From: Eledone cirrhosa
Lineage: Eukaryota
Assembly: GCA_964016885.1 (NCBI GenBank)
Contig: OZ024747.1
Location: 5,208,001 to 5,272,000, forward strand
Direction of reading: 5' to 3'
Length of the DNA: 64,000 nt
The translations under genes and the position numbers were made by a program. This document shows, in pieces, positions 1 to 64,000 of the stretch (position 1 is its first letter; each line of letters opens with the position of its first letter). The notes under the pieces are model-generated. The model did not search any database, was not told where the DNA came from, and was given only the letters and a program-made list of their open reading frames with translations.

Positions 1-82
1 TATTAACTCTTGAAATATATGTAAGGAATTAAAAATGATTTAAAAACTAATTTTTCCATCTATATATCTATCTAATATGTGT

Positions 83-162
<80 letters not shown>

Positions 163-277
163 AGGGAGCTTCGAAAACTTTGATATCAATGGTTTGTTCC
201 CAAGGTTGTCATATTAAAATATATATTGTGAATTAATGCTATAATTGTTTCTACTTTTGGCATATTATCGATTTCTC

Positions 278-391
278 AGTTCAAATCCCGCCGAGGTTGA
301 CTTTGCCTTTCATCCTTACGGGGTCGATAAAATAAAGTACCAGTAATGCACTGGGTAATTGCTGGCCTTGTGCCTAAAGTAGAAACAATTA
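278..391 (+). mobile_element. tRNA-derived SINE family A, 5'-truncated copy
   Basis: B-box-like GTTCAAATCCC followed by the body CCGAGGTTGACTTTGCCTTTCATCCTTACGGGGTCGATAAAATAAAGTACCAG, which recurs more than 10 times in the window. Confidence 0.85.
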
Positions 392-954
392 TCGATTTCT
401 CAGTTATTTCAAGTGGATTTACAATACTTTGTGGATTGTACTTCTTCTTGTGGTTTGTAAACAGAAAACAAAACAGGTTTTGAAAATAAATCTAAAAATC
501 TGATAAAACTTTCTTAAAATCCGATCTAGGATGTGTTTGTTGCGTTAACTGAAATAGTTACAGCTGATATTGGCAAGGGAGATCACTGTGTTGTGTTTGT
601 TCCGCATCTTTGAAATCACAGCCTACAATTAATTATAACAGGTACTTTTAAAGATCGGAACTATTATTGTTTAGACACGGCACAAGTGTCTAAATTATCT
701 AGATAATATTGCATAAGTTCTTGTTTGTATGAGTGTATATATATGTGTGTGTATAAATATGTATAAACACGAAGGTCGGTTGAAAAGTTCATAGGCTGTC
801 TATGAAGGAGTGATATATGTTACGTTAACTAAATAGAAAACAAAGAAAATTATTAGAAAATAATAAAACATAAATATAAATAATATAGAAATTTGATAAG
901 TTGAAGGAATTGAAATTGCAACATAATATGGGCTTTTTATCGAGTCTGTGGAGT

Positions 955-1000
955 TGATTTATCGATCAGCTATGTCTTACATTAACAAGGGAAATCACTC
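955..1000 (+). promoter_or_regulatory. Recurrent bipartite motif (TTATCGAT-AG ... CAAGGGAAATCACTC), candidate promoter element
   Basis: The same two-part motif occurs at 5745-5790, 12703-12741 and 38029-38070(-); the second half alone is at 574-589. Confidence 0.35.
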
Positions 1001-1855
1001 AGTTATGTATTATAATTCCATTTATATCTAGGATGCTCGGTAAACAAATACTTGAACAAATATTGATTTTTAACAAAGGAACAAAACCATATATTTTGAT
1101 GAGAGGTAATTAATCGAATAAATGTGATTTTTTCAAAAGGGCCGTAACTACATGCAACAAGGCATTTTGTCTGACTCTTTAACGCTTCTGTCAGTCTTTA
1201 CCATTTTCATTAGTGTATTTAATTCCATTTTGGGACGCATATATTAGTCAAACTCCCGTTCCCGATCCCTAAGACATTAAACATTTAAACGTGTATTATA
1301 TATTTTACTAGGCATTTCGACCTTTTGTATAAATCCACCCTCCCCTTGAAATTGAACTGGCGGCAGGTTTAGTGAGAGTATTTATAAGGACCTATATATA
1401 TACATATATATATATATGTGTGTATGTGTAGTCTTTTTATAAGTAATACGTTTTTTTTTTATTATATGCAATAAAAGTCGATGGGAGGGGATAATCACCT
1501 GCATAAGCTTGTTATAAAAGCAGGTATTAAATTCATCTTGTCTTCATTCTTAGTGCAAGCTTTGAAAAAATAATAGAAGTATAAAAAAACCGCATTATTT
1601 ATGGGGTGTCCCTATATATATGCTTAAAATTTGTGAAATATATCCTGTCATTAGTTGTCTCCCTTTAATAAACTGTGGTTTCAAAGGAATATGTCAACAT
1701 GTGACTGATAATTTGGACCCAATAAGACCTATTTTGAGCTTTCGTTATTGTCTCTGAAAACATTATTTACATGTGCAGCCTAAATACACAGCATAAAGCA
1801 CACAAAAGCAAGATAGCGTAAGACAAAACAAAGGGGAGGCATAAAATAACAAATT

Positions 1856-2022
1856 AGTCACTGTGGATGTCACAGAATGTGTGATGAAAGAACTTTGACA
1901 ATAAATAAACAACCATCCAGTTATTAGACCAACCAACTGGACATTTGTAATAAATTGAGGTGAAAACCAACAGGTGCCTGTGTTTTTATTGGCATCATGA
2001 CCCTCCCAAAGTATAACAATAT
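1856..2022 (+). mobile_element. Degenerate 3' end of the hammerhead-bearing element family also seen at 54731-55476
   Basis: Shares the terminal TTATTGGCA-CATGACCCTCCCAAAGTATAACAA followed by (TA)n; decayed core AGTCA-CTGTGGA...GAAA-GAAC-TT-TGAC. Confidence 0.6.
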
Positions 2023-2599
2023 ATATATATTGTCAAGGTTTGTGGAAAAATCACTGAGGCATAGATGTTTATTTTTAGAATTTGGCTTATTAATACTATT
2101 GGTAATTCTGACACATGTTGCAATATATTATGTAATATACAATCACAGGCCTATTAAATCTGGATTATTAGACAATTACTTCAAACTACCAAGGAATATT
2201 GTAATTGCATCTCTTCTGAGAAAGTGTAACAATAATCATAATTATCATTTACGTGGCTGGGAGAAATAAATATATGTGTGTTTATGTGTGGATGATAATG
2301 GACATCCACAGAAAGCTGTCCAATCTATGTTTGGGTGTTGACATTCAGCCAATCATTGCTGCTTATTTATATTTTATTTTTAGTGAGTGGTCATGTAAGT
2401 TCATTTACGCGTTTTGCTGTCCATGTTTGATTGGGATATGTTAATGATTGACAAGCTAATATTGTTGCTAAGGGATATAGAGGAGGATGAGAAGAAAAGA
2501 AAACATCCAACATCAAATTAAGTGTCTTCGATCACTCGAAACCATTTGTTGTCATTAGAATGTAACCTTGAGTTACCAGGATTTTTTACTGACTTTTCA

Positions 2600-2860
2600 T
2601 GACCTAATGGTAAGGGTGTTGGATTTACGATCATAATCTCATGGGTTCGATTCCTGTGTTGGGTTGCGTGTTGTGTTCTTGAGCAAAACACTTCATTTCA
2701 TGTTGCTGTTGTATACTCAGCTGAAAATGAGTACCAGCAATAACTGGGGGTTTAACTCTGTCCAGGAGGGAGTCTTGTAATCTCAGTCACTTTACACCAC
2801 AGAACCAGGATAAGTAACAGCCTAACAAGCCTTCTGGCTTGAGACAGACTTTCGACTTTA
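2600..2860 (+). mobile_element. tRNA-derived SINE family B
   Basis: GGTTCGATTCCT B-box followed by TTGAGCAA..CACTTCATTTCA and CTCAGCTGAAAATGAGTACCAGC; related copies at ~10930-11085(-), 20715-20945(+) and 43490-43720(+). Confidence 0.75.
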
Positions 2861-3545
2861 GACTTTCATGTGTGACTATCTGTGGTTTGTAAAGTGTTTT
2901 GATCAAAATAAGTTAAATTCTTATGGAGGTGGGATTAATATTTGTGGCAGTGACTGTAGGAATGATAGGCACAGATAAATGGAATGTTTAATCTATTTTG
3001 GTGTACATTTATGTGTGTATGTTATATATGTTGTATAGGCAAAGAATGTGAGTTTGAATTATATATAGGCTCGCTTGCAAGAAATCTGAAGTTGAAGTTA
3101 GTGGTTGTTATGAAAGAAGATGATAAACACGACAAATGCAATTATTTCGGTTAGGTATATAACTTTACTTCACTTCAGTAAAAAGAATATGATTACTTGG
3201 AATCATAAAAATATAAAGTTAAATGGCAGCAATCACAAATGAACACAGTGTTTAAAAAAAAGGCTTCTGTGTTGTCTACATGAAGAGGCAGATGATTCTG
3301 TGTGTGGTTGAAGTGCTGTTGGGCCCTTGTCAAGAGGGTTGAAGTTTGGGGGTTTTTTGCCACGTGCTATATCTTGCTACTTGCTTGAGCAGGTCAAAGT
3401 GATGTTTCTCTCCCAAGGAACCATAGTCAAATAGCTTAAAGAAAAATTGATCTCACTTCACTCCAGGCTGGCCAGACAACTGATGCCAACCGAGACAAAG
3501 AGAAATACCAGTCAGATGTCATTTGGATCTACATCTTGTATGTGA

Positions 3546-3733
3546 GGGTGGTGAATTGGCAGTATTGGTAGAAAGGTCGGACATGCTTTCCAGCGTAGTT
3601 ACGTCCTTTTACGATCTGAGTTCAAATCCCGCCGAGGTTAACTTTGCCTTTCATCCTTACGGGGTCGATAAAATAAAGTACCTGTAATACACTTGGTAAT
3701 TGCTGGCCTTGTGCCAAAAGTAGAAACAATTAT
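3546..3733 (+). mobile_element. SINE family A, near full length
   Basis: A-box-like TTGGCAGTATTGGTAGA, B-box GTTCAAATCCC and the conserved body. Confidence 0.85.
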
Positions 3734-3977
3734 CTTATATGTATTGTTAATATTGTGTCTATGTGGTGAATTTATGAGTATTAAGGTTTGATGATTATTC
3801 ATATTTATATCATGTGTTCTAGATATACAGTATATGTGTTGGTAGCTGGTAGGGTTTATTCATTGTGTATGGTTTGAGAGCTTAGCATGTTGGTTGGCTG
3901 GGGATGTAGTGTAGCTAGAAAGAAGTCTAGTAGGCTGGTTAGTTGGAAATAGAGTGTAGCTAGGGAAAATAATATAG

Positions 3978-4217
3978 GGCGGTGTTCCTCGGAACCATAG
4001 GGTTCCAGAAGAGGTTGCTAGGGGTTCCACAAGAAATTTGTGATAAATAAACCAGTTATCTGAAAAAAATATATTATGTTTACCATGTGAACTAGGACGA
4101 AAATATAAAAAAGATAGATATTGATAATGGTATATAATAATTTTTATGCAGGGGTTGCCTGAAACATGAAAACTATTTCAAGGGTTCTACAAGGATAAAA
4201 AGGTTGAGAAATGCTGA
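3978..4217. mobile_element. Probable non-autonomous hAT (Charlie-like) element
   Basis: Repeated GGGTTCC/GGAACC subterminal motifs and an end AAAAGGTTGAGAAATGCTG that resembles hAT TIRs. Confidence 0.45.
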
Positions 4218-5744
4218 TACAGACTAATAGGGATTAGATGATTGGGTGACAGGTAGATTGTATTTAGCGATTGTATTTAAGTATGTCTGGAATTTAATAA
4301 GTCTCTTCTGGTCATGAGCTCCAGTATTTTAACTGAGTAGAAGTTACACTCTCACCACTCCCCATGATAGGACTTACCAGATCATCTGAGGGACCACCAA
4401 ATTGTGTTGTTAATTTTATTCTGCTTCAATTGCCAAATTGTTTTCACAAGCTCAGTTGTTTTCTGCAAGTTCAGAATTTCAGTGTTTACAAAGAATCCTG
4501 ATTCTTTTTGTCACTTTAATAACTCTGCCAATCTATTGTCACCTAGTAATGCTTTCTGATTTAGGCAACAATTTGGGGAAGAGGAAAGTCGATTAAATCA
4601 ACTCCAGTATGTTACTGGTATTTTGTTTTATCAACCTTGTAAGGATGAAAGATAAAGCTAAGCTTGGTGGAATATGAACTCACAACTATATGACACAAAG
4701 CATGTAGTCCAACACTCTACTGATAATGTGAATCCAATAATAAAATCCCACACAATACCAGCTAACATGCTAAAGGAGCTACCAGTGTTCCCTGTAACCT
4801 TTTGCTATCCTTAAAGAAAGTCATAAAAGTAATAAGAGGAAGTAGCTATAGGTTCTGTATGAGGGCCTATGTTTGCAGTATTCTACATGGCTACAATATT
4901 AAACAAAATAGTACAAAAATACAAACATACAATATACATTAGATATTTATACAATATATATATATATATGTCATAATAGATACATTAGAAGACGTCAAGA
5001 AATCAAAATAAGACCTAGAAAGCAGCTCTGTACTAATTTACAATATCCAAACAGTTTAAATAAACTCTGAGCAAATTAATGGTTTCTGATTTAGGCACAA
5101 GGCCAACAATTTGGGGGAGGGGAAAGTTGATTAAACTGAACTCAGTACATCAAAGTGACTGCATGTAGCTTGTTAAAAGATAATTTTCTTTCTTAACTGC
5201 TAATTATTATACAAAGCTGAAGTTGTTTCTTGCACTCAGCTACCTCTAACATTCAGACTAGGAGTATGATAATTATCAGGCTTAAACCAAAAGAAAGTTT
5301 TCTCTACAATTTTGACAGAATAATTTTTTTTCTAAAAATCTGGCAAATTCGCCCTTGCTTAACCTTTTCTCCTTGTTTTTTTTATTACTTAATTTTGTTT
5401 TTATGTTTTAATATTCTCATCATTGTACAACTTCTGTTTGTAAAATGTAGTAAACTCTAGCAATTGTTGAAAAATAAACCTCAGTTGTAATTTTAAAAAA
5501 AATGATGAGATCAGCTGACAAGAAAACCTCCAAAAGACGCAATAGCAAGGGATTTTCATATTTTTATGATTATATTGTTATATTTAAACAGAGTTAAAGC
5601 GTATTTCTAGTTCATATTCGATGACATATTAAATAAAAGTATTTTTTCCTTTTATTATAAAGGCCAAAATGAATTTCGTGATATTTATTTTAAAAAATTC
5701 CAATATTCCGACCCGAAAATATGATTCTATGTTTGTATGTAGTT

Positions 5745-5790
5745 TTTATCGATTAGTTATGTTTGTCGCAGACAAGGGAAGTCACTCTGT
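5745..5790 (+). promoter_or_regulatory. Recurrent bipartite motif, candidate promoter element
   Basis: TTTATCGATTAGTTATGT...CAAGGGAAGTCACTCTGT. Confidence 0.35.
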
Positions 5791-7479
5791 GCTGAAAGTA
5801 ACATGAGACTAGCTCTTTTCATTTCTGTTAAACGTACCACTATGTCATCGCTAACCTCTGTTCACAGCTAATTTTAACTTACTAATTCCTAGGCCTCTGT
5901 TGGAGGAATCGTAATTAGTCGAAGATTAAGTATATCAAAAGAGATGCGTTTTAGTGATATGCTTTTAATCAACGATTTCTTGTGAAGACAGCGTATTACT
6001 ATTATATACTTTGTTCGCTATGATAGCTTTTCAAGACTGTACCGTGTCCCTTAAAATACCAATGTCATTATTGTACTCCCAATTATGTTTCCAGTAATTT
6101 TTATAAGATGTAACCAGTACAGCTACAAGATTATGTCTATAAAGACATCTTTAGCTGGCATCCTGATTTGCAAGGACACCAATCTCCAGCCTCCATCCTG
6201 TCAATGTGCTCATATCTAGGTATGTGGTATGCCCATATAAAGGCCTTTCTTTGTGTTCGTTACAAATTGTTGACATTTTTTTACATTGTTTCAGGTCCAC
6301 AAATACTTTGTATCTCAAGATTTTATTTTGATAAATAGGAGAGGAAAAAGAAAAACAACATAATGTAGTCCACTTCATCGGCCTTTTTTTTTTCTTGTAA
6401 CCTCCATAATACATATTTTAACGAAATTTTGCTGGCATCATTTTTCAGACACGTAAAAACGCTTATGGCGACGAAATTTAAAGGAAAAAAAAAGATTTAT
6501 TTTTTTTTGCAATTCATAGTCGTAGAAATTATATTACGTTCCTTACAAAATCTATGAGATTATCCTGATTGATATTATTAATTAACAAGATAAAATTGGA
6601 AGGTATGATGAAATATGTTTCTAACTTATGTTTAGCCTGCTACAAAGTCGAAGGTTCAAATTAAATGAAATCTTAACGGAATATATTTAATAAAGTATTA
6701 AACACAATTTAATTAATTAAAAAGGATAGTTATCAACATAATCGCAGTCTTTATCATGGAAAATGTATAGTAAAATATCTTTAAAATATGTTTTATCAAG
6801 AAAGTTATGAAGAAACAAAATCGGGGGCAGTTTTCTAACTGTTCAGCTTCCATTTTGAAATCTTAATCTTTAGCTTTCTAATCGCAAATATTTTTCATTA
6901 TTTTAATTATTTTACGCTAACTTAGAAGTTAATGTTATTAAAATGTTTGTTTTTAATATAAATCTATCTGAAATATGTGTGGTATGGAAATTAGCTTCAA
7001 TGTCACGGGAATATATTATCACACGTGGAACAATTAATAAGATCTGGGAGCGACACGTTGATGCAACAGACAAGGTGCGCACACTTGATTTTCCACGATG
7101 CCTTTCATTAGTTAATACAAAGAAATTTAATTAATATGAGCTGTATATGTATCACATGATATTTGTATTGAAAAAAAAAAAAAAAAAAAAATACAATAAT
7201 GAAATGATTTTGAATAATATATATATAAAATGTATAACACTACATATAATCCTATTTTGAGGTTCCATTAAAGCGAAAGTAAGATTTCCAGATGGGAAAA
7301 AAACCAAGTTTACTTTCTATTTCAATGGATAGAATGTATTATACTAAAAAAAAAAAACGCTTTCGTTCTTATGAATAAATAATATTTTCTGCTTTAATGA
7401 ATTCAGTTGAAGTTACAATTAGCAGTTTCTGTATTTCTATTTTAACTACAATTTTTCAGTTACTATATATATGTATATA

Positions 7480-7830
7480 TATAATCATCATTTAACTCCC
7501 ATGTTTCCATCCTGGCATGGGTTATGGGTTAGACGAGTTATCCTGTTGTGAGCAATGCTAAGTCAGGTGACCATGTCTTACATATACAGAACTGATTTTG
7601 GCTTGGTTTCTACAGCTGGATGCCCTTCCTAGCGCCAACTTCATTTACAGTGTGGACTGGGCACCTTTTTGCCATGTTGCCATCACGACCACTTTATAGT
7701 GGTTGTTTTGGGGCTACGATAAAAGGCACCCAGCACACACTAAATGTGGTTGGCGTTAGGAAGGTTATCCATCCGTAGAAACCAAGCCAGTTCTGTTTGA
7801 GCAAGACACACTGTACCAATCCTGTTATGG
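7480..7830. mobile_element. SINE/RTE-tail repeat family C, two oppositely oriented pieces
   Basis: ACAGCTGGATGCCCTTCCTA motif; also at ~10745-10930, 13930-14110, 34980-35250 and 35960-36180. Confidence 0.65.
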
Positions 7831-8500
7831 ACAGGAGAGGTGACTTTACACACACTTGGCAGAGTTCGATAGCCACATTGAATGGTTTTGACTTGGCACT
7901 ATTTATCTGAACACAAATACTAGGGCATTTGTATAGAGACATCTGGGCAACAAGAAGCTGACCATTAATCCCATATTTTTGCAGAACTTTCCACAGAAGG
8001 TCCTGTGGTACAGGATCATATGTTCTTTAAAGGTTTATGAAACAAGCATACACCTCTTGGCAATACTCCCACAATTTCTCAAAGACCTGCCACTATAAAT
8101 ATTTGGTTGGCTGTGCTGCATCCGGGGCGAAAACTACACAGTTCTTCAGCTAGCTTGAACTCAACAATATTCCTACAATTCTTTGCTATAGCATAGATTT
8201 TACTGGAGAGACTTAACAAGGAGATCCCTCTATAATTGCAACAATCTCTTCTCCCCCATTTTGAAAATCGGAATTATCACTCCTGATTGCCATTGCTTAG
8301 GGAATACTTTCTCTATTTAAGGCTTTTAACATTTTGGACTGAATTTCATCCTCCTCAGCGGCCTTACAACATTTGAGCTCTTTAATTGCTCTTGTGACCT
8401 CAGCCTTCAAGGGGTTAGCTATTGCTCCCAGATGGACCTTGTGTATATGAGAAGATGCTATTTGTGACCAGGTTTAGGAAATCAGCAAAGTATTCTCTCC
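7830..8500 (-). mobile_element. RTE-clade LINE reverse transcriptase fragment, decayed
   Basis: Minus strand reads FEKLWEYCQEVYACFINL*RTYDPVPQDLLWKVL and SKPFNVAIELCQVCVKSPLL (RT motifs), with stops and frameshifts. Confidence 0.75.
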
Positions 8501-8999
8501 ATTTCACAAAGATGTACCTCTCTTTATCCTGTGTCATTGCCTTTGAGAGGTGCAATTGTGCAAGGTCAGTAATATAAGATATAAACTTTTCTGAGTAGGA
8601 AGTGATAATAGAGCAGACGGAGTAGGCATTGTACTAGCTGAGAGTGGATAAATAGGGTAATAGTAGTAGTTAGTGTGAATGACATAATTATCATGCTCGG
8701 AATAGTCATGACGATAATTACACAACAAAAGCAGGACTAAAAGAACAAAAGGCCAGTTTTTATGGGGACCTCTTGCAGACAACTTCAGTTACATATGACT
8801 GATGTTTCATGGCCCTGGCTGGTGACTCCAATGACCATGAAGGGCAACGCCAGGATGGCAACTGGTAGTCGCGGCATACACAGTAGCTCTAGTTATTATA
8901 CAAGGAATGGAGACTGAGCGAAATTCTGAGAATTCTGTGATAGGTATCAATTTACCATTTGCAACAACCCAAGCCAGATGTGCAGATGGTTGTAAATGC

Positions 9000-9900
9000 T
9001 AAGACTTTTCCTCGAGAAGAATATATCACACAACACAGTTATTATTGACATTCAAATAAACACAAGACGGAACAAGAAGTGCAGGAATATATGGAGGAAT
9101 TTTCTGTTAATGTAAGTTCAGAAATGTTCTAGGGAACACATGACAAGTTAGAGGAGTTAGTGGAAGTTTGTATGAGACAACTTACTGTAGGATACTGACA
9201 AGACTTGTAAAGTACCTGCCAGACGAGGGCAATCTGGTGGTGGAACAACAGTTCGGGTAGAACAGTTAAAAAGAGACAAGCTTGGAAAGACTTTAAAATG
9301 GGCGCTGCAAATATTAGTAATAGATAGCTAAAAGAGAAGCCTGACAACAGGTATACTTAGCACACAAAGAAACTGAAAGTGGGAGGTTTACCAATGTCTT
9401 GGGATGGGAGGTGCTCCAAATCACTAAACAGTATGTGTGAAAATCAGGGTGTTGGGGAAAAGTGTGATTGAAATGACACTGGTACACTTAGCATCACTGA
9501 CATTCAAAAGAAAGAGGCCAGGAATGCTATTATGAGAGGTTGATAGATGTGGAGAAGATATGGGAAAAAAGGATCTACCCTCAGACTCAACAGAAGGACC
9601 AGCTGTCGAGTCAAAGGAGCAATGAAGGAGATGAGAAATGGTAAAGCTGCTGGTCCGTTAGAGATAGTCTCTGAGATACTGAAATCTGCTGTGGAAATGG
9701 GAGTCGAACTACTCACCTTTGTAATACATGATATGGTCATACCCAATGACTGGGGTAGAAGTATACTTTTAACTGTTACCAGGGGAAAGGTGATATGCTA
9801 GAAAGGAGCAACTATAGGTTTATAAACTGAAAGTGACAGAACTAAGAGAGAAAGAGTCGAATTTAATGAATACAATTTGGTTTTGTGCCAGGAAGGAGCA
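9000..9900 (+). mobile_element. RTE-clade LINE ORF fragment, decayed
   Basis: MKEMRNGKAAGPLEIVSEILK...IPNDWGRSIL, the region N-terminal to the non-LTR RT domain. Confidence 0.75.
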
Positions 9901-10240
9901 CACAGATACTCTCTTCTGTAGAAACCATACCAAGAATGGTTGAGAGGATTCTTCAGTTGTGTTAACAGCACAACTCCCTCTCTAGTATTTGGGGTGTACA
10001 TGATAAATGCATCCAGTTCACACTGTGGTTGGTGATAGGAAAGGCATCCAGCTGTAGAAAGCTTAAAACATAATTACACACTTCATTCACATGAACATGT
10101 ATATATGGATTATAGATACATATTTAAATATACAGCTATCGTTATATGAACAACACATATATTGACAAGTGTTGTGCATGGATACAGAATTTTATAGTAA
10201 ATAGTATCCCTTGATAATGAATATATGAGGAAGACGAATA

Positions 10241-10268
<28 letters not shown>

Positions 10269-10272
<4 letters not shown>

Positions 10273-10615
10273 TTATTAAAATAACAGATTAATGTTTAAG
10301 CAAAGAATCGCCTGAACCACCTAATAGAATATTAGTCTACGACTTCATTTATACCATAAACGTGGTTTTGTCTTCGCGTGTAATTGTTTTCACTGCACCA
10401 AATAATGACGTATTATCTTCGTTTTTTTTCCGTTCTTTGCCAGGGAACGTTTCCACAAACCAAAGTATCGTCTTCCTGTCTTCCTTCGGTTGCAACGTTT
10501 TTTGAAATATTTACTTCTGCGGTCACAGATTGACTTTTTTAGTTTCAGAAGATCCCGTTAAGGGTGAAAGCAGCGATTCTTTGCTTAAACTTTAATCTGT
10601 TATTTTAATAAATAT
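10269..10615. repeat. ~43-bp inverted repeat pair next to (TA)n, enclosing a decayed hammerhead-like core
   Basis: 10269-10311 is the reverse complement of 10573-10615 with few mismatches; internal CAGAAGA-T-CCC-GTTAA-GGG-T-GAAA. Confidence 0.6.
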
Positions 10616-10705
10616 TTACTGTATACTCACAGATGTATATATAAACACATGCAAGTCTTGCTATGAATATTTCAATCTGTGATCATGTCACAACTATCGA
10701 TTCTT

Positions 10706-10746
<41 letters not shown>

Positions 10747-11092
10747 CATCATCATCATCATTATTTCATTTTACGTCCGCTTTTTTCCTGCTTGCAAGGG
10801 TTGGACGGAACTGATTCTAGCTTGATTTCTACAGCTGGATGCCCTTCCTAACACCAACCTCATTTACAGTGAGTGCTGGGTGCTTTTTTGCCGTGGCACC
10901 TCCACGACCACTTCACAGTGGAATGATATGGACCCCAGTCTCTATCATCTCATTTCTACAGCTGAGTAAACTGGAGCAATGTGAAATAAAGTGTCTTGCT
11001 CAAGGAAACAACACATCACCCGGTCTGAGAATTGAACTCACAACCTTTCGATTGCAAGGCCAATGCTCTAACCACTAAGCCATGTGCCTCCA

Positions 11093-11155
<63 letters not shown>

Positions 11156-11796
11156 GGGAAGGGCATCCAACCAGTATATCGATGCCAAAAAAAATGATGA
11201 TGAGATATATATATATGGGTGGGTGTGTAAAATGTAAACAAATATCAAAGCAAACAACACAGTACATTGAAGAAATATATTAGTTTAACGCTTGAAATAA
11301 CATTTCGAACACTAGTCCTTCATCAAGATACAGATAAAAAGATGGGGGCGGAAAAAATGAGAAAAAGCACACGTGCCTATTCAGTCAACCATTTTGTATA
11401 TATATGTATCTGGAAATGATAAAGAGCCATGAAGACTGGTAACATGCTCTGTTGGTGAAGACCCAGCCCCTACCTGCTTAAAAGGTGACTTGACCAGATC
11501 CATTCACATTTAAATCCCTCCACACACACCTGTTGAGTAACTTATCATAACAGAACCTCCCACAGGTCAACCTTTCCCTCCTAATCATCAATGTCAAATT
11601 CCAGCATCCCAAGACACTTTGCATAGCAAATAACCAGATGATTGATTTTATATATATATATATATATACTGGTTGGATGCCCTACCTGTCACTAACAGCA
11701 TGGGCTGGGTGCTTTTATTCGTGTCACCACAACTAGAGAGTTTGTCATACTGGATTCAGGGGCCCTCTCCACCCCACACTAACTTACTCGGAGTGG

Positions 11797-11831
<35 letters not shown>

Positions 11832-12702
11832 AATAAAAAATATATTGGGCCATCTTAAAATTCTCTGCGGTACTGCCATGTTTGTTTAAAGTGGCTTGGA
11901 AAAATACCCAAAGAGAACATTTTCGCAGGAGTAAATTTTATTTGGTAATTTATGTATATATATATATATATATAAATAAATGAAAATACAGAAATTAATG
12001 TGAGCAACAAGCCAACAGTAATAATGTATATATATATTAAGATCCTCGTATCTTCTGAAGATCACATAATTTATCGACTGATTGCTGTCATTTAGACATA
12101 GAATAGTCTTCTTTTTTTATTGCTGATATTACCCCAATCTAAGATTCCATTAAATTGGGAGTGAAATGTGCTTTTCTGTTTCAAATTGAATAAAAAATTG
12201 TACTGATTTTGTTTATATATGCTTATTTTCTTGTAAATATCTCTTCTTGCTTTAATGAATTCTATATTTTCAGTATAAGATATTCTGTAAATACATTTTC
12301 CATTACATTTCACACTGTTTGTCTTTGAAATATAATTTTCCACTATACGGAGACTCATTTCGTTCCATCGTTTATGAATACATTTTAATTTCCTATCTTA
12401 ACAAGTCCACTGTCACTTCAAGTGAACCTCAAAATAGGACGTAGCCTGGTTATCATTATATATTCCAGTCATTACCACCCGATTTTAATTTCTGACGTAA
12501 TGCCCTTTAGACCACATTATTCACACGCACACGCATCTTTAAAAAATATGTATATATATGTCTATATATTTGAGGTAGATTTGGCTGCTAAATTTATCAG
12601 ATCGATTCCCTACGTAAAGATCCCTTTGTTTTCTTGTTTATTGATTGTCATTTGATGGGGTACTATCTCCCCAATGTAAATTGGCTTATAGCTCTGTAGT
12701 AG

Positions 12703-12872
12703 TTATGGATCAGTTACGTCTGTCAAGGGAGACCACTCTGTACGAAGACAAAATGAGAGTCGGTTTATTAATTTAAGGAAATAAATCATTATAATACATA
12801 TAAACGAAGAAGAACAATTAAGATTACGACATGGCAACTAGAATTGATTTTTCTATTTTACAGAAAACAGGT
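12703..12872 (+). promoter_or_regulatory. Candidate promoter and non-coding first exon of ZNF copy 1
   Basis: Homologous to 37923-38070(-), upstream of ZNF copy 2. Shared AGTTACGTCT.TCAAGGGAGACCACTCTGTAC, GAAGAAC.ATTAAGATTAC and putative donor CAG|GTTTG (GT at 12871). A matching acceptor TTTTTCAG ends at 15341. Confidence 0.55.
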
Positions 12873-15114
12873 TTGATTCTTCTTTTTGGTTAATTTAAAT
12901 ATCAGTAACTAATATATAATACAGAGTAGAACGTTTCACCACATCAGCCTAGAACTGAATCGTTAACTTGCAATTTTTAAATAATCTTAAACGAATTTTC
13001 ATTTTAACTAACACAGGATGATTTTATTAATTTATTTCTTATGTATGTAGCAAACTTCAAGACGTTTATAATGTCAAGTCTTTAAAGATTTCATTATAAA
13101 CGCCATGAAGTTTGCTACTTAAATATATATTTATATAGATATCTTTATTGGAACAGCTAACAGCTGTAGTCAGCAGTATTTTAATTTCTTGACTCGTTTG
13201 ATTTGCACTTCTTACGGAAGTGAGTTTGCTATTCCCGGCGATCCTTTACATTATTACCCTAGTCTCAAACAAACTGAAAGTTGTAAAAGCATAAATATGA
13301 TAGGGTTTATGTTCTCCTCGCCTTTTATACAAGAACAACCCGGTAGCATCACTACCTATATACGATCAAACAATATTATCTTAGTTGAATATATATTATT
13401 AAATCAATGTCTCTTATGTGTGTGTGTGTGTATGTATATATATATATATATGTGTGTGTGTGAGTTGGTATCTTAATGATACTAGTTTAATTAAAATATC
13501 GAATAAGTGGGAAAACGATCGAAGATTTTTCGGTCATATACGATCACTTCGTTTCCGTATTATATATATATATATATATATATACACCTTGACCTTAATA
13601 AAACTTCTATCTGCCTCTTTGGCAGTAGTAGTAGTAGAGACAGCGATAGTAGTAGTAGTGGCAATGGTGGTGGGAGAAGTAGTAATTATAGTAGCAGTAG
13701 TAGCAGTGATAAAAGCCGCAGTAGTCAAAGGGTCAAATTTGTGGCTATAGTAGAACTCTTTTTTTCTTTCGTTTTTTATTTTGCTTCATAGTATTACCGC
13801 TTCCTGGACACGATCGACTATCACAGTGGTTGTCACCTGACCATGTGTTTTATATGTAGATGTATATGATAATGATTGGTATGCATATATATACACACAT
13901 CTATCTATCTTTATGTATATATGAACATATCATCATCACTGTTAAACGTCTCTTTTTGTTTCATGTTTGATGGGTTGAGGCTAGACAGATCAGGTGAACA
14001 CGTCTTCACTCGTTCCATTTTTGGCATGGTTTCTACAGTTTGATGACCCCTATCACCAACCAATTTACATAGTATACTGGGAACATTTTATCATGGCCCC
14101 ACCACTAACTCATTACAACATTAGGGTGTTTGTTGTGTCCTTGGGCAGGGGGCATTGATGATAGTAGGAGTGGGAGATGGGGAGGAAGCTTCATGTAGCA
14201 GACTAAAGAAGAGGGCCATTTCAGTGTGGAAGTGCAAGCTTGGGTCATGAGGGTAGCCTTGGCAGTATATTGTGGGGCATGCTCAGCTTTCCATGTTGGA
14301 TAAGAAAGTAGGGAATTATTGTAGATGGAAGTGGGAAGCCTGTTGTCTGGCTATGGCCTAAATATCATTTCACTTTTCTGTGAGTGTTCTGTTGTGCGGT
14401 ATACCACACGTCAACTTGATCCTGTGTTCTCTCTTTTGTGGGGTCAGTCTTCACCACATCATCCCAAGGGTTCCCAGTGTTACTGATACTTTATTTTATC
14501 GACCCTGTAAAGATAAACGGCAAAGCTAACCTCAGCAGGATTTGAACTCGGGATGTAAAGGGATGATAATAATAATGATTTGTTTTAATAATAAATGATG
14601 AAAAGAGAAACAATCCTTATAATAATAGATGCTCTTAGAATGATAAAAAAAAAGAGAGATACATAACCCAAACCCCAGGTCTTACAAATATATACAGGTT
14701 TACAAGTACAGTACTAGATACTGCACACATATTACGTAGAGTACTCTCAATACAATAGAACACCACCAAAACCCATACTGCACATATGCAAGGTGCATAA
14801 ATCTGCATTTGGTGATGCAGTGATGATGCACCATATAAGATTAATAATAATTTCTAACATAGGTTCATGGCCAGGAAATTTGGGTGAAGTGTAGTCAATG
14901 AAATTTCCCTCAATATTTAACTGGTATTTTATTTTGTCAATCCTCAAAATGAAAGAACATAAATTAACCTTTGGATTTTAACAAGAATGTAAAGAGCTGA
15001 AACAAACACAGCAAGGTATTTTGTCCATTGCCTTAATGAGGACATTGAGGGATTAGAATATAAAGGGTTCTATCTAAATACCACATTACATTTTGTTGAG
15101 TGCTCTACTAATTC

Positions 15115-17105
15115 TCCCGATCACTTTTCTCACTGTCATTGATAATGTTTTTACTTAAGCACAATGACACAAATTTGGTGGGTGGTGGAGTATAGTCACT
15201 AAATCTATCTCAGCATATTACTGGTATTTATTTTATTGACTTTAAACAGATGAAAAGCAAAGTCTACCTTTCTATAATTTGATGTTAGTAATAATTTTCT
15301 TTAGATTCCTTTGTCTAAGAAAATTTTTTTCTATTTTTCAGCCATTCATTTTACCAGAAAGGTGAAGAAAAATTTGAACTGAATCTACATCCATTTTTTG
15401 ACATTAAATCTACCTCACTGTAGAAATATAACAACAAATGTCATATGTGGATGTTGCTCTTTTCTAGTATATTTAAACTGAACAGCTACAGAGAGAAAGT
15501 GTATTGTTGATTCAAATGTTGTGTAGTGTTGTTCATCTCTTTCTAACAATGATTATTTATCTTCACATATATCTGTAAAGACAGAAGAGAAGAAATATCT
15601 TTTGTGTTGATATTTGTGATTCTCTATTTACAACCTCTACTGGAAATGACAATTCTTCTCTGTTAAATATTGTGTTAATGATAAAGCTGGTATCAATGCC
15701 AAAATGGCTGAACAGGAAGCGTTACTAAATAAAGAAATTTGCTTTGTTTGTGAAGTTTGTGGAGAAACATTCTCTACAAAATATACATTTATGAATCATG
15801 AAGTGATACATCAAAAAGAGAGAGGTATTTTTAATGAATCAATGTCTTCATATTTACCTCAGTATACCTGTGATATCTGTGGGAAATCTTTCCCAACTAA
15901 GAAAAGGTTTACTCAACATAGAAGAACGCATTTCAGACCCAAGATATTTCAGTGTGATGTTTGTGGTAATTCATTTGCTCAGAAAAATGATCGAGATAGA
16001 CACAAGCGAATACATTCTGGAGAGAAACCTTATCCTTGTGATGTATGTGGAAAATTCTTTTCCCGAAATAGTCATTTAAAAATCCACAAACTAACCCACT
16101 CGGGAGTAAAACCTCATCGTTGTGAGACATGTGGTAAATCATTCTCACAAAATTGTGATCTGGAAAGACATATACGTGTACACACAGGAGAGCGACCTTT
16201 TAAATGTGATACTTGTGAAAAAAGATTCTCTCAAATTAATGAACTTGGAAGACATAAACGAATACACACAGGAGAAAAGCCATATGCCTGTGAGTTTTGT
16301 CAGAAAACGTTTACTTTAAATTGTATTCTAGTAAGACATAGACGAATACATACTGGAGAAAAACCCTATAATTGCGATTTTTGTCAAAAATCATTTTCCC
16401 AAAATAGCATTCTTGTAAAACATTTGCGAATGCACCATGGAGGGAAACCTTATCAATGCAAGATTTGTGGTAACACATTTACAACAAAACGTATTTTAGT
16501 TGATCACACAAGAACACATACTGCAGACGGTCCTTATCCCTGTCAACTTTGTGGTGAAATATTTTCTCAATATACAGATATAGTGAAACACTTAGAGATA
16601 CACACTGGATGAAGAACTGTTGGAATGTTTACAAGAATATTTTTCTTAAAATAAAGAACTTTTCTCAGCATATAAAAATACCTTCAATCAAATAGAATTG
16701 AGAATTTTAAGTTTGTGTAATGACATACTGAAGAGAAATTCATTGATTTGAAGAGATCAACTTTTCTGCCTGAGTTGGGTATAATTTTTTCTACCTATTG
16801 CTTGGTGAGATGGTTTAGAATGAGATATCCATTGTTGTACTGGTAGATGGTAAATTTGAAGTTCTAAAGATGCAGAAATCTGAGAAGAATTCGAAATCAA
16901 TTTGGTGTATAGATTTTTATACATAAAATGGAATATTTGAGATACAAGAGATGTTATGGATAAAACGATTTTGAAAGCAACAAGTAACACCTTTTGAATT
17001 GGAATAACATAACTAATTCTTGGATGGCAAATACTGTTGATGTTATGGTAGAAGAAACCAACAGAGAATGTAACAGTGTATCAGGATTAAGGATTCAACA
17101 TTTAT
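15115..17105 (+). repeat. Left arm of a ~2-kb inverted duplication
   Basis: Reverse complement of ~32765-34795; UTR portions were identical wherever I compared them. Confidence 0.95.
15704..16612 (+). CDS. C2H2 zinc-finger protein, 302 aa, 10 fingers (copy 1)
   Basis: Intact ORF with ten CxxC-x12-HxxxH units and TGEKPY-type linkers; no effector domain recognised. Confidence 0.93.
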   Translation: MAEQEALLNKEICFVCEVCGETFSTKYTFMNHEVIHQKERGIFNESMSSYLPQYTCDICGKSFPTKKRFTQHRRTHFRPKIFQCDVCGNSFAQKNDRDRHKRIHSGEKPYPCDVCGKFFSRNSHLKIHKLTHSGVKPHRCETCGKSFSQNCDLERHIRVHTGERPFKCDTCEKRFSQINELGRHKRIHTGEKPYACEFCQKTFTLNCILVRHRRIHTGEKPYNCDFCQKSFSQNSILVKHLRMHHGGKPYQCKICGNTFTTKRILVDHTRTHTADGPYPCQLCGEIFSQYTDIVKHLEIHTG

Positions 17106-17639
17106 ATAAGTATAGTGGGTAAATCCACAATATGTGTTCAGTTTCTTGCTGGAACCATTTCATTCCCTTATATTCAAAAATAACCTTTAAAAAGCTTCAA
17201 TGTCACAGCATCATCTTATGTCCTTATTTGAATATTTTAAGCTGCGTGCTTATATATATACACTACCTTTTCTTGGTGAGAATTTATGTGTAATAATTTG
17301 TTGAAAAACTGGTTTTCTTGATAATAATTCTATTTCTGTTAGTATCATGATATAATGTGGCTGTAATTTCCTTTCAAACCTAATAATGCACACACAGAAC
17401 TGAAGACTTAAGTGATGTCAAAATATCCAGATATTTGTATGTTTATTTTCAGTAATATGCCATGGTGGTAGGTGTTCATGGCATCACAGTGTACACTGTT
17501 ATACTGTGACTATAACCACAATACACTACAACGTGTGTGTTCCTTGCAATTGTCATTCATTGTCCAGTGCTTAGGTATTTTCCTGTCTTGTACACTACAC
17601 CATGGCTCGAAGAAAGGGTGAATATTCAAAAGAAGAATC

Positions 17640-18350
17640 CTGTGACTGGATCTTGTACCTATCGGCATCAGGAATTCCAAAGTCAGTAACAAGCGAATAT
17701 AATGGTTTAGAAATCACCATAGAATGAGTAATAAATTTATCTATATGAAAACACAGTATATCAACCAAGGAAATGAAGCCATTTAAAAAAATTTATATGA
17801 CTTAAGTGTGGCGGACTCCTAATTTCCTAAATGTATAATGATGAAACTGGGTTATATTGGCAGTCACTACGCCCAAAACACTCAAGAGTCATAATGCACC
17901 AGTTGAACGTGCAGTGTGTAAATAACAAGATGACTTTCTACTGATTAGGTGAAGGTGTTAATGTTGAGCTACACAGATACACACCCAGGTTGTCTACTGA
18001 TGTTATTACCTGTCAGTGTTAACACCAGGACTCAACCAGTGGATCAAGATATAATTGAAGCTCACTAGAGTTCATGTCAATAAAGATATGTGGACAAATC
18101 TCATGGTGATAGAGGAGGAGAATCTTATGGAAGAGAAAGAACTATAAGTAACATTTAAGAACAACTATAACGTCATGTCTGTAATGTTCAGTTTGACAGT
18201 TTTGTGGAAGGAACTGAAAGCAGCCAATGTCTGGAGGGAAAACAAAGCAACTACTTTATGATCTGATGGTAGAATATGATTCTGAAGAATTGGTGGTAAG
18301 GTATCTGTACGATATACTTCAAAAGGCAGGTGAAACAGATGCCACAGAAG
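17640..18350 (+). mobile_element. Decayed pogo/Tigger-like DDD transposase
   Basis: YNDETGLYWQSL at 17834-17869 and LPVSVNTRTQPVDQDII at ~18006-18056, matching the DETG and QPxDQGII motifs; heavily disrupted. Confidence 0.65.
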
Positions 18351-18845
18351 ATGTCAGTAGAAGACAGGAAACCATTCCTATTAAGTGTTAAAAGAAGAAA
18401 TAACATGAAAGTTGTTGAAGAGACGGGAGATAGCAAGGATGATGAAAATGGTGACCACCCCATGGCGAAGGATATCCAAATTCTCTGTTATATATGTGAG
18501 AACACCTGATGGTAAAATTTTGAACATTGATTTATCAACAGAAACTAAAAGTCAATTCATTCTTTGTGTGTCAGCTTATTTCAAACCTGCTGCAGCTGTT
18601 AAGGCTACTGATATTGATGACTCACCTTCTGTTAGTCACATCTAATGAGGAGGTAGTGGGGCAATCTACCCCCACCCTCCTCTCCAGCACACCAAACTCA
18701 TTTGTCATCTACCACAGGTAAATGGAATGAACAATTTATGGCATTAACATTTTGTAATGTTAAACAGTTTTGTTGACTTCTGAATTTTTTAATGACTAGG
18801 TACACTAAGTTTTACCATAGAATACTATTAGCACTTACTATATGT

Positions 18846-19740
18846 CAGTAGTTCTTAACCCTTTTCAAACCAAACTACCGAAAACCAGTCAGGTTTCTAT
18901 GATAACAAAAAACAAAAAAATACATTTTCAAGTTTTTATATTAAAAAAAATTCCATCATAATTTTATGTAAGAACATTTAAAAAATTATTCTCTAAACAC
19001 CAGATAAATATTGATAAAGTTAATTATATTGGTAAATCCCTTCAAATTCTTAATTATTTGAAAATTATAAGCAGTGTATTTCATTAGAAATAAGATAACG
19101 AAAGTGTAAAACTATTTTAGAGTCATTCAGCCTTGAGTCTGTATTGTAAAATTTCATTGTAATCTTTCTTTAAACTCTTGCCTCTTTGTATAGTTTTATA
19201 TATAACTAATCTTGTCTCATAAGCAGATGACATATTAACTTATGTCATAAGTGTTTATTTTATTTAATTTTTTCAACATCTGAGAAATATGTACAAAAAA
19301 CTGAAGCAAAAAGAAAGTAAAAACACAGTCTTAGAAATAATATATTTTCTTATTGTTAATGTTTATCACAAATACATGGCAACTTGTATCTTTTTTATCA
19401 TCAGTGACTAGGATGTTCCTGTACTCCTGTGACAAGCTTCTCAAATTGAGGTTCAATTTCCTTCTCTAAAGAAACTGCATTCCTGAATCAACATATTCAC
19501 GTGGCTGTTTTCTTCAATTATACCAAAGCTGAAAATCGTTGTTCAGATAGGAAAGATGTCATTATTTGTGAATGAAGGACCTCCAAGGTAATTGATTTGT
19601 ATCATGTACTCTACAGATATCTGTGTATAGCTCTAAATGCAGTTGAATGTTTTGTTTGTAAGGTGAATAGTATTGACATATTGCAATAATTCTTCCAATT
19701 CATTTTTCTAGTCATAATAACAAGTGTTTTTATATCTTAT
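18846..19740 (-). mobile_element. Possible highly decayed hAT element 3' part
   Basis: CAGTAGTTCTTAACCCTTTT resembles a Charlie-type TIR; only weak coding remnants. Confidence 0.35.
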
Positions 19741-19749
19741 TCTTAGGTG

Positions 19750-20230
19750 AGACAGCAAGCACAACTTCACACCAACAGTCTCCATTTCCATTCTTGTCAG
19801 CTCCAGTGTTTCTTGCTATGGTATCCTGCTAGAGGAGATATTCCACAAGAAGAAGTCTGAAACCATCTTGTTTTTTGAGCGGAAGTAGTAACCAGCAAAC
19901 CTTTTATGACGTTCAATCAGTCGTGCACTTGAGGATTTCTCCATATATCTGATTATGCTTGAGATGGGACTGCCAAGGAACACTTTTAGACGTTCTCAGA
20001 AGGATAGTGTGATATCAATCTAAATGGTTCTGTAGACAGGAGTGCAAAGTCCAAGCCTCAGAACCATAGAAAAGGATAGGCTCTGCTGTTGCTCTAAACA
20101 GGCTGATTTTAAGTTTGTTTGGTATATTGGATTTCCAAATGTTATCCATCTTGTGAAATGCATTCCAGGCCTCTATGTATTTGGAAGTCGTTTTCTGAGT
20201 TCATTTTATGAAGGAACCAAGTGTTCAGTG
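19750..20230 (-). mobile_element. RTE-like LINE 3' fragment
   Basis: Minus strand reads RFAGYYFRSKNKMVSDFFLW, similar to the post-RT RFAGH..R...LLLW motif. Confidence 0.55.
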
Positions 20231-22007
20231 ACTTAGCAGCCAGTACTTCCTTGTAAAAGCAGCAATGTAAGAAGGTACAATTCTGAGATTTTTTTTCCTT
20301 GATATGATTCTGATTTTCTATAACAAGATCCCCATCTTCTGATTGTTAATTGTAGTATATGAACTTTGTTATGCCTGGGGTGCAACTTACAAAAACTATA
20401 GCATGTAATGTGAGAAACCTGAATTTTGTTTGGGGATGTGATCTAGTTTTTTTGGGTGTGTGTGTGGGTGAGTCATAAAGGTGATTCCGTAAGAAGATGT
20501 GGTGGAATGCTTGGTAAAATCCTAGGATGGTGGTTGATTCCGGGATCAAGGTTCACATACGTGTAATCCGTAAAGAGATTGGTCGGAAGAGGGGAGATGT
20601 GGGGTGCGCGCACAACAGGAAGTGGTCAAGGCAGGAGGAGTGTTGTGTGTCTGTGTGTGCGGGGAGGTGGTCAGAAGGCATAGCAGCAGTGGTGTAGAAT
20701 GTTGTGTGTCTGTGTGTGCGGACCTACTGGTTCAATTCCTGGATTGGGCTGTGTGTTGGGTTCTTGAGCAAGGCATTTTTCACTTTGCTCCAGTATACTC
20801 AGCTGAAAATGAGTACCAGCAGTAACTGGGGGTTTAACTCTGTGATGGACTGTTGTCATATCCAGGGGAATGAGGAGTCTTTTACTCTGTCACCTAACAC
20901 CATGGAAACTGGCTAAGCATCTTGATGAGCTTCTGAGCTTGAGACGGGGTCCTTTTTTAGGCCTGATGCCTATAATCCTATTTGTACAACTTAGTTTATA
21001 GATTTCCATACCATCCAGAAAATGAAGAAATCAAAATATCTTAATGCAGCCATGTATGAAATAACTATCTTTGTTTCTATCTGCAATGGTTAACATAGAG
21101 AAAAATGTGAAACTTGACAGGAAATCCCTTTAATCATTCTTATTGACATTTGGTGCTGTCTTTGATAAGAACCAATTTGAGTCAGTGAATGGAATCCTCT
21201 TTATATGCTAATACTAGAGTTAGGTACAAGACGATCACATAGCCTTGTAGCTTGAGAGGACATCAACTGGAAGAAGTTTTTCAACTTCCACTAATACTGT
21301 CACTTAATAAGTATTATATTTTGTCTTTAATTTAATTTTAAAGGCTCCAGTTATTGATTGCTATATTTTCCAGTGCAAAACATGCTTTAAGCTGAAGATG
21401 TGGGACTTGTTTATAAAGGCCATAATTCTACTTTCTTTTGAATAGAGGGTCGTTTCTTTTCCTATGAGATTTTGATGTTATTTATCTTGAGAACAATACC
21501 TTAACATCAGTATGAGTGGTCAGTTATAGCCAATTTGAACAGAGAGGCAAGACATTTCTGGACGGATACGGACGGTTTGAATGCTAAAGGGTTAAGACAG
21601 TATGTCACAATCTGTTTCCTTCAACAAACATTTGTTTATTTAACTTTGGCATATTCTATCAAGGGATTCATTTACTATGAACATTATATTGAAGTTAAGG
21701 GCTGAAGCACTTCCTTGAATGGGGTTTCTTCTCTGAAAACCTTCTGCCGTCCTGAGAATTTCTTACCATTGTATATTTCACTTTTCCGTGTCCTATCAAT
21801 GGATTCTTTTACTACAAACGTTATACTTAACAATGTTTAGCAGGAAGAAATGTATGATTGTTAGATTCAGTATACATATGATGTCTGTGATTCAGTATGT
21901 GTTGGTGTGAGGACTTGGTTGTTGTCAGGTTAAAGTGAAGCTAATTTGGGTAAAACAGGTTACATCCAAGAACTCATGATTGGCAGTCCTTGGCTAAATC
22001 TTGTTCA

Positions 22008-23985
22008 TAACCAAGGCCATAATTCTGGTGTTACTGGGGTTTCCATGTTTGGGCTCCACTCCTGAAATTCTTTGAAGACACAGTTGTGCGTGTCTCTGCC
22101 GGGTTTAACGCATGCTTGTGCTAGTTGGTCCATGTCATATTCGCATAGTTCGTTTGTTTTTTTTCTTTTCGGTGTGGATGGTTGTGGCAGTGCGTGTTTC
22201 TAATCCTATCTCCAGCTGCCGCCTAACTTCGACAAGTTTCTTTTTTTTGTTGGATGATATCTGATCGGTTTTGCTGGGTCTTGGTTTTTGTGATAGGTAG
22301 GTTTTGTTGTACTCTTTGCTAACTAATTTGTCGATATATGGCTTCCAGATTGTTAAACCACATCAAGGGGTTTAGTTCTATTTTACCCCAGTCTTTCAGT
22401 TGGGGCATTTCTCTATGAGTTCCGTAAAAGAATAGTCTGTTTTTCAGAGCATCCTTTTCATGCAGAACCACGTTCCACGGTTCTACGTTGCTGGTTGATA
22501 GCAAGGGCATTCTTTTAAGTACTCCTTGTTGATGCTTTATGTTTATGTAAGTCGGCGTGCCCTCCAAAATGCATTTGTCCTCTTCTGTGTTTTGGTTTGT
22601 GAACTACATTTCATCTGTGTAGATGAGGCTCTTGTCGATGCAGCTACCGAAAGTGAAATTGTCTGAAGCCTGGCATTACATTCTACTGCAGTTTGAGTCC
22701 ATTTCTTATGGATCGCAAAATGTAGGATTTTCCGCTATTGGAAGGTCCCATGATGTGCAACCCGTTTACTTTTGGGTTTATCTTATGACACACTTCGAAA
22801 GTTTGTCTGTTGAATGATTCGTGATCGAATGAGTGATGGTCTATCCATTCATTATAAATGTCTAGGGAAGTCTGTATATCGTGATAGCTGCTCGTCATCG
22901 ATAATTAATATCATATGGGGCGGATCTTCCGTTGTGTACAATACTTTGTTTATTAAAGTTCTATTGGCTACAACCATGTCACCTGACTGTAGTGTTTCTA
23001 TGCTCTCAGCATTTTTCCGTTCTTGTGTATGATCGAAATTGCAGCTGCTTATTTCGTTTAAGCATATGTCTTCCCATTCTTTGTCTCTTGCCCTATATCG
23101 TATTTCTTTGAATCCTTTATCTCTTTGCAAACCCATAGTACCATAGTTTGGTCCCATAGCGGTATCTAAGCAACCGTCCCATGTAATGTCTTTTCCCTGC
23201 CCCAAAATTTAGAATGGTACCGTGTACTGTTAAATTGTTGTATATGTCTACATTAGTTAGTGGTATGTTGTTTTTCCACGTGTGTGAATGAATCTCCTTG
23301 TCTAATTTTCTTTTTGGAACTCCTTTCTCTCCAGTTGTGGAAGTCGTTTATTTCAGTTGTGCATGAATGTCAATTTTCGTTGATGTTGCAATTTGCGTTC
23401 TCGTTAACGTATTCCGCTGTCGGCCGTATTAGTTGAAATCCTCTGTTAGGTATTTGTGTAATGCTTTTCAAGTTACCGTAACCTATAAAGTTTCCTTTGT
23501 CTACGAATACTTTGAAGTAAGGTTGAGGATTGGGAACGAATACTTGTTCGTTGTTTTTAGTTGTCCATTCTCCGCAAATGGTGTCGCTTGTGTTTACTCC
23601 TATTCCTTACTATTCTGTAAGATGTTGCGTTATATAGAGAAGTTTCGAATTGTGATGGTAATATCCAACTAGTTAAGAAGTACGGAACTATGTAGTCCTC
23701 CGCTTGTACTTCTCTGTAAGCGTAGTGTCCTACGTTGTGGTATCTGTTTTCTGATTCTATATATCTGGAGAATTTCACTTTAGCTGAGTTCATGTCGCAA
23801 CTTTTCACCATGTTTCTGAACGTTCTTTAGGAATGTGAACACTCGTTGATGATTTCCCGTAGGTGGAGGTAGTCCTCCACTTGTTGAAGTACTCTGCCAT
23901 CTGTTAGAGCAGAGTTTCCCAAACTTTTTCAAGCTGGCACCCCCTTGGCTTCCAGATAGATTCCTAGCGCCCCCTCTCCTATTAT
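22008..23985 (-). pseudogene. Endogenous parvovirus-like element 1, NS1 relic with SF3 helicase
   Basis: Walker A PKVNGLHIMGPSNSGKS (core 22725-22748), Walker B LIYTDEM, B' KCILEGTPTYINIKHQ, motif C PLLSTSN, arginine finger ALKNRL. Two in-frame stops and several frameshifts. About 1 kb of upstream coding-like sequence is probably also viral. Confidence 0.88.
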
Positions 23986-24228
23986 ACACATGTGAGCTTT
24001 TTTTTTCAAAGTGAAAACAACAATATTAAACACAAAATATGTATTTCAAAAATAATAATTAATTCAATAAACCATTTTATTTGGTCTTCGCAATTACCCT
24101 CAATATACACATGCAAGCATTTATTTTTTTTTGTTTCAAATTGAAAACAACAATATTAAACACAAAATATGTATTAAAAAATACATATTAATTTAATAAA
24201 CCATTTTATTTAGTTTTCACAATTACTT
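23984..24228. repeat. ~120-bp tandem duplication, probably the hAT 3' subterminal region
   Basis: TATACACATG...GAAAACAACAATATTAAACACAAAATATGTATT...AATAAACCATTTTATTT is present twice in tandem. Confidence 0.8.
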
Positions 24229-25608
24229 CTAATGGGATGGGTGTACTTGGTGTAGGGATATTACTTTCACCACATCAGGCTGGAACTCACTAAGAAGAAG
24301 TCATAGATCCCCACGTTTGGTAATTTTAAGTCTGTTCCTTTGCTTGGAATGAAGCAAGGCAACTGCACTGAAGCCCCGTTCTACCAAATATGATGTTGGA
24401 AAGGCAATAAAATATATCTTCACCTTGTTCCATAATACTGGATAGAAGTCAGAGATTTTTTTTTGTAACCAAAAATCTTGATATGATTTCTTGAACTTTG
24501 GCCTTAGTTCAATGTCGTTTTGGATTGAAACTAATTCTTCCTCTGCCGCTCCTGTGTCCTCACTGCTGACATCTAAGAATGGATTGATTACCCAGTCTGG
24601 TAATTTAAGCAATAAAAGATCCTGAAATCTTTCAGACATGTCTCTTTGCAACTCTTCCAGGTGAGCACAATACACTTGAAGGTCATCATCTGATATGCTC
24701 TTCTCTTTCTCCAATTCAGAGAGGCTTGGAAACTGGTAGATTTCATGACGGGCTTAGTTTCGTTTGAATAACTTACACTTAGACAGGAAGGTGGAGATAG
24801 TAAATTTGACTTTGATAAGGTTGACATCATTTCCTTGCAACTGCAAATTAATTTCATTGAACTTTGTGAATATATCTGACAAATAAGCAATGTCATCCTT
24901 CATGTTTTTAAGATCATCACAGAGCCCAGAGTTAATCTTGGAAAAATTCTACAACTGTATCAAACAGTGAAGTTTTCCTTTGACAGCCATCTAACTTCTG
25001 TGTGTAGCAATAAACGTTGACTCTTCATCATTATCAATCCAAAACTGTCGAAACAGTCTGGAATTGAGAGAATGTGCCTTGATTTTATTTACTGCTGTGA
25101 TAACTATTCATTGATTTGTGAAGTCGACCACTTAGGTTTTTTGCTACCAGATGCTGCCTGTGGATTACACAGTGCACTGTAGCACACCAGGTACAGTTTT
25201 TTTCAAGAAACTGATGAAGCCACGATGACGACCTATCATCAATGGTGCTCCATCTGTTGCACAAGCATGTTAGAAAGCGGGATGTTTTTCTCTTGGAAAA
25301 AATTCTCAACAACATTAAATACTGATTCTCCTTTAGTGTCTGTGTTAAGTTGTCTTGCAAATAACAGCTGTTGAACCAACTTTTCATCTTTGATAAAACG
25401 AACATAAGCAAGAAGCAAAGATTCACATCCTGGTAGAGTGGACTCATCTAACTGAAAGCTAAATTCTGTTGCGGCAAGAATGTTGCACAATGTTTTCAGC
25501 CATTTCATCTACTCTTCTTTGAACCGAGTTATCACTGAGAGGGATAGCTTTTATAATTTGGTCAGGTGACATGTACAACTGTGTGTAGAACCTCTCTTAT
25601 TGCAGGTT
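24229..25608 (-). mobile_element. Buster/Charlie-type hAT transposase fragment (ZBED5/SCAND3-like), frameshifted and 5'-truncated
   Basis: FSFQLDESTL, HCVIHRQHL, HTEVRWLSKG-like segment, FPTSYLVERGFS, KQRNRL and terminal QVHPSH*. No TIRs seen. Confidence 0.92.
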
Positions 25609-25919
25609 TAGGAGGATGACAATATGAGGACCTGCAGTCACTGGTTTTTAAAATAAAGGCGCTGGAATAGTGAGGCATCAAAAGTGCGCCATCGCTGGTG
25701 GAAGAGGTGCCCCTCTAATTTTTTTCTCACTTACCATCGCCAGTGATGAAAATAGTTATATTGCGGGTGTGCGATGTTACATGTAAATGTAACATCTGTA
25801 TCTGCTTGTCTATAAAAGAATATGTCGTACTCGGCCGAGTGTGTGAGTTTATGCACGAAACGTCTATGGGGTTTGTATTGCCTCCCCATGATGTACAGGA
25901 GGCTGTTGGTTGACTTTAG

Positions 25920-26690
25920 TCATAATTCTTCTTCTAACGGCATTGCTAATGGGCTCCAGTTTGGTGATTCTTCAACATGTATTGTCTATAAATTTGCTAA
26001 TGTATGGCGCCCATATGGTTAGCCACATTAACGGGTTTAGTTCGACTTTTCCCCACTGCTTCAGTTTTTGTCCATGGGTCTTGACGTTTCATAATAGAAT
26101 AATCTATTTTTGATTGCCTCTTTTTCATGTAGCACAACGTTCCATGGTTCTACGTTGGAAGTAGACAGACTTGGTGTTCTTTTCGATATTCGTTGATTTT
26201 GGTGCTTGATGTTTATGTATGTTGGCGTTCCCTCTAGGATGCATTTAGCCTCTTCTATATTGTTGTTTGTGAACCACATCTCATCGGTGTAGATCATTGT
26301 TTTGTCTATGCAACTGCCGAACGTAAAGTTGTCTGATGCCTGGCATCTCATTCGTCCGCAGTTCATAAGACCGTTTCTGATAGACCTTAGAATGTAGCTT
26401 TTACCGCTGTTCGATGGACCCGTTATGTGCAGTCCGTTTATTTTTGGAGTTTATCTTATGACAAACCTCAAAGGTATGTTGCGCGAATAGATTTTTATCG
26501 AAGTGTTGGTGTGTTAACCATTCTTCGAAAATGTCGAGAGATGTCTGTATATCATAATAGGTGGATGTCATTCCAGTGAAAAATTCTTTTTTGTCTCTTA
26601 TTTGTTCCCATATAGGCGTTACTTTAGTTTCTATGTTCGTTTCGACTGCTGCTGCTTGTATTATGTTTACCAAGTTTTCGGAAACAATGT
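25920..26690 (-). pseudogene. Endogenous parvovirus-like element 2, NS1 C-terminal half (SF3 helicase)
   Basis: KINGLHITGPSNSGKS (core 26397-26420), MIYTDEMW, EAKCILEGTPTYINIKHQ, TPSLSTSN, AIKNRLF. Frameshifts in A-runs near 26445 and 26065. Confidence 0.9.
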
Positions 26691-26724
26691 GTTAGAGGAT
26701 CCGATGTCATCTTGCGATGCGGAG

Positions 26725-27225
26725 TCAACTTCCATTTTTTTTATCACAGACATTATTTTTATACTTAAGAGAATGATTATTAGCATTATCGATGTTACCT
26801 GCACCGTCTTCTGGTCTGAAGTATGAATCAAATCCGAGATAGTGTTTTGTAGCAATTGCGCCCGCTGCCAATAAATACTGTTGGTGCTGCGTTGATGAAT
26901 TTTCTATCCGCGTCCCAGGTTCTCTTTCTAGGATTTGTGTAGTCGGTGTCATGAACTTTCGCAGCTTGGTCGAGGGTGTTTTTGGGTACTTGGAATCGTC
27001 TTACTTTTATATCTGTTCCTGGCCCTAGGAAGTTGTACCTTGAAAGGTGATGTTCTTCCGACTCCTTTCATGGGTGCGCGTACTCGGCATTTGTGGTGCG
27101 TGACAAATAGCGCTTGTCTATTTATAGTATATTTGTACTTGAAATATTTTCATTCTATGCAGTCGCTGGTTCGAAGGTTTATCGTAAATTAGTATAAGGC
27201 ACTTCTTTTCCCCTGTGGCAGCCAT
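26725..27225 (-). pseudogene. Viral-type phospholipase A2 (PLA2) domain ORF relic
   Basis: Manual translation gives YNFLGPGT (Ca-binding loop; YNFLGPG at 27017-27037), PKNTLDQAAKVHDTDY (catalytic HDxxY at 26939-26953) and ADRKFI, then AAGAIATKHYLG after a frameshift. One stop and two frameshifts relative to the ATG at 27225. Confidence 0.88.
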
Positions 27226-27276
27226 GGCGGTGAGGTATCACGTGATCTACTTACGATCACCACCCCTTCCCTTATA
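27222..27276 (-). promoter_or_regulatory. Candidate viral promoter: TATAAG, CACGTG E-box and strong Kozak CCGCCATGG
   Basis: TATA at 27271-27276, palindrome ATCACGTGAT at 27237-27246, ATG at 27225. Confidence 0.45.
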
Positions 27277-27689
27277 ATTAAGGTGTTAGTATTACAGAAA
27301 TATAATTATAACGAGCTAAGTATGTACATATGTGATATATGTGTGTGGAGAGTTAGAATAAAGTGTGAATTGTGGTGTATTTAGATGTTACAGAATTTGA
27401 CAGTGAATGTATGAATGTGGAGATGTGACTTGGGAAATAATATTACCATGATATCTGGCAGATTAACTCACTTGGCTGTGACAGCATTCACTACAATGGT
27501 CACTGTCAGTGTCTGGGAGGGAACAGAGAGGTCACAAAGTGAGGTTTCTTAAAATGGTAGCTTCGTTAAAATACTCATTGTTATTTTTGGCAATGATATA
27601 GCTGCGTTTCATACCCACGGATTTACCCCTGCAATAATTTTGCTGTAAATGCATTATTATTTTTTTTTTGTGTCTGCCAAATTTCTGTC

Positions 27690-30330
27690 AAAGTGTTTCC
27701 CACAAATATTGCACTGTAGGCACTCTTATATGTCAATATATAGATGTCTTTGGGGAATAAATACTTTATACCACAAATCTTACATTAATGTGGTCGTACT
27801 CGTCTGAGTTTTATCTACTAAGCCATTTTTTTTTTTTTTTTTTTTTTTTGTCAAATACGTCTTCATTAAACCGTAGTTGTCTATAAACTACAAAAGAAGA
27901 ATTCACAGTTAATGATTTTTTTCATATTTCACAGTGTGTATTCTTTTGTGTACTGTTAGTACTGAAATCTCAAAGATTTAGCACATATTTTATAATATGT
28001 ACCGTTAGTACTGAAATCTCAAAAGATTTAGCGCATATTTCACAGTGTGTATTCTTTTGTGTATGTACAGTACGGAAATCTCAAAAGATTTAGCGCATAT
28101 TTCACAGTGTGTATTCTTTTGTGTATGTACAGTACGGAAATCTCAAAAGATTTAGCGCATATTTCACAGTGTGTATTCTTTTGTGTATGTACAGTAACGA
28201 AATCTCAAAAGATTTAGCTCATATTTCACAGTGTGTATTCTTTTGTGTTGTACAGTACTGAAATCTCAAAAGATTTAGCACATATTTCACAGTGTGTATT
28301 CTTTTGTGTTCAGATAGTACTGAAATCTCAAAGATTTAGCACATATTTCATGTGTACTGTTAGTACTAAAATCTTAAAAGATTTAGCGCATATTTCACAG
28401 TGTGTATTCTTTTGTGTATGTACAGTACGGAAATCTCAAAAGATTTACCGCATATTTCACAGTGTGTGTTCTTTTGTGTACGTACAGTACGGAAATCTCA
28501 AAAGATTTACCGCATATTTCACAGTGTGTGTTCTTTTGTGTTCAGATAGTGCTGAAATCTCAGAAGATTTAGCACATATTTCACAGTGTGTGTTCTTTTG
28601 TGTACGTACAGTACTGAAATCTCAAAAGATTTACCACATATTTCACAGTGTGTGTTCTTTTGTGTATGTACAGTACTGAAATCTCAAAAGATTTAGCACA
28701 TATATTTCACAGTGTGTGTTCTTTTGTGTTCAGATAGTGCTGAAATCTCAAAAGATTTAGCACATATTTCACAGTGTGTGTTCTTTTGTGTTCAGATAGA
28801 ACTGAAATCTCAAAGATTTAGCACATATTTCATGTGTACTGTTAGTACTGAAATCTTAAAAGATTTAGTGCATATTTCACAGTGTGTATTCTTTTGTGTA
28901 TGTACAAAAATCTGAAATCTCAAAGATTTACCACATATTTCACAGTGATAAGATTTTTCTGTAATGTGAATTCTCCTAACGTTTTGAATGACTATCTCTG
29001 ACAAAATATTTTCCACAAATTTCACAGTGGTAGGGATTTTCTTGAATGTAAACACATTTAAATATTTAGAGAAGGCTTCCCCCACACTTTTCACAATGAT
29101 GAGGCTTTCCTCCAATGTTTTCTAATCTATGTGTTTTTCTAGAATTCCACTGTTTCGAAATGATTCTTTACAATCCCTAATGCAACAACAATGTGTTTTT
29201 CTTCATAATGTTTTACCACATAGTGTTGTTGTTTTTTTCAGAGCCTGGAAAAGTAATGGGCCATGTCTTGCCCTGCCTTCTCTGACTAATAAAAATAACA
29301 AAATCTTTACTTGTGTATTTATAGGTTTACTTTAAAACATAACTTAATGCTGAGTAAGCCTACAAAATGTCATGCCAATGTGGTTATTCTTTACATATAA
29401 TAATGTTTTCTTGAAAAGCTGTTGATCTGGCAAATATGGTGTTGATTGTTTATTTCTTCTGGCTCTCTATGCTCTCAGATCAAATCTAGCTGAAGGCTAC
29501 TTTTCCTTCCATCATTTTGGAAGGAAATTATGGACATAGCAGCCGATGCTGGCACAGCCTTCTCTCCTTCCAGTTGTCGTACTCTGGAAGTTCCACTGAA
29601 TCAAGGGTGGGAAGTAAAGAAGCTATAGCCCGGTGCTGGCATAACCCTCTCTCCTTCCAGCTGACATTCCACTGAATCAAGGGTGGAAGGATTGAGGTGT
29701 TTAGTTGTTCTGTTTGAAAATACTTTATCACTTATCTGATTAACACAAGTCATATTTCTTATATGATTTGTGGCCCCCAAAAAGATAAGAATACTGCAAA
29801 ATTATTTCCACAAATATCACAGTAATAAGGTTTTTCACCAACTGGTGGCCTAATGTGAATTGTTACAGTAGAATCTATAACTCATGGCTTCCCACAAATT
29901 TGACAAAAATATTGTTTTTAGTGCAAATACTTATATACAGAAAGGCAGTCCCCCTCCTGTAAATTGTTCTTCTGTGGTGTATCATACAACCTTTTCAAGT
30001 CAGAATGGGATCTTCTACAGCAGTTAGTGTTTATTACTTTGTACACCCATTCATGATTACCAAGGTTACACACCTTTTTTCTTTTTTAAGTATTTCTACA
30101 CACTGTAACTCGTTAGTATATTACAAGTTGTAAAATATTCAAAGAATGATTTCCTCACCTGCCTCAAGTGGAATATTCTCAGACAATGAGTTCCCTCTTC
30201 ATTTTCACAATGACAAATGTTTGTTTCTTCTATTCTTTTCTCCATTGTGTATACGTTTGTGGATTACAAGGTTAGAATTCTCAGAAATATTTACCACAGA
30301 TTTCACGTTCATTATTCATGCTACCCATTG
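27690..30330 (-). pseudogene. Decayed multi-finger C2H2 ZNF pseudogene
   Basis: Scattered minus-strand fingers: EICGKYF/NSNLVIHKRIHNGEK (~30240-30305), GEKPYYCDICG (~29805-29840), IHITEKSYHCEICGKS (~28927-28972) and QCNICGKH (~27700). Many stops. Confidence 0.75.
27922..28947 (-). repeat. 62-bp tandem array (roughly 17 units, including shorter variants) derived from one zinc finger
   Basis: AAAAGATTTAG recurs at 28021, 28083 and 28145 (period 62). The minus strand of a unit reads CEICAKSFEISVLYIHKRIH. Confidence 0.92.
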
Positions 30331-31258
30331 CTCTTAACATGATAAAGAATATAAACATCCTTCTCATGAAAACTTAGGTATTTCTAGTTCACCACTCTTC
30401 CTTGCCTTCATCACCTTCAGAAAGAAAAATCAAATGTTCTTTTTCTTTTTTTTTGCTTTTACCTATTTTTATGTCAATGTAAATGAATAAATAAATATTG
30501 AAGAATTATTTTCGTTTTTATTTTTATTTTTTCATCTCATCTTTTTTCCAGACATAATTGTGTGATTAAGAAATTTGCTTTGTAATTATGTGGTTCCCTG
30601 GTCAGTTCCACTGTGAGGCATCTTGGGAATGTATCTTCTACCATAGTTTTAGAGGAGAATTTGGTAGAGATGAACTATGTGGAATCCTAAGTGAAATCTT
30701 TAGTAGTAGACTTAATCCATCAATTTAACACCAAGACCTTGGGAGAACCCTTATAAACAAAAAAAAAATAGAATACACAGCAAATGTCCACCATTAAATC
30801 CGGCCCTGTTCACAACCCTTCACCAGAGATCACAGTCCTGTATTATCATACCCTGAATCCCTGGTGATGACATCTGGATGGGAGAGCTTGTGACTTTTTC
30901 CACCAGTTCAGCAAGGTCTTCATACAACTGATACCAGTCATCTCTTGTTCCAAACCTGTGACTAGAAAATTGTTCTCAATAATGCCTCTACATGGTTTCC
31001 CAATTTGCTATAAATAGCTACCAATGTCTAACCCATGCTAGCATGGAAGATAGATGTTAAACAACGATGATGATGAATTCTTAAAAATAGAACACATTGA
31101 ATAATGTAGTCCTAGATATAGATATACTATGCCTGAAAACAAGATGGGAAAGCCATAACTGGATTGGTTGTAGCTATATTGATCTAGGACTAACCAACAA
31201 CTAAATACAATATCAAGGCAAAAAAGTTGCAATTTGTGTTAGGAAAGAAAACAACATT

Positions 31259-31452
31259 TTAACCCTTTAGCATTTACATTACTCTATATTTACTATTGCA
31301 TTTTCATGGTAAAGGCTTTACCTCATATAATTATCTATGAGATGTTGATGATATTATTTATTTTGAAAACAATACTTTAAGCGACCAGTTTGAACAGAAA
31401 GAGGTAAGAGAATTCTGGCCAGATACGGCTGGTTTAAATGTTAATGGGTTAA
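31259..31452. mobile_element. piggyBac-like MITE
   Basis: TTAA|CCCTTTAGCATT ... AATGTTAATGGG|TTAA; a shorter copy lies at 32035-32150 and a right end at ~21530-21595. Confidence 0.7.
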
Positions 31453-31689
31453 TACTATAAATTATAGTGGAAGAAAATGGGATTAAACATGTGGAATAAT
31501 GATTAAAACAATTAGACAAACAAAGAAAATCCATTAAAGTTTTCTTGTGACTTTTTTCCTGGATTCACTCAACTTTGTTAATAATTCCTTCTAGGTCAAT
31601 ATTTTAAGCAACAGTTAATATACAATCTTGGGTATTGAGCAAAAGAATACAAATGGCTGAAATAGGGTTTCTCTGCAGGGTCTTTGGAG

Positions 31690-31980
31690 TAATGTTACTC
31701 GATAAAGTGCATAGCTCAGATCATCTCAAGGAAGAGTTGCTACTTCCATGATTTGAGAGATTTCAGGCATGTGGTTAAAATGTTTCAGGAAAGAATCACT
31801 GGACAGATTTTACCAGCAGGGGACCTAGGGGTAGACCCTGAGAAAAATGGTTAGATAACATCCATAAGCTCAGCTGGTCTCACTTGGGGGTTGAGCCATA
31901 TCAAGTGGAGACAGTTGCTTCTGACAGGAACCAGTGAAAGGAGTGTTTGGGGACTGCACCCTTGTCCATCCCAGGAATAA
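31690..31980 (+). mobile_element. RTE-like LINE 3' end
   Basis: FRHVVKMFQER...PRGRP*EKWLDNI motif. Confidence 0.6.
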
Positions 31981-32764
31981 GTGGACAAAGAAGTTAATAT
32001 ACAGGAAATGGCAAGATATCTACCTTCAATAAGTTTAACCCTTTAGCATTCACATTACTCTATATATACTATTATATTTTCATGGTAAACCAGCCAGTTT
32101 CAACAGAAAGAGGTAGCGAATTCTGGCCGGTTTGAACATTAAAGGGTTAAGAAAAATCAATATTTAAAACAGTTGTTTTTTCATTAACATATATTTTTAT
32201 TTGGCAATAGTAAATTGTGAATATCTAAGAATATTCTGATTTAAAGAGGTATGTAAAATACTAATAAAGGAGTAAAATTAATTTGGGTGCCCATAAAATA
32301 ACATCTGACTTCATGTGTTATTTATATTTCAGAGATACAATAAAAAGGTGAAAAAGGAATGATACTATTGTGAATCATGTAACATTTTAGGAGCAGCAGA
32401 GTGTAGGGGAGTTGATATCTGATTTAAAAAAACAGGAGTTTAGAAATGTTTTCAGTTGTTTCTGGGGGCTGTTTTTATCATCATGATCCCCATCACATAC
32501 ATCATTATTTCGAGCGACATTAACCAGTCTGTAACATAAAATGTCTTCTAATTGACAATCTTTAAATCTTCTAAACTGAGATGCAACGTTTATAACAAAT
32601 TGGAGGAAATTATTTCTTTCCAAATATTTTTCCCACAACATCCTTCCATTCACGATTTTCAACCACTCATGTTACTTCATGAAACCAACATAATTGCCTC
32701 TGTGAAACCAATAAGGGTCTAAAACCACACTTTTAACACTTGCTACTATTTATATATCATTAAT

Positions 32765-34795
32765 AAATTGTTAATCCTTAATTTTTGTCTCCTTGATACA
32801 CTGTTACATTCTCTGTTGGTTTCTTCTACCATAACATCAACAGTATTTGCCATCCAAGAATTAGTTGTTATTCCAAATTCAAAAGCTTTTGCTTCTTGCT
32901 TTCAAAATCTTGTTTTATCCATAACAACATCTCTTGTATCTCAAATATTCCATTTTATGTATAAAAATCTATACACCAAATTGATTTGGAATTATTCTCA
33001 TATTTTTGCATGTTTTTGCATCTTTAGAACTTCAAATTTACCATCTACCAGTACAACAATGGATATCTCATTCTAAACCATCTCACCAAGCAATAGGTAG
33101 AAAAAATTATACCCAACTCAGGCAGAAAAGTTGATCTCTTCAAATCAATGAATTTCTCTTCAGTATGTCATTACACAAACTTAAAATTCTCAATTCTATT
33201 TGATTGAAGGTATTTTTATATGCTGAGAAAAGTTCTTTATTTTAAGAAAAATATTCTTGTAAACATTCCAACAGTTCTTCATCCAGTGTGTATCTCTAAG
33301 TGTTTCACTATATCTGTATATTGAGAAAATATTTCACCACAAAGTTGACAGGGATAAGGACCATCTGCAGTATGTGTTCTTGTGTGATCAGCTAAAATAC
33401 GTTTTGTTGTAAATGTGTTACCACAAATCTTGCATTGATAAGGTTTTCCTCCATTGTGCATTCGCAAATGTTTTACAAGAATGCTATTTTGGGAAAATGA
33501 TTTTTTACAAAAATCGCAATTATAGGGTTTTTCTCCAGTATGTATTCGTCTATGTCTTACTAGAATACAATTTAAAGTAAACGTTTTCTGACAAAACTCA
33601 CAGGCATATGGTTTTTCTCCTGTGTGTATTCGTTTATGTCTTCCAAGTTCATTAATTTGAGAGAATCTTTTTTCACAAGTATCACATTTAAAAGGTCGCT
33701 CTCCTGTGTGTACACGTATATGTCTTTCCAGATCACAATTTTGTGAGAATGATTTACCACATGTCTCACAACGATGAGGTTTTACTCCCGAGTGGGTTAG
33801 TTTGTGGATTTTTAAATGACTATTTCGGGAAAAGAATTTTCCACATACATCACAAGGATAAGGTTTCTCTCCAGAATGTACTCGCTTGTGTCTATCTCGA
33901 TCACTTTTTTGAGCAAATGAATTACCACAAACATCACACTGAAAAATCTTGGCTCTGAAATGTGTTCGTATGTGCCGAGTTAACTTCTTATTAGTTGGGA
34001 AAGATTTCCCACAGATATCACAGGTATACTGAGGTAAATATGAAGACATTGATTCATTATAAATACCTCTCTCTTTTTGGTGTATCACTTCATGATTCAT
34101 AAATGTATATTTTGTAGAGAATGTTTCTCCACAAACTTCACAAACAAAGGAAATTTCTTTATTTAGTAATACACTCTGTTCAGCCATTTTGGCATTGATA
34201 CCAGCTTTATCATTAACACAATATTTAACAGAGAAGAATTGTCATTTCCAGTAGAGGTTGTAAATAGAGAATCACAAATATCAACACAAAAGATATTTCT
34301 TCTCTTCTGTCTTTACAGATATATGTGAAGATAAATAATCATTGTTAGAAAGAGATGAACAACACTACACAACATTTGAATCAACAATACACTTTCTCTC
34401 TGTAGCTGTTCAGTTTAAATATACTAGAAAAGAGCAACATCCACATATGACATTTGTTGTTATATTTCTACAGTGAGGTAGATTTAATGTCAAAAAATGG
34501 ATGTAGATTCAGTTCAAATTTTTCTTCACCTTTCTGGTAAAATGAATGGCTGAAAAATAGAAAAAAATTTTCTTAGACAAAGGAATCTAAAGAAAATTAT
34601 TACTAACATCATATTATAGAAAGGTAGACTTTGCTTTTCATCTGTTTAAAGTCAATAAAATAAGTACCAGTAATATGCTGAGGTAGATTTAGTGACTATA
34701 CTCTACCACCCACCAAATTTGTGTCATTGTGCTTAAGTAAAAACAAATCATCATCATCATTATCATTATTAATGACAGTGAAAAGAATGATCGGT
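32765..34795 (-). repeat. Right arm of the ~2-kb inverted duplication
   Basis: Reverse complement of 15115-17105. Confidence 0.95.
33279..34187 (-). CDS. C2H2 zinc-finger protein, 302 aa, 10 fingers (copy 2)
   Basis: Intact ORF; 15 amino-acid differences from copy 1 by my count. Confidence 0.93.
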   Translation of the reverse strand: MAEQSVLLNKEISFVCEVCGETFSTKYTFMNHEVIHQKERGIYNESMSSYLPQYTCDICGKSFPTNKKLTRHIRTHFRAKIFQCDVCGNSFAQKSDRDRHKRVHSGEKPYPCDVCGKFFSRNSHLKIHKLTHSGVKPHRCETCGKSFSQNCDLERHIRVHTGERPFKCDTCEKRFSQINELGRHKRIHTGEKPYACEFCQKTFTLNCILVRHRRIHTGEKPYNCDFCKKSFSQNSILVKHLRMHNGGKPYQCKICGNTFTTKRILADHTRTHTADGPYPCQLCGEIFSQYTDIVKHLEIHTG

Positions 34796-35559
34796 AGAGA
34801 TAGAAGAATGGTGAAGCTCATGGAACGACTTCAAATTTTCCAAGCAAGACCTTGTCCAGGGCACCACATCTAAACCAGACGGATTTGACCTTCCTAGAAA
34901 GCAATGGGTGTCCCTTAATCAGATCCGCATAAAACATGCTAGGACAGCCCATCATCTCCATCGATATATATAATAATCATCATCATCACCGTTTTACGTC
35001 CATTCTTCCATGCTAGCATGGGTTAGACGGGTTGTCCTGTTGTGGGTACTGTCCGGTTGACTGACCTTGTCTTGCTCATACAGGAACTGATTCTGGCTTG
35101 ATTCCTACAGCTAGATGCCCTTCCTAACACCAATCTCATTTACAGTGAGTGCTGGGTGCTTTTTTGCCGTGGCACCTCCATGACCACTTTGCAGTGTGGG
35201 GTGGGCTTTTTTTTTTGCCGTGGCACCTCCACGACCACTTTGCAGTGGGAGGGGGTAATAATAGATGGTTCAGTAGATTTGTGGTTTACTGAGGTGGGTA
35301 CCAAAATCAACACTATGCTAAGACAGAGTGTATATATTGAAAACAAAGTGAGGTTTCACATTAAGGTCTTTATTAATTAACAACTCTCAAGAGCAGATTG
35401 GCCTGGAGTTATAGCAATAATATAAATCATGAGCCAACCACCTGTGAAACAGTTGTAACTATGTATAATCAATAAAGAACTTAATGTGAACCTTTTATCT
35501 TTATTTTCAATATATATATACACACAAACACAGCCATATATATATATAACGAACTAAGG

Positions 35560-35840
35560 AAAAAATTAGAGATAAGAGGGATCAGATGTTGTTTACTCGA
35601 GAGAAGGCTGCGTTGGTATGGACACGTGATGCGCATGAAAGTCGATAGCTGTATAACAAAGTGCAGGGCAATAAAGATAGACGGTAGCCACGGAATAGGC
35701 AGACCTAGAAAAACATGGGATGAGCTGATAAACTCCGACCTCACACACTTACACCTCTCCAAGACAATGTCACTGGACCGAGACCTTTGGCGGTACTCAG
35801 TAACAGAGAAGACCCGCCTTGCCAGTAGGCATCTCTAACA
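35560..35840 (+). mobile_element. RTE LINE 3' end
   Basis: LRWYGHVMRM...GRPRKTWDELINSDL...DRDLWR. Confidence 0.85.
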
Positions 35841-36205
35841 AAATACACCCCGTCCCGCCACCACCCCATCCACACCACCCCGTTCTATGTAAAGTTATGT
35901 TGGTGCTGCGCCATCCAGGCCGAAACAAATGAGATCGTGTAGGTGTCACGACAAAAAAACACACAGTCCACGCTGTAATGTGGCCGTGTAGGCAACACGG
36001 TAAAAACCTCCCAGACCCACACTGTAAATGTGGTTGGTGTTAGGAAGGGCATCCAACTGTAGAAAACCTGCCAGACAGTCCTATGCGAGCAAGACAATCA
36101 CTCTTGCCTCAAGTGGGACTACCCCCGTCCAAACCCATGCAAGCGTGGAACACGGACGTTAAACGTTGATGATGATGATGATGATGATATATATATATAT
36201 ATATA

Positions 36206-36504
36206 GGGAGACACAAAGCAGGCTTTGTTTAGAAACCGCTAGCAAATTTGAAAGTTAGGTAGTAACATGTGCTTACGCCGTATTTGACTAAATAAAATTA
36301 GTCTGTTAGTTGGGAACAAAGCAAACCAAAGATGTGGGTTTGTGTCCCATGTAAGTCAATACTCATTCAGAAGGTTTTTTTCCATTCAGAAGGTTTTTAA
36401 CTAACAGACTAATTTTATTTAGTCAAATACGGAGTAAGCACATGTTACTACCTAAGTTTCAAATTTGCTAGCGCTTTCTAAACAAACCCTGCTTTGTGTC
36501 TCCC
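36206..36504. mobile_element. Foldback/MITE-like element with ~106-bp inverted arms inside (TA)n
   Basis: 36206-36311 pairs with 36399-36504; both ends abut TA repeats. Confidence 0.8.
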
Positions 36505-37922
36505 TATATATATATATGTGTGTGTATGTGTATATATATATATATTGAAAATAAAGCAAGGTTTCACATTGAGTTCTTTATGACAGTTTGCCATAGTCGT
36601 TATTTTCCCTAGTAAGGCCTCTGCGTGGACCACTTATACTCCATAGTAAGGCCTCTTATGGACCACATATACATTTACAAGAACCAATGAGGGGGTCTTA
36701 ACCATTTGATATATTTGAAATATTTTCATTTTCTTATTTCGAGTACTAATGTAAAGGATTCCTAGATAACCTAGCAGAGCTTTATGTTTTGTAAAACTGA
36801 AGCTCAGGATCGAAATTCAACAAACCACTCGTCACTATACTAACATTATTATATTCAGCTGCAAGTTTGATTCTATTTCAAGATTATGAATTTACAATAA
36901 CAAGAATTCATTAGTAAGATATTATAATCATGATGTTTCACATAAAAATAGAATTCACGGTACCTTTTAAATATAACACACAAAAATATACAATAAAACG
37001 ATCCCCCACCCCATCAATTCAACACTAAGAGCGTCACACACCACAAAGGGCATTGTTGAGACAAGCCAGTACGTTTACAGCATTACCTCGGGTGATGGCG
37101 AGGCTAAGGCGCTGAAACAACCAAGCACCCTCAAGGGTATCAGTGGATATCTCAGCAAGACGAGCCGCTAACGATGACTAGAATTTACATATTCCTTGAA
37201 TTTATCACATTAACGATCAATAAACCAGGATAATTTCCGATTACGGCCCCTTCCCCTATTTATTGATTTATGAAGACAGCGAACCATAACCTGCTAAAAT
37301 ACCATCTTAAATACAGAATAATTCACTATATACAATAAATAAGTGATGGGCACGATAGGAATGCCTTTTATCGTTGGTATGCTTGATAATGGGTGACCGA
37401 GGGTTAAACGGCACGTAATGAAGAGTTACGCCCCCTTTAATTCTTGCATTAACTTCAATGAAAAATAATCATTAAAATAATCAGCAAAATAAAATATATA
37501 TCATCACAAAAAGCTATTAAAAATATAATGCTAACTTCAAGTAAACATTTAATTAATATCGTACAAATCGTCTTGAAAGAAATGTTATTCTAAGATCACG
37601 AATATTGCCAAAGATTTGTATTGTCATATTGCAATATTTACAACTTTGTTTTATGCATATAAAAAAATTATGTTCAAAATGAATCTACACTAAATTGTGG
37701 AAAAACAAACAAACCGAACGGGCGATTCCTGATCAGAAAGTCTGTTTATAAATTAGCAAAATCAATCAGTAATCTGCTCTTGCTAAAAATCAATATATAT
37801 ATGTATATAATATTGCCGAATATTAAAATTAAAAGTTCGGATTGTGCATTATGCTGAAATAAAGCAATGAAACATTCTTTCTATATTATTAATAGTAAAA
37901 GTTACCAATAAAGCAAAACCAA

Positions 37923-38070
37923 ACCTGATTTCTGTAAAAAAGGGATAAAAACAATTTTAAGTTTCGATGTAATCTTAATCGTTCTTCCACATAGCCAAAA
38001 TAATAAAGCGCTTCAGGTTATGGCTTTGTACAGAGTGGTCTCCCTTGATAGACGTAACTACTCGATAACT
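37923..38070 (-). promoter_or_regulatory. Candidate promoter and non-coding first exon of ZNF copy 2
   Basis: Homologous to 12703-12872; putative donor GT at 37924 and acceptor AG at 34551-34550. Confidence 0.55.
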
Positions 38071-38519
38071 CCTACTACATAAGTATTAGTCACATGTTGT
38101 TGTTGTTATTGTTTATCGTCATGTCAACCCTGATTGATCACATCAATGATGAAAGTCATTCGAGCCTTCAAGCTCCCGTCGTGTTAGAATTATCTAAAAC
38201 CCTTCTATCTAATGTGTTTGTTCTTCCTTTTCTTTATCTTTAAGACGTCATAATGTGATATTTTGAGCCTGTCCATCAGCCATGATGAGGCTAAATCCGG
38301 CTAGTTTTTCCTAAGTATCAGGTGATGCTCGCGAGGGTGCTTGGTTATTACAGCACCTTAGTCTCGCTATCATCCGCGGCAACATAGCCAATATGTTGGC
38401 TTCCCCCAGAAATTATTAGAGGGAAACTCCAGCATTTCTTCGTTGTGGCATGTGATTGGTTGTACGGCTCCCCCTTCTACTACCTTTTTATCTTCCTTTC
38501 TTATTTCCTCTCTTTTTAA

Positions 38520-39003
38520 GGCAGGTTTGCAGTTTTGGTAGAGCGTCGAACAAAATGTTTTGCGCTACAGTAATTAGTTATGACTTTCCGCGTTCTGAGT
38601 TCAAATCCCACCGAGCTCTCTTTTGCCTCTGATCGATCCGAGATCGATAAAATTAGTAATCATTATTTTCCTGGATTGGCAGTATCGGTAGAGGGTCGGA
38701 CGCCATGCTTTCCAGCATAGTTACGTCCCTTTACGATCTGAGTTCAAATCCCGCCGAGGTTGACTTTGCCTTTCATCCTTACGGGGTCGATAAAATAAAG
38801 TACCAGTAACGCACTGGGTAATTGCTGGCCTTGTGCCTAAAGTAGAAACAATTATTTTCCCGATAGTTATGTCCCTTTACGATCTGAGTTCAAATCCCGC
38901 CGAGGTTAACTTTGCCTTTCATCCTTACGGGGTCGATAAAATAAAGTACCAGTAATGTACTGGTGAATTTGCTGGCCTTGTGCCAAAAAGTAGAAACAAT
39001 TAT
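38520..39003 (+). mobile_element. Three tandem SINE family A copies
   Basis: GAGTTCAAATCCC and the SINE body recur three times. Confidence 0.85.
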
Positions 39004-39158
39004 TTTCCCGATTGTCGTTTTTCCTTTTATTAACGATACATACAATTTGTTTGATGGTCAATAAATATTGTTAAATGTGTTACTGAGATTTTTAAGGGGA
39101 CGGCATTCTTTCACCTCGATAGATATGTTCCCTTCCTGTGTTATTTCCTTCTTATATA

Positions 39159-39260
39159 CAGAGTGTCCCCCTAAAATGTATACATACTTTGATTACCTGT
39201 ACAGACAATATTTATTAGAATGCTGTTGAAGTGTGTATATATTTTTTGGGGGACACACTG
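39159..39260. mobile_element. Tc1/mariner-type MITE
   Basis: TA|CAGAGTGTCCCCC...GGGGGACACACTG|TA; TIR of about 30 bp and TA target duplication. Confidence 0.75.
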
Positions 39261-39294
<34 letters not shown>

Positions 39295-39865
39295 CGTGTG
39301 TATAGAACAATGACAACAAAACAAAAGTGAGAGATAGTAAATTAGTTCATTGTTTTACGATCGCTTCAGAGGGTCGATTGATCGTGGAAGATCGACTAGC
39401 ATGGTAGTGGTTACGTCACTACCAGTTTCTACAAGACGGTTGATTCAAAGAGCCAGCCTTGTCACATTCTGTATCATGCTGAATCTCCCCGAGAACTACG
39501 TTAAGGATATGCATGTCTGTGGAATGCTCAGCCACTTGTAAGTTAATTTCAAGTCAAAAGCAGGCTGTTCCGTTGATCAGATCACATAGAACACTCCTCG
39601 TCGGAGTGCCAGTTATGATATATTTAGATGTCTTTGGTCGAGTCAAACTAATAGACTTCCATCTTCTTATAAGTATATGCTAAATACCCTTTTAACTATT
39701 TCCTCAAACTCTGTTTATTGCATCTCTCACTGTTATCAGTGTTTTCCTACGTGTGTCGATGTGTAAAGGAAATTTCAATTTTATCGAACGGATCTAGAAA
39801 ATTCCTGACCAGATCATCGAATTTCTTGATTGGTGTCCTTGTTTTGGCATGTTTTTCTCATTCTA

Positions 39866-39990
39866 TTTTCTGATGAAAGACTAGAGTCCGAAACGTTAAG
39901 ACTCTTCCCTACTATATCAAGCGTAAAACTAATAATATATTTCTTCATTGTACTGTGTCGTTTGCTTTGTTATTTCTGTTTGCCTTTTGC
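39866..39990 (+). ncRNA. Candidate minimal type I hammerhead in a Penelope-like 3' end
   Basis: CTGATGA (39870-39876), GAC-TAGA-GTC stem II, GAAACGTTA with palindromic stem III, weak stem I. A related decayed copy is at ~11235-11335(-). Confidence 0.5.
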
Positions 39991-40459
39991 ATCTCTCTCT
40001 CCCCCCCCCCCCTCTCTCTCTCTCTCCCTATATATATAATACCAATGCTTATATTGTTTTTTTCTTGTCTTTTCGAATACAGGTGTGATTTGCGAGAGAT
40101 GTAGCTGCTTTTTCTAGCAGATCTAACGACTACTTGGAGGCTGCCTATGATATCAACCCATCATCATAAATATGTGACCTTGTGTTTGTGTTAGAAATAA
40201 TTATTTGCTGCTTTATCAACAGGAATTCTTACAAATCTGTTCTATAGTGTCGTTAAGTATTCAATAAAAAATGTGCATTCTTTTGCAGAAAACACTCTGA
40301 AAGAGACAAACAGCGGTAGAAAGTTGTGAGTTTATTCAGAGCTGAATATTTAATCAGTATATAAACAAAACTGTCCTAAGGCACTCCATGGAGAGATAAA
40401 GGAGGAGGACATGTTTGAGACTTCTAGAATTACAACAACAATGGTAAATATGAAAAAAG

Positions 40460-41055
40460 AGCACACACATACATACATATAGACACACAGACACACAGAC
40501 ACACAGACAGGCTCACACACACACACACAAACATATACACACACATACATGCACCCAGACAGACACACACAAACACAGTCACACGTTCACACACACACAC
40601 AAACACTCACACACATACACACATACACACACATACACACACACACACACACAGACACAGAGACACTCACAGACAGAGACACATACACACACACACACAC
40701 ATACACACATACACACACAGAGACACTCACACATACACACACACAGACACAGAGACACTCACAGACAGAGACACATACACAGACACACGTTCACATACAC
40801 ACACGCACACATACATATACACAGACACACGTTCACGTACATACACACACATACACACACATAACCCCCGCCCCCACACACACACACACAGACATACAGA
40901 CACACATACACATGCACAGACAGACACACAGACATATGTTCACACACACTCACACACACAGAGATACATATTTACACACACACACACACGCACACACACG
41001 CACACAGACACACACACACACACACACACGCACACACACACACACACACACACAC
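40460..41055. repeat. Compound (CA)n microsatellite
   Basis: Seen directly. Confidence 0.95.
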
Positions 41056-41410
41056 TAAAAAAGAGGAGCAACTAATTGTCACATTGATGGATACAATGTT
41101 GAATATTTCATAGCTTCTCTATGTAAACATTCGATCTGATTCCTATGGAATGGTTAATTTTTTAAGAGATGAGCGGCAGTTCCTATTTGAATCTGCTAAA
41201 TATTCTGATAACAATTCAGCAATACACCCCTCCATCCGTGCTTCGTATGAGGTTCTGACAGGAGAAATTCAACTTCGAATAAGAAACTTCCAGAAAGATT
41301 TTCTGGTCTGCCATGTTTTGTTACAATTCTTCAACTTTGGTGTTATTATTATAAACTATCCTATCATATCAAAATATATTTCCCATTACTTTCCTAATCG
41401 AATTTAGCTA

Positions 41411-41585
41411 ATAATTGTTTCTATTTTAGGCACAAGGCCAGCAATTTGAAGATGAGAGGGGAAAAGTCGATTAAATCGACACCAGTATATTACTGGTACT
41501 TTATTTTATCGACCCCGGAAGGATGAAAGTTAATCTCGGTAGGATTTGAACTTAGAACGTAAAGGACCGTAACTATATGCTGCGA
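41411..41585 (-). mobile_element. SINE family A copy, interrupted at its 5' side by (CTT)n at 41588-41662
   Basis: Reverse complement of the SINE body. Confidence 0.8.
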
Positions 41586-41686
41586 ATTCTTCTTCTTCTT
41601 CTTCTTCTTCTTCTTCTTCTTCTTCTTCTTCTTCTTCTTCTTCTTCTTCTTCTTCTTCTTCTAAGGCCACTTATTCTGAGAATGCC

Positions 41687-41773
41687 GTGGTAGTAGGAAA
41701 TATTTGAACGAGAACTTCGAAGACCGAAGTGGAGAAGAGTTCCGTGACAACGGCGGTCGAGCGCGGGTCAGTC
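41687..41773 (+). rRNA. Isolated ~87-bp 28S rRNA fragment (not a functional rDNA unit)
   Basis: GTGGTAGTAG.AAATATT..AACGAGAACTT.GAAG.CCGAAGTGGAGAAG.GTTCC...GGGTCAGTC matches a conserved eukaryotic LSU core segment as I recall it. Confidence 0.85.
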
Positions 41774-42305
41774 AGTTGACCTCGGTGACATTTCAACTCA
41801 GGATGCAAAGAACAGGAATAAATGCTTCAAAATATTTTATCCAACAGAGTTGGCTACCCCCAGATGTGAGCCTGGTGAGCTGGAATGGCTGCCCTTCCAG
41901 CGCATCTCCCTCGCCATCCTCCGGTGAAACACCTCTAAACTGTCTGCCGTGGCCATGACGGAAGTGCAGCTTTTCAACGGTTGAAAGGTGGATGTGAATG
42001 CTGAACATGGCCCAAGTCAATGGGTCTGCTGTGAGTGTGAGCCTTAGATTGGAGGATGATAACTGGGAGGATGCACTTGCTCTTGTAATCAAGGTGAACG
42101 TGGCCTTTTGTGGGCTTCCTCCACAAGTGACCCTCGGAAATTTCCTCATTTTCGGGAATTTTGCTTTGTTTGAATTTTTTTAAATGTTTCTTTGTTTTCG
42201 TTTCAACTTCTTTACATGTTAAAACCTGTACTGTATTGTGCTTTTCCGTCCTTAATGTTATTTTAATGTGAACTCTGTGTAGCTAATAAAGAAAGCATTA
42301 TTATT
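41774..42305 (+). mobile_element. Probable L1/Tx1-like LINE 3' end
   Basis: GC-rich decayed coding segment (FSTVERWM*MLNMAQVNGS), then a T-rich 3' UTR and AATAAA near 42285. Confidence 0.4.
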
Positions 42306-42313
42306 TGACAAAA

Positions 42314-42940
42314 GGGCAGTGGATTGGCAGAATCAGTAGAGCGCCGGCTACTATGCTACGCGGCATATAGTTAAGGCTCTTTACGTTTTGAGTTCAAAAC
42401 CCCCGAGGTTAGCTTTGACTTTCATCCTTACGGTGTCGATAAAATAAAGTACCAGTCATGCACTGGGGTCGATTTAATCGACTTTTCCTTTCCCCTAAAA
42501 TTGTTGGCTTTGTGCTTGTGGATTGGCAGTATCGGTAGAGGGTCGGACGCTATGCTTTGACGTATAGAGTTACGGCCCTTGCCATTCTGAGTTCAAATCC
42601 CGCCGAAGTTAACTTTGCCTTTCATCCTTACGGAGTCGATAAAATAAAGTACCAGTAATGCACTGGGTAATTTCTGGCCTTGTGCCTAAAGTAGAAACAA
42701 TTATCATTATTTGTTTCGTTTCAATATTATTTGTTTGTTGTCTAACTTTACAATGTTATGTTATAATTGTTTCTACTTTAGGCACAAGGCCAGCAATTAC
42801 CCAGGGTATTACTGGTACTTTATTTTATCGACCCCGTAAGGATGAAAGGCAAAGTCAACCTCGGCGGGATTTGAACTCAGATCGTAAAGGGACGTAACTA
42901 TGCTGGAAAGCATGGGGTCCGACCCACTACTGATACTGCC
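42314..42940. mobile_element. Three SINE family A copies: two tandem (+) and one (-)
   Basis: Bodies at 42314-42518(+), 42519-42703(+) and 42764-42940(-). Confidence 0.85.
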
Positions 42941-43874
42941 TAACAAATATATCTGAAGTTTCTCCGCCAACATTTAACTATGGACGGCTGTTTGGAGAAT
43001 GCAATCACTTAAAGGTTTTTTTAATTTTGTGGAATAGAAATCTTCATGCACACGGAATCAAAGGGAGGTAACTTTAATATTTTATTTTGAGTTATTTTTC
43101 TTGAAAAAGAAAAAGAAGAGAAAATCAAACCCGAATACCCAATACACGTGGTACACAGGTGCGCATTCGTATTTTCACCGCACCCAGGGTCCTCGTTTAC
43201 TTTAAAAATGTGAGGGGGACAAACCAACGTTTGTTGATTCTCAAAAGAGCATATTAGTATTACTTATGGTGCCTTTCCTGGACCCTGTCACATAAGTAAC
43301 ATTTTATTTATTCAAATGAAGTTCAGATATAAAAAAAATAAGCTTAAAAAAAATTTATTATATCAAATAAACAAAAAATAAAATATGGACGTTTGAAAAA
43401 GTGTGCGTGTATGTGTGTGGGGGGGGGGGGGACTTGTCCCCTAATACCCCCCTGAAACGAGGCCCTTGTCCGCACACGTATTCTTACTGTTTAATGTTGT
43501 GGGTTCGATTCCTGGGCTGGGTTGCGTGTTGCGTGTTGAGCAAAATGCTCCATTTCTCGTTGTTCAAGTATACTGAGCTGGAAAAGGAAATGAGTACCAG
43601 CAATAGCTAGAGGTTTAAACCAGCGATGGACTGGCGTCCTGTCCAGGGGGAAATCTTGTACTCTGAGTCACTTCACGCCACGGAAACCAGGGTAAGCTTT
43701 AGACTTTAGAGTTTTTTTAGACTTTATTCAGACGACTGCGGTCATACTGGGGCACCACCTTGTTTTATAAATAAATATTTGTTGAATTGTTAGATTACGG
43801 GGTAAAAGGGGGGGACAGCTTGTAGAACAACACCGTTTGTAGGTCTGGGTAAACTTAAACATGGATATTAACAG

Positions 43875-44470
43875 ACTCTCTCCCCCTCTCTCTCTTTCCC
43901 TGTCTCTTTCTCTGTCTCTCTCTCTTTCTTTCTCTCTTTCCACCCCCCTCTCTCTTTCTCTGTTTGTCTCTCTCTCTCTTTCTCTCTCTTTCTTTCTCTG
44001 TCTCTCTCTCTTTCTCTCTTCCCCACCCTCTCTTTCTCTGTCTCTGTCTCTCTCTCTATTTCTCTCTCTCCCTCTTTCTCTCTCTCTCTTTCTCTGTCTG
44101 TTTCTCTGTCTCTTTCCTTCTCTCCTTCTCTTTCACTCTCTCTCTCTCTTTCTATTTCTCTCTGTCTCTCTGTCTCTCTCTCTCTCCCTCTCTCTCTCTT
44201 TCTCTCTCTCCCTCTTTCTCTCTCTCCCTCTCCTCTCTTTCCCTCTCTCTCCCTTTCTCCCTCTCTCTCTCTCTCTCTCTCTCACATACAGACACACACA
44301 CACACACATAGACACACATACACACATACAGGCACACATACACGAACACTTACACACGAACATACAGAAACATACATAGACACACACATTTACGCACATA
44401 CATACAAAGAACACACACATACGCGCACATACATAGGCACACACACAGACACACATACATGTACACGCAC
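43875..44470. repeat. (CT)n followed by (CA)n compound microsatellite
   Basis: Seen directly. Confidence 0.95.
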
Positions 44471-44700
44471 ATACCCAGATTCAAACGGATGGTCATATAT
44501 ATATATATATATATTCATTTTTAACTCTTTACGTTGCCTCGCCATTTTTCTTTATTTACCTGTCTCTCTTTCTCCACCCAATTCTTTTTATCCCAATAAC
44601 TTTATTTAGAGGCATCTGATCTTTAATGCGAAGAAATACCTATGATGGCCAGAAGATCACTGATGATGGATAGTCCTGGCTTCTTACTCTAATTTTAATT

Positions 44701-44764
<64 letters not shown>

Positions 44765-44877
44765 AAAATGTTCAAGACCCCGACTGCAGAGATCAAGCCG
44801 TTTCGACGACTATTTCTGGACTCTGGTGCGTTATGGTCCACCTGGTTCCTTACCACACTTCCTTCGTTATCTCTCTC

Positions 44878-44939
<62 letters not shown>

Positions 44940-44941
44940 GA

Positions 44942-44996
44942 TGAGATTCTACAGGACTAGAACTGTTTCATTCATTAGAAATCATCAGGAATCTCA
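44942..44996 (-). ncRNA. Type I hammerhead ribozyme motif
   Basis: TGAGATTC-CTGATGA-TTTCTAATGAAT-GAAA-CAG-TTCTAGTC-CTG-TA-GAATCTCA: 8-bp stem I, intact core, GUA cleavage triplet. Confidence 0.8.
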
Positions 44997-44998
44997 GC

Positions 44999-45047
44999 GA
45001 TTCCTGATGATTTCTAATGAATGAAACAGTTCTAGTCCTGTAGAATC
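44999..45047 (+). ncRNA. Type I hammerhead ribozyme motif, inverted twin of 44942-44996
   Basis: GATTC-CTGATGA(45004-45010)...GAAA(45023-45026)-CAG..CTG-TA(45041-45042)-GAATC. The element tail continues to ~45130; a second family member is at 59995-60122. Confidence 0.75.
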
Positions 45048-45130
45048 TCATCTATATTAAAACTGTTATACTCTGCTATGTATTGAGTACCTTACTTACT
45101 GTGGTTACCTCCGATTCAACCCGGAATAAC

Positions 45131-45182
<52 letters not shown>

Positions 45183-45195
45183 GTGGTTATATAAC

Positions 45196-45235
45196 CGAGA
45201 AACAATTGTTTCACCTTAGCGGATTCCTCAGCTCG
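45196..45235 (-). ncRNA. Candidate minimal hammerhead with palindromic stem III
   Basis: CGAG-CTGAGGA-ATCCGCTAAGGT-GAAA-CAATTG-TT-T-CTCG. Confidence 0.55.
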
Positions 45236-45300
45236 TAATGCTTCTACCTAACTTGTCCCATGGACTGAGTGCTCTACCACTACGGATATTACCTTCGTGT

Positions 45301-45370
<70 letters not shown>

Positions 45371-45736
45371 AGTGTGTGTGTAAGTGTGTGTATATATCAC
45401 GATGGAATCAGTTTGAAACTAGTTAGACCATTACTTAACAGAGTACTCGATACTTGGGGTAGTAGAGTATTGTTATATTATAAAGAGTCGGGACCCGACG
45501 GCTGAGCTCTTGCCGTTTGTTTCAACAGCTAGTTCCAGACTATTTGCCGAAGGGCTTCGTGGTTTACTGGCTGTGTCACCAGGGGTGTGCTTTCTCCAAA
45601 TAAGGGCATACATTATTTACCCAATTTGATGTAGAAAATGAAGCAACAAAGGCGCTGCACCAGCATGGCCTCAGCCAGATGGCTGGAACCGGTAAAATAG
45701 TATACATATATATGTCTGTGTGCGTGTGTGTGTATA

Positions 45737-45825
<89 letters not shown>

Positions 45826-45841
45826 GTATATATATATATAT

Positions 45842-45887
<46 letters not shown>

Positions 45888-45948
45888 ACATATAAATATA
45901 TATACATACATACATATATATATATTGAATATATATACATATATATAT

Positions 45949-46018
<70 letters not shown>

Positions 46019-46310
46019 TAATAAATATACACTAAATAATTACACTAAAACACACTAACATGTTTCGTTTTGGTTTTATTTTCGCAGATGTGCATCCAAC
46101 ATGCATGCATGCACGCCAACGTCAGTTTCACCACGTTAATTCTAGACATGTATGCACATTCATATATACACATCAATGAATATATATTTAGGAAGAACAG
46201 ACATTAGTTTGGGCATGCATGTAATTTTTTGTCTGTACGCAACATTGAAAAATCATATAAAAATAAATCACTGAACAAGTGGTAGTGGTGATGGGCATAT
46301 ATATATGTGT

Positions 46311-46362
<52 letters not shown>

Positions 46363-46519
46363 GTGCGTGCGTGGGTGTATACAAATATAGGTACATATAC
46401 ATATATATAAATCTATATGTACACGTATATATAAATATATATATGTGTGTCTGTGTATATACACATACATATATATACATATATATAAATCTATATGTAC
46501 ACGTATTTCATGCACACAC

Positions 46520-46574
<55 letters not shown>

Positions 46575-46724
46575 GTGTGTGTGTGTGTGTGTATACATGA
46601 AATACATAATATGTGCACATATATATAGGTTTATATATATGTATATGTACCTATATACGCCTACACGCCTACATATGTATGCACGTTCAGAGATAGTCAC
46701 ATACGCCTGTGCGCGCGCGCAACC

Positions 46725-46755
<31 letters not shown>

Positions 46756-46887
46756 AATCCTAAGCATGCATGATATATCGTGACCGCCATATATATTTAT
46801 TTAATTCTTCTTCGGCTTTTTGTTAGTAATCTTCTTTCAAGGTACAAATGCGAATATATATATATATATATATACATATTTATATGC

Positions 46888-46925
<38 letters not shown>

Positions 46926-46939
46926 GTATATATATATAC

Positions 46940-47019
<80 letters not shown>

Positions 47020-47032
47020 ATATATATATACG

Positions 47033-47065
<33 letters not shown>

Positions 47066-47079
47066 GCATATAAACATTT

Positions 47080-47127
<48 letters not shown>

Positions 47128-47439
47128 CACACACACACACATATATATATCTGTATATATATATAGAGAGAGAGATATAGATATAATGTCTATATGTGTG
47201 TGTGTGTATGAGTGTGTCTGTGTGAGTGTTTGTGTGTTGCACATTGTTGGAACAACTAAATTACACGATGTTGCAGATATATTGCACATTGCTGCAATCT
47301 TTTTCTACTTCTCTAGGAAACTTTTTATTGCAGCTGCAACTGCAATTTCCAGACCTTGACATATTTCCTGAAGCCATACTTTATATATGTGTGTATATAT
47401 CTGTGTATATATAAATATGTGAGCATCTGTGTATATGTG

Positions 47440-48130
47440 TGTACATAAATGTATGAACATCTGTATACATGTGTGTGTACATAAATGTATGAACATTTGT
47501 ATACATGTGTGTATATATAAATGTATGAACATTTGTATACATGTGTGTATCTATAAATGTATGAACATTTGTATACATGTATGTATATATAAATGTATGA
47601 ACATTTGTATACATGTGTGTATATATAAATGTATGAACATTTGTATACATGTGTGTATATATAAATGTATGAACATTTGTATACATGTGTGTATATATAA
47701 ATGTATGAACATTTGTATACATGTGTGTATATATAAATGTATGAACATTTGTATACATGTGTGTATATATAAATGTATGAATATTTGTATACATGTGTGT
47801 ATATATAAATGTATGAACATTTGTATACATGTGTGTATATATAAATGTATGAACATTTGTATACATGTGTGTATATATAAATGTATGAACATTTGTATAC
47901 ATGTGTGTATATATAAATGTATGAACATTTGTATACATGTGTGTATATATAAATGTATGAACATTTGTATACATGTGTGTATATATAAATGTATGAACAT
48001 TTGTATACATGTGTGTATATATAAATGTATGAATATTTGTATACATGTGTGTATATATAAATGTATGAACATTTGTATACATGTGTGTATATATAAATGT
48101 ATGAATATTTGTATACATGTGTGTATATAT
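47440..48130. repeat. 36-bp minisatellite, about 19 copies
   Basis: Unit GTATACATGTGTGTATATATAAATGTATGAACATTT; shows as 12-aa periodicity in the ORF track. Confidence 0.95.
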
Positions 48131-48223
48131 TCTCGTATGTCTGTATAGGTGTCTTTGTTTTCTTACATGTGTGCGTCTCACTCATACATTATTACAAGGT
48201 ATATAGATGTGTGTATGTGTGAG

Positions 48224-48312
<89 letters not shown>

Positions 48313-48695
48313 GTAGTTTATTTTTTCTATAGGATTATTTAAGCTGTCAAATACTCTGTGTACTGTGTATACAAGCATACATATATATATATATACGTAT
48401 GTATGTATGTATGTATGTATGTATGTATGTATGTATGTATGTATGTATGTATGTATGTATGTATGTATGTATGTATATATATATAGTGAAAGAGTGAAGA
48501 ATAACATGGTGGGCTGTACAAAAAGGGTTTTATTTACAGTATTAGCAATTGTTTCATGGATCAGGTGAGTCTAGAGGCCGCCAATCACTCGAAATTGCGT
48601 CATTCGACCTTAAATACACTGTGTCTCTGTGTCTCTGATCAAATCATCGGAATACTGGAGGGTATACCACATGGCATTGGTAATTATAGATACAT

Positions 48696-48750
<55 letters not shown>

Positions 48751-48829
48751 CACACACAAATATTTTAAAGAAACTGATCTTTGTCAAAAAATGAATAATG
48801 TTGAAAAAAATAAAATTGGGGCCCGTTTT

Positions 48830-49500
48830 GTTTGAGTCACCCTGATGTAGGAGTTAGCTACACGTGCTTTTGCTGCTTAGGAACAAGTTCTGTCCGTATC
48901 ACTGGTACAGTGTGTCACGCATTCATTGTTCTGAAACATGCTTTTTACAACATAAGTCGCCTACCTCTCTCAAGTCACTTTCCATTTCGTAGTTTTGTAA
49001 AGAACACCCAGAGAGTTTCGCTGGAGATGTTATGTTTTAAGAGAGACCATTACAGTTCATTTAATGCTACTGCATCGTTGTTATGCTGTTTATTTATATT
49101 CCAGATTCTTCCTCAGAATTACTCCAGGTTATCATGTGGAGGAATATTCATAACTTTGATCCTATGACCGTTCATGCTGTGATATACAACAAAGTAACAG
49201 TTGATAGTCTTACATATTCGTAATTTCTTACGGTAACAGAGCTATTCCCTTACTATTGTATACTTGAGGGCAATTAGTTTACCCATGTCTATCTCTTGTT
49301 GGTAATTCTCAATTATTTTGGATAGTCTATCATTGTCGCGGCATGTATCTCGTCAATTTATTATTTACTTTACATCTGTTACTATCCAATTGTCCAATAC
49401 TTTTCACAGTCTGACAATTTTATTTTGAAGAAAGTTGTTCCATTTTGGTTATGTTTCCATTTCTATCGATCTCTGTTGCTCCTATCTGTTGGCGAATGCT
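48830..49500 (-). mobile_element. Possible decayed Penelope-like ORF 3' part (GIY-YIG region)
   Basis: HNNDAVALNEL*WSLLKHNISSETLW loosely resembles the PLE endonuclease C-terminal T-x-LS-xx-IW-x-LK pattern. Confidence 0.35.
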
Positions 49501-49511
49501 TATTACAACAA

Positions 49512-49675
49512 AATTGTTTCTACTTTTGGCACAAAGCCAGCAATTATTCCAGTGTATTACTGGTACTTTATTTTATCGACCCCGTAAGGATTTGAACTCA
49601 GACCATAAAAGGCCGTAACTCTTTGCTATAAAGCATGGCGTTAGACCCTCTACCGATACTGCCGACCCACCGCCT
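49512..49675 (-). mobile_element. SINE family A copy (others at ~4550-4735 -, 14475-14560 -, 49960-50110 +, 56848-56980 -)
   Basis: Reverse complement of the SINE body. Confidence 0.8.
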
Positions 49676-50224
49676 GGTTATTACAACATAATGTAGTAGG
49701 GAGTTTAATGTCAAAAAGGTAGAGGCTTCAACCTGTGTTAGGTGTTCTTTAAGAGTTTCATCGTTCATAGATAACATCAAAGTCAGTAGGTTGACAAATA
49801 TAACCGTGGCCTACTTAACCAGGGCCTATAAGAGGGAAGGGTAGTGGTCCATTTCTTTTGGTGGCCCTGTACGATAGTAGTGCTTTGTCTATGTAAATAC
49901 TGAACGTCTGCTTAAATCTTGCTGTAAGATGTATTTTAAGTAGTTTGTATTAATTTCTATAGAATCATAATGGTAGAGTCGTTAGAACGTCGGATAGAAT
50001 AATTTACCACATGTTTCGACTCACTGAGTTCAAATCCCGCCGAAGTCAACTTTGCCTTTCATCTATTCTAGATTGATAAATAAAGTACCAGTCATGTACT
50101 AGGGTCAATTCTTCCTCTATATCTCATTATCTTTGAGAGGAGAATATGTTGAATAAAGTCATAATTAACTGATCCTCCTGTTTTTCCTTTTACCCGAAAG
50201 CCAGGAAATTTTCAGTAGCACCTC

Positions 50225-50311
<87 letters not shown>

Positions 50312-50436
50312 TACGTAACCGATCAATCGGACTTTTACCAATTAATGATGGGCTCAAGTTATTATAAAGAGTGGTGTGCTCATGCGCGGAGATGATAAAA
50401 TTGGGTGAAGACGCTTAGAGGCGAAAAAAGAAATTG

Positions 50437-50508
<72 letters not shown>

Positions 50509-50549
50509 AAGGGGGAAGTAGGAGTGAGAGAATGATGTGAATATGTATT

Positions 50550-50900
50550 ATTCTACATGTAGTATTATTGTCCCTACATGTTTATCTGAGTTGTATCCTA
50601 CATGTATATATATATATGTGTACTATACTACATGTATATCTGTGTTGTATCCTACATGTATATATGTGTACTATACTACATGTATATCTGTGTTGTATCC
50701 TACATGTATATAAGTGTACTATACTACATGGTTAACTGAGTAGTATCCTACATGTGTACTTGTGTGGCATCCTACATGTTTAACTGAGTAGTATCCTACA
50801 TGTATATATATGTGTACTATACTACATGTATATCTGTGTTGTATCCTACATGTATATATGTGTACTATACTACATGGTTAACTGAGTAGTATCCTACATG
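50550..50900. repeat. Complex minisatellite built on CTACATG at ~20-26 bp spacing
   Basis: TACTACATG and TCCTACATG variants alternate. Confidence 0.85.
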
Positions 50901-51180
50901 TATATATACACTCATACACACATACACACATACACACATACACTCATACACACATACACTCATACATACACACATACACACATACACACATACACTCATA
51001 CACACATACACTCATACACTCATACACACATACACACATACACACATACACACATACACACATACACTCATACACACATACACTCATACATATACACACA
51101 TACATACATACACTCATGCACACATACACACATACATATTATGCACACACACACCTCATTTATATATACACAATAGACAC

Positions 51181-51226
<46 letters not shown>

Positions 51227-51330
51227 GACACTATATATGTATATATATGTATGTGTATATACACAGACACACATATATATATGTATATATATGAAGAGTG
51301 AGATGTACTTGTATGCATTTATATGTATGA

Positions 51331-51382
<52 letters not shown>

Positions 51383-52591
51383 GTTTATATGTACATATGT
51401 ATGGATATATATATTATATACATAAAACTATATACACAACATAGACATACAAACACAAATATACGTTATACACACACACACATTATATATATTTATATAT
51501 ATATATATATATGCATACATATGTACATATAAACATATATATATATATGTTTATATGTACATATGTATGCATATATATATATAAATATATATATATACTT
51601 GTGTGTGTGTATAACGTATATTTGTGTTTGTATGTCTACTACCCCCTACCATCAGTCACCACCACCACTACCACCACCACCACCACTACCCCTACCATCA
51701 GTCACCACCACCACCACCACTACCACCACCACCACCACCACCACTACCCCCTACCATCAGTCACCACCACTACCACCACCAAACCCACTACTACCACTAC
51801 CACCACCAAAACCACCACCACCACCATCAGTCACCATCATCACCACCACCACCACCACCACCACCACCACCATCACTACCACCACAACCACCACCACTAC
51901 CAACAACCAAAACCACCACTACCACTACCACCACCACCACCACCACTACCCCCCCCCCCATCACCACCACCACCACCACCACCACAATTACCACCACCAC
52001 CAACAACACCACCACTACCACTACCACCACCACTACCATAACCACCACCACTGCTAACACCACCATCACCACCACTACCACCACCAGCACCTCTGCTAAC
52101 ACCACCATCACCACCACCACACTACCACGACCACCCCCACTGCTAACACCACCATCACCACCACTACCACCACCAGCACCACTGCTAACACCACCATCAC
52201 CACCACCACCACCACCAATGCCATGTTCAGAATTGCTGCCGTTGTTAATTAAACGTTGAAGAAGTGCCGCCGGAAGCTGGTAGTTCTCCAATAGCGGAAG
52301 TAATCGCATGATGGTTGCCTTGCGGTGGCCCCCGGGGAGGTGGGTAAAGCGTTGGTGGTGGTAGTGAAGGTAGTGGTGGTGGTGGTGGTAGAGGTAGTGA
52401 TGGTGTTGGTAGTGAGGGAGGGGGAGTGGTGGGTGTTGTGGTGCTGGTTGTGGTAGTGGTGGTGGTAGTAGTGATGGTATTGGTAGTGAGGGGGGTAGTG
52501 GTGGGTAATGTGGTGGTGTAGTGGTAGTGGTAGTGGTGGTGGTGCTGAAGATTTATGTGCAAGCTCCTTCTGCCTCTCCTCTTCCAGCCTT

Positions 52592-52650
<59 letters not shown>

Positions 52651-53118
52651 CTTCTTCTTCTTCTTCTTCTTCTTCTTCTTCTTCTTCTTCTTCTTCTTCT
52701 TCTTCTTCCCTCAATTAATTTATTCTCCTCCACCCTCTCCTCAACCTCATCCTTTCTTATAGTTATTGTTTTAGTATCTTGTTGTTGTCTTTGCTGAGGA
52801 CACAAGACTGTGTCGTCTTGACTGAACAGGCGGGTAACGACTACTAAACATCATATATCGTCATTTACAATCGTTTCGCAACCAGCTCACTCCCTTACGC
52901 TTTGCTGTTGCAGTTGTTGTTGTCGTTGTTGTTGTTGTTGGTGTTGCAGTGGTTGTTGTTGTTGTTGTTGTTGTAGTGGTTGTTGTTGTTGTAGTGGTTG
53001 TTGTTGCTATTGTTATCGTTGTTGTGATTGTTGCTGTAGTGGTTGTTGTTTTATTAGTTGTTGTCATTGTTGTTGTTGTAGTGGTTGTTGTTGTTGCTGC
53101 AGTGGTTGTTGTTCTTTC

Positions 53119-53170
<52 letters not shown>

Positions 53171-53778
53171 ATAGTAGTAGTAGTAGGTGTAGCTGTTGTT
53201 GCAGCTACTATTGTTGCTGTTGTTATTCTTGCTGCTGTTATTGTTGCTGTTGTTGATGTTGCTGCTGTTGTTGAGGTTATTGTTGCTGTTGTTGCTGCTG
53301 CTATTATTGTTGCTGTTGTTATTGTTGTTGCTGTTATTGTTGCTGTTGTTGATGTTGCTGCTCTTATTGTTACTGTTGTTGTTGCTGGTGTGACTGCTGC
53401 TGTTTCTGTTAATGTTCTTGTTGTTAATGTTACTACTACTGCTGTTGTTGTTGTTGTTGCTGTTGCTACTACCTTACTGCTACTATTGTTGTTGTTGTTG
53501 TATTCATGTAATATTCGTTGCAATTGCGGCTTATATTTTAATGCTATTATCATCGAAGATTCTTTTTTCATTTTCTATTTCTGCATTCTTTATTTCTTTA
53601 TTTTATTTTTTTCTTTCTTTATTTTTTAATATTCTCTTTAAATTCTGTTGTCCTTGCCTCAGCAAAACGACTCATATTGCCGATTCTGCAATTCTTGAGC
53701 TGAAAAAAACAAAAAAAAAACAAGTTATCATTTGTTTCCCCATCTTAACGTGCATCAGTCTTTTCTTTCTTTCTTTCT

Positions 53779-53821
<43 letters not shown>

Positions 53822-53908
53822 TTTGTTTCTTTCCTTCTTTCTTTCTCACAGACCGATCCGCTTTCGTTTTTTTTTATTACAAAACTACTCATCTTTATTA
53901 CCTGCCTA

Positions 53909-53961
<53 letters not shown>

Positions 53962-53985
53962 ATATATATATATAATATATATATA

Positions 53986-54017
<32 letters not shown>

Positions 54018-54615
54018 ATATATATAAATGTGTGTGTGTGTGTATGTGTGTGAATATATATATATATATGTGTGTGTGATGTGTGTATGTGTGAATTGAT
54101 CTGTTTGTTTCTCTCATTTTATCTACTTATCTATCTACCTATCTATCTACCTATCTATCTACCTATCTATCTACCTAGCTTTACAAGTGTTCCACATTTC
54201 TGTCTGTTAGTGAACCAGATTCAAGAATTTAAAGACTTGTCTATTACCTATCTATTTAAACGAAAATGGAAGAAGAATAGTGTGACAATCATCGGAATGT
54301 GTCATAGATGTGTCACCCATTAGAATGCACAAGCAGGACAATTGCACATAGACTTTGTACTAAATGCTTATCACCTGCTGGGCCAGTACCTGCTCAGAGT
54401 ATCAACAAAGGACTTCCAGTAGTATCCTCTATCTGTTACCCTATTTTGACGAGCTAATCAATAACCAATAATCTATAACCAATAATAATGATAATGCTGA
54501 AATTAATGCCAAATAGTTCGAGTGTTTTTATTGGTAAAATTAGTGACATGGCCATGCCCAAATATAAATTATATATGTTTTCTTGACAATTTATTTTGGA
54601 CGAGTACTGTGTTAG

Positions 54616-54672
<57 letters not shown>

Positions 54673-54730
54673 CGTTTCTGAATTTGTTTAGCAAGATTCT
54701 TTATCTGAAATCGTGTGTTGAAACAAACCG

Positions 54731-55631
<901 letters not shown>

Positions 55632-55751
55632 CATTGTGTGTGTGTGTGTTTGTGTGTATGTGTGAGTGTGTGTAAATGCATGCATATAGGTTCATAAGGG
55701 TTTGCCTCTGTTTGTTTGTATGTATGAGTGGGTGGGTGTTAAATATAAGAT

Positions 55752-55864
<113 letters not shown>

Positions 55865-56289
55865 AATATATACATATATAGAGAGAGAGAGAAAGTATGT
55901 ATATTAAACCTTGAAATAATTCTCGAAGAATCTTAAGTCCATTCAATTAAAACTGTACCGGATGCATGTTTAAGATGTCTAGATTGCTAGTGACGTCACA
56001 TCCTGTCTTGACTTGATCTATATAATGACGATATACTGACGAAAGAGTATGTATGCATGGCTTCCAATATGTATGTATGTATGGAAACGTGTATGCATAT
56101 ACGTATGCATGCATTTATGTACGAATATATGTATGTCTGTCTGCACGCAGGCATGCATATATTTATGTATGTATATATGTATGTATTCATGTATATATGT
56201 ATGCAAAAAAATTCCCTCCGTTGGCTATATGAACAGAATGAAACTACACTAGGACAATAGAACAGAAATACGTACTTAATCTATCATTC

Positions 56290-56670
56290 CTTTGTGGGTG
56301 ACCTGAAACACTATACCAAATCTTGACCTGGTTACAATAAGTTCAAAGGATATAGGAATGGAGTTTGGCCAGGATAAATGTTCATATATGATTGAAAAGT
56401 GGGGAAAATCTACAAGCCAATCTAGCAGCATTTTAATCAATTGCCTAACTGCTTCACCGATATCTAATGAGGACTTCTACTGATACCTAGGGAGAGATGA
56501 GAATATATCCTATGATGGAATCTGTAACAAAGAACGCGTAACCAGGGAATATTACACCCGATTAAGAAAAATATGGTCATCGGAAAACTCTGCACACAAT
56601 AAAAAAGTGGCTCACAATGTATTTGCTGCGCCTGTCCTAACACCAATGTTTGGAATACTCTATTGGACGA
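56290..56670 (+). mobile_element. R4/Dong-like (restriction-like endonuclease clade) LINE RT fragment
   Basis: SKDIGMEFGQDKC, YLGRDEN and NKKVAHNVFAAPVLTPMFGILYW. Confidence 0.7.
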
Positions 56671-57369
56671 TAGATTTATAGTGATAAATACATTAGAGGT
56701 AGGTTAAAATTTTCTTTCGATGCAGTAATTAAGAGGGTAAAGTCTTAGATTCCTTCTCTTAATAAATGTTGTAAATGTCAATGCAAGCTCCTAGAAACCT
56801 TCTCTATATTGAAGTAAAGTTAATCAGCGGATATATTGAACTGGTTGTTTTATCGACCTCGTAAGGATGAAAGGCAAAGTTAACCTCGGCGGGATTTGGA
56901 CTCAGACAATAAAGGGCCGCAACTATTTGCTGCAAAGCATGGCGTCCGACCCTCTACAGATACTACCAATCCACCGCCCACAAGGGAATGGAAAATAATG
57001 AAACAAAAATAAAGTTTGATTGTAACTATATTGAAAATAATGAAGCAAAAAATATTTTGAGTGTAAATATAAAAGATATTATTTGCTGAAGGAATCTATA
57101 TCTATAATAGTGATAAAGATTTAATCAAATGTCCAATCCGCCTGCTAATCCCCTGCCTATTATTTGGGAGCCGAGAGTAAATAACAAACTTAAATAAAAA
57201 GTAAAGCCGATATGATCGACTAAAAAGAATCCAATGAAGATATCTATAAATGGTTGCAGTCCAATAATTGGTAGCAGAGGAAGAATGAACTAACATATAC
57301 TATAGTACAAGAAGCTGAAATAATAGACCACAGTTAAAGATTTTATGTTGGTTGTTTCAAACATATTTC

Positions 57370-57535
57370 ACAATACAATACACACTGGAAGAGGAAGACC
57401 AAGGTTAACATATGTTGATGCCCTAAGGTCAGACACTGGTCTGTTGGAGACGCAGGACATGGCAGCGATAATGAGGGACAGAGACCGCTGGAGAGAACAC
57501 GTCCATGGGATCTCGGGAATTTTACCCGCCCTAGA
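57370..57535 (+). mobile_element. RTE-like LINE 3' end
   Basis: [19 protein letters not shown]...MRDRDRWRE. Confidence 0.8.
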
Positions 57536-57552
57536 TATATGCATATCTTTTT

Positions 57553-57648
<96 letters not shown>

Positions 57649-57869
57649 CATAATAGATTATATATACTTCCCCATCGCCGTCTGATCTTGTTTTTCCGAC
57701 ACACCCAGGAATGTTGATTTGTTTGTGTATGAAGTTTCATTTGATTTTGTATATGAACCTAAATATGACTATATGCATTTGCATGTGCACTTGTATGTCT
57801 TGAGATGTCTGTCTCTCTCTCTCTATATATATATATATAAATATGTATATATATACACACACGTGTATC

Positions 57870-57900
57870 GTAGCAGTCACACCCGGTGTTGCTCGGGTGG
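57870..57900 (+). mobile_element. Possible Helentron/HINE-type terminal hairpin
   Basis: TAGCAGTCACACCCGGTGTTGCTCGGGT stem-loop. Confidence 0.3.
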
Positions 57901-58542
57901 CGCTATATAGAAATGACTTTTTTCTCCTTTGTTAAATTTAAATATCTTAACCTTTAGACAACATCGATGGCGTAGGGAGGGGACATGATATGCATGGGTC
58001 ACGGTTGGTTTTCCACACAATGGTCATTAGTGACCAAAGTGTGTGTGTGTACGGAGAGGGATCTTTCCGTTGCAATACCATGTTTGTTTGTTTACTTGTC
58101 TCGCTCGCTTTACGCTATATTACTTGTCCCGATAACTTTATTTAGCTATTGCTCGCACCAACTGGAGGTATATGATTTTTAAAGCGATGAAATACCAATG
58201 GAAGTTGGAAAATCACTGATGAAGGACTAATTTTATTCATATGTAACCCATGTGCAACCACGCAGCACTCAATTCTTCTCATATTTATATATATATATAT
58301 ATATATATAAATAATTGAATATATAAGAGAGATAAACACAGAGTCTGGCAAACCCTATTTCTCATAATTAGTATTTTTTTCGCCCTAGCGAATCTGGTCC
58401 CCTACGATTTGAACACATATATGTATATATCTGTCTTTATATCTCCTTTATATTCAATTATATTACACGGCCCGTAAAAATCTCTTTCCATGAGCTATTT
58501 AATTGTAAGAGACTATTTTGAGTTTCTAACTCAATACATACC

Positions 58543-58616
<74 letters not shown>

Positions 58617-58636
58617 GTATATATATGTATATATAT

Positions 58637-58719
<83 letters not shown>

Positions 58720-58720
58720 G

Positions 58721-58792
<72 letters not shown>

Positions 58793-59107
58793 CTTTAGTA
58801 ATGTAGTACCTTATTTCACTGTGGTTCCCATCCGTTTTCTTCGAAAGCTAATAACGGCTTCTGAGTACAAGTAGTCCGTCATCCCTTTAAAGTCAACTTT
58901 ATTACTATTGAATATAGGTTTTATTTAATTCAGGAGAAGTAGGTTGCGTATGAGTTCACTCCTGAGCTGTTGCCGTTACCCGTGGAAACGTTGATCGCAT
59001 CTAAACGTTATTTTATCCAGCGTTCGTGAAGTGCAAGATGCAATACTTTTATGTATGTTCATCTGATAGTAAATATATATATATATATATACATACACAC
59101 ACACACG

Positions 59108-59242
<135 letters not shown>

Positions 59243-59317
59243 ACACAACACACACACACACACACACACACAAGCACACATATATATATTTATGTATTTA
59301 TTTATGCATATATATGT

Positions 59318-59359
<42 letters not shown>

Positions 59360-59365
59360 GTATAT

Positions 59366-59591
<226 letters not shown>

Positions 59592-59647
59592 ATGTATATG
59601 TATATATATTATATATATGTATATGTATATATATTATATATATATAT

Positions 59648-59774
<127 letters not shown>

Positions 59775-59941
59775 TATATAAGTATATATATATATATATA
59801 TAACGAAGGAAGTGTGCTAAGGAACCAGGTGGACCATAACGCACCAGAGTACTCAATACTTAGGGTAGTAGTTTGCCGTCAGGGTCTTGAACATATTATA
59901 TATAGATATTGATATATATGTATATACCTCTGTGTGTGTGA

Positions 59942-59972
<31 letters not shown>

Positions 59973-60123
59973 AATGTATGTGTGTGTGTGTGTATTGATG
60001 ATTTATCACGAATGAAACAGTTTCTAGTCCTGTAGAAGCTCTTCTATATTAAAACTTTTATACTCCGCTATGTATTGAGTACCTTACTTACTGTGGTTAC
60101 CTCTGATTCAACCCGGAATAACT

Positions 60124-60189
<66 letters not shown>

Positions 60190-60319
60190 CGAAAATGCAA
60201 CTGGAGTCTTATTTAAAAATATATATATATATTTATTTGGTTCCTTTACCAGTTACGCAGTTCTTCTGCTTTTCAAAAGTAGATTTGAGATGGAGGGTCT
60301 GTGGTTTTTCTCACATTTA

Positions 60320-60365
<46 letters not shown>

Positions 60366-60660
60366 AATGTGTGTGTGTATGTGTATTGCTTTCTTTGCGT
60401 GTTTCTGTGACAAACACACTAAACATACACTCAGGACTCACATACGGTGTATAGAGTCAATATTCAACCGTTATTAGCTGTTATCAAAACAGTCTGTTTT
60501 GATCAGCCAAGTCGGCGAAACTCTGTAAGTAAACAATCACCATTAATAACAACGAGTTTCTCTCTCACATACTCTCTCTCTCTCTACATATATCTATATC
60601 TGTATGAATATGTATGTATGTGTATATATATATATATATATGAATATATATGTATATGTA

Positions 60661-60731
<71 letters not shown>

Positions 60732-60735
60732 ATCA

Positions 60736-60819
<84 letters not shown>

Positions 60820-60860
60820 ATGTGTGTGTGTGTGTGTCTCACTCTCTCTCTTCCTCTCCC

Positions 60861-60941
<81 letters not shown>

Positions 60942-61057
60942 CTATAAATAATAATGGAAATGGAAAAAGGTAGACAGTGATATTTTGATTTTATCAAATA
61001 TTATTTATAGTGATCGACTATTATTATGATCATTTGTTTTGGGATTGATACATTTCA

Positions 61058-61136
<79 letters not shown>

Positions 61137-61168
61137 GTATATACATAAACACACACACACACACACAG

Positions 61169-61245
<77 letters not shown>

Positions 61246-61515
61246 TGCGTGTGTGTATATATATGTTGATTTAAAACTGCACTATCCACAAGTGTTTTTT
61301 AACCTTCATATCATGTCCTCCTATTTTATCTGATGAAAACACAAATGTTATTGCATGATGATATTTGTTTTTGAAATGCGCATAATAAAATATATGGAAC
61401 TCATATAACCATCTTTTGATCTTATATATTATGTATACTCCAGTCCTACAAACTGTAGAGTGCTTCTTATCCGATATCTGCATTGCTTTATTGTACTACA
61501 ATAAAACTCACCTCC

Positions 61516-61596
<81 letters not shown>

Positions 61597-61858
61597 ACAG
61601 GGAGAAAAAAGACGATTATTAGGAAGAAAAATTTTTTTTTTTCCCTTTTTATCTCTTTCTCTTTTTTCTGGGTTAGAAAATGATTAAAACGAAATATTTT
61701 ACTTTGTGTGAAGTGTTAAAGTATTAGTTGTTTATTTATTAATTAACAATGGCATTTATTTATTTATATATTTAATAATTGTCTATTACCGTTTCAGAAT
61801 TTATATGCATTATCAAATGATAATAATATGTATTGGTGTAGGATGGTGGTGTATATAT

Positions 61859-61950
<92 letters not shown>

Positions 61951-62057
61951 GTTAAAGCAAAAACAAAAACAATAGCGAAGAGTACAGTACAAACTGTTAG
62001 TATTAGGTTCACGCTTGAGAGTATATATATATATTTATGTATACTTATATATATATA

Positions 62058-62165
<108 letters not shown>

Positions 62166-62209
62166 TGTACAGAGCTCCAACACAAATTTATATACATTAT
62201 ATACAATGT

Positions 62210-62556
62210 ATTACATTTATTGGTTGGTGACGCGCGTTTCGCCAATGATCAGCTCAAGGTTCGATATGTATCGATCTTACGCCGACTCTGTAATCTGCGG
62301 CTCGTCGGACCCCTTATAATGTTAGTAGAAAATGAATATATGCTGTATGATAAAGTCAGAAGTTCATATGAACCTTGAGCTGATCAGTGGCGAAACGCGC
62401 GTCACCAACCAATAAATGTAATGAAGGAGTAACCAATCGTCCTTGTTATCTTTTCACTATATTACACTCTGTCTAGCTCTACACCTCGACACTGAAGTGA
62501 ACTTAAACATCGAGTGCTCACCCGGGTGAACCTACAGTAACTCCAAGTTACACCCC

Positions 62557-62560
<4 letters not shown>
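62210..62560. mobile_element. Penelope-like end with a 53-bp inverted duplication and a variant hammerhead (62226-62311, -)
   Basis: 62210-62262 pairs with 62370-62422. Minus strand: GGT-CCGACGA-GCC...GGC-GAAA-CGCGCG-TC-ACC. Confidence 0.6.
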
Positions 62561-62615
<55 letters not shown>

Positions 62616-62646
62616 CATATGCATATATATATATACATACATATGC

Positions 62647-62726
<80 letters not shown>

Positions 62727-62990
62727 GTATATGTATATTTTTATTATATATATATATATATAATATAACATACATATTTTTATAGCCACATATATAAACG
62801 GAATAATTATTTCTAAGAATGTCAAATTAGCCTCTTTGGCTGCATTTGAAAGAATCCGTTCCAAACTGTTCATGAAACTTAAACTAATATTTTGACTGAC
62901 GAAGATTGAACGAAATTTCAAATGACGTATGAAATAAGTTGATATTGCTGTTGTTATTGTTGCTGGCACACGCACACACACACACACACA

Positions 62991-63072
<82 letters not shown>

Positions 63073-63774
63073 CATGTGTGTGTATGAGTGTATGTGTGTA
63101 TGTGTGTGTGTGTGTGTATGTGTGTATGTGTGTATGTGTGTGTGTAAGGGAGGAAGCTAGGAAGTTAAACAGTTACAACTTCCCTGGTTATCAATATTCT
63201 GGCTTCTTCTTCTCAATTCCAATGATAACTGTATAAACTGGAAGAGAAATGATTAAAGTGTCAAATGTAATATTGACGAAAACGAACAGCAAAACAACAC
63301 AAACATAGCTTGTAATTGTTTCTTTTGATTTATTCTGGAAGAAGACCAATTCTGTGATGGAAAGCTGTAATAGTGAATTGGATCACACACACGTAAACAC
63401 ACACACACACACAGACACACACACACAGACACACACACATACGCACATACACACACATACACGCACATACACGCACATACATACATACACACACACTCAC
63501 ACACGCACACACACACACAGACACACCCATACACACACACACATACACACTCTCACACACACACATACACACACACACACAGACACACACACAGACACTC
63601 ACAGACACACAGACACACGCACACACACACACTCACACACACGCGCTCTCTCTTTCTCTCTCTCTCTCTCAGATATGTACACTCATTGATAGATGGGTAG
63701 ATACATATATACATACATGCTTATATGCATGTATACATGCATACATATATATACATACATGCTTACATACATGC

Positions 63775-63808
<34 letters not shown>

Positions 63809-63841
63809 GCATATATATATATATACATACCCCCCCCCCCA

Positions 63842-63947
<106 letters not shown>

Positions 63948-64000
63948 AAGAGTAACATGGTCGGCTGTACAAAAAGGGTTTTTTGTACAGCCGACCATGT

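Follow-up and report, generated by a model that had tools for sequence, protein, structure and literature searches.

Parvoviruses are described as either NS-first (monosense) or ambisense. Section 5 of a 2024 review (PMC11357303) places NS first in all parvoviruses, the usual layout having NS on the left and VP on the right. In the SwaBA megaparvovirus 1 group, according to an excerpt of another paper (PMC13426907), a PLA2-bearing ORF lies 5' of NS1 and a jelly-roll VP without PLA2 follows it. For the Buster transposons, the consensus target duplication is nnnTAnnn (excerpt of PMC3517528) and the TIR-only ends of the Buster element AnBT do not transpose (excerpt of PMC12637253). Other hAT elements, of the Ds type, occasionally contain captured DNA, for which repair of excision breaks has been proposed as the origin (excerpt of PMC3260210).

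Here we describe a locus in a stretch of 64,000 nt from Eledone cirrhosa (contig OZ024747.1, positions 5,208,001 to 5,272,000; hereafter the window), in which two NS1 helicase relics are nested and not neighbours: a parvoviral fossil (virus 1) contains a Buster hAT transposon, which in turn contains NS1 and the terminus of a second strain (virus 2, the passenger; Table 1). We consider it rather probable that a single capsid-first fossil was split by Buster and that the 5' part of Buster was replaced by NS1 and terminal DNA of the second strain, likely patched in during the repair of a transposase-made end break. No function is evident at the locus, which is dead sequence, and none is claimed.

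Anatomy of the nested locus

The original prediction was of two NS1 integrations about 2 kb apart, flanking a hAT fragment, in 22008..26690. Two SF3 helicase relics are indeed present in the same orientation on the minus strand (PF01057 E-value 2e-14 at 26064-26450; tblastn links both to the same NS1 proteins in the database), the quoted NS1 peptides are found in the sequence, and a co-oriented hAT relic sits between the helicases. However, these are separated by 3.1 kb, the feature continues past 26690 to ~27300 (capsid start and promoter region), and what had been taken for NS1 throughout the first element is NS1 only from 22901 to ~22050, the segment 22903-23901 being capsid gene. The hAT relic, which had been called TIR-less and lacking both ends, has an intact 3' TIR at 23910, a 5' TIR at 26689-26676 and a flanking 8-bp duplication; the second NS1 does not flank it but lies inside this duplication-bounded insertion, which splits the capsid gene of virus 1.

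Table 1. Components of the composite locus, in coordinates of the window
Feature	Position	Strand	Evidence
Virus 1 left-end/promoter region	27091..27300, outer limit approximate	-	TATAAATA at 27126-27119; AAGAGGTGCC-like motif ending at 27207
Virus 1 capsid gene part 1, VP1 unique region with PLA2 motif, frameshifted	26698..27090	-	PF08398 E 1.6e-8 at 26885-27061; tblastn to family capsids
Target-site duplication, right copy	26690..26697	+	TGTTAGAG, nnnTAnnn type
Buster 5' TIR, 13/14 nt, no subterminal sequence left	26676..26689	-	matches 5' ends of L030, L032; L027, L033 with one change
Virus 2 NS1 middle part (helicase)	25978..26675	-	PF01057; ~residues 250-482 of P0002; 92% to L014 over 180 bp
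Virus 2 3' region and right terminus	25607..25977	-	blockwise alignment to L014 and L007
Buster 3' 1.7 kb, 3' TIR intact at 23910-23924, transposase broken	23910..25606	-	91-95% to other copies
Target-site duplication, left copy	23902..23909	+	TGTTAGAG
Virus 1 capsid gene body	22903..23901	-	tblastn E 6e-63 to P0027; DNA matches to L006, L007, L016; family fold is the parvoviral jelly roll
Virus 1 NS1 second half (helicase and tail)	22030..22901, outer limit approximate	-	~residues 279-565 of P0001/P0002

The Buster insertion measures 2.78 kb with both inverted repeats and the 8-bp target duplication. On the plus strand of the window TGTTAGAG occurs only at 23902 and 26690, the 14-mer of the 5' TIR occurs 93 times in 3.0 Gb, and the joint chance of a duplication and a TIR falling at exactly both junctions is ~1e-11 per site. 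Matching nnnTAnnn duplications were found in 3 of the 4 two-ended Buster copies elsewhere (L027, L032 and L033, not L030). Copy L027 extends 710 bp further to its own 5' TIR; at our locus passenger NS1 DNA replaces ~710 bp of the Buster 5' part. The transposase resembles FAM200/ZBED5/SCAND3 by language-model features (protein atlas; 0.90-0.91 for the frames of L027), and the hAT dimerisation domain PF05699 appears in the window only under the cut-off (E-value 0.006), with no match in the L027 frames. An alternative in which two adjacent but independent NS1 integrations at a hotspot are separated by an end-less hAT fragment of no relation to them would agree with the presence of two strains under purifying selection, with the abundance of related fossils and with the existence of some true arrays elsewhere in the genome. 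It is nevertheless contradicted by 26676-26697, both TIRs and the duplication enclosing the second NS1, and by capsid halves that abut on their homologues, so that we regard it as highly improbable. A hotspot in the sense of such landings is not seen here; true co-oriented arrays occur elsewhere (L058/L076).

Aligned separately, the two halves of the virus 1 capsid gene abut on L007 (1463/1452), L056 (688/700), L060 (868/839) and L059 (839/813). Because both halves are only 66-68% identical to the L007 capsid, while identity of the passenger to pieces of L014/L007 amounts to 92-96%, the first half belongs with virus 1 and not with the adjoining NS1. The capsid body contains several frameshifts and stops and is truncated near residue 504 of P0027; an internal deletion of ~1.2 kb joins it to the NS1 of virus 1, which contains 2 stops and 3 frameshifts. 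A spliced-RNA origin of this deletion was considered and set aside, as no donor site was seen at the junction by eye. The left end of virus 1 aligns weakly to the left ends of L060 and L058 (scores of 84 and 73, where shuffled sequences reached at most 64), and the AAGAGGTGCC-like motif is also found 5' of the capsid gene in L056, L057, L058, L059, L060, L067, L069 and L075.

The composite of virus 1, Buster and passenger is single-copy in the assembly, and the 25606/25607 junction was seen in none of the other Buster copies (each of the 3 further matches ends at this point). Short-read contigs of the same species, probably from the assembly's own study and not independent, cover 21540-23969, 24942-25821 and 25869-27817 with zero differences; the junctions are therefore not assembly errors. 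RAD reads of two other individuals contain 22111-22328 (virus 1 NS1) and, among the matches listed, miss the junctions; no intermediate allele (virus 1 without Buster, or with a whole Buster) was seen. No RNA data set was listed as containing the sequence, which speaks neither for nor against expression.

Two viral strains and a proposed order of events

The NS1 relics are identical at 429 of 584 nt (74% DNA identity). In agreement with the prediction of similar proteins with many synonymous codon differences, the substitutions are distributed over codon positions 1/2/3 as 37/23/88 (88 of 148 at third positions), and 69 of 148 same-residue codons differ. The dN/dS calculation that had been proposed gave 0.087 (bootstrap upper bound 0.17; pN/pS 0.22, 0.15-0.30): the two genes diverged as separate virus strains under purifying selection. 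Local duplication of one NS1 after integration, against which the original prediction had argued, would account for the common strand and the near-identical motifs, and the AU test on the protein tree does not reject the two relics as one clade at 0.05 (p 0.08; the divergent NS1 of L068, which gave no alignment, was left out of the tree, and L058div, L064 and L065 were dropped for the clade test). Against it stand the low dN/dS, the third-position excess, the lack of any stop common to both relics and the limitation of their similarity to 584 bp of coding sequence; moreover, L014, a different locus, is a much closer match to the NS1 of virus 2 (92% identity) and groups with it at 96% bootstrap. 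We give this alternative next to no credence. Repeated germ-line infection, which had also been proposed, is borne out by 26 capsid matches and more than a dozen NS1 places in the genome.

The stops in the two relics are as had been reported, two in frame in virus 1 NS1 (22678, 22606) and none in virus 2 NS1 over 190 codons, but the conclusion that their decay differs does not hold: 2/190 versus 0/190 gives a Fisher p of 0.5, frameshifts are present in virus 1 NS1 too (near 22694, 22357 and 22190) as in virus 2 NS1 (two, near 26445 and 26068), and damage to conserved columns amounts to 6/86 and 6/98, respectively. From the latter counts, over 2.4 replacement sites per codon, the decay of the NS1 relics is roughly ~2.9% and ~2.6%; that of Buster is 2.9-4.8%.

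Relative to L014, the 3' region of virus 2 has two internal deletions (~290 nt and ~186 nt). The segment 25901-25794 matches L007 at 103/107 nt, and 25611-25757 matches an isolated terminus in L066. The passenger differs from L014 by 13 substitutions in 59 codons, 9 of them at third positions, and therefore represents a sister strain rather than a neutral copy; copying from L014 is disfavoured by this bias and by the further extension of the passenger into the terminus. A deletion junction and frameshift shared by the passenger and L007 were considered and withdrawn, the capsid homology of L007 being sure only up to the start of the patch; more simply, the patch common to both belongs to the strain's own 3' sequence. 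No donor of the passenger was found in the assembly.

In the repair reading that we favour, virus 1 would have integrated first, its 1.2-kb deletion across the capsid-NS1 boundary being either already carried or acquired later. A complete Buster would then have inserted into the capsid gene, creating the duplication, and ~710 bp of its 5' part would subsequently have been lost and the gap filled from the DNA of the second strain. The fill would be joined through a short microhomology 14 nt into the TIR (L014 is without that part) and end at the virus's own terminus, with free viral DNA of a co-circulating strain as the likely donor. All steps would fall inside one short period (~3% decay each).

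The equal decay of the three parts fits just as well a single integration of a ready-made composite built on free viral DNA, i.e. Buster would have inserted into the replicating genome of virus 1 in a co-infected germ cell, followed by recombination with strain 2. Such an assembly would also agree with co-oriented arrays joining two viral lineages at L058/L076, L064/L065, L074 and L068, as expected from mixed concatemers, with the different hAT transposase that adjoins the capsid promoter in L056, and with the occurrence of Buster at ~97% identity, next to non-matching flanks, in sequencing runs from four other organisms (these runs cover Buster and scattered viral pieces, not the flanks of the locus). 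However, searches for a further virus-Buster chimera in this family found none, decay that is equal within count error does not show simultaneity, and a viral genome enlarged by a complete Buster would be longer than the 4-6 kb given as usual for parvoviruses in section 3 of PMC13426907, which makes packaging doubtful. We consider it unlikely, though not far-fetched; if true, a horizontally moving transposon would have used the virus as a landing pad and possibly as a vehicle.

Alternatively, Buster could have acquired the second NS1 elsewhere and brought it as cargo (Pack-type transduction). The passenger does lie between both TIRs, the duplication is perfect, and short-ended deletion copies with duplications are known in this Buster family (L032, L033). 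Nonetheless, the 5' end comprises only 14 nt, compared to at least 65 nt in L032, and neither a donor nor a sister copy was found; the composite also differs from a mobile Pack-type hAT in being single-copy and in missing the 5' subterminal region. Transduction thus appears decidedly improbable. Given that the TIR-only ends of AnBT are inactive in the excerpt cited above, transposition of the composite in one piece is unlikely, and as such it probably never jumped.

The capsid-first gene order

The virus lineage, known from integrated copies and database proteins, has capsid and then NS1 on one strand between terminal hairpins. In the copies elsewhere in the genome, NS1 starts within 160 nt in 7 of the 11 capsid-end motif matches. 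Hairpins, where found, lie outside the capsid-NS1 pair, either 5' of the capsid gene (L060, -27 kcal/mol) or 3' of NS1 (L058, -58; L059, -35), and in four hairpin-less capsid-NS1 spacers the best 120-nt fold is -7 to -12 kcal/mol; only weak terminal folds were seen at the left end of virus 1 itself (-12) and in L014 (-15). The promoter motif recurs inverted 3' of NS1 (L072 and the window), and the capsid and NS1 genes likely each have their own promoter. A second viral lineage also has capsid then NS1, with NS1 only ~23% alike between the two lineages. The usual NS-left/VP-right layout, which is a described generality and not the SF3-based classification criterion, is thus not found here. The capsid-first order would be new for parvoviruses, and no paper on it was found in the literature searched.

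As far as the gene order alone is concerned, the same picture might arise from an ordinary NS-then-capsid virus whose genome is circular or forms head-to-tail concatemers, and NS-then-capsid fragments are present in L056, L065 (second lineage), L077 and L063. In these four loci, however, the fragments are either truncated pieces joined together or separated by 3 kb, and the end-to-start junctions run from the capsid stop to the NS1 start over a spacer of less than ~160 nt. A concatemer would place the termini in this spacer, hence hairpin-less spacers count against it, as do the hairpins before the capsid gene and after NS1 and the inverted promoter motif after NS1; we find this explanation improbable. 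A bipartite genome was dropped after direct capsid-stop to NS1-start junctions were seen in seven loci, which indicate one molecule, and the capsid-only L007 is better read as a deletion form. The 200-bp flanking repeats of L003 were rejected as viral ITRs, being direct and not inverted.

On balance, we lean towards an unnamed cephalopod parvovirus group of two lineages, with a linear hairpin-capsid-NS1-hairpin genome on one strand that lies outside both known layouts and possibly arose when the NS cassette of an ambisense ancestor was inverted, and towards a horizontally spreading Buster that recombined here with two of its strains, perhaps on free viral DNA.

Parvoviral identity and comparison with known systems

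The SF3 helicase domain PF01057 was found above the cut-off in virus 2 NS1, P0001, P0002 and P0016, and virus 1 NS1 was recognized through its tblastn matches with these proteins. For one family member, the sequences that match best are those of AAV Rep and NS1 structures. The HUH endonuclease domain is absent from both NS1 relics in the window (deleted); full-length relatives exhibit an HFH motif by eye, without a Pfam nuclease match, and a neighbour NS1 clusters in the atlas with Rep_N / HBoV_NS1-like_N. The PLA2 domain PF08398 was also found in L007, L056, L058 and L060, and strong terminal hairpins in L058, L059 and L060. The capsid model (family frame, L060) has a mean pLDDT of 58, with core strands mostly at 70-90; all listed PDB matches reported by Foldseek are parvoviral capsids (best E-value 1e-10), as are, by name, 49 of the 50 listed BFVD matches, at 9-16% identity to solved or predicted parvoviral capsids. 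The family capsid is thus predicted to be a jelly roll of the parvoviral fold. Among 55 NS1 profile matches there was no named virus, the only named ones being cuttlefish genome proteins, and searches of IMG/VR and JGI metagenome contigs, which need shared short words, found no free viral relatives. P0027 is encoded on a database contig of 4,470 bp and P0167 on one of 5,245 bp.

The capsid-first monosense layout, found across several sublineages and also in a second deep lineage, would represent a third single-molecule architecture, and it poses a testable question, namely how NS1 is produced early from a gene behind the capsid gene. No cephalopod parvovirus paper was found in the literature searched; cephalopods gain a rich, recent fossil record of parvoviral infection. 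The locus offers a clear-cut example of viral DNA inside a cut-and-paste transposon inside another viral fossil, and bears on parvoviral germ-line entry and on whether small DNA viruses encounter horizontally moving transposons.

Among described systems, monosense Parvoviridae (NS then VP: Dependoparvovirus, Iteradensovirus, Hamavirinae) and their endogenous elements resemble our family in the SF3 NS1, PLA2-bearing VP1, jelly-roll capsid, both genes on one strand, terminal hairpins and decayed germ-line copies, but the order is reversed here. Ambisense Densovirinae (Aquambidensovirus) are alike in the invertebrate host, PLA2, the capsid start beside the terminus with its own promoter, and inverted terminal motifs, whereas NS1 is here on the capsid strand and starts mid-genome; inversion of the NS cassette in an ambisense ancestor would give the capsid-first layout. 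The Acheta domesticus segmented densovirus (AdSDV), bipartite according to citing passages in PMC11357303 and PMC13426907, is comparable in that capsid-only L007 and NS1-only fossils with common ends first suggested segments; in contrast to it, capsid and NS1 are joined directly here. The SwaBA megaparvovirus 1 group, as excerpted, shares the PLA2 ORF 5' of NS1, but here the whole capsid gene precedes NS1. On the transposon side, Buster hATs share the short imperfect TIRs, the 8-bp nnnTAnnn duplication and a ZBED5/FAM200-type transposase, and Ds elements with captured DNA (excerpt of PMC3260210) share foreign DNA between TIRs. Unlike in these captures, the captured DNA at our locus is viral and of the same family as the target, one end is a bare TIR, and the element is single-copy.

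Nested organization of the locus

The original prediction described two NS1 integrations flanking a hAT fragment that lacks both ends. Six-frame translation of the window (G000:C7:5208001-5272000, in a genome of 3.0 Gb) confirmed both SF3 helicase relics with the peptides reported for them, on the minus strand, but the arrangement turned out to be different. At least 50 matches to the Buster hAT element were found genome-wide (the best at 91-95% identity). Its complete copies carry two unlike terminal inverted repeats (TIRs; 3' end CAGAGTTTCCCAAAC, 5' end CATTGTTTCCCAAAG), with matching 8-bp nnnTAnnn duplications in three of the four two-ended copies; such a duplication is the Buster consensus (PMC3517528; general hAT features are described in PMC3942097). 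The supposedly missing ends are present in the window, and TIRs with a matching duplication at both junctions indicate that 23910-26689 is a single insertion, with the second NS1 inside it rather than beside it. On its own, the 5' TIR 14-mer is found at 93 sites in the genome, vs 67 for a control; the duplication together with 10 TIR letters at one site has a chance probability of ~1e-11. Buster sequence ends at 25606, 710 bp before the 5' end known from the copy L027.

Features of the composite locus (window coordinates)
Feature	Position	Strand	Remarks
Target-site duplication, left copy TGTTAGAG	23902-23909	+	adjoins 3' TIR
Buster 3' TIR	starts 23910		immediately after TGTTAGAG
Target-site duplication, right copy TGTTAGAG	26690-26697	+	sole + strand recurrence of the 8-mer
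Buster 5' TIR	directly inward of the 26690-26697 duplication		13/14 letters match
Capsid start, parvoviral PLA2 motif	26885-27061		profile match
Capsid body	23901-22903		matches capsid frames of other loci
Passenger (virus 2)	25607-26675		NS1 residues ~250-482, followed by the 3' region and right terminus

A 130-bp internal duplication by the Buster 3' end (23998-24097, 24128-24226) is a family feature, found in other copies too. The family is ~97% identical in sequencing runs of four other organisms, X7, X8, X11 and X20 (34 substitutions in 1194 bp and 23 in 791 bp; depth ~400-500 in X8), in which the host flanks of the window Buster are not shared at 80%. Buster is a young element that probably spread horizontally.

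The insertion divides one capsid gene, that of virus 1. Aligned apart, the end of one capsid half abuts the beginning of the other on four homologues; the first half is absent from L006. Each half shares 66-68% identity with another parvoviral copy, L007, vs 96% over 107 nt for the 3' region of the passenger, which assigns the capsid start adjoining element 2 to virus 1. A model of a family capsid frame (mean pLDDT 58) matched parvoviral capsids only among the listed PDB hits, and in 49 of the 50 listed BFVD hits. From homology maps we estimate that virus 1 lacks ~1.2 kb spanning the capsid-NS1 boundary. Several truncated NS1 copies start at a near-identical place (window 22901, L059:5546, L071:4583, L074:5341; ~residues 273-293 of database protein P0002). 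Deletions may recur at this point, the copies may represent a class of defective genomes, or homology may simply cease to be detectable here.

Two viral strains and the origin of the composite

Compared with 26 database relatives, NS1 homology is confined to 22901-22056 and ~26680-25978, and the first half of NS1 is missing from both relics; the Parvo_NS1 profile matches the frame 26064-26450 of element 2. The named relatives of the viral proteins come only from Acanthosepion pharaonis and Octopus vulgaris. Comparison of the two relics over 188 in-frame codons (two left out owing to stops) yielded pS 0.69, pN 0.149 and dN/dS 0.087 (bootstrap upper bound 0.17); because dS is close to saturation, pN/pS of 0.22 (0.15-0.30) is the safer figure. 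These low ratios indicate that the NS1 genes diverged as viruses, as had been proposed. The claimed difference in decay, however, is not significant (two stops vs none, p 0.5; damaged conserved columns 6/86 vs 6/98). Element 2 shares 92% identity with locus L014, with which it forms a group (96% ultrafast bootstrap); on a short protein alignment the AU test did not reject a clade of elements 1 and 2 (p 0.08). The passenger differs from L014 by 13 substitutions in 59 codons, and the bias toward third positions (nine of them) identifies it as a sister strain. Comparison of the 3' region and terminus with L014 reveals deletions of ~290 and ~186 nt, and the final 150 nt correspond to an isolated terminus in L066. 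That terminus (L066:3466-3623) and the copy L007:530-2440, which holds only the capsid gene and both end regions, are shaped as internally deleted defective genomes would be.

Two strains are nested at this locus. No differences appear in the short-read contigs that cover the three junction regions, and 22111-22328 is present in RAD reads of two other individuals (four of the 23 listed runs, plus four more, were compared). A genome search found the passenger-Buster junction in no other Buster copy. Virus 1 would have arrived first, Buster second, creating the duplication, and the passenger third. Since TIR-only ends of the Buster AnBT are non-functional in cells (PMC12637253), a jump of the composite with its 14-nt end is improbable. 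Capture of foreign DNA by hAT elements has been proposed to originate in excision-break repair (PMC3260210), and a free linear donor would fit, since a natural viral terminus marks the end of the passenger. Decay is ~2.9% and ~2.6% in the two NS1 relics and 2.9-4.8% in Buster, which places the three events close in time. The same similarity speaks for a serious rival, namely that the composite was built on free viral DNA and integrated once; we consider it less likely than stepwise arrival in the order virus 1, Buster, passenger. The locus is a nested, dead fossil; the original finding was real, but it was misread as adjacent integrations at a hotspot.

Surroundings and other parvoviral arrays

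The microsatellite load of the window, its C2H2 zinc-finger genes and the named relatives of the viral proteins point to a cephalopod as the likely source. A 1733-bp inverted duplication (15146-16878 and 33013-34745, 98% identical), each arm of which holds a 320-codon C2H2 zinc-finger frame, encloses the viral locus in its 16-kb spacer. A 62-bp tandem unit (~14-16 copies, 27923-28947) is located 600 bp past the viral left end, and 21462-21595 is a short, extremely high-copy, MITE-like repeat with opposite-strand joints. In another parvoviral copy, L056, a different hAT transposase relic (L056:1288-2568) directly adjoins the promoter region of the capsid gene. Co-oriented arrays of two parvoviral lineages are found on contigs C12 (L058 and L076, G000:C12:9074000-9092999; at least seven segments over 19 kb), C841 (L063-L065) and C25 (L074/L057). 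It is these arrays rather than the window that resemble true clusters; they may stem from mixed concatemers or from a retention like that of piRNA clusters.

Order of the viral genes

Searched with a capsid query, the genome yielded 26 matches, and 32 stretches of 8-10 kb were mapped. The conserved capsid C-terminus GxF(V/I)NK-stop, likewise present in database protein P0027, was counted in the first 20 stretches and found 11 times. In six of the 11 (L057, L058, L060, L061, L063, L067) the distance from the capsid stop to the first NS1 motif is 100-159 nt, and in L056 NS1 homology begins 100 nt past the stop. L059 and L062 also have NS1 after the capsid, with either a deletion or an insert of 1 kb; L073 has the motif without NS1, and chance probably accounts for the L074 match. 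No hairpin was found in the four capsid-NS1 spacers folded; hairpins lie ahead of the capsid gene (L060) and behind NS1 (L058, L059), and the promoter motif reappears inverted downstream of NS1. A deeply divergent second lineage, with NS1 22-24% identical to the first, likewise joins the capsid stop to the NS1 start (L058/L076, L074); it possesses PLA2 and is represented by L058:27-1646 and 7891-9998, L068, L074 and L076. Against this order stand NS-then-capsid fragments in L056, L063, L065 and L077, each of which, however, consists of truncated pieces or pieces 3 kb apart. We regard capsid-first as very probably the native order, and this layout is a more important result than the window locus.

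Parvovirus-related sequences have been reported from molluscs, with octopus and cephalopods unnamed in the main text of that paper (PMC5013282). No report of octopus or cephalopod parvoviral elements, and none of a capsid-first order, was found in the literature searched, which covered few subscription journals and not the 2025 taxonomy proposals. The status of this order as unreported is provisional, and that it is both native and unreported seems to us somewhat favoured. Every parvovirus is described as placing NS left and VP right, on the same or opposite strand (PMC11357303), and the genomes listed in PMC13426907 are monosense, ambisense or bipartite; in the megaparvovirus group of the latter source a PLA2 ORF lies upstream of NS1, but VP is still downstream.

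What the first reader, a model, noticed from the sequence alone, without database searches (positions are those of the whole stretch)
25731..27276. Endogenous parvovirus relic with a PLA2 domain upstream of the NS1 helicase on the same strand
Seen: the minus strand runs TATAAG, CACGTG, CCGCCATGG (27225), then a frame that, after repairing one stop and two indels, reads MAATGEKK...MPSTRTHERSRKNITFQG/YNFLGPGTDIKVRRFQVPKNTLDQAAKVHDTDYTNPRKRTWDADRKFI.../YLLAAGAIATKHYLG. Both the Ca-binding loop and the HDxxY catalytic motif are intact, and the ORF track misses them. About 250 nt past the catalytic motif the sequence enters the C-terminal half of an NS1 SF3 helicase. Established: parvoviral PLA2 normally lies in VP1, either downstream of NS1 (monosense genomes) or on the opposite strand (ambisense densoviruses). 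I recall a left-side PLA2-like domain in Penaeus monodon metallodensovirus; this needs verification. Inference: either a fossil of a mollusc-infecting parvovirus lineage with non-canonical gene order plus an internal deletion or splice, or a VP-to-NS junction from a concatemeric or defective genome. The GPGT and K..LG features also resemble adintovirus/Polinton PLA2, so domain capture is a third option.
Basis: partly seen in the sequence, partly recalled or inferred. Interest (0 to 1): 0.8.

Follow-up and report, generated by a model that had tools for sequence, protein, structure and literature searches.

The report
Capsid-first parvovirus fossil split by transposon
In this animal genome (likely an octopus) a DNA transposon carrying a piece of one parvovirus's replication gene sits inside the capsid gene of another fossil parvovirus, and the sister fossils have the capsid gene before the replication gene on the same strand, likely the real gene order of an undescribed virus lineage.

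Summary
Both domains are real (PLA2 E 2.8e-8; Parvo_NS1 E 2.6e-14), and an independent short-read contig spans the junction with no difference. But the PLA2 is the ordinary N-terminus of a capsid protein (VP1), and the junction at 26690 is not a splice, deletion or domain capture. It is the left end of a 2,780-bp hAT transposon inserted into the capsid gene with an 8-bp target-site duplication; the capsid gene resumes at 23901. About 1.07 kb of a second parvovirus copy (NS1 helicase to the right end) has replaced the transposon's left part. The larger result came from sister copies: two divergent families in this genome show capsid-gene end then NS1 start, same strand, 25-150 nt apart (10 and 12 loci), with no short reciprocal junction, terminal hairpins before VP and after NS1, and co-varying VP and NS1 divergence. 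Family A has TATA-like boxes before both genes; family B has conserved splice signals predicted to remove the whole capsid gene from the NS1 mRNA. Nine library searches found no description of this order. Gene order on free-virus contigs could not be read.

The parts
27190..27330 (-).
   Evidence: 81% over 32 nt to the upstream region of L040; motif forms the stem ends of the L024 hairpin; no hairpin left in the window, z -0.05
27119..27126 (-). TATA-like box about 30 nt before the VP1 start
   Evidence: sequence; a TATA-like box at a similar place in most of 13 family A upstream regions, read by eye
26698..27090 (-). 5' part of the capsid gene: VP1 start (27090), PLA2 (Ca loop 27037-27014, HDxxY 26953-26939), VP2-like Met at 26735; three frame changes
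   Evidence: PF08398 E 2.8e-8; aligns to residues 18-105 of P0001; pieces read separately
26690..26697 (-). Target-site duplication, left copy (CTCTAACA on the minus strand)
   Evidence: identical to 23909-23902; fits the nnnTAnnn sites of other copies of this hAT
26676..26689 (-). Left terminal inverted repeat of the hAT, first 14 nt only
   Evidence: 13 of 14 nt match the family left end CATTGTTTCCCAAA found next to the own 8-bp duplication in L057 and L061, with variants in L052, L058 and L065
25967..26675 (-). NS1 fragment of a second parvovirus copy inside the hAT (residues ~238-468; Walker A GPSNSGKS 26420-26397); frameshifts near 26445 and 26063
   Evidence: PF01057 E 2.6e-14; 74% DNA identity over 587 nt to the flanking NS1; closest relatives L018 (87% aa) and L022 (92% nt over 180 nt)
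25607..25966 (-). NS1 tail, 3' untranslated region and right-end remnant of that second copy, with small deletions; inverted terminal motif GGCACCTCTT near 25710
   Evidence: matches the post-NS1 region of L022 (84-94%) and L026 (83%); no hairpin left, z -0.58
23910..25606 (-). Body and right end of the hAT transposon (broken transposase, right terminal repeat ending at 23910)
   Evidence: 91-95% to other copies in G000; PF05699 E 0.006, below cut-off; exact right end shared by other copies
23902..23909 (-). Target-site duplication, right copy
22903..23901 (-). Continuation of the same capsid gene (residues ~126-504 of 608), frameshifted, cut by a deletion near 22900
   Evidence: residues after the element align directly after those before it in P0001, P0002, P0004, P0005
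21930..22892 (-). NS1 helicase and tail of the host relic (from residue ~277), joined to the capsid gene by an internal deletion; far limit approximate
   Evidence: bridged by one contig in each of X1-X4 with 0 differences

Best explanation
The window holds a broken endogenous parvovirus whose capsid gene (PLA2 at its start) is interrupted by a 2,780-bp hAT transposon carrying about 1.07 kb of a second parvovirus copy, and the virus lineage behind these relics likely had a linear ~4-kb hairpin-ended genome with the capsid gene upstream of NS1 on the same strand. Shown: 8-bp duplication, both hAT ends, capsid residues consecutive across the element, capsid identity, VP-end-to-NS1-start junctions in two families, hairpins before VP and after NS1. 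Inferred order of events: (1) a family A genome, already or later deleted between VP residue ~504 and NS1 residue ~277, integrated here; (2) the hAT inserted into its capsid gene; (3) the right-hand part of another family A genome replaced the hAT's left ~700 nt, most likely by patching a break in place, since only 14 nt of the left end remain and no second copy of the composite was found. Predicted expression in the virus: family A from two tandem promoters (TATA before VP, TATA before NS1); family B from one left promoter, NS1 mRNA made by splicing an 18-codon first exon over the whole capsid gene. The window copy itself is a dead fossil.
For: TSD identical at 26697-26690 and 23909-23902, right TIR exact, left TIR 13/14; chance of an 8-mer match at two fixed places 2.8e-5 (about 1e-3 allowing ~40 nt of slack at the left junction, my estimate). 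Capsid pieces align to consecutive residues of four relatives. Capsid identity: Atlas 0.96 to Denso_VP4/VP1_2 clusters, profile hits AAV VP1 E~1e-19 and PLA2-less capsid chains E 1e-5 to 7e-4, model pLDDT 68 matches parvovirus capsids E~2e-9. Of 59 G000 stretches examined (some overlap, chosen by hits), native VP-end to NS-start junctions: family A L013, L019, L023, L029, L030, L031, L032, L042 plus L015, L018; family B L011, L029, L043, L046, L050, L077, L079, L080, L081, L083, L086, L094 (four of these near-identical, so 9 variants). Hairpins 5' of VP (L079, L035, L024, L031; z -8 to -19) and 3' of NS1 (L077; z -21); head-to-head (L050) and tail-to-tail (L077) palindromes with axes at those ends. 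VP and NS1 identities co-vary: rho 0.83, Mantel p 0.0004 (A, 9 copies), 0.58, p 0.004 (B, 9 copies). Acceptor in phase in 12 of 12 family B copies; in-frame ATG after it absent in 5 of 12; GT donor in 9 of 10. Intact VP homologues on 3.8-4.5 kb Logan contigs; a VP and an NS1 each on a 4,017-nt ENA contig.
Against: No free-virus contig could be read, so gene order rests on integrated copies of one genome (viral contigs and metagenome scans found nothing). Mixed stacks exist: L036 has a truncated family B NS1 directly before a family A VP; L015 has a family B NS end 1.85 kb before a family B VP start. Fold-back palindromes also occur inside genes (L031, L025, L079), so palindromes alone do not mark termini, and perfect ones can be long-read artefacts. 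The HUH domain is supported only by an HFH motif and Atlas scores of 0.80. No RNA evidence for splicing or promoters. The window's own VP-NS1 junction is deleted. Timing of the NS1 capture (before or after transposition) is not shown.
Confidence: 0.85

Rival explanations
1. One reading: the virus had a stand-alone PLA2 gene or PLA2-NS1 fusion upstream of the helicase, or the junction is an internal deletion or splice of one genome.
For: PLA2 and helicase are adjacent on one strand; deletions joining VP to NS1 do occur in this family (L016, L024, L039 and at window ~22900); a 5' PLA2 ORF upstream of NS1 is known in SwaBA-MePV-1 (PMC13426907).
Against: 8-bp duplication, hAT ends and consecutive capsid residues; no other locus has this junction; in every copy with sequence behind it the PLA2 continues into capsid.
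Confidence: 0.04
2. The junction is a hAT insertion, but VP-before-NS1 is only an effect of integration: head-to-tail concatemers or circles of a canonical NS-VP genome opened at a fixed place.
For: Concatemer-like and stacked copies exist (L050/L094, L077, L079, L029, L046); no free-virus contig read.
Against: The VP-NS1 gap is 25-150 nt and holds no hairpin, while hairpins lie before VP and after NS1; no short same-family NS-end to VP-start junction among the 59 stretches; family B splice signals span the capsid gene; unit length of about 4 kb fits the outside contigs.
Confidence: 0.07
3. The composite (hAT plus NS1 fragment) formed elsewhere and transposed as a unit, a Pack-type hAT that moves viral DNA.
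For: The duplication flanks the whole composite and both termini are present.
Against: No second copy of the left junction (a lower-bound search); left subterminal region is gone. This rival differs from the best reading only in step 3.
Confidence: 0.2
4. PLA2 captured from an adintovirus or Polinton.
Against: The PLA2 is the N-terminus of a ~600-aa parvovirus-type capsid protein in both families and in outside homologues. An ancient origin of the domain was not tested.
Confidence: 0.02

Closest known systems
Monosense parvoviruses with PLA2 in VP1 (Parvovirinae such as AAV and bufavirus; Iteradensovirus)
   Same: PLA2 at the VP1 N-terminus, second Met and Gly-rich stretch, jelly-roll capsid, NS1 with SF3 helicase, hairpin ends, about 4 kb
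   Different: Capsid gene lies upstream of NS1; known monosense genomes are described with NS left and VP right (PMC9896142 passages; otherwise recalled). Only 10-16% identity in structure matches.
SwaBA-MePV-1-like megaparvoviruses (PMC13426907, sections 3.3.1 and 4.2 read)
   Same: A PLA2-bearing ORF lies 5' of NS1 on the same strand; lineage known partly from endogenous copies
   Different: There the capsid gene is still downstream of NS1, lacks PLA2, and the genome is ~6.4 kb with four ORFs; here the whole PLA2-capsid gene is upstream and nothing follows NS1
Acheta domesticus segmented densovirus (PMC10267136, passages)
   Same: Departure from the usual PLA2 and cassette layout
   Different: Bipartite, PLA2 ORF separate and downstream of the major VP; here monopartite with PLA2 fused to the capsid
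Penaeus monodon metallodensovirus (PMC11357303, passages and section 6.1)
   Same: Divergent aquatic-invertebrate parvovirus with an unusual transcription strategy
   Different: Described as lacking PLA2; no sequence relationship tested
hAT transposons of the Buster/Charlie type (label recalled)
   Same: Short terminal inverted repeats, 8-bp duplication with central TA, transposase with hAT dimerisation region
   Different: This copy has lost ~700 nt behind its left end and holds viral DNA there

Membership tests
Parvoviridae | NS1 with SF3 helicase | tested here: met
   PF01057 E 2.6e-14 (window), 1e-16 (L029, L023); best PDB matches AAV Rep, E 3e-12
Parvoviridae | HUH endonuclease in the NS1 N-terminus | tested here: inconclusive
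   absent from the window; HFH motif conserved in full-length relatives; Atlas hits to Rep endonucleases at 0.80 only
Parvoviridae | Jelly-roll capsid protein of parvovirus type | tested here: met
   (on the natural L031 ORF and alignment A3)
Parvoviridae | Linear 4-6 kb genome with terminal hairpins | tested here: met
   in sister copies: hairpins at both ends, unit about 4 kb; lost in the window copy
Parvoviridae | Single-stranded DNA in T=1 particles | not testable with these tools
   no virions or strand data
Parvoviridae | Separate NS and VP cassettes | tested here: met
   two ORFs in all full-length copies
Known monosense parvovirus genera | NS cassette upstream of VP cassette | tested here: not met
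   VP precedes NS1 in 10 family A and 12 family B loci; so not filed under any such genus
Any current subfamily (Parvovirinae, Densovirinae, Hamavirinae, Metallovirinae, Hepanvirinae, Penbrevirinae) | Placement in the SF3 tree and NS1 homology beyond the motifs | not testable with these tools
   no named reference NS1 set was returned; all 11 and 12 NS1 homologues are unnamed Logan/ENA records
hAT transposon | Short TIRs and 8-bp target-site duplication | tested here: met
hAT transposon | hAT transposase | tested here: inconclusive
   broken remnant; PF05699 E 0.006, 16.7 bits against a cut-off of 21.4

The most novel reading that the evidence does not exclude
An undescribed, subfamily-level group of parvoviruses of octopuses and probably other animals has the capsid cassette first and NS1 second on one strand of a hairpin-ended ~4-kb genome, and has solved NS1 expression twice: a second internal promoter in family A, and splicing out of the entire capsid gene as an intron in family B. 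Near-identical family B copies and intact outside contigs suggest the viruses are still circulating.
Probability: 0.7. Interest if true: 0.8.

Novelty: new variant of a known kind. Interest (0 to 1): 0.7.

Why it matters
The NS-then-VP layout of monosense parvoviruses is usually tied to their timing (NS1 early, capsid late). Two deeply divergent families (NS1 about 21% identical) with the reverse order would show that the layout is not fixed and give a natural test of how early and late expression can be rewired. It also gives cephalopod virology a concrete, probably living, DNA virus group to look for, and shows a DNA transposon and viral ends recombining at one site. The local PLA2-helicase adjacency itself is a one-off accident.

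Tried and rejected
The search for related loci found no relative in viral contigs (VP, NS1) or metagenome contigs (NS1). First fold (7 sequences) failed, pLDDT 33; single-sequence PDB search found nothing. No RNA holder listed. RAD-seq runs X5-X7 gave too few reads to test the junction; X1, X2, X4 showed no cover at 26142-26985, which proves nothing. No hairpin folds in the window's own ends. My first idea that 25966-25665 was a VP/NS1 junction was wrong: it is the NS1 tail and 3' end. My first idea that 26690 was a deletion was dropped. Earlier findings of the scan: none returned. No PLA2 or SF3 tree against named viruses was built for lack of reference sequences. Literature searches found no capsid-first parvovirus and no octopus parvovirus paper; the library lacks most subscription journals, the PmMDV primary paper was not held, and no supplements were read.

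Full report
Observation. The minus strand carries a PLA2 (PF08398, E 2.8e-8) and, behind it, an NS1 SF3 helicase (PF01057, E 2.6e-14). One short-read contig of run X3 covers 26079-27400 with no difference and no gap, so the junction and the frame changes are in the DNA; the run may be the assembly's own sample. The window is G000:C7:5208001-5272000 in a 3.0-Gb genome. The only named close homologue of the capsid protein is an Octopus vulgaris protein; that the host is an octopus is my inference from this and from the zinc-finger cluster.

The gene start. Outside homologues begin M-P-P/T-x-R, which corresponds to ATG 27090. A TATAAATA lies at 27126-27119, at a place where most family A copies have a TATA-like box (by eye). 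It lies in the remnant of the viral left end.

What the PLA2 belongs to. In other copies the PLA2 begins an ORF of about 600 aa (L019, L029, L031). That ORF is a parvovirus capsid protein: Atlas score 0.96 with Denso_VP4/VP1_2 clusters, profile matches to AAV VP1 at E about 1e-19 and to capsid chains without PLA2 at 1e-5 to 7e-4, and a model (pLDDT 68) whose best matches are parvovirus capsids. So the PLA2 is in its normal place, the VP1 N-terminus.

The junction. The 8-mer CTCTAACA stands at 26697-26690 and again at 23909-23902. The 2,780 bp between begin with CATTGTTTCCGAAA and end with the exact right terminus of a hAT family whose copies are 91-95% identical to this one. In five other copies an 8-bp duplication sits beside a left end of the form CATT(G/A)TTTC(C/T/A)CAAA; the window matches the commonest form at 13 of 14 nt. 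The capsid residues before and after the element, read as separate pieces, align to consecutive positions in four relatives. In full copies about 710 nt lie between the left end and the point equivalent to 25606; here 14 nt of terminus and 1,069 nt of viral DNA take that place. The viral piece runs from NS1 residue ~238 through the tail and 3' region to a right-end motif. It is only 74% identical to the NS1 of the host relic at 22892-22270, so it comes from a different copy. No second locus has this junction (lower bound). Inference: the hAT inserted into the capsid gene and the right-hand part of another viral genome replaced its left part, probably in place; capture before transposition is the rival.

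The lineage. Protein searches gave 41 capsid and 77 NS1 matches in G000 (floors, several per copy). I examined 59 stretches. Two families appear, with NS1 about 21% identical. Native junctions from capsid end to NS1 start on one strand: 10 loci in family A, 12 in family B (9 distinct variants). No short same-family junction from NS1 end to capsid start was seen; the nearest cases are L015 (1.85 kb gap) and the mixed stack L036. The remaining stretches hold one gene only or deleted forms. Hairpins lie 5' of VP (L079, L086, L035, L024, L031) and 3' of NS1 (L077, L029). L050 is a head-to-head palindrome centred about 400 nt before the VP start and L077 a tail-to-tail palindrome centred about 250 nt after NS1, behind AATAAA and an A-run, as rolling-hairpin replication would give (established knowledge); the two ends share a 19-nt core. 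Palindromes inside genes also occur, so this is support, not proof. VP and NS1 divergence co-vary across copies, as expected if each pair is one viral genome; kinship alone produces this, so it shows linkage, not selection. Outside this genome, intact family A capsids sit on 3.8-4.5 kb Logan contigs and a distant capsid and NS1 each on a 4,017-nt ENA contig, probably the same one; their order could not be read.

Predicted expression. Family A: TATA-like boxes 30-60 nt before the NS1 start in about 10 of 11 copies shown, by eye, in the non-coding gap in four of them. Family B: an ATG 54 nt before a donor in phase 0, 7-10 nt before the VP start (7 of 10 by script; L029 has GTGAGT at the same place, L015 has lost the ATG, L080 the GT), and a pyrimidine-rich acceptor in the VP-NS1 gap in phase 0 in 12 of 12, while the in-frame ATG behind it is missing in 5 of 12. 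Four of these copies are near-identical. This predicts an NS1 mRNA whose intron is the whole capsid gene. No RNA data were available.

Literature. Seen: passages and section 6.1 of PMC11357303 (PmMDV lacks PLA2), passages of PMC10267136, passages and two sections of PMC13426907 (a PLA2 ORF 5' of NS1 with VP still downstream), passages of PMC9896142 and PMC9616810. Nine searches found no capsid-first monosense parvovirus and no octopus parvovirus; most subscription journals and all supplements were outside what I saw, and unannotated GenBank genomes with this order may exist. That no classified genus has this order is my recall.

Verdict. The lineage it belongs to is the finding: probably parvoviruses with reversed cassette order. 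New variant of a known kind; interest 0.7.

Noticed in passing
G000 C12:8.97-9.09 Mb (L029, L039, L041, L043, L093), C25:7.43-7.46 Mb (L011-L014), C2:345.36-345.40 Mb (L019-L021, L046), C841 (L015-L017): Relics of both families are stacked in clusters, all on one strand within a cluster, often with hAT remnants in the same orientation; resembles single-strand piRNA clusters (inference).
   Followed up: partly
L050/L094 (C10), L077 (C998), L079 (C14): Family B copies 99.7-100% identical upstream of VP at three places, with open frames and inverted junctions: very recent integrations or assembled replication forms.
   Followed up: partly
L031:5155-5288, L025:4945-5311, L032:5409-5454, L079:3729-4960: Fold-back palindromes inside viral genes, like snap-back defective genomes.
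   Followed up: no
L013:5653-6673: A short tandem repeat expanded many times inside NS1, open in all three frames; a similar expansion lies in the capsid gene of L083.
   Followed up: no
window 15146-17105 and 32763-34745: Inverted 2-kb duplicate (96%) of a C2H2 zinc-finger exon of about 320 codons, bracketing the viral relic.
   Followed up: partly
window 27911-28947: Tandem array of 62-nt units derived from zinc-finger coding sequence; the period is not a multiple of three.
   Followed up: no
L022 (G000:C4:68695472-68696400) and L026 (C4:114447891-114449688): Closest relatives of the captured viral tail; L026 is a capsid gene joined directly to the NS1 tail, with NS1 deleted.
   Followed up: partly
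P0117 and P0189 (98,977-nt ENA contig), P0183, P0185-P0188: Distant capsid and NS1 homologues on long contigs, probably endogenous copies in other animals.
   Followed up: no
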